A DNA stretch of 24,717 nucleotides from a virus (lineage: Duplodnaviria; Caudoviricetes), in IMG/VR virus record IMGVR_UViG_3300025610_000137, positions 1 to 24,717 of that record; one strand, 5' to 3'. This document shows, one piece after another, positions 1-24,717 of this stretch (positions are counted from its first letter, which is position 1; each line of letters starts with the position of its first letter). The translations under genes and the position numbers were made by a program. The notes under the pieces were generated by a model, which did not search any database, was not told where the DNA came from, and saw nothing but the letters and a program-made list of their open reading frames with translations.

Positions 1-33
1 ACGATACATCTGTATAACTGGAGGTACTGGCAT
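1..33 (-). CDS. 5' end of next tail-region gene (partial, MPVPPVIQMYR...)
   Basis: ATG at 33-31 directly follows the TAG stop of the 383-aa gene; frame is open to the window edge. Confidence 0.5.
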   Translation of the reverse strand, partial: MPVPPVIQMYR

Positions 34-1185
34 CTATGGAGTAGTTAAAGTGATCATATCCGCATCGCTCAGAGCCGTAGTATAGAATAGTACTTCCTTT
101 ATCCAGCTCGTATCGTTCTTGCCGTTCAGCTCAAACTCAGTTAGAGCAGCCCCAGCAGTAAAGGCAGCAGTACCCGCAGCTGCGGCCGTGCCGTCTAAAT
201 ATACCTTGGCGTTTGTTCCGTTCCATCTTACTGCAAAGTTTACATCGTCATAGCCGTCAGCGTCAGCCGTAAAGACCCCGGTTATATTGTTATTACTCCC
301 GGCCGTAGTGCATTGTATAAGGTTTTGGGTAAGCCTTATACGGTTATTCGTAGTCCCGTCCGATAGGATAAATAGATTTGCATTACCAGCCTCTACGTTA
401 ATCTTTGCCTTTATGTACATCGTCCCAACGGTAGCACCTAAAAGGCCGTTAGTAATAAGGTCCGTCAAGCTAAATACATCAGGCTGCCGAGTTACCGCCG
501 CGCTCGTTGTAGGAATATACCCCGTAGCGTAGTCGCCCAATTCTAACTGAGCGCCCCATACAATAAGGTCCCCAGGGTCCCCGCCTACGTTATTGGTTAT
601 CCTTATTTCTTCCCCGGTATGGCTTGCGCTTGTAGTGAACGTAAATTCAAAGCGCTGCCAGTCTGTAGTAGCCGTTAGGTCATCGCTGGCCGTTGTACTT
701 GTCCCATCGTTGTAGGCTAACCTAAAGTCCTTTGTACCGCTTGCTACTTTAGCCCATACAGACAAAGTGTAAACGGTAGACGTATTCATAGTTATAGACT
801 GCTCTACGCGGCTCGCCGCTGCTCCGTCTAAGGTTATTGTATCGGCGTCATCGCTGCCCCCTGGGCTTATCGTTGTGTCTGTTGCTACAGTTGCACCCCC
901 GGCCGTGGCCCATGTCGTACTAAAGTCCTCAGAGTATAGGCAGATATTAGTACTAAGCGGATCTAAACTAAGAAAAGGGCAAGCCCCTAAACTAAAGTCC
1001 AAGCCCGGTACATTGTCCGCCAAGCTCACTACGTTTCCGCTGGTATCTACCTCGGTCTTAATAGAGGCACGGGATAAACTTAGGTCCCCGTCCCCATCGG
1101 TAGGTATCTGGCTATAAGCCTTTCCAGCCTTGCGCCCAGAAGGGACCAAGACTAAAGAGGCGTCTACGTATTTGTCTAAAGGCAT
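34..1185 (-). CDS. Virion fibre/spike protein with carbohydrate-binding-like and LamG/ConA-like domains
   Basis: 383 aa, Thr/Gly/Ala-rich. Motifs NICLYSEDF, YTLSVWAK, WQRFEFTFT and WGAQLELGDYATGYIPTTSAAVTR are typical of phage fibre CBM-like modules; C-terminal beta-sandwich ends in FYTTALSDADM. Lies downstream of tail genes. Confidence 0.65.
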   Translation of the reverse strand: MPLDKYVDASLVLVPSGRKAGKAYSQIPTDGDGDLSLSRASIKTEVDTSGNVVSLADNVPGLDFSLGACPFLSLDPLSTNICLYSEDFSTTWATAGGATVATDTTISPGGSDDADTITLDGAAASRVEQSITMNTSTVYTLSVWAKVASGTKDFRLAYNDGTSTTASDDLTATTDWQRFEFTFTTSASHTGEEIRITNNVGGDPGDLIVWGAQLELGDYATGYIPTTSAAVTRQPDVFSLTDLITNGLLGATVGTMYIKAKINVEAGNANLFILSDGTTNNRIRLTQNLIQCTTAGSNNNITGVFTADADGYDDVNFAVRWNGTNAKVYLDGTAAAAGTAAFTAGAALTEFELNGKNDTSWIKEVLFYTTALSDADMITLTTP

Positions 1186-4160
1186 TAAATGCGGGCTTCC
1201 AAGTTGATAAACAAGCCGTCTAACTCGTCATCGGTTAAAACTCTTTCAAAGATACAAACGGCCGTTAGGTCCATTTCACAGAAGCCGCTGCCCCCATCGT
1301 ACCCAATAGTAGGATGTTTTATATGATCCGTTCCAAGCGAAGCAGACGTAAAGCTGTCCAAGTTCTGTCTAAACTTAGAGCTGGCCCCGTTTACTACTAA
1401 CTGGAATATTACAAACTGGTCCCGCGTTATAGTGGCCGTGGCCGTAGTAGCCCCTACCCTTATAGTAACATTATCCCCGGTCCCGGTGTAGATGTCAAAT
1501 ACTTTACCGCTGCTGCCGTCTGAACTAAGAATATAGCGGCCCGTGTTCGTTTCCTTCAGATTTATCGCGAAAGCAATAGTAAAAGGCTGCGTTATGTCTA
1601 AAGTAGAGTTAGCCAGGTAAGAGCTGGTACCGTTAAAGACCGTAGCAAATTTGCCCTTTTCGGTCATGGCTACATCTACCGCGCTGAAGTTGTGGCCGCC
1701 CGCTGAGAAGTCTAACCAGATTTGTATATCGCTTGGGTCCTCAAAGCCGCCGCCTTCTTGTAGTAAAAGCAATTCGGTAAGAGTAAACCTCGTTATATCG
1801 TAGGTAGATAAAGAAGCGTTTTTAAGAGTATTACGGCCGTCAGGTGCTAAGATGCGCGAACCCTCGGCAAGTACCCCGCTAATCGCTTGGCTCTCTACGC
1901 TTAGAGTAGTGTCCCCTATTAACGCATTTTCGCTCAGGGTAAACTCTGTTATACTTCCATCGGTCTGGACCACTTGTATAACATCGCCTGCAAAGCCCAG
2001 CGTAAAACGTAGGCCCTTAGCCATTGGTATACTCGTAATAGTCCCGGACTGTTCTTGAATCGTTAGGCCGTTTATAGGCGTTCCTATTGGGTTAGGTGCT
2101 TCGCCTACAATACCGCCGCCGCCAATAGCTCCCGAAGCTCTATTAAGGCCGTCCACTACGTCCAAGCTGACGTACTCAAATTCATTCGTAGCCGTGTAGC
2201 TTGTACTACTCTGCTCAAGCTCGTAGCTCTCTGTCTCTATAAAATTGGTACTCGCCGTTATTCTAAGCCAGTTCCAAAGGTAATTTTTAGTTACCGCTAC
2301 GGTAAAGGCTTTTATAGGGTCAAAGGTCCCGAAGTAGTTTAGATCAAATAGCCGCTTGGGTGTCTCCCGCAGTTGCATTGCAGTTACTACCAAATGCTCT
2401 AAAACGTCTTTGCCCGCAGCACCTACCCCGCGTATTTTCCAATTCTCAGAAGGAAACCAATCTGTATTAGTAACGTCATATATTTCTATCTGTCCGTTAC
2501 TCCCTCGGCTGTTTAACTGGTCCCCTATAAACACGCTGTCCAGCTCTTCTATTACTGTGCTTTCCGTGTCTACGGTGTTCTCTACTTTGTACGTGTAGCC
2601 GTCAAAAGGTTCTGTCCCATAACGCCCAGACATGAACGCCCGAAAGCCTCGGTTATCAAAGTAGAAGGTATCTGCTGAGGTTATAGAACCTAAAGACACG
2701 TTAGAATTAGTTTGCGTAGGGTCCTGGTAGTCCTTAAATTCTACTTCGTACTTTATCTCTAAAAGACCGCTTACCGGTATAGTAGCCGTTTGAAAGTCGC
2801 GGCCAGGGAAAGGCTGAGCTATTACTGTGTTTCCGCTTGCCGGTACTATAGCTACTTCCTGACATACCTTGAGCCGTGCCGCTGTTGTACTCCATACGCT
2901 ACTGCCTGGGCTTGGCCCTGGGACCATGTAGTAAGTTGTAGCGGTTCCCGTAAGCCTAACAGTAGCATAAGCCTCTAAATAGCAGTATTCGGTACTGGCT
3001 GTACTGTTTACAATTCGATGCCAGCGGGCTTGCAGTTGTAGGTATAAACCTAACGTAGTGCTGCTCCCTACATTACCAAACGCACTAAAGGTATTTACTG
3101 AGCGTAGAAATATAAGGTCCGCGCTGTTGATTGCGTTAGCATCGTAGCGTATACTAAATTCTTGTACCGCGGGTAAATAGGTCCAGCTGCTTTCTGTTCC
3201 TATTCTGTTGGTCGTTCCAGTTCCAAGCAGTTGGAAATTTGTAGTCCAGCTCGTCCCGGTTGAACTTATACCACTTGCTGCGCTGGGATCGCCTGACGTA
3301 TAGTTATAGTCGCGCTCGTATACATTGTAGCGGCTTGGGCTGTTGGCTACTTCGCCTATTTGCTCTATAACCCAAAGTCCATCGGCTAAGAATATACGCG
3401 CACCAAACGCCCTTAGTATAGTCCCTAACAGCTCGTCTAAGGGTCTATATAACTTCTCGCCGTCATTGTTTAAGGTGTAGTTAGTAAACTTTGCTTCTAA
3501 GCGGCTGTACGCTAAAGTATCTAACCCTACCGGCGGCGTAGTTGTATAAGTCCGGTCCTCGTACCAACGTACAGAAGTGCGTATAAAATCGTCCGTACTT
3601 GCCCAAAGCTGGCCACTATCTAAGCGCCGTAATATCTCGGCTATAGCGTCCAGGATGTTAGAGTAATTAACTACCGGAACCTTTAACCCCTTTAAACGAG
3701 CAAGGCCGCAAATGGCTTGTATTTCTACCGCCGCAGGGAATGACGTATAAGGGACCCGCATAAGGTCCTGAAGTATTGGCCCCTGCCAGTATAAAGAGCC
3801 GTCCCGATACAGACGAACGTAGAACCTTTGTTCCTGGGTGCTGGCTATGTCATCTATAAAACTAAGGTCCGCATTATCCTCAGCCATAAAGCTAAAGACT
3901 ACGCGGCTGCCCTTTATAGGTTTTAGGAAGTCATCGCCCCGCCCTCCATACTCTAAGCTAAACGCATCTGCGCCAAGGCTGAGGCGCTTAAATTCTACAA
4001 GCTCGTTAAGTTCTAAAGGAAGGCAGCCTATACCTATGACCGTGCCGCCGTCAGCCGTTACGCGATCGCTGTAGCTTTCGTAGTCCGTATCTATTACCGA
4101 AAGAATCCAGGTATATTTTTGCTGGTCATCGGTAAACGTGGCTTTATACTTCTCGCTCAT
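1185..4160 (-). CDS. Large tail tip/hub protein with C-terminal LamG-like domain
   Basis: 991 aa, immediately after the tape measure gene with ATGA overlap. N-terminal LYRDGSLYWQG resembles tail hub proteins; C-terminal FNGTSSYL...IFERVLTDDE is a LamG-like signature. Confidence 0.65.
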   Translation of the reverse strand: MSEKYKATFTDDQQKYTWILSVIDTDYESYSDRVTADGGTVIGIGCLPLELNELVEFKRLSLGADAFSLEYGGRGDDFLKPIKGSRVVFSFMAEDNADLSFIDDIASTQEQRFYVRLYRDGSLYWQGPILQDLMRVPYTSFPAAVEIQAICGLARLKGLKVPVVNYSNILDAIAEILRRLDSGQLWASTDDFIRTSVRWYEDRTYTTTPPVGLDTLAYSRLEAKFTNYTLNNDGEKLYRPLDELLGTILRAFGARIFLADGLWVIEQIGEVANSPSRYNVYERDYNYTSGDPSAASGISSTGTSWTTNFQLLGTGTTNRIGTESSWTYLPAVQEFSIRYDANAINSADLIFLRSVNTFSAFGNVGSSTTLGLYLQLQARWHRIVNSTASTEYCYLEAYATVRLTGTATTYYMVPGPSPGSSVWSTTAARLKVCQEVAIVPASGNTVIAQPFPGRDFQTATIPVSGLLEIKYEVEFKDYQDPTQTNSNVSLGSITSADTFYFDNRGFRAFMSGRYGTEPFDGYTYKVENTVDTESTVIEELDSVFIGDQLNSRGSNGQIEIYDVTNTDWFPSENWKIRGVGAAGKDVLEHLVVTAMQLRETPKRLFDLNYFGTFDPIKAFTVAVTKNYLWNWLRITASTNFIETESYELEQSSTSYTATNEFEYVSLDVVDGLNRASGAIGGGGIVGEAPNPIGTPINGLTIQEQSGTITSIPMAKGLRFTLGFAGDVIQVVQTDGSITEFTLSENALIGDTTLSVESQAISGVLAEGSRILAPDGRNTLKNASLSTYDITRFTLTELLLLQEGGGFEDPSDIQIWLDFSAGGHNFSAVDVAMTEKGKFATVFNGTSSYLANSTLDITQPFTIAFAINLKETNTGRYILSSDGSSGKVFDIYTGTGDNVTIRVGATTATATITRDQFVIFQLVVNGASSKFRQNLDSFTSASLGTDHIKHPTIGYDGGSGFCEMDLTAVCIFERVLTDDELDGLFINLEARI

Positions 4161-5737
4161 CGTACGCTGCGTCCTTCTTGCTGTCTTGCCCTATTGGTAG
4201 AGGTTACAAGGTTAGAACCAGATACAAAGAACTGGCCGAAGTTGCCGCCCATACCTCCGCCCCCGCCGGGCGTACCTAAAAACAGACCTCTAAAAGTAGC
4301 GCCAAAGCCGGTCCCACTAATAGGAGCAAGTACCGCCGCTAATATGGCCGCTGTTGCAGCTGCGGATATAAGTTGTAAAACAAGGTTTTTAAGTGCGTTC
4401 CCAAAGACTTCTACGAAGTTCTCGCCGTTTATTAACGCTGCTTCAAAAGAGGACTGCAATACCCCGCCGAAAGTCTCAGCGGTCAAAGCTGTAAAAGCTA
4501 ACTGCTCTTCAAATCGTCTTAGCTGTTCCTGGTTCTCTGTTAGGGTCTTTTGTATCTCTGGGTCTATGCGTATAATGTCCCCGAATTCAGTAGGCGGCCG
4601 AAAATCAAACTCACCCTTTAACTCAGCTTCGCCGGTCTCTTTGGATGTTCTGTTTTTGCGTATCTCTTTTCCTAAGCGTACAAAACTTTCTGTAGCCTTT
4701 TCTGCTTTATCTGCTACTTCGTCTATATTGTCCCCGGCTTGATTCATGCCGTAGCTTAAAGACCAGCCTGCAGTTTCGTTTAGCTTGTTTAACTCTTCTT
4801 CAAACGCTTTCGTCTTTAAGGCCGCTTTATCTAAAGCGTCTTGCATATAGCCCATAGAGATTAAAGAGGCTTGACCAAATCCGGTCATGTCGAAAATCAT
4901 AGCCAGCTTTTGGTACCAAGGCACGCCGCCGACATCCGATTCCAAGCCCTTAATAAGAGCCTCAGTACCTCTTAAAGTATCTGCGAGGGCTGTAACTAAA
5001 TCGCCCCAGGCCGAAGTATCGCCAATAGTATTTAGAAGGCTATCGAAGCTATCGCCAAGGTTTGAGACCTTACCGCCTAAAGTCTCAGAAATAGCAGCCA
5101 TAGAGCCGCTAACTCCCTCTAAGTCTCCTAAGCTCGTTATATAGTTCTCTATCGCGTCCGCGGTAAAGTCTACTTGAGTGGCTTGCTCTTTAAAAGTAAA
5201 GGTTACTTTATCGCCTTCCTTTTTAGACTTTATACCAAACTCTTTAAGGCGCTCAAATTCCCCGGTAGTGGCGTCTGCTACTGCCTCGGCTAACTGGTCG
5301 AAGCCTTTACCTACGGCGCTGGCCAGGTCCCCGTATTGCCTCATAGCCTCCATAGAAGGCTTTAGGCCGTAGTTAGTCAGCTTTACAAAGGCTCCGGATA
5401 ACTCAGCGACACTGAACGGCGTCATGGCCGCCATGTCCTTAATGTCTGCTAACGCTAACTGCGCGGCGCTGCTTGATCCTAAGGTATTGGTTAGAACGGC
5501 CTCGAACTTCTCAAACTCCGAGCGGACCTCTATAACCGCACGGGTAAAGCTGGAAATAGCTTGGATAGAAAAGGCTCCGGCAATAATGCCGCCTACTTTG
5601 CTAAAAGACTGTGAAGCGGTTTTTTCGCTCTGCTTTCCGGCATGGCCTATGGACTTCTCCATACGGTTTAGTCCCGCCTCTAACTTATCCAGCTTGGCGC
5701 CTATCTCTACATTTAATTCGCCTATAGTATTAGCCAT
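4157..5737 (-). CDS. Tape measure protein
   Basis: N-terminal IGELNVEIGA, tape-measure domain (AAMTPFSVAEL...GDLASAVG...GEFERLKEFGI), helical Ala/Gly-rich sequence, located after the tail chaperones. Confidence 0.9.
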   Translation of the reverse strand: MANTIGELNVEIGAKLDKLEAGLNRMEKSIGHAGKQSEKTASQSFSKVGGIIAGAFSIQAISSFTRAVIEVRSEFEKFEAVLTNTLGSSSAAQLALADIKDMAAMTPFSVAELSGAFVKLTNYGLKPSMEAMRQYGDLASAVGKGFDQLAEAVADATTGEFERLKEFGIKSKKEGDKVTFTFKEQATQVDFTADAIENYITSLGDLEGVSGSMAAISETLGGKVSNLGDSFDSLLNTIGDTSAWGDLVTALADTLRGTEALIKGLESDVGGVPWYQKLAMIFDMTGFGQASLISMGYMQDALDKAALKTKAFEEELNKLNETAGWSLSYGMNQAGDNIDEVADKAEKATESFVRLGKEIRKNRTSKETGEAELKGEFDFRPPTEFGDIIRIDPEIQKTLTENQEQLRRFEEQLAFTALTAETFGGVLQSSFEAALINGENFVEVFGNALKNLVLQLISAAATAAILAAVLAPISGTGFGATFRGLFLGTPGGGGGMGGNFGQFFVSGSNLVTSTNRARQQEGRSVR

Positions 5738-6038
5738 TCCGCATAAATTGTTTTAGCGCCTCTTTCGTATCGTTGTCTATGCCGTCTACCTCGCCCGCAT
5801 CCATCGGTAATTTAATAACGTCCTGCGGCGTTATACTGTGGCCCTTGCTCGCTTGGATGTTTACCATATAGCAAATACCCATCCGCCACCGGTGCCACTC
5901 CATTTCTTCGCGCCGTTGATGGCCTAACGCCCGGCGCATAAACTCCCGGTGCGTCATGGACTTAAATTCAGCCTCCCGTAGTGCTAAGTCCCCGCACGCG
6001 AGGTTTAGCAAGTCCTCCCACGTTAGGCTACTGCCTCC
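5730..6038 (-). CDS. Tail assembly chaperone GT C-terminal part (reached by -1 frameshift)
   Basis: The -1 frame from GGGGGAG reads GGSSLTWEDLLNLACGDLALREAEFKSMTHREF..., continuous with the listed ORF 5730..6011. Canonical position between G and the tape measure gene. Confidence 0.75.
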   Translation of the reverse strand, partial: GGSSLTWEDLLNLACGDLALREAEFKSMTHREFMRRALGHQRREEMEWHRWRMGICYMVNIQASKGHSITPQDVIKLPMDAGEVDGIDNDTKEALKQFMRNG

Positions 6039-6400
6039 CCCGTGTCCTCTTCCGTAGCTTTCGGTAGGGTGTTGACGGCCATAACAAGCACGTCAACGAT
6101 AGCAGCAGGATTAGCTTGTACATATCCTAAAGCGCTGTTTAAGTCGTGTTCTGGTGTGTCTTTCGCATCATCGCAGTAGGCAAGGTGAGCAGCTAAATAG
6201 ATAGCAGCAAACCCCTTCCAGTCTGATAGCTTGACCCGTGCGGCGGCTATTCGTTTGTCCTCTTCCGCCTCCCGGACCCGTTGGAAATATACGAGCGCAT
6301 CGCTTAGAGCTTTGTAGGTTTCATCTACATACTCATGACCCAGAATTTCCCCCAGGTGCAAGGATGCGCCGTTATTCCAAATAACTTTAGCTTGCGACAT
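6023..6400 (-). CDS. Tail assembly chaperone G
   Basis: 125 aa between tail tube and tape measure genes; ends in a slippery sequence. Confidence 0.75.
   Translation of the reverse strand: MSQAKVIWNNGASLHLGEILGHEYVDETYKALSDALVYFQRVREAEEDKRIAAARVKLSDWKGFAAIYLAAHLAYCDDAKDTPEHDLNSALGYVQANPAAIVDVLVMAVNTLPKATEEDTGEAVA
6035..6041 (-). other. Programmed -1 ribosomal frameshift site G GGG GAG
   Basis: Minus strand reads ACG GGG GAG GCA GTA GCC TAA; a -1 shift enters the downstream ORF frame with no stop. Confidence 0.75.
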
Positions 6401-6794
6401 CGCGGACGATTGCGCCGGTGATCTGAAGAGTAGCCGTACAAGTGCTTACCTCGTTCTTAGGACCGTCCCAATCCAAAGTAGAAACAAGGCAGGAACCAGT
6501 AAGAACCTCCGAACCAGTAGACGCATGACCGTAAACGTACGCGGTAGAAGTACCGCCCTCCCAAGCATCGAAGATGTCCCCGAAGTTGGCTGAACTTACG
6601 TCCGGATCAAAAAGAAAAGTAGCCGAGATAGTCCCGCCCTTTTCACCAGCCAAGTAGTCTTTAGAGCCATTGGACTCATAGTTAGTCGCATCAATCATGT
6701 CAGCAGACAATGATACGTTAGAGGTAGTTACCCCTTTCAAGAATGTTCCTGCGCCAAATTCAAGGCGGATAAAACGGCCGTCTATTTTCGCCAT
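6387..6794 (-). CDS. Tail tube (major tail) protein, TP901-1-like
   Basis: 135 aa; pattern KIDG...SLSADMIDATN...YLAGEKGGTIS...LTGSCLVSTLDWDGPKNEVSTCTATLQITG; synteny. Confidence 0.85.
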   Translation of the reverse strand: MAKIDGRFIRLEFGAGTFLKGVTTSNVSLSADMIDATNYESNGSKDYLAGEKGGTISATFLFDPDVSSANFGDIFDAWEGGTSTAYVYGHASTGSEVLTGSCLVSTLDWDGPKNEVSTCTATLQITGAIVRDVAS

Positions 6795-6816
6795 TATGTA
6801 GAGTTTTTATGTGCTA

Positions 6817-6824
6817 CAAAATTA
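6817..6824 (-). promoter_or_regulatory. Bacteroidota-type -7 promoter box (TAATTTTG) for tail tube gene
   Basis: Matches TAnnTTTG, 22 nt upstream of the ATG at 6794 and just downstream of a terminator. Confidence 0.65.
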
Positions 6825-6833
6825 GGCAGAAAC

Positions 6834-6861
6834 AAAAAAGGGCCTCATCCCTGAGACCCTT
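6834..6861 (-). terminator. Intrinsic terminator
   Basis: AAGGGTCTCA-GGGA-TGAGGCCCTT hairpin (one G-U pair) followed by a T-run. Confidence 0.8.
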
Positions 6862-6898
6862 CAAAACCTAAATTGTAACCCGATATGAGAAAGCTACG
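6834..6898 (-). ncRNA. Putative antisense sRNA-A
   Basis: Bounded by a TACATTCG box (6902-6909) and a terminator; 6861-6897 is complementary to 31 of 37 nt around the start codon of the 9715-9909 gene. Confidence 0.55.
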
Positions 6899-6901
6899 CG
6901 G

Positions 6902-6909
6902 CGAATGTA
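6902..6909 (-). promoter_or_regulatory. -7 box variant TACATTCG for sRNA-A
   Basis: Same TAnnTTCG-CC variant as the leftward promoter at 23092-23099. Confidence 0.45.
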
Positions 6910-7446
6910 TTAAATCTCTTCAACCCTTACAAGCCAGTCCAAAGTTACAGACCATTCGTACCGGCTGTCCTGGACCTCTGGTAAGACATAGTTTACCGCT
7001 TCTAATTGCTGAGTAACAATATTAAAGCCGGTTACTGTTATACTGTCGAAGGTAGTAGGCTGCATAAGGTCCGCTACGGTATCCCCGAAGTTATTGAGAT
7101 CCTCTGCGCTTATACTTGTCCGCTCTGCTACTATTGCACATTTAACGGATATAGCCACTTCGTATATAAATTCATCCTGCGGGCCAGTCTCGTTTGTGTT
7201 CAGACCATAGATAAAGATATAAGCCTTATCCGCAAAGGTTGGCGTTTGTGAAGTGTAGGCCGGTATATAAGAACCCGTTAGGCTGGTGTTATCGCTGAAA
7301 CAAGTGCTTACAATTATGGACCCGCCGTCATCTATTACGCGCTGGACGTAGTTAAGGTTATAGGCTCCCGCCAATTCCGGGGCCAGTACCTTGTCTTTAA
7401 GTAGCGTATAAACCGCTTTAAGAATTTGCCCCTGCGCTAACTTCAT
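6910..7446 (-). CDS. Tail terminator/completion protein (DUF3168/gp17-like) with an apparent insertion
   Basis: 178 aa directly upstream of the tail tube gene; ILKAVYTLLK N-terminal helix and AYIFIYG motif; synteny. Confidence 0.65.
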   Translation of the reverse strand: MKLAQGQILKAVYTLLKDKVLAPELAGAYNLNYVQRVIDDGGSIIVSTCFSDNTSLTGSYIPAYTSQTPTFADKAYIFIYGLNTNETGPQDEFIYEVAISVKCAIVAERTSISAEDLNNFGDTVADLMQPTTFDSITVTGFNIVTQQLEAVNYVLPEVQDSRYEWSVTLDWLVRVEEI

Positions 7447-8167
7447 GTAACAAATTTACGGCGGCCCGCGCCCCCTTGTCCATCCGTCCTACTATATCCC
7501 GATAGTCCTCTGCTCGTTCGTTTTGGTACTTCTTGAACTTCCAAATATTTGTCTCGCTCTTAATGTCCACAATAAACGGCCGTTCCTCTTCGAAAGTTTC
7601 CATCCATACCCCAGCGGCCTTAAATTGCTTTTCGCTTAGTAGGTCCAGCTGGTTATTCATAGCCTTGGGCCATATAGGGCCGTTCTGTAACACTTTATCC
7701 ATAGCGGCGGCGCTCCATAGCCTACCGGCTCCAAAGACGCTGTTTACGCTTGTATGGGTCATAGCTGTACTTACCGCCCTCTGGGTACTCGGTTCTATAA
7801 AGTAAACGGACCGGCATCCTACATACTGTACCCCTCTGGTTAGGGCCTCTTCGTAGTATATGTCTGCTTCCTCTATAAATACATCGTCTGACCCTATTTG
7901 TAAATAGTAGTCAAACCGCCCTTGCATTATATTTAAAATAGCTTCCTGCTTATAGCTTAAAGGCTCATTCTCGGCAAATACAGACGCATACGGATAGCCG
8001 TAATGGTTTACCACTTGGGTAAGGTCATCCGGAAGGGACCAGCCTACGCATAGCTCTAAGTCTATGCCCATATTTCGCCACCTTATACGCATGGCCTTAA
8101 AGCTCTCTAAAGCAGCTCTAAGAACTAACGGACGGCCGTATAACGGCATCCAAACCCCTACCTTCAT
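7418..8167 (-). CDS. Glycosyltransferase-like protein (GT-A fold, GT2-like)
   Basis: N-terminal VGVWMPLYGRP strand, NEPLSYK, DXD-type LQIGSDD, and GAGR motif. Confidence 0.65.
   Translation of the reverse strand: MKVGVWMPLYGRPLVLRAALESFKAMRIRWRNMGIDLELCVGWSLPDDLTQVVNHYGYPYASVFAENEPLSYKQEAILNIMQGRFDYYLQIGSDDVFIEEADIYYEEALTRGVQYVGCRSVYFIEPSTQRAVSTAMTHTSVNSVFGAGRLWSAAAMDKVLQNGPIWPKAMNNQLDLLSEKQFKAAGVWMETFEEERPFIVDIKSETNIWKFKKYQNERAEDYRDIVGRMDKGARAAVNLLHEVSAGANS
7451..7458 (-). promoter_or_regulatory. -7 box TAAATTTG, 4 nt before the ATG at 7446
   Basis: TAnnTTTG consensus; same geometry as 9585-9592. Confidence 0.5.
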
Positions 8168-8661
8168 CGAATAAATCTAAGTATTCGTTTAATCTTCTTC
8201 TTGTAGCCTGGTATAACCTTCATATAGGCCGGTCTTAAAAACGGCTGAGGCTTTGTACCTCTCTTTGCTATAGTCTTCTGTACAGCGTAGGCCGCGCCCT
8301 CGTCTCCTAACTTTCTCTTAGCCCATTGCTTTAAGGGTCCGATAGGCGCCCAATGTGGAACGCTCCCGAACTCTACAGCGGCCGCATATTTCAAAGCCGT
8401 ACCGACTATATAAGTAACCCGCGCAGCTTGGCCCCTGAGCCTTCGGCTAATCTTAACGGATCGCGCTTGGCGTTGTACTTGAATAGATGAACCTAACCGG
8501 CCCAGGTTGTGGGGTGCTTTACGTGCTGCTAACTGCTGGACCTCTAAGGCAGCGTACCCAGTTTCCTGCTCTATCTTCTTAGCCACTCGGCCGCCGTAGG
8601 CCGATAGATCGCGCATGAGCTTGTCTATTTCACGCTGGTCTACTTTGAACTCTATACGCAC
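8164..8661 (-). CDS. HK97 gp10-like tail completion/neck protein
   Basis: APHNLGRLGSSI, YAAAVEFG and GTKPQPFLRPAY are signature-like motifs. Confidence 0.85.
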   Translation of the reverse strand: MRIEFKVDQREIDKLMRDLSAYGGRVAKKIEQETGYAALEVQQLAARKAPHNLGRLGSSIQVQRQARSVKISRRLRGQAARVTYIVGTALKYAAAVEFGSVPHWAPIGPLKQWAKRKLGDEGAAYAVQKTIAKRGTKPQPFLRPAYMKVIPGYKKKIKRILRFIR

Positions 8662-9011
8662 TACGCTTGCCGCTCTACTGCTTGAAAAGTTACAAAGGCC
8701 CTATCTGGTCCCTCTATGGCTGGACCGTCTACGCTCAGGCTTCTGCCTCTGTACTCTATTCTAAATACATCGCTCGGGAAGTCTGGGCCGTCAATATCTC
8801 CGGACCAATCCAAGCGGGAACGCATGGTAATTTCATACCTGGCCACGTTCAGTACCCGCGCATCGTCTGCATTTTTAGAACTGCCTAACCGCTTCACGTT
8901 TGCCCAGTCCGTAAAACTTACAGATTCTTTAGACCGAAAGCCGCCCATACTATCCGCCTGAGTTGTGTAGGCGTAGCACGTTACTTGCTCATTTAGTAGC
9001 CCCGGATTCAT
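8661..9011 (-). CDS. Head closure / head-tail joining protein (SPP1 gp16-like)
   Basis: MNPGLLNEQVT...DSMGG...WANV...YEITMR...RIEYRGR pattern; synteny. Confidence 0.85.
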   Translation of the reverse strand: MNPGLLNEQVTCYAYTTQADSMGGFRSKESVSFTDWANVKRLGSSKNADDARVLNVARYEITMRSRLDWSGDIDGPDFPSDVFRIEYRGRSLSVDGPAIEGPDRAFVTFQAVERQA

Positions 9012-9580
9012 AGGAAGAGCTTAGTACGTTCCTTAGCCAGCAAACTGTTTAGATCCGCCTTCAAGTTGGCTACTATAGTACCCGTTACGCTTATGCCTCG
9101 GTTCTGGTACAGCTCGGCGCATATCTTAATAATAGCCTCTTTTACGTTCTCAGTAACGTAGGACAGTTGGGCCACATAAGTAACCGTATAAGTCGAATAA
9201 GCCGTAGGCGATGGAATACGAAGCCGTCCCCCGGTTAGTAGGTAGTAGTCCTCGTCTGCTGTTAGGGTAGTGTTTAGCCCTTCCAGGTCCTGACCTACTA
9301 CGGAAGTAATAGAGCTTACCGGACCCATAGGCAGCACGTATCTAAGTTCTCCGGCGTCCATGTCTCGGTCATCGTCAAAGTCCCAAAGGATCGCCTGCAT
9401 TCGGTTTTCATTCAAGCTCTGGCCTATGTAGGTTTCTACGTATCGCGTAGAGGCTTCTAACTGCCTATCTATTAGGTCATCTTCGCCGGTGATGTTTACG
9501 GCGCGGGCATAGGTCCGAAAGTCTGCACGGCTGATAATGTTAGCCGGAGTAACCGCCGTTACTGTATGGTCTATTCTCAT
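9008..9580 (-). CDS. Head-tail connector (HK97 gp6/SPP1 gp15-like)
   Basis: EDDLIDRQLEASTRYVETYIGQSL, LPMGPVSSITSV, VKEAIIKICAELYQNR. Confidence 0.85.
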   Translation of the reverse strand: MRIDHTVTAVTPANIISRADFRTYARAVNITGEDDLIDRQLEASTRYVETYIGQSLNENRMQAILWDFDDDRDMDAGELRYVLPMGPVSSITSVVGQDLEGLNTTLTADEDYYLLTGGRLRIPSPTAYSTYTVTYVAQLSYVTENVKEAIIKICAELYQNRGISVTGTIVANLKADLNSLLAKERTKLFL

Positions 9581-9584
9581 GCTT

Positions 9585-9592
9585 CAAAGTTA
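9585..9592 (-). promoter_or_regulatory. -7 box TAACTTTG, 4 nt before the ATG at 9580
   Basis: TAnnTTTG consensus immediately downstream of a terminator. Confidence 0.6.
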
Positions 9593-9598
9593 CGGCAT

Positions 9599-9624
9599 AA
9601 GAAAGCCCCGCATTACACGGGGCT
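9599..9624 (-). terminator. Intrinsic terminator closing sRNA-B
   Basis: AGCCCCG-TGTAATG-CGGGGCT hairpin followed by TTCTT. Confidence 0.7.
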
Positions 9625-9668
9625 ACCACCAAACACCTAAACAGACATGAAAACATGAAAGTAAGCTA
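9599..9668 (-). ncRNA. Putative antisense sRNA-B
   Basis: Isolated by an upstream terminator, its own TATCTTTG box and a downstream terminator. Contains two anti-start-codon TCATG motifs and TTTAGGTGTTTG. Confidence 0.6.
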
Positions 9669-9671
9669 ACG

Positions 9672-9679
9672 CAAAGATA
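9672..9679 (-). promoter_or_regulatory. -7 box TATCTTTG for sRNA-B
   Basis: Perfect TAnnTTTG between two terminators. Confidence 0.65.
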
Positions 9680-9686
9680 GGGCAAT

Positions 9687-9708
9687 AAAAAAGCCCCCGG
9701 AGGGGCTT
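9687..9708 (-). terminator. Intrinsic terminator of the 64-aa moron
   Basis: AAGCCCC-TCCG-GGGGCTT followed by TTTT, 6 nt after the stop codon. Confidence 0.8.
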
Positions 9709-9714
9709 GGCTGT

Positions 9715-9909
9715 TTACTTCTTTATGTAGAGATATTTAAAGGATCTGCCGTTTACTTCTTTGGTCCAAGCGCTGTACCCCTTTTCTGCAAGTTCTCTAT
9801 TTATTATTGAATGCAGGTCTAAGTGCATTTCGGTTTGGCCAGCGTACTCTACCTCTTTAACGTAGTCAGCTCTTTTCTTAAGGCTTTCAATTTTAGTAGC
9901 GTTTGTCAT
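9715..9909 (-). CDS. Hypothetical 64-aa protein; moron with its own promoter and terminator
   Basis: ATG preceded by an A/C-rich leader; flanked by terminators; inserted between capsid and connector genes. Confidence 0.7.
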   Translation of the reverse strand: MTNATKIESLKKRADYVKEVEYAGQTEMHLDLHSIINRELAEKGYSAWTKEVNGRSFKYLYIKK

Positions 9910-9937
9910 GTCGGTGTTTTTAGGTTGTTTGATGTAT

Positions 9938-10003
9938 CAAAGGTGCAAAGCCTCTACATACCCTACAAGCATTTTAACATTTGCGCCCAGACTTTAACAT
10001 TTG
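9938..10003 (-). promoter_or_regulatory. Moron promoter (CTTG-N20-CACCTTTG) with upstream direct repeat CAAATGTTAAA x2
   Basis: Near-consensus -33/-7 spacing; plus-strand TTTAACATTTG at 9973-9983 and 9993-10003. Confidence 0.55.
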
Positions 10004-10008
10004 AGCAT

Positions 10009-10033
10009 AAAAAAAGGGGACCGAAGCCCCCTT
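10009..10033 (-). terminator. Intrinsic terminator after the major capsid gene
   Basis: AAGGGGGC-TTCG-GTCCCCTT with a cUUCGg tetraloop and T-run. Confidence 0.9.
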
Positions 10034-10053
10034 AGTAATTACTCAAGCTACTA

Positions 10054-11313
10054 CTATGTAGGAGTAATGATGTACTTAACGTTCGCGTAAGTGTCGGTAA
10101 ATACCGCGTTATCGTGCTTACGAACGTGAGCCAGGCGCTCCTCTACGCGGACAGTAACCAAATTCTTCTGAGCGTTGTCAGAATCCTGAGGGAAGAACTG
10201 TACGGAAGGTGCAGAACGCTGGAACAGCTGAGAAGCTGCGGCCTTGTCGAACACGAAGAACGAGCCTTCAGCTACTGCGCTGCTGTGATACACAGGCATA
10301 CCGAAAAGGGTATAAGTGTTCTGTACAGCGTCAAAGTAGTAAGGCGCTACGTACTGGCCGTTAGATCCCTTAGAACCGATCATAGCGAAGAAGTCGGTAG
10401 GGTTCACCATAACGCAATCGGCCATGAAGTCCTGAGAAGCCAAGTAGCCGGAAGCAGCTTGGATGCAGTCCCAGTTGTTAGGCTCGGCCCAGTTGGCTGT
10501 AGTGCTGAGGTCGGTATGGTCAGCAGCAGCGGCCGCGAGTCCGTAGAGGTCAGTACCCGCTCCGGTTCCAGTAAGCAGCTGGCTGTCCTCCTGGTTCATG
10601 AGCAAACGAGTAAGCTCGTACGAAAGGTAGGAAGTCATGCCGCTGATATCGTCCAGCATCTGAGTAGAGATACGAGCGAAAGCAGCAATTACCTGAGCGT
10701 TGAAAGTCTGCTCGGCCATGTCCTTGTCTACCTGGTTCTTTGCAAGACCCTCGGTCTGGTTGCCGGCTGTGCCTTCGCCGCCAGTTACCTTAGCATACCG
10801 TACGCTGTCTCCGATCATTGTTCCCTGGGGAATGAAATTACGGACACGGTTAGGGCGGTCTACGTCTGGAAGGATGGGCAAACGAGTTTGCTCGGCTACG
10901 TCTCCAGTAGTAGAAGCTGCAAAGGTCATAGTACCTACAGCCTTAGTGAGCATACCGGGAATACGAATACCCTTATGAATTGAAGGATCGTTCTTGTAAG
11001 CCTCGTACTCTGGGTTCTCTACGATACTCTTGGCCATAGCCTCGGAAGTAGTCAGCTCGGCCGCCTTTGTTGTAGCCATACCGTTTTTGGTAAGCTCCTT
11101 TAGACGAGCGTCCAGCTTGTCGCTGTGCTTCTGTACTTCTTCGCTGTTGCCTTGTACCTCTTTGACCAGGTCGGTCAGCTTGTCGATTTGGCTGCTGTAG
11201 TCAGCTTGGCCCTTTGTGATTGCATCAATGCGGCCGTTGAGCTCTTCTCTGGTCTTTTCTACAGAGCTGGAAACGTCCGAAGCAATCTTGTTCAATTGTT
11301 CTTCTGCGTTCAT
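10054..11313 (-). CDS. Major capsid protein, HK97 fold with N-terminal delta/scaffold domain
   Basis: Coiled-coil N-terminal ~120 aa, then IAAFARISTQMLDD, EDSQLLTGTG, TLFGMPVY, KNLVTVRVEERL. Confidence 0.95.
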   Translation of the reverse strand: MNAEEQLNKIASDVSSSVEKTREELNGRIDAITKGQADYSSQIDKLTDLVKEVQGNSEEVQKHSDKLDARLKELTKNGMATTKAAELTTSEAMAKSIVENPEYEAYKNDPSIHKGIRIPGMLTKAVGTMTFAASTTGDVAEQTRLPILPDVDRPNRVRNFIPQGTMIGDSVRYAKVTGGEGTAGNQTEGLAKNQVDKDMAEQTFNAQVIAAFARISTQMLDDISGMTSYLSYELTRLLMNQEDSQLLTGTGAGTDLYGLAAAAADHTDLSTTANWAEPNNWDCIQAASGYLASQDFMADCVMVNPTDFFAMIGSKGSNGQYVAPYYFDAVQNTYTLFGMPVYHSSAVAEGSFFVFDKAAASQLFQRSAPSVQFFPQDSDNAQKNLVTVRVEERLAHVRKHDNAVFTDTYANVKYIITPT

Positions 11314-11331
11314 TTTCTTAAAAATGCAGGG

Positions 11332-12369
11332 TTAGACTTTATTTGAATTGATGCGGTTCCAAATGTCCAGCAAATTCGGCTCGGTCTCTTCGGAGTGCGT
11401 GTGCGGCTCCTCTGTTACGAGTGAACTAAGCGCCTTCTGTATTTGAGTGCATTCTATCTCTAATTGAGTAAAAGCCTCGTCCGTCAAGGTAGAACCTGAC
11501 CGGAGTAGCTTTTGCATTTTGCCCAGGCGTTCTACAAGGTTACTAACCTCGTCCCCGGACTTTACCGATACTGTAGGGGTTTCTGCATTGGCCCCTATGA
11601 CCACGCTTGAACCTTCCCACAATTTAGCTTCTGTAATGGTGCGGACACGCTCATACTTGGGCTTCTCTTCATCGTCCATCTCGTAAGCCATCTTTACAAT
11701 AGAAAAGCCTACGGAATGCTCGTTAATAATACCAGCCTCATAGTAGGCCATAACGTCCCGGCCCTTTGCACTATCGACCAGCTTACTAACGAAGTATAGG
11801 CCGTAATCGTCTTCCGCAAGCTCCATGAGCTTTCCAATAGGCTCATAGCTTGAATGGCTCCAAAGGTGAGCAATACGCCCTTTACCGTTGGGTCCGTTCT
11901 CGGCTATAGACTTAGAGTAAGCGCCGCGGGCCATTACATCGTTATGGCTGTCCACGTTTCCGAACTTAGAGAAGTAGCCAGATACTACGCCCTTTTTTCC
12001 GTCCACGTCTTTTACAATCATGGAAGGATCATTAAAGCCCTTATGCAATAGCGTACCGCTCATACTCTTTTCTTCTTCGTCTATTATACTCTTACTCCAA
12101 CGCTTCCCGGCCAAGCCGCCCCACAATAAATACGAAATAGTCCCGCAGGCTTTCGTATCATTCTCGTCATAGTAGGTCTCCGCCCTGCTTAGATAACTGT
12201 ACATCCGTTTAACGACATCGTACGTTATCGCCTCTTTATTCGCCAATTGCTGTGCGCGAATTTTCCCGATTTGGGTCGAGCACCTATTATTAACTGCTTC
12301 GTTAAGTTCTATCCCCCTCTTCGCGTTATTACTTACCGCCTCCGGATAGTTCTTATAGGTCTTAGCCAT
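11332..12369 (-). CDS. HK97-family prohead protease with an extra ~100-aa N-terminal domain
   Basis: VSGYFSKFGNVDSHND, HLWSH...PIGK, EHSVGFS, LWEGSSVVIGAN. Confidence 0.9.
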   Translation of the reverse strand: MAKTYKNYPEAVSNNAKRGIELNEAVNNRCSTQIGKIRAQQLANKEAITYDVVKRMYSYLSRAETYYDENDTKACGTISYLLWGGLAGKRWSKSIIDEEEKSMSGTLLHKGFNDPSMIVKDVDGKKGVVSGYFSKFGNVDSHNDVMARGAYSKSIAENGPNGKGRIAHLWSHSSYEPIGKLMELAEDDYGLYFVSKLVDSAKGRDVMAYYEAGIINEHSVGFSIVKMAYEMDDEEKPKYERVRTITEAKLWEGSSVVIGANAETPTVSVKSGDEVSNLVERLGKMQKLLRSGSTLTDEAFTQLEIECTQIQKALSSLVTEEPHTHSEETEPNLLDIWNRINSNKV

Positions 12370-12376
12370 TCCGATA

Positions 12377-12384
12377 CAAAATTA
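12377..12384 (-). promoter_or_regulatory. -7 box TAATTTTG for protease/capsid
   Basis: TAnnTTTG in a short intergenic gap, 7 nt before the ATG. Confidence 0.6.
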
Positions 12385-12398
12385 CATAGAGCGAAAAA

Positions 12399-13250
12399 CT
12401 ACATTTCGCTAAACATCGGCTGCCCATCGTCCCGGACAAAGGCAACAGTACAGCGACAATTACAGCGGTTTTTAGCCCCTCCGTTCGGGTCCCCTGGGCG
12501 CATCATCTTAATGCCTTGCACGTTAAAAGGTTTATCGCGGTCCACGGTCTGGCCATTCATTACTACATGATCGGCGGCATCCGGCGGTATAGTTCGCGTA
12601 CGGCTATCTATCCGGGCTATCCAGACCTTTTTTAATTGCAGCCCTAACTCGTCCGCTATGCTCTGGCCGCCCGTGTCCGCTCCGTAGTTAGAAGCAGTTA
12701 AAACCTCAGTCCGTGCTATTAGTTCGCTTCGCCACTTGGATACATTGCGCCACTCAATAGGAACGCGCTTATTTAGCTGTTCCATAGTTTCAAAGATGCT
12801 CAGACCCTCGTCTAAACTTTCGGCTATGATCCGTTGAATTATCCGCTTTGCCGCTACTTGGCTGCTGCCTATAATCGAAGTTATATAAGTGGCCGCCTCG
12901 GTATCTACATACTCTAACATCTGAGCGGTCCAGATATACTGAAAGTCCTCTAAGGTCATTTCCTTAGAGCTGTCCGCCTCTCGTTTAATCTGATTGTAGG
13001 AACCGGTCGCGAAGTCTACGCCTACTTCCTGATATAAATCAACGAACGCCGCTTTTAGATCGTCCCTGCGGACCAGGGTAGTAACAGCGCTTAGAACGGC
13101 CTGCGGGTCAGTAGCTAACTTCAAGTACTCTAATAAGTTTCCTATCTGATCGTTTAGCGCCTTGTTAAAGACCTTGTTATACTTGCGGATATAGCGCCCC
13201 CGCTTGCGGTCGTTACGGGTCCAGTACTTAGCCCCTTCGCGTTTAGTCAT
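12399..13250 (-). CDS. Minor head protein (Mu gpF/SPP1 gp7-like)
   Basis: RSELIARTE, KKVWIARIDSRTR, H...NGQ, PGDP...NCRC. Confidence 0.9.
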   Translation of the reverse strand: MTKREGAKYWTRNDRKRGRYIRKYNKVFNKALNDQIGNLLEYLKLATDPQAVLSAVTTLVRRDDLKAAFVDLYQEVGVDFATGSYNQIKREADSSKEMTLEDFQYIWTAQMLEYVDTEAATYITSIIGSSQVAAKRIIQRIIAESLDEGLSIFETMEQLNKRVPIEWRNVSKWRSELIARTEVLTASNYGADTGGQSIADELGLQLKKVWIARIDSRTRTIPPDAADHVVMNGQTVDRDKPFNVQGIKMMRPGDPNGGAKNRCNCRCTVAFVRDDGQPMFSEM

Positions 13251-14595
13251 TCGGCAAGCTATCGCCGTTTATCTGCTCGGCTATTTGTGGGGCATCTAAC
13301 CCACTTAAGGAAATAGGAACACGGCCAGCCGGCATATATATCTCATCCATCATCGGGTCCGCTTCTCTTTCGTAACCCATTTTTTCGCGGGCCTCGTTTG
13401 GAGTAAGCCAGTAAGAGACGTTAAGCCAGTTGGCCAGTTCCTGCATATCCGGCTGTAGCTCGTTTATATTAGACTGGTCTACTTTAAAATAGACGTCCCG
13501 CCCTTTGAGGTCTGGGTACTTCGGTAAGAGCTTCCGAGATAGTTTGCCGTAGATGCGGTCAGCCATAGGCAGCACGGCGTCTGTATACATCTGCTTCCGC
13601 GCTTCCTTTAGGTTGCTGTACGTCTTGCCTATCTCGCTATTAAATAGCTGGCTCGGTACGTGGTACACGTTGCAGACATCTACTAACGTCATCTTAAGCG
13701 TGTCCATAATAGCCAGGTCCACGGCTGACAGACCGAAGTTTATGTAACCCAAGTTACCCGAAGTTACGGCTATGGTCCCGCTGTTCTTTGTGCCGCTCAT
13801 CTTTCTGAACTTGGCTTCTAAATTGCGCTGCTGTACCTCGGTTAAAGTGTCCGCGCTCAGGTCCCCTATACCCTTATCATACAGTACCCCCGGAGGTCCT
13901 AAGTTTTCCAAGCCCTTTTTATTGGCCTCGTAACCGCTGTTCCCGGTCTCAATAGAACGCCAAGCTGAACGGATCGGACTCATGCCGTACCGCTCTTGCC
14001 CATCGCCGTAAATGTATTGGGCGTTCTTGAAATGTATGATTTCGTCAGTAGTAAACTCGGCGCCCTCTACATTCCCCCAGAGGCTCATAGTATAACCGGC
14101 TACGGGTGTGCCCATATCGCCGCCTACTACGTCCATGAACTGAGAAGGCAGAACGTACATATTTATAGGCCGCCCCGCGTTAGGTCCATCGGCCGGAGAA
14201 GTGCAATAGTCGTAAGCGTTACCAGTAATTAAAAGATAACCGGCCAGCTGCTCTATAAAATCGAACTTGCTTTGCTCTTCGTTGGGTTCGTATATCAGGT
14301 CTAAAGCCGGGTGATCTAATTCTACTTGCTCCCCTTGTACGTTCTCGATTAGTTTAACATCCAGCGCGGCGGTCTTTTGGGCTATTGCACTTACTACGGC
14401 GAATACATCGGGGTTTCTTGCGTACCCTTGTTCTACGTAGTTCTGTACGTTATCATCGTTCCAAATTGGCCCCCTGCCCAGGTAGGAAAGTGCGGCAAAA
14501 TACTTGTTAGTGATTCTTTCGGCCTCTTCAATTTGTTGAAGGGTTCGCGCTGGTGCGAATCCAATAGCCTTCTGTAGCCGTTGTAAAAAGGTCAT
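13243..14595 (-). CDS. Portal protein, HK97 family
   Basis: NPDVFAVVSAIA, LLITGNAY, EIIHFK, YGMSP, YHVPSQL, TYSN, LTPNEAREKMGY. Confidence 0.95.
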   Translation of the reverse strand: MTFLQRLQKAIGFAPARTLQQIEEAERITNKYFAALSYLGRGPIWNDDNVQNYVEQGYARNPDVFAVVSAIAQKTAALDVKLIENVQGEQVELDHPALDLIYEPNEEQSKFDFIEQLAGYLLITGNAYDYCTSPADGPNAGRPINMYVLPSQFMDVVGGDMGTPVAGYTMSLWGNVEGAEFTTDEIIHFKNAQYIYGDGQERYGMSPIRSAWRSIETGNSGYEANKKGLENLGPPGVLYDKGIGDLSADTLTEVQQRNLEAKFRKMSGTKNSGTIAVTSGNLGYINFGLSAVDLAIMDTLKMTLVDVCNVYHVPSQLFNSEIGKTYSNLKEARKQMYTDAVLPMADRIYGKLSRKLLPKYPDLKGRDVYFKVDQSNINELQPDMQELANWLNVSYWLTPNEAREKMGYEREADPMMDEIYMPAGRVPISLSGLDAPQIAEQINGDSLPND

Positions 14596-15749
14596 ATATA
14601 TACTTCCCTGGGTTTAACGCTGTTCGCGTATAGTATCGCATCCATCGAATGGTCGAAGGCATCTATCGGCCGCTCTGGACTACGGGGCTTACCGTCTTTG
14701 TCCATTTCCCAAGCGTACCAAGTAACCTCTTCCCAGATGTTTCTACTATTCGCAGTTACAAAGATACTTAACCTCTTAAGGTCTAAAATCGCATGGCGCT
14801 TGTAGTCTTTAGACTTCTTTACGCCGATTGCTTTAAAGCCGTAGCGCTTAAGCTCGGTAATACTTCGCGGCTCGGCGCTATCGCATATAAGGGTGTCCCC
14901 CCCGTCTATTCCCGCCTTTCTCATCCGGTCGGCTAAGAGGTCCAAGGTTAGGCCCTTCTCGTATACTATCTCTTCCACGTATCGGCGGTCGTTCTTACGG
15001 CCCAGCTTTACTACACAAGTCGGGTCATTGGTGAACCCAAAGTCAACGCCGTAGGTAATGGAACTGCACTCTGCCCAGTCTATTTCTTGGACCTTCTGCC
15101 AGGTAGTGTATATCTGTCCCTTTCTTCCTGCTGACCTTTTGCCCTCGCCGTATACCTTCCAGTAGTCGGGGTCTACGTCCTTAAAGCGTTCTATTTCGGC
15201 CCTGACCACATCGGACAAGTGCGGATTATCCTTGTAGGTAGTTATTAGGGTTTCGCAGTCTTTCCGCGTTTGTACCTCGTCATAAATCCAGTGCATCGGA
15301 TCGGACGGGTTAAAGTCGATAACCGCGCAGGCCGTGGTCCTAAATAGCATTTGGTTCCAGCCTTCCAGGGTTATCTCGTTGCACTCGTTAATAAACAGCA
15401 AGTCCCTTTTACGCCCTCGGACCTTTTGCGGCTGGTCTAATGAAATAAACTCTATTAAGTTGCCTTCCAGTAGGTAGGTACTCTCGGTCTTGTTGTGGTT
15501 CTCTACCCGGTAGGCGTCAAAGCTGTTTAGTATGTCTATGAAGTCCCGAAGCACGGACCCACGTATAGCTGGATAGGTTGCCCTGGCTATGGTTATGACC
15601 ATTCCCGCGTTAGGGTACTTGTAGCAAAGCTCTATAAGAAACTGTATAGCGCTAAAAGTCTTACCCGATCGCGTACCCCCTTGTAAGACCAGTATACGCT
15701 TGGTTAGGTAGTTGTCGCGTAAAAACTTGAGGTTAGGATTTACCTTCAT
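14592..15749 (-). CDS. terL: Terminase large subunit, PBSX-like
   Basis: Walker A QGGTRSGKT, Walker B LFINE, DFNP, TTYKDNPHL, nuclease GVDFGFTNDP, DSAEP, DHSMDA. Confidence 0.95.
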   Translation of the reverse strand: MKVNPNLKFLRDNYLTKRILVLQGGTRSGKTFSAIQFLIELCYKYPNAGMVITIARATYPAIRGSVLRDFIDILNSFDAYRVENHNKTESTYLLEGNLIEFISLDQPQKVRGRKRDLLFINECNEITLEGWNQMLFRTTACAVIDFNPSDPMHWIYDEVQTRKDCETLITTYKDNPHLSDVVRAEIERFKDVDPDYWKVYGEGKRSAGRKGQIYTTWQKVQEIDWAECSSITYGVDFGFTNDPTCVVKLGRKNDRRYVEEIVYEKGLTLDLLADRMRKAGIDGGDTLICDSAEPRSITELKRYGFKAIGVKKSKDYKRHAILDLKRLSIFVTANSRNIWEEVTWYAWEMDKDGKPRSPERPIDAFDHSMDAILYANSVKPREVYI

Positions 15750-16011
15750 TATCCAGCATCCACGGCGGTACTATCTTTTCTACGCTGTCTATGTTCGCCT
15801 CTATCTTCTGAGTAGGTAGCCCCAGCCTATACTTAGCCCATAGCTCTATAGCCCACTTCTCGCCCTTCTTTACCGCCTTACCTAATTGGTCCAGCGCCTC
15901 GTCATCAAACAAGCCCACGCGCTCTAATAGCTTCTGAGCATCCGGCTTCTTACGGCCGTCTATGCCCTTGGCTTTGGTGCTATGGCCTCCATTGTTTGCC
16001 CTCTTATCCAA
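15733..16011 (-). CDS. Probable terminase small subunit (TTG start)
   Basis: Directly upstream of terL; basic N-terminus RANNGG...GRK; WAIELWAKYRLGLP helix. Confidence 0.65.
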   Translation of the reverse strand: MDKRANNGGHSTKAKGIDGRKKPDAQKLLERVGLFDDEALDQLGKAVKKGEKWAIELWAKYRLGLPTQKIEANIDSVEKIVPPWMLDNEGKS

Positions 16012-16039
16012 CTTTAATAGAAATTAACTTTTAATCCTA

Positions 16040-16047
16040 CAAAGTTA
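16040..16047 (-). promoter_or_regulatory. -7 box TAACTTTG for packaging genes
   Basis: TAnnTTTG overlapping the upstream stop codon. Confidence 0.5.
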
Positions 16048-16917
16048 GGCGTAGTCTTCCACTATCTCTAAAATCCGGGGTATACGCGCCGCCCATCTAT
16101 GATACTCATACGTATAGTCTGCTACTTGTTTGGGGTTCGGCATCTCTTCGGTCCAATGGCCTGGGTAGCCTATGAAGCTCAAAGGGTGTTCGGCTGTTAT
16201 GTCCGTTTCTCCCATCTGGCAAATGATCGCCCCGCAAGCCTGCGCCCTTATTACCCTATCCGAATAAAATAACGGCCGGTCGAAGTGGTCAAGGTTCAAG
16301 GCCCAGCGGTTTGTATTGTAAATAATGCGCTCGGTCTTAGGTGTGGTCCTTCCGTTCTTGTTCTTTGGCCAGTTACCGCCGAATACTCTTAGGCCCTTCT
16401 CTCGGTATTGTGTTACTACCTCTTCGCGCCTTGCACTCTCTGGGAATCTGTTTCTGTAATTGTTGCCTAAGAATACTACGCCCTCGGTCCTTCGCTCCCT
16501 TCCGTCCAAGTAGTATACATCAGGATCGTACCCTATTTGCAAGTAGTCCGCTGGTAGTCCCTTCTCTTTGAACTTGTCTATGTCGGTGCCATTGGTAAAC
16601 AGTGTTACGTTAAAGGCGTCCCCCAGCTCTAAATACCAGTCTATATTTTCTCTTACATCCCCGGTCCAGTTGATGACTACGCAGCCCATTTCTCTAAGGC
16701 TCTCTACTAACCGGGCTTCTACTATACCGGGAGTTTGTATCTGCATGAAGACAACATCGGGTAGAAAGCTCTGGGCTTCCTTTAGGACCATCTTAGTAAG
16801 GTAGATCAGTTGGGCGCTCGGTATCTCTCTCCAGTTTATCCGGTGTACATCATGTCCTAACCCTCTCAGGGCTTTGTCTATTTCGGGGCCTCCCAGCCCT
16901 ACGTGTAGTACTCTCAT
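16045..16917 (-). CDS. Glycosyltransferase, GT-B fold (CgeB/DUF3880-like)
   Basis: MRVLHVG, PDVVFMQ, NWTGD, IGYDP, VVFLGN, VFGGNW, SDRVIRAQACG. Confidence 0.8.
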   Translation of the reverse strand: MRVLHVGLGGPEIDKALRGLGHDVHRINWREIPSAQLIYLTKMVLKEAQSFLPDVVFMQIQTPGIVEARLVESLREMGCVVINWTGDVRENIDWYLELGDAFNVTLFTNGTDIDKFKEKGLPADYLQIGYDPDVYYLDGRERRTEGVVFLGNNYRNRFPESARREEVVTQYREKGLRVFGGNWPKNKNGRTTPKTERIIYNTNRWALNLDHFDRPLFYSDRVIRAQACGAIICQMGETDITAEHPLSFIGYPGHWTEEMPNPKQVADYTYEYHRWAARIPRILEIVEDYA

Positions 16918-17459
16918 AGCTGTATTGGTCTTAAAAGTTTGTACGGTCCGGGTATCTTTTCCTTTTCTCGGTCGTACGTTCTGAATTTACTTTCGTGTTT
17001 ATGGTAGGTCTTTATAGATAGGCAGGGGTTAGTTATCGCGTACCCGGCTTCCCATATCTCGTAAGCTATCCGGTTATCACATCCAGCAACGCCCAGGCGG
17101 AAGTCTATTGGCTGCTTTAGTAGTCGGTCTTTTACAGACCCCTTAAATATCCAAACATCCTGAGACCACCAAGGCCGCCCCCATAGTTTGCCCCTTTCGT
17201 ATCTCGTTAGTGCGTAGCAGTCGTTAGGCTGCATCTTGTCGCAGAGCTTTATACTGTCATCGAAGTATATATCTGAATTGGCCACTATGTTAATAGCATC
17301 CTCAGAGCAAAGGGTAAAGAGGTCTTTATACGTTGGTCGGCCCTTAGGCATTAGGACCGTATCGAACCGCTCCCGGTTTAGGCGTTCGCAGTACCTCAGC
17401 TCTTCGTTTCTTCTTGGCTCTGGTGCTTCCCAATAGGGTGTGATTAGTTGGTATTTCAT
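16914..17459 (-). CDS. Glycosyltransferase-like protein (GT-A-like)
   Basis: IVANSDIYFD (DXD-type), ALTRYE, SQDVWIF, LGVAGCDNRIA, NP...H.H; adjacent to a GT-B gene. Confidence 0.55.
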   Translation of the reverse strand: MKYQLITPYWEAPEPRRNEELRYCERLNRERFDTVLMPKGRPTYKDLFTLCSEDAINIVANSDIYFDDSIKLCDKMQPNDCYALTRYERGKLWGRPWWSQDVWIFKGSVKDRLLKQPIDFRLGVAGCDNRIAYEIWEAGYAITNPCLSIKTYHKHESKFRTYDREKEKIPGPYKLLRPIQL

Positions 17460-17758
17460 ATCACTCTAAGACGTTTACAGCCCTTCAGATAGTACCCGCC
17501 CTCAAACAGCTGGGCTATAATCTCAAGCCTCCGTATTTGGTTTACGCTTAAATCGTGCTGGTCCAGGTCCGCTAATCTATCGTCCGTTTTGCCCGGTCCC
17601 TTAAATAGTGCCGTATGTACTTCTTGCCGGAAGTCCTCGTATAGCATTATATGAGATATCGGATAGGTTAGAAATTCTTTAGGGGTCATTTTAAAGGCCC
17701 GCCAAGCTCTGCAAGCTGTTAGGTACATTTGAAGGCGTCTATGTTCCCTAAAGTTCAC
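17456..17758 (-). CDS. Hypothetical protein
   Basis: 100-aa ORF, GTG start, ATGA-coupled to the next gene. Confidence 0.6.
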   Translation of the reverse strand: MNFREHRRLQMYLTACRAWRAFKMTPKEFLTYPISHIMLYEDFRQEVHTALFKGPGKTDDRLADLDQHDLSVNQIRRLEIIAQLFEGGYYLKGCKRLRVI

Positions 17759-17770
17759 AGAACTAAGCTA

Positions 17771-18463
17771 CTAATTTCGGCGGTCGTATAAGCTCAGGGT
17801 AGGAAGGTTGCCTATTTGGTCATAGTAGGCGCACATAATAGCCGCCTTATTTATTACCTCCGGGTCCTCTTTTACCTCGCCCCTTGTATTCCGTGCCTTT
17901 ATTACTTCTTCCCAAGCCCCTGGGTTCATATTGGCCATGTCCTTAGCGCTGACCTTTTGTACCCAGTAGTCGGTAGGTTCGGTCGGTAGGCTTATACCGT
18001 AGTCCCGAGCCGTTACCCAGGCGGACCAGAGTTTACGCGCTATTATGCTGCTTTGCTTATTCCCTTGTATGGAGCTACGGAATACGTTTAACCCATTAGC
18101 TAAGGCTTGTACTGCCTCGCTGTGCTTCTCTTCCCTTGTAAATTCTTTCTTTACTGCCTTCGGTTTGTCCTTCTCAAGTTTGGCGCCCGATCCTTTAAAC
18201 TCCTGAAACTCTCTTAATACCTCGCCTATAAAGTGGGCGTTTAGGTTCCGGGGTCTGCGGAGCTGCTTGAACATTCCGTTAGACCAGTTTCTAAAAGCAT
18301 ACTGTAGGTCCTGGTAACTAACCGAGCCATGGAACTGCTTAAGGTCTACAATGATCTCGGCTACTATATCCAGGTTAGGCAGGGTAATGTCGTTCTTTCT
18401 GCATACTGCGCTAAAGAACTCGGTAAGCTCGCTTACGCTTTTGCCTTGTATTCGTTCGTTCAT
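17771..18463 (-). CDS. Hypothetical protein (replication-region, helical)
   Basis: 230-aa ORF in the operon; no motif recognised. Confidence 0.7.
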   Translation of the reverse strand: MNERIQGKSVSELTEFFSAVCRKNDITLPNLDIVAEIIVDLKQFHGSVSYQDLQYAFRNWSNGMFKQLRRPRNLNAHFIGEVLREFQEFKGSGAKLEKDKPKAVKKEFTREEKHSEAVQALANGLNVFRSSIQGNKQSSIIARKLWSAWVTARDYGISLPTEPTDYWVQKVSAKDMANMNPGAWEEVIKARNTRGEVKEDPEVINKAAIMCAYYDQIGNLPTLSLYDRRN

Positions 18464-18707
18464 CTCTCTTTGGTGTTAAAGGTTTTGTCGTACCATTCTT
18501 CACCCGTTACTATTGTAGGGTCTATTTCACTATCGTACACTTTTTTATTGCCGTGTGTTTTGATTAGAAGAGCTTTCTCTTTCTCAAGCATATTACTCAA
18601 AATAGATTCAATGACTCCTATTGGATTGATAACTGCATCAATTTGTCTTAACGATTGTACTTTTTCAATCGCTTCTTCTATTGGTGTTTTCATCTCTCTT
18701 TGTTGTT
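18459..18707. repeat. 19-bp direct repeat flanking the 77-aa gene
   Basis: TTCATCTCTCTTTGGTGTT (18459-18477) and TTCATCTCTCTTTGTTGTT (18689-18707), 18/19 identical. Confidence 0.8.
18460..18693 (-). CDS. Hypothetical 77-aa protein (MKTPIEE...FNTKER)
   Basis: ATG at 18693 overlaps the upstream TGA (ATGA), a better start than the listed 18759. Confidence 0.65.
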   Translation of the reverse strand: MKTPIEEAIEKVQSLRQIDAVINPIGVIESILSNMLEKEKALLIKTHGNKKVYDSEIDPTIVTGEEWYDKTFNTKER

Positions 18708-18857
18708 TAGGTCTTTTAAGGTCTTCAGTTTTGCCGCTGCTAATTGCTTGGCGTCCCACTTTATGGGAAGGCTAACTAAGGACCGTAAGTTACTTTCTTC
18801 AGTTATTAGCTGCCTACGGTCTAAGCCGTTTAAGTACGCTTTGTATTCGTCTATCAT
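18690..18857 (-). CDS. Hypothetical 55-aa protein (not in ORF track)
   Basis: MIDEYKAYLNGLDRRQLITEESNLRSLVSLPIKWDAKQLAAAKLKTLKDLNNKER; ATGA overlaps at both ends fill the gap exactly. Confidence 0.65.
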   Translation of the reverse strand: MIDEYKAYLNGLDRRQLITEESNLRSLVSLPIKWDAKQLAAAKLKTLKDLNNKER

Positions 18858-19579
18858 GGCTGCGCTTGTCTTTCTCTCTCTATCCGTTCAGCTATGGCTG
18901 CTACTTGGCTTATCATGTCCGCCTCTTTTCGTTGCTCTCTATCGTCCTCCCTCCAGCGTTCCAGCTGCTGAGGTCTCAGGATGAAATCTAAAGTAAGCCA
19001 TTTATAGCCGCTCTCTGAATGGTGCGGATCTGATGCAGCGTTATTTATCGCGCTGGTTATCTCTTCCAAGGTGTAACCCTCCCTTATCCGGGCGTTAAAG
19101 TGCTTTATAGCGGTCTTTGCTACTTCGCTGCGCTTGCTCTTTATGGTTCGTCCGGTAGCCTGGGTCCATGTCTTTATATAGCTATCGAAGGCATCCGGCT
19201 GAGGTAACTCGTTAGAGTTACTATTATTTATTACACTAACACTATCACTAACACTTACACTATCACTTACAGCTACGTTTGCTAACTTTTGCTTGCTTTT
19301 GCTACTTTTTGCTAAGTTTGCTTGCTTTTGTAGCCCCCCTTTTCTTCCTGCCTCGGCTCTTACTTGCCGCTTGTCCTCCCACTTTTTTAGGTCCTCTTTA
19401 AGGAATCGCTGTATAGGCTTCCAAGCCGTAAGTAATAACCGGTCCTCTAATACCGGGTCCTGGTCATTAACGTACTGTAGGATATGCTTAAAGAGCTTAC
19501 CCAGCTCTTCGTCTGTCAAATGATCTACGCTACTGAGTAGGTCCGCATAAAGAACGAAGGACCTTTTATACCTCGCCAT
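18854..19579 (-). CDS. Replication initiator/replisome organiser (DUF6291-like N-terminus)
   Basis: KRSFVLY...LTDEELGKLFKHILQY, RAEAGRKGG, low-complexity linker, C-terminal RIREGYT...LTLDFILRP. Start moved to MARYK (ATG 19579). Confidence 0.75.
   Translation of the reverse strand: MARYKRSFVLYADLLSSVDHLTDEELGKLFKHILQYVNDQDPVLEDRLLLTAWKPIQRFLKEDLKKWEDKRQVRAEAGRKGGLQKQANLAKSSKSKQKLANVAVSDSVSVSDSVSVINNSNSNELPQPDAFDSYIKTWTQATGRTIKSKRSEVAKTAIKHFNARIREGYTLEEITSAINNAASDPHHSESGYKWLTLDFILRPQQLERWREDDREQRKEADMISQVAAIAERIERERQAQP
19204..19330. repeat. Iteron-like repeats, candidate replication origin
   Basis: ACACTATCACT x2, TTTGCTTGCTTTTG x2, TTTGCTA x3, an AT-rich patch and a GTAACTC/GAGTTAC inverted repeat inside the initiator gene. 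Confidence 0.55.
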
Positions 19580-19583
19580 AAAT

Positions 19584-19720
19584 AAAATAACCCCTGCTAA
19601 GGCCGCTTGGCTTGCGGTAACTACCAGGGCAGGCAAGTGTGCCGAGGTAGTTGAGTTCCTTAGAGGGGATTTTCTGAGTGTTCTGAATCATAACTTGCCG
19701 TTGAGGTTCGCCAGTTCCTC
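19584..19720 (-). ncRNA. Structured leader RNA upstream of the replication gene
   Basis: Outer stem AAAATCCCCTCTAAGG / CCTTAGCAGGGGTTATTTT enclosing AACTACC/GGTAGTT and CCGC/GCGG stems. Confidence 0.5.
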
Positions 19721-19724
19721 GCTA

Positions 19725-19732
19725 CAAAGATA
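19725..19732 (-). promoter_or_regulatory. -7 box TATCTTTG for the replication operon
   Basis: TAnnTTTG just after the methyltransferase stop codon. Confidence 0.65.
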
Positions 19733-19746
19733 CTAAGGTCAAAGGG

Positions 19747-20724
19747 TCAAATAAGGCTAAGCTGGTTTTCTGCAAACCTTTGTTCAGCCGCTTTTAAGTT
19801 CTGTTTGGCTTGTTTAAAATAGCTGTCCTTAAGCTCTATGCCTATGGCCTTTCTGCCCATACTTACCGGGCTGTAAACCTCGGACCCCACGCCCATAAAA
19901 GGCGTTAGCACTACTTCGCCCGGGTTAGACCATAGTTCAACGCATCGGTCTATAACATCCAGTTGCAACGGGTGTACGTGCTTTTCATCGTCCTCCTCTT
20001 TACTGTCTCTAAAAGGTAGTACGTTATCTATTCGTATATCGTCCCATACAGACGAGGCGTACCGCTGCCAAATAAGGTGAGACCGTTTGTTAGTCTTAGG
20101 ATCTGTACACCCTTCGTACTTTTTACAAATAGCGTCCCAGCTTCCGTAAGTCTCTTCCATGGCTGGAAGCAAAGGCGTAGCACCGGCGTAATAGTCTAAG
20201 CCGACTGGATGCGTTACGGGTACTTCTGTTTCCCCTTTACGCTTAAAGATTAACAAGTAATCCGGCATAGCGGTAAAACAGCTCGTACTATCCTCTACTA
20301 TATTTTTGTGCATTAGGCTACGGACCATTGTACGCATACGCACTTTTAGAGGCTCTTTCCAGATCGTTATTCGATTCTTGTAATTAAAGCCGCGTTCTTC
20401 GTGCATCCTGATAATTTCGTGCGGGAAGTCCCAAAGGTTTTCAGTCTTTGAGTTCATTACATCCGTGCAATGTACCGCCGTTATTCGCCCTGGCTTAGTT
20501 ACTCGGCTTATCTCATCTATCAAATACTCGTACTGCTGTAAAAACTGTTCGCGGCTTTCACAGTTAGAAAAGTCATTTTCTGAGCTTGAGTAATTATACA
20601 GCCCGGCAAAAGGCGGCGAATAAATGCTAAGGTCTACGCTTGCCTCTTTTAAAGATGGTAAGACGTGCATGCAATCGCTGTTATAGATCGCGTATCTGTC
20701 TGTTACTACTTGGTCTTTGGTCAT
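19747..20724 (-). CDS. DNA methyltransferase, N4-C/N6-A family (beta class)
   Basis: Catalytic SPPF near the N-terminus; HVHPLQLD; SAM-binding VVLTPFMGVGS; AIGIEL. Confidence 0.9.
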   Translation of the reverse strand: MTKDQVVTDRYAIYNSDCMHVLPSLKEASVDLSIYSPPFAGLYNYSSSENDFSNCESREQFLQQYEYLIDEISRVTKPGRITAVHCTDVMNSKTENLWDFPHEIIRMHEERGFNYKNRITIWKEPLKVRMRTMVRSLMHKNIVEDSTSCFTAMPDYLLIFKRKGETEVPVTHPVGLDYYAGATPLLPAMEETYGSWDAICKKYEGCTDPKTNKRSHLIWQRYASSVWDDIRIDNVLPFRDSKEEDDEKHVHPLQLDVIDRCVELWSNPGEVVLTPFMGVGSEVYSPVSMGRKAIGIELKDSYFKQAKQNLKAAEQRFAENQLSLI

Positions 20725-20725
20725 G

Positions 20726-22090
20726 TTAGATCCATTTAGGTGTTTGTACTGTTTGGTTAAATTCTCGGCTACTTAGCTGAAAGTCTGAATTTATACTTTT
20801 ATTCAGCTTGTCAAATAGCTCATCGGCTTTCTTTGTTTTCTCTCTAAGGCTGTCTATAACTCTCTTTTGCCCTTCTGAGTAAACCAGGTCCACGGTTACG
20901 TCTTTAGTCTGTCCAAAGCGGTAAAACCTTCTTATAGCTTGGTAATACTGCTCATAGGAGAAAGTAGGAAAGTAAACGGTATGGCTGCAATGCTGCCAAT
21001 TAAGACCGAAAGCGGTCATTTTAGGCTTAGTAATTAGGCGCTTTATATCGCCCTTTGCAAAGGCCAGTAGTATATCCTCTTTTTGGTCTATAGACATTCC
21101 GCCTTTAATCTCTTTGGCGTCTTTGTCTAACTGTCCTATTAGCTCGCCTTCATTATTAAAGTTGCACCAATAGACCGAGGTTTTACCCTGGGCCAGTTCT
21201 ACGGCCTTGGCGCATCTTTCATTTATGGTCATTTTCTGTTCCTGCCTAACCTCTGTTAATCTTTGCGCGATCATCGCAAACATCATTACCTGACCGTCTA
21301 CAATCCATTGGTCTTTATTGTGGACTTTGTGCGGTATGACATTAAGCGCCGGTAATTTGTGGCGATCATCCGAAAAGCCAAGGTCCGAGGGCTTGCGCAT
21401 ACTTACAGACCAGGAACTAACCCAGCGGAAAAAGTCATCTTTAGCGTGTGGCTTTAAATAAAACTTGTTTCCTATACGGTCCATGGCCTTTATATTGTTC
21501 TCATTGTTAGAAAAGAACTTACCGAGCATATCCATATACCCCATATACCCTAAAGCCTCGGAGCTGGTCCCAAGCTCTATAAAATCATTCGGGGAAGGTG
21601 TGGCCGTGAATAGAAAGCGGTATTTTACCCGCTTCATAAAAGCGGTAACTGTTGCCTTTGTTGATCCGTCAAAGTTCTTAAGTATTGAACTTTCGTCCAG
21701 TATAACACAATCAAAGTCATCCGGGTTAAACTTGTCCAACCGTTCGTAATTACATACTACTACATCGCTGGTGAACTTCCCGTCTTTGCTGTATTGTACT
21801 TCTGACGTACCGAACTTTTTAGCCTCTTCAATAAACTGAAAGGCCACGGCTAAAGGGGTTAAGATTAACACGGGCTTATTAGTGGCCCTTGCGTAGTTTT
21901 CAGCTACGGTTAATTCTATTACAGTCTTGCCCAATCCAGTATCTAAAAAGACAGCGCACCGGCCTTTTTTTATAGCGTACTCAGCTACATATTTTTGATA
22001 GTCAAACATAGCCGCGGCCATAAACGAGGGTTTTATACCGTAGTCAATAGAGCTATGTTTTTTGGACTTAATAAAGTCTGCGTATTTCAT
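20726..22090 (-). CDS. SF2 (SNF2-like) helicase
   Basis: Walker A DTGLGKT, motif II ILDESS, TATPSPN, FGLNWQ, QAIRRFYRFGQ. Start at ATG 22090 (ATGA overlap). Confidence 0.9.
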   Translation of the reverse strand: MKYADFIKSKKHSSIDYGIKPSFMAAAMFDYQKYVAEYAIKKGRCAVFLDTGLGKTVIELTVAENYARATNKPVLILTPLAVAFQFIEEAKKFGTSEVQYSKDGKFTSDVVVCNYERLDKFNPDDFDCVILDESSILKNFDGSTKATVTAFMKRVKYRFLFTATPSPNDFIELGTSSEALGYMGYMDMLGKFFSNNENNIKAMDRIGNKFYLKPHAKDDFFRWVSSWSVSMRKPSDLGFSDDRHKLPALNVIPHKVHNKDQWIVDGQVMMFAMIAQRLTEVRQEQKMTINERCAKAVELAQGKTSVYWCNFNNEGELIGQLDKDAKEIKGGMSIDQKEDILLAFAKGDIKRLITKPKMTAFGLNWQHCSHTVYFPTFSYEQYYQAIRRFYRFGQTKDVTVDLVYSEGQKRVIDSLREKTKKADELFDKLNKSINSDFQLSSREFNQTVQTPKWI

Positions 22091-22269
22091 TGGTCCTGCT
22101 CTTTTAACAGTTTCACCCATTCGATATGCTGGACCAGGGCCAGGCGTTCCCATTCCTGGAACCCGGCGGCGTTAATCTGCTCTATTAAGTGGTCCAGCTC
22201 TTTGTTCGTGCGCTCGCTCAGCCCGTGGCTAATCTCCGTGCGTAAATCGTGTCTTATCGCGCTTATCAT
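22087..22269 (-). CDS. Hypothetical protein
   Basis: 60 aa, ATGA-coupled on both sides. Confidence 0.65.
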   Translation of the reverse strand: MISAIRHDLRTEISHGLSERTNKELDHLIEQINAAGFQEWERLALVQHIEWVKLLKEQDQ

Positions 22270-22490
22270 TCTTCCAGGTCTTTATAGTATCCGACATAGT
22301 AGAGAAATTGTATAAGCACGTAGGCCACGAAGGTTAGAAGTATAGCCGTTTCTACAGTGAACCAAAGAAGGTCCATAAAAAACTGCGCTACGTATAGGCT
22401 ATCCTCGTCCGTTAGGACCCAATAGATCAAACCGAGCAGCCCAAAGGTTACGGTAAAGGCTCCAAGGATTAAAAAAGTTCTTTTATTCAT
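22266..22490 (-). CDS. Small membrane protein (two predicted TM helices)
   Basis: Two long hydrophobic stretches after a basic N-terminus. Confidence 0.65.
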   Translation of the reverse strand: MNKRTFLILGAFTVTFGLLGLIYWVLTDEDSLYVAQFFMDLLWFTVETAILLTFVAYVLIQFLYYVGYYKDLEE

Positions 22491-22695
22491 TGCTGAAAAA
22501 GTCGTTAAAGGTTATTAGGTTAAAGCTCTGGCCGGGCATAAGGATATACCAAACCGTAAGAGCCGTTAGTAGGGTAAGCTCGTGCGGCCTAACCTTATTA
22601 CGAAGTTCGGGCAGTATAATGTCCGCGTGTTTATACGCTTCAATCTTTGCGCGGTTCTCTTCGCTCATCTTTGAAAATACGCTTCTCTGTATCAT
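22483..22695 (-). CDS. Hypothetical protein
   Basis: 70 aa, overlaps its neighbours in the operon. Confidence 0.6.
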   Translation of the reverse strand: MIQRSVFSKMSEENRAKIEAYKHADIILPELRNKVRPHELTLLTALTVWYILMPGQSFNLITFNDFFSNE

Positions 22696-23069
22696 CTGGC
22701 AGAAAAGTATAGGTTAGCCTTGCAGTCCTCTTCGCTGAGGTCCTCTATTTCTAAGATAGCTTCGTACTCAGCGCGGTAAAGAAATTCGCCTTGATCCTCT
22801 AAGCCGAAGCCGTAAAGGTCTACTACTTCCTTAGACTCTTTGTAAATCTCGTTTACAATGTCGCGCCCTGCGTAGTGCGTTTCATTGACTACCTCCCGGA
22901 AGTGTTCCATATAAATAGTAGCCGTGCCGGTTATCATTATGGTAACTCCGGGCGAGTGCCTACTATCTACTGGTATTACGTCCAGTTTGTACTCTACTTC
23001 CACGGACGATACTTCAGCGTCCGCCGGTAAGCCCTGGATATGCCAGGTTCTAAGCATTTGTTTAATCAT
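22692..23069 (-). CDS. Hypothetical acidic protein, first gene of the leftward operon
   Basis: 125 aa, Glu-rich, downstream of the promoter box. Confidence 0.65.
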   Translation of the reverse strand: MIKQMLRTWHIQGLPADAEVSSVEVEYKLDVIPVDSRHSPGVTIMITGTATIYMEHFREVVNETHYAGRDIVNEIYKESKEVVDLYGFGLEDQGEFLYRAEYEAILEIEDLSEEDCKANLYFSAR

Positions 23070-23091
23070 GGTTTAATGTATTTGGTTAGGG

Positions 23092-23197
23092 CGAATATAA
23101 ACAAGTTTTTAGATAGGGGTTAAATTTTAACATTTCGTCCGCGTTTTAACACTTTTTACCCCTTTTTGCGAAAAGTTAGAAAAGCCGTTTATATTTG
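23092..23197. promoter_or_regulatory. Divergent promoter region
   Basis: Plus strand: TTTG(23165-23168)-N21-TATATTTG(23190-23197), a full Bacteroidota consensus. Minus strand: TATATTCG (23099-23092). TTTAACA repeats lie between. Confidence 0.75.
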
Positions 23198-23218
23198 CAG
23201 CTCACCAAACTCTAACCA

Positions 23219-23872
23219 ATGGACAGTAAAAAAGCAGTCCCGCAAATCCGAAAGGAAGAGGTAATAAAGGTTAAAGATTCTTTAGCCTTGGACCTGGAGC
23301 AAATCAATTTCTTTCTTAAACGAACCCCGCCCAGGTACACGCGCAAACGTCCAGCGAAAGGCGGCGGCCAATGGACCTACGTAAGTGGAGGCTATGTAAA
23401 GAAGGTTCTAAACCTTGCCTTTGGGTGGGATTGGGATTTTGAGATAGTTGATGAAATCGTAAACCTTGAAGCTCGGCAAGTAATTGTTAAGGGACGGCTA
23501 ACGGTCCGCAGTAACGAGAAAAGCATAGTTAAAATGCAATACGGCCGGCAAGACCTTAAGTTTCGTAAAGGAACCGATACGCCGTTAGACCTGGGCAATG
23601 ATTTGAAAGGTGCGGCTACGGATGCCTTAAAGAAGTGCGCGGCCGATTTAGGTATAGCGGCTGACATCTACAATCCTGAGGAATACAAAGAGATGGAAAT
23701 AGTAGAAGGGGAAGTACTCAGCCAGGACGAGGTTAATAGAGAAGAAGAGGCAAAGAGGACAGCGCAATGGATCGCCGCTAACCCTTGGGACATTGTAAAG
23801 GCCTCTATTACCCCGCAGGAACTTTCTAACCCAATCATTAACGAAGCATTCACCAAAAAGCGCGGAGCATGA
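23219..23872 (+). CDS. Rad52/Rad22-like single-strand annealing protein (Sak-like)
   Basis: RPAKGGGQWTYVSG...LNLAFGWDWDFEI...KGAATDALKKCAADLGIAADIY. Confidence 0.85.
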   Translation: MDSKKAVPQIRKEEVIKVKDSLALDLEQINFFLKRTPPRYTRKRPAKGGGQWTYVSGGYVKKVLNLAFGWDWDFEIVDEIVNLEARQVIVKGRLTVRSNEKSIVKMQYGRQDLKFRKGTDTPLDLGNDLKGAATDALKKCAADLGIAADIYNPEEYKEMEIVEGEVLSQDEVNREEEAKRTAQWIAANPWDIVKASITPQELSNPIINEAFTKKRGA

Positions 23873-24564
23873 AAGCATTTAAAATAAGAGCAAGCGAGGC
23901 GGGCAAGATTATGGGCAGCCCGAAAAAGAACGAGTTACCCGTAGGCGCTCAGACCTATTTAAGGGAATGGTATATATCTGAGAAGTACGGCCGCCGTATG
24001 CCGGTACGTACGGACCAGATGGACAAAGGCATACGCTGCGAGGAACAAAGCATAAGCCTTCTTCAGTTGGTCGAAGAGAACCAAATACTGTACAAAAAGA
24101 ACGACAAGAATCTAACCAACAAATGGGCCACGGGTACGCCTGACCTTCTAACAGACGAAGAGGTATTAGACATAAAGACCGCTTGGACGTTCGATACATT
24201 CTGGAAAGCCGAGGGCGTACATACTAAAAGCGGTATGCTTACAGACTACGGCTGGCAGTTAATGGTCTATATGTGGCTTACGGGACTAAAGCACGCTCGG
24301 TTAGTCTATACCCTTATCAATACCCCAGAAGACACGTTAATAGGCTTAGAAAGTGCAGCGCGTTGGAAGTTCCAAGGGATGGACGAGAACCCGGAATACG
24401 ATGTCTATTGCAAGCAGCTCAGAAAGATGCACGTATTTGATGACATCGAAGTAGACGAGCGGGTACGGATCTGGGACCTTGAATACAGCGAAGAACATAT
24501 AGAGCAGCTAAAGGCACGGGTAGAGCTGCTGCAGGAAGCGGCCGAAAACTTTGTACTAAAATGA
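23869..24564 (+). CDS. YqaJ/lambda-exonuclease-like PD-(D/E)XK nuclease
   Basis: IRASE, MDKGIRCE, GTPD, DIK, YGWQLMVYMWLTG; paired with the annealase. Confidence 0.85.
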   Translation: MKAFKIRASEAGKIMGSPKKNELPVGAQTYLREWYISEKYGRRMPVRTDQMDKGIRCEEQSISLLQLVEENQILYKKNDKNLTNKWATGTPDLLTDEEVLDIKTAWTFDTFWKAEGVHTKSGMLTDYGWQLMVYMWLTGLKHARLVYTLINTPEDTLIGLESAARWKFQGMDENPEYDVYCKQLRKMHVFDDIEVDERVRIWDLEYSEEHIEQLKARVELLQEAAENFVLK

Positions 24565-24717
24565 TTGGCTTCGAAGAACAGACCCAGCCGCTAACAGCTT
24601 GGGAACAGCACAACCTTCTGCCGGTCATGCTCGCCGGACTAAGGACTAAGGTAGGCCAGGATAACGCCGTAACCTCTGGACAGATTATTAACGCGCTGAA
24701 GGCAGAGCCGTTTAATT
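24561..24717 (+). CDS. Hypothetical protein (partial, MIGFEEQTQPLT...)
   Basis: ATGA overlap with the exonuclease stop; frame is open to the window end. Confidence 0.6.
   Translation, partial: MIGFEEQTQPLTAWEQHNLLPVMLAGLRTKVGQDNAVTSGQIINALKAEPFN

Follow-up and report, generated by a model that had tools for sequence, protein, structure and literature searches.

Two non-coding cassettes on the minus strand of this phage genome fragment (the window, 24,717 nt in length) are predicted to encode small RNAs, here termed A and B, whose 5' parts mirror the leader and start codon of an exchangeable accessory-gene slot. We propose that A and B are an antisense brake on the early-type accessory genes of this slot, a reading on which our confidence is evenly poised. 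Both cassettes have the shared architecture claimed for them in the original prediction, namely a -7 box, 65-70 nt, a terminator, a new -7 box and a structural gene.

Cassette A precedes the major tail protein gene (6387..6794; phrog_1407, E 1.6e-14), all features described here being on the minus strand. Its -7-like promoter box (6902..6909) has one mismatch to TAnnTTTG and varies at a single position among 22 related loci. The predicted sRNA of ~65 nt (6833..6897), in keeping with its fold and with a sub-threshold match to the FopS family, would consist of a 5' hairpin (6897-6875) of 5-7 bp with an anti-AUG in its loop, a U/G-rich unpaired stretch and an intrinsic terminator (stem 6837..6862, U tract to about 6834). 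A box scan placed a further -7 box (6817..6824) before the major tail gene. On the other side, a 178-aa ORF (6910..7446) ends at the A promoter; it had no PHROG or Pfam match and, from its position only, may be the tail terminator. Cassette B precedes the head-tail adaptor gene (9008..9580; phrog_442, E 1.9e-18) and has a perfect -7 box (9672..9679), with no variation in 21 related loci. Fold and conservation point to an sRNA of ~70 nt (9598..9667) with two anti-AUG triplets, a weakly folded body and a terminator (stem 9604..9624) whose U tract is interrupted. The next -7 box (9585..9592) lies 4 nt ahead of the adaptor start codon and the adaptor mRNA is predicted to be leaderless. Folding was stronger than in shuffled sequences for both A (z -3.6; 1/200 shuffles) and B (z -2.8; 2/200), with the signal coming mostly from the terminators. 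A 38-aa frame inside B was rejected as a small gene, being disrupted in the commonest allele.

The 5' ends of A and B are predicted ends, placed by the 4-5 nt spacing between the -7 box (consensus TAnnTTTG) and the transcription start reported in PMC6847099. By count, -7 boxes are not over-represented in the window (26 versus 19.0 +/- 4.6 expected, with 9/100 shuffles having as many); it is their placement that counts. A search for transcripts listed 13 runs, none with half of the query words, and seven different runs that were examined consisted entirely of contigs. In an RNA run one contig ended at 9669; this was considered as a transcript start and discarded as a graph branch, the same end occurring in 3/3 runs not recorded as RNA.

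The slot lies between a terminator (10014..10033) that follows the HK97-type major capsid gene (10054..11313; phrog_10, E 1.1e-43) and a closing terminator (9691..9708), both found by terminator scan. Morons of HK97-like phages are promoter-gene-terminator units placed between late genes, and the post-capsid slot conforms to this pattern; the difference is that here non-coding units also occupy such positions and mirror the leader of the coding units. The present occupant, a 64-aa ORF (9715..9909), is swapped or missing in relatives, and in empty-slot relatives the capsid terminator abuts the B promoter directly. The ORF is preceded by a predicted 24-nt leader (9910..9933), unpaired in the predicted fold, which is the putative target of A and B. 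This leader is common to four unrelated ORFs of 64, 129, 80 and 76 aa, while some relatives have another leader or none, and cargo is also exchanged at the start codon (contigs of 4/4 runs). Upstream, the slot promoter (9938..9999) combines a -7-like box (9938-9945) with two TGTTAAA boxes (9999-9993 and 9979-9973). Because this layout copies that of the leftward early promoter (23092..23151), where a -7-like box likewise accompanies the two TGTTAAA boxes, the slot gene is probably expressed early. Gene timing in Bacteroidota phages is, to our knowledge, little described. The idea that the slot is an invertible element was dropped, as all listed cargos are in one orientation.

The proposed brake depends on complementarity between the RNAs and the slot start, and for A the claimed match to the start of the 64-aa gene stood firmly. 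The pairing energy was -26.0 kcal/mol against -11.9 +/- 2.7 for shuffles (0/500 as good); these energies ignore the RNAs' own folding, and the 5' hairpin of A may hinder the pairing. The slot start ranked first among 41 starts (z -5.1; 0/250 shuffles family-wise), and was the top antisense site of A in about 31 kb comprising the window and the missing arm (1/300 shuffles); A and this target lie 3 kb apart. For B the match is moderate: the slot start again ranked first of 41 and was the top site in the window plus missing arm (3/300 shuffles), and the nominal 1/500 shuffles became 16/250 family-wise. B was also biased weakly to early-gene starts (4/250 and 2/250 shuffles), a bias not seen for A (43/250). 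The start of the methyltransferase gene gave the top energy with B and was rejected as a target; the site falls in the last codons of the helicase gene, this region turned up in just 2 of all the loci collected, different genes occupy the position in four other early arms, and the pairing is likely due to chance. The strong slot match belongs to the alleles of the window, and common alleles of both RNAs pair much less well: a second A allele (9/22 loci) had z -3.2 with the slot start at rank 2 (41/250 family-wise), and for the commonest B allele (11/21 loci) the slot start was only 12th of 41.

Pairing of A reaches the opening codons of the 64-aa gene, where it attains its greatest strength (z -5.1 to -5.8, compared with -2.3 to -3.8 for other cargos), which speaks for a type I-like toxin-antitoxin system in which the RNAs would specifically neutralise a toxic 64-aa protein. 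We consider this role, one of those first suggested, very unlikely. B is retained with seven cargos (the 64-aa gene and six others) and in 2 empty-slot loci, and thus persists where the 64-aa gene has been exchanged or is absent. Nor do A alleles follow the cargo: window-type A also occurs where the slot is empty (L004/L040), and the other allele accompanies the 64-aa gene. The protein itself is charged, without a long hydrophobic stretch, had no PHROG or Pfam family and has relatives in a single cluster only (98% identical).

We also examined whether A and B resemble each other, as had been claimed. The likeness is marginal, since 101/2000 shuffles scored as high and a model of A missed B at E<=1, and A and B are better described as each mirroring one leader separately than as proven paralogues.

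Comparison with related loci indicated that both cassettes are under purifying selection. For A, 15/76 positions were variable compared with 133/315 third codon positions of neighbour genes (Fisher p 1.5e-4; 22 loci), and for B 9/81 compared with 63/191 (p 8e-5; 21 loci), the third-codon variability of neighbour genes being 33-46% among close relatives. This difference held for the bodies alone (A 7/36 variable, p 0.005; B 6/43, p 0.009). In the terminator of A, 2 pairs were altered on both sides in 3/10 aligned sequences, and its 5' stem was invariant in the alignment. These patterns bear on the possibility that A and B are non-functional or merely punctuating DNA, either inverted remnants of the slot leader or U/G-rich promoter-terminator spacers. 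Both cassettes occupy insertion hot spots, complementarity without function would result if a copied leader were inverted, common alleles pair weakly, and the post-capsid element is missing from distant relatives (capsid identity 51% and 43%). We nevertheless find this explanation doubtful, given that the bodies vary less than third codon positions do, that promoter and terminator are co-oriented around each body, that the structure of A is maintained and that no inverted cargo was seen among the listed slot contents.

Pairing also follows clade, at least in part. On five starts with the common clade-1 leader, A had z -2.3 to -5.8, and its mean z was 0.0 on six clade-2 starts and 0.2 on six clade-3 starts. 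Sister clade 3 has a different post-capsid element, two alleles of which had mean z -2.0 and -2.7 on six clade-3 starts and -0.8 and -0.2 on eight clade-1 starts; it also fits 3/6 clade-2 leaders (z -1.9 to -3.7). The unpaired middle of this element is invariant in 9/9 loci and aligns with 11 clade-3 slot leaders, although RNAalifold puts part of its seed in a stem. In the clade-3 hairpins, none of 14 pairs was altered on both sides, though all cells pair. The elements compared were picked after complementarity had been seen. Other observations do not follow the clade pattern. Within clade 1, the alleles of A and B do not follow the cargo or the leader present on their contig, the leaders of three clade-1 cargos differ and are matched by neither RNA (z -1.1 to +1.3), and two clade-2 elements did not match clade-2 leaders. 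The proposal that A and B are trans-acting RNAs that block starts is the best reading and is partly supported, by purifying selection, by compensatory changes in the A terminator and by clade-matched pairing.

A and B might instead act chiefly on co-infecting related phages by silencing their accessory genes. In favour, the clade-2 element in the A position pairs a little more strongly with slot starts of clade 1 than with those of its own clade (mean z -0.8 and -1.2 versus -0.4 and +0.2), and many strains co-occur in one run. We regard this as highly improbable: for A as for the clade-3 element, the best fit is within the own clade, and no integrase or repressor was found among 35 proteins scanned in the window and missing arm, so a resident state for exclusion is not apparent.

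The original prediction recognized no described family, but FopS and GibS of Bacteroides are of the described kind, with translation blocked by pairing at start codons (PMC11697453, PMC7366714). The FopS family (Rfam RF04319) of Bacteroides thetaiotaomicron consists of paralogous sRNAs that bind RbpB and target host polysaccharide-utilization mRNAs and the starts of SusC-like outer-membrane genes, and a FopS sequence was noted in one Caudovirales phage (PMC11697453). On that description, A and B (predicted 65 and 70 nt) share with FopS a length of ~65-70 nt, a canonical -7 promoter (perfect in B at 9679-9672, one mismatch in A at 6909-6902), an intrinsic terminator and a U-rich 5' part with an anti-AUG and predicted start-region complementarity. 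The 5' part of FopS is described as single-stranded; A is predicted to form a 5' hairpin there, and the body of B folds weakly. FopS acts on host mRNAs, whereas A and B are predicted to act on the accessory slot of the phage that encodes them. Against the FopS model, A (6831-6897) scored 19.1 bits (E 0.02), the sole reported match in the window, and the second A allele 23.1 bits, both below the gathering threshold of 56 bits; B had no reported match, and at E<=10 this model also matches 8/14 control genomes. By its sequence, A appears to resemble FopS without membership. Rfam 15 gave no match at gathering score in the window, and 6500-10200 had seven weak matches only (E 0.26-9.6), mostly terminators. 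Scanning viral contigs for a FopS-like layout, without a control pattern, gave 12 loci, six from this clade; among the remaining six, only L051 had an obvious terminator. The phage likely infects Bacteroidota. A host search found capsid matches of just 27-31% in six genomes (Bacteroidota and related lineages), and cultured phages had only terminator-level DNA matches and capsid identity below 30%.

The main rival explanation is host-directed mimicry: A and B may be phage-borne FopS mimics directed mainly against host mRNAs, such as those of receptor outer-membrane transporters, or may titrate a host RbpB-type protein, with the match to the phage leader arising because both are Bacteroidota gene starts. 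FopS is described as pairing at just such SusC-like starts (PMC11697453), and the A allele with the poorer slot match scores higher in the FopS model. The two main A alleles read antisense as M-R-K and M-K-K rather than the M-T-N of the cargo. Starts of the M-R-K and M-K-K kind are typical of exported proteins. Moreover, the A position in clade 3 holds five different promoter-RNA-terminator units, each with an anti-AUG, none of which matches the leaders of its own clade (0/5; mean z -0.3 to +0.3). We judge host-directed mimicry unlikely, if worth serious consideration, as it leaves unexplained both the slot start being the best site of A in about 31 kb and the clade-matched pattern of pairing.

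GibS is likewise trans-acting, with an extended A/U-rich seed that spans the start codon of mRNAs lacking a Shine-Dalgarno sequence, but is described as about 145 nt long with a non-canonical promoter, two seeds and chromosomal metabolic targets (PMC7366714). Neither GibS nor the c4 RNA of phages P1/P7 gave an Rfam match here. The c4 RNA, a processed and structured antisense RNA, comes from temperate phages of enterobacteria and has a single, fixed target operon. Like c4, A and B would be phage-encoded RNAs that pair close to the start of a phage gene and silence it; unlike c4, their predicted target is a leader with interchangeable cargo.

Under the proposed antisense brake, A and B would be transcribed as stand-alone small RNAs whose free 5' parts pair with the slot leader and start codon, blocking ribosome loading and repressing translation by occlusion, by analogy with FopS and GibS. 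The brake would act on whichever gene occupies the slot, B being the broader and A the tighter brake. B would be made late, because its promoter resembles those of structural genes. In some structural genes the start codon follows the -7 box after 4 nt; their mRNAs would therefore be without a leader and would escape. A literature search found no paper on such phage RNAs.

More broadly, and only tentatively, this locus may represent cargo-independent silencing, in which accessory genes are swapped behind a standard leader, separate antisense RNAs are re-tuned per clade, leaderless structural mRNAs are immune and the sRNA cassettes are exchangeable non-coding morons. The locus lends itself unusually well to testing: the leader is 24 nt long, both RNAs are short, their natural alleles fit to different degrees, and leader and RNA both differ in a sister clade. 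If the reading is true, this phage applies the principle of FopS to its own genes, and a shared leader would place an open-ended range of accessory genes under the control of one RNA.

Both predicted minus-strand sRNA cassettes, A before the major tail gene and B before the adaptor gene, are present where the original prediction placed them and are real, conserved non-coding elements. Assuming a 4-nt spacing from -7 box to start, their RNAs would run from 6897 to 6833 (A) and from 9667 to 9598 (B), both on the minus strand. A is predicted to begin with a 5′ hairpin whose loop carries an anti-AUG and to continue through an unpaired stretch to a terminator; the body of B is predicted to be weakly folded, with an interrupted terminator U tract, and its sole long reading frame is disrupted in the commonest B allele. 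The resemblance proposed between them proved only marginal (101 of 2000 shuffles align equally well), and when 52 sources were searched with a covariance model of A, the same-position element in a 76%-identical relative was matched (E 0.01) and B was not. Related strains occur in RNA libraries, where the expression data consisted of assembled contigs, which cannot reveal separate transcripts, transcript ends or strandedness.

A was found in 22/22 and B in 21/21 close loci, a hand-picked set in which one strain may sometimes have been assembled twice. Variable positions (15/76 in A, 9/81 in B) are rarer than among third codon positions of flanking genes (51/136, 82/179 and 63/191; Fisher p 1.5e-4 for A, 8e-5 for B), as they are for the bodies alone (p 0.005 and 0.009). 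In the terminator of A, two pairs changed on both sides in three of ten aligned sequences; the 5′ stem is invariant in these ten and its loop varies. Against this pattern, we consider it unlikely that the cassettes are functionless scars.

The window holds most of an HK97-type siphophage genome, as judged from ORFs and protein family assignments: the minus strand encodes terminase, portal, protease, capsid, connectors and tail, and near 23,100 there is a divergent early region. One related contig rejoins both ends, giving a genome of about 31 kb. Neither integrase nor repressor was found among the 29 window proteins and six missing-arm proteins scanned. The early arm is mosaic (18463-18760 and 19747-22153, minus strand): a helicase-methyltransferase pair and small ORFs are swapped or missing in relatives, and a repeated junction sequence, matched in part by B, precedes the small ORFs. 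At 19732-19580 (minus strand), a -7 box and an apparently structured, G/C-rich leader of about 145 nt precede a replication-initiator-like gene. Three conserved minus-strand genes within and before the virion module (7418-8167, 16045-16917 and 16914-17459) have no family matches; we take them to resemble glycosyltransferases. The host is probably a member of the Bacteroidota, because TAnnTTTG boxes (consensus from PMC6847099) lie upstream of many genes, sigma-70 sites are depleted (one found, 7.3 expected) and all six prophage-like capsid hits among named genomes, at 27-31% identity, come from Bacteroidota or allied lineages.

The capsid terminator and B flank an exchangeable accessory-gene cassette, the slot. 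In a survey of 16 close loci plus further ones, the same promoter and 24-nt leader served four unrelated ORFs (64, 129, 80 and 76 aa), three slot ORFs had other leaders and two loci had an empty slot; cargo was also swapped at about the start codon in contigs of 4/4 runs. One close-locus cargo carries an LPD29 domain (L005:5476-5865), and the other tested cargos have no family above cut-off; cargos at related loci include a NUMOD4-HNH endonuclease and an excisionase-like HTH protein (L113:291-839, L115:1242-1523). In two cargos with similar N-termini, the common leader is replaced by a longer one that contains an internal hairpin (L009:5512-5590, L018:5492-5600). The slot promoter is probably early-type, because it shares its layout with the leftward early promoter: a pair of TGTTAAA boxes spaced by 19-20 bp precedes a -7-like box. 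B was kept at all slot loci surveyed, whatever the cargo, and we regard a type I antitoxin dedicated to one gene as very unlikely.

The proposed match of both RNAs to the slot start held for A and more weakly for B. In pairing energies that leave out each RNA's own folding, the slot start was the best of 41 phage start regions for A (z -5.1; 0/250 shuffles as good on any start) and ranked first for B (z -3.6; 16/250 as good somewhere). When both strands of the window and the missing arm were searched by alignment, no antisense site scored above the slot start for A (1/300) or for B (3/300), and gene starts also made up B's second to fourth sites. A bias to early starts was seen for B (4/250) and its common allele (2/250) and not for A (43/250). 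The second A allele (9/22 loci) gave z -3.2 on the slot start (41/250), and for the commonest B allele (11/21 loci) that start ranked 12th; alleles of A and B did not track cargo on the same contig, and leaders of three other cargos were unmatched by either.

In clade 3, a related group with 54-55% capsid identity, a different promoter-hairpin-seed-terminator unit lies directly behind the capsid gene; next comes this clade's own slot, which is either empty or filled by one of six cargos. The unit's unpaired middle is invariant in 9/9 loci, its flanking hairpins pair in all cells without two-sided changes, and the complement of the middle aligns with 11 clade-3 slot leaders; the unit is missing from relatives whose capsids are 43-51% identical. 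In a 14 by 20 cross-clade pairing matrix, A fitted the common leader of clade 1 (the window's close relatives) and not clade-2 or clade-3 leaders. Two alleles of the clade-3 unit gave mean z of -2.0 and -2.7 on clade-3 leaders, -1.3 and -1.2 on clade-2 leaders (a partial fit) and -0.8 and -0.2 on those of clade 1 (hardly any). This clade-matched pairing is the best independent support for an antisense brake, though it comprises two cases chosen after inspection, in elements not established as homologous. Two clade-2 and five clade-3 elements in the A position matched no own-clade leader. Exclusion of related phages, with such RNAs directed at incoming relatives, seems to us the least probable reading. 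After a 177-aa gene in clade 3 (L045:5525-5690, L110, L114, L115, L043), five different promoter-short RNA-terminator units alternate at one position, each with an anti-AUG triplet, accessory genes downstream and no own-clade leader matched. A conserved, apparently structured, terminator-ended 100-nt non-coding stretch separates slot cargo from the next late gene in clade 3 (L043:2010-2150, L138-L145), with a comparable short stretch behind a small clade-2 cargo.

We give an even chance to A and B being an antisense brake on the slot cassette. By occupying the slot gene's AUG and its short unstructured leader, features on which Bacteroidota ribosomes rely (PMC6847099), the RNAs would limit an early-type cassette lodged in a highly expressed late region, whichever gene is loaded. 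The adaptor and 178-aa mRNAs are predicted to be leaderless, and so beyond the RNAs' reach, because a -7 box lies 4 nt before each start codon (9592-9580 and 7458-7446, minus strand); the distance is 4 nt in four of five relatives and 5 nt in the fifth. Across clades, boxes 4-5 nt before these starts (L025, L043, L148, L149) predict conserved leaderless late mRNAs. The major tail gene retains a leader, and most F. johnsoniae transcripts are leadered (PMC6847099).

The main rival, that the RNAs mimic FopS and are directed at host mRNAs, is possible and appreciably less probable. FopS RNAs of B. thetaiotaomicron repress translation by start-codon pairing (PMC11697453) and share with A and B their size, class of promoter, terminator and anti-start seed; GibS acts similarly (PMC7366714). 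Within the window, the FopS model matched only A (19.1 bits), and it gave 23.1 bits for the other A allele. Both scores fall short of the cut-off of 56, so A and B are FopS-like in predicted working and are not FopS members. Searches of open-access main texts listed no paper on RNAs of this kind from Bacteroidota phages, apart from a remark in the FopS paper (PMC11697453). A distant phage has a FopS-like unit between its head-morphogenesis and protease genes (L088:900-1000; 22.7 bits, E 0.003), so this layout also occurs outside the present phage group. What is distinctive at this locus, returning to the antisense brake, is a swappable slot on a fixed leader together with clade-matched predicted antisense units.
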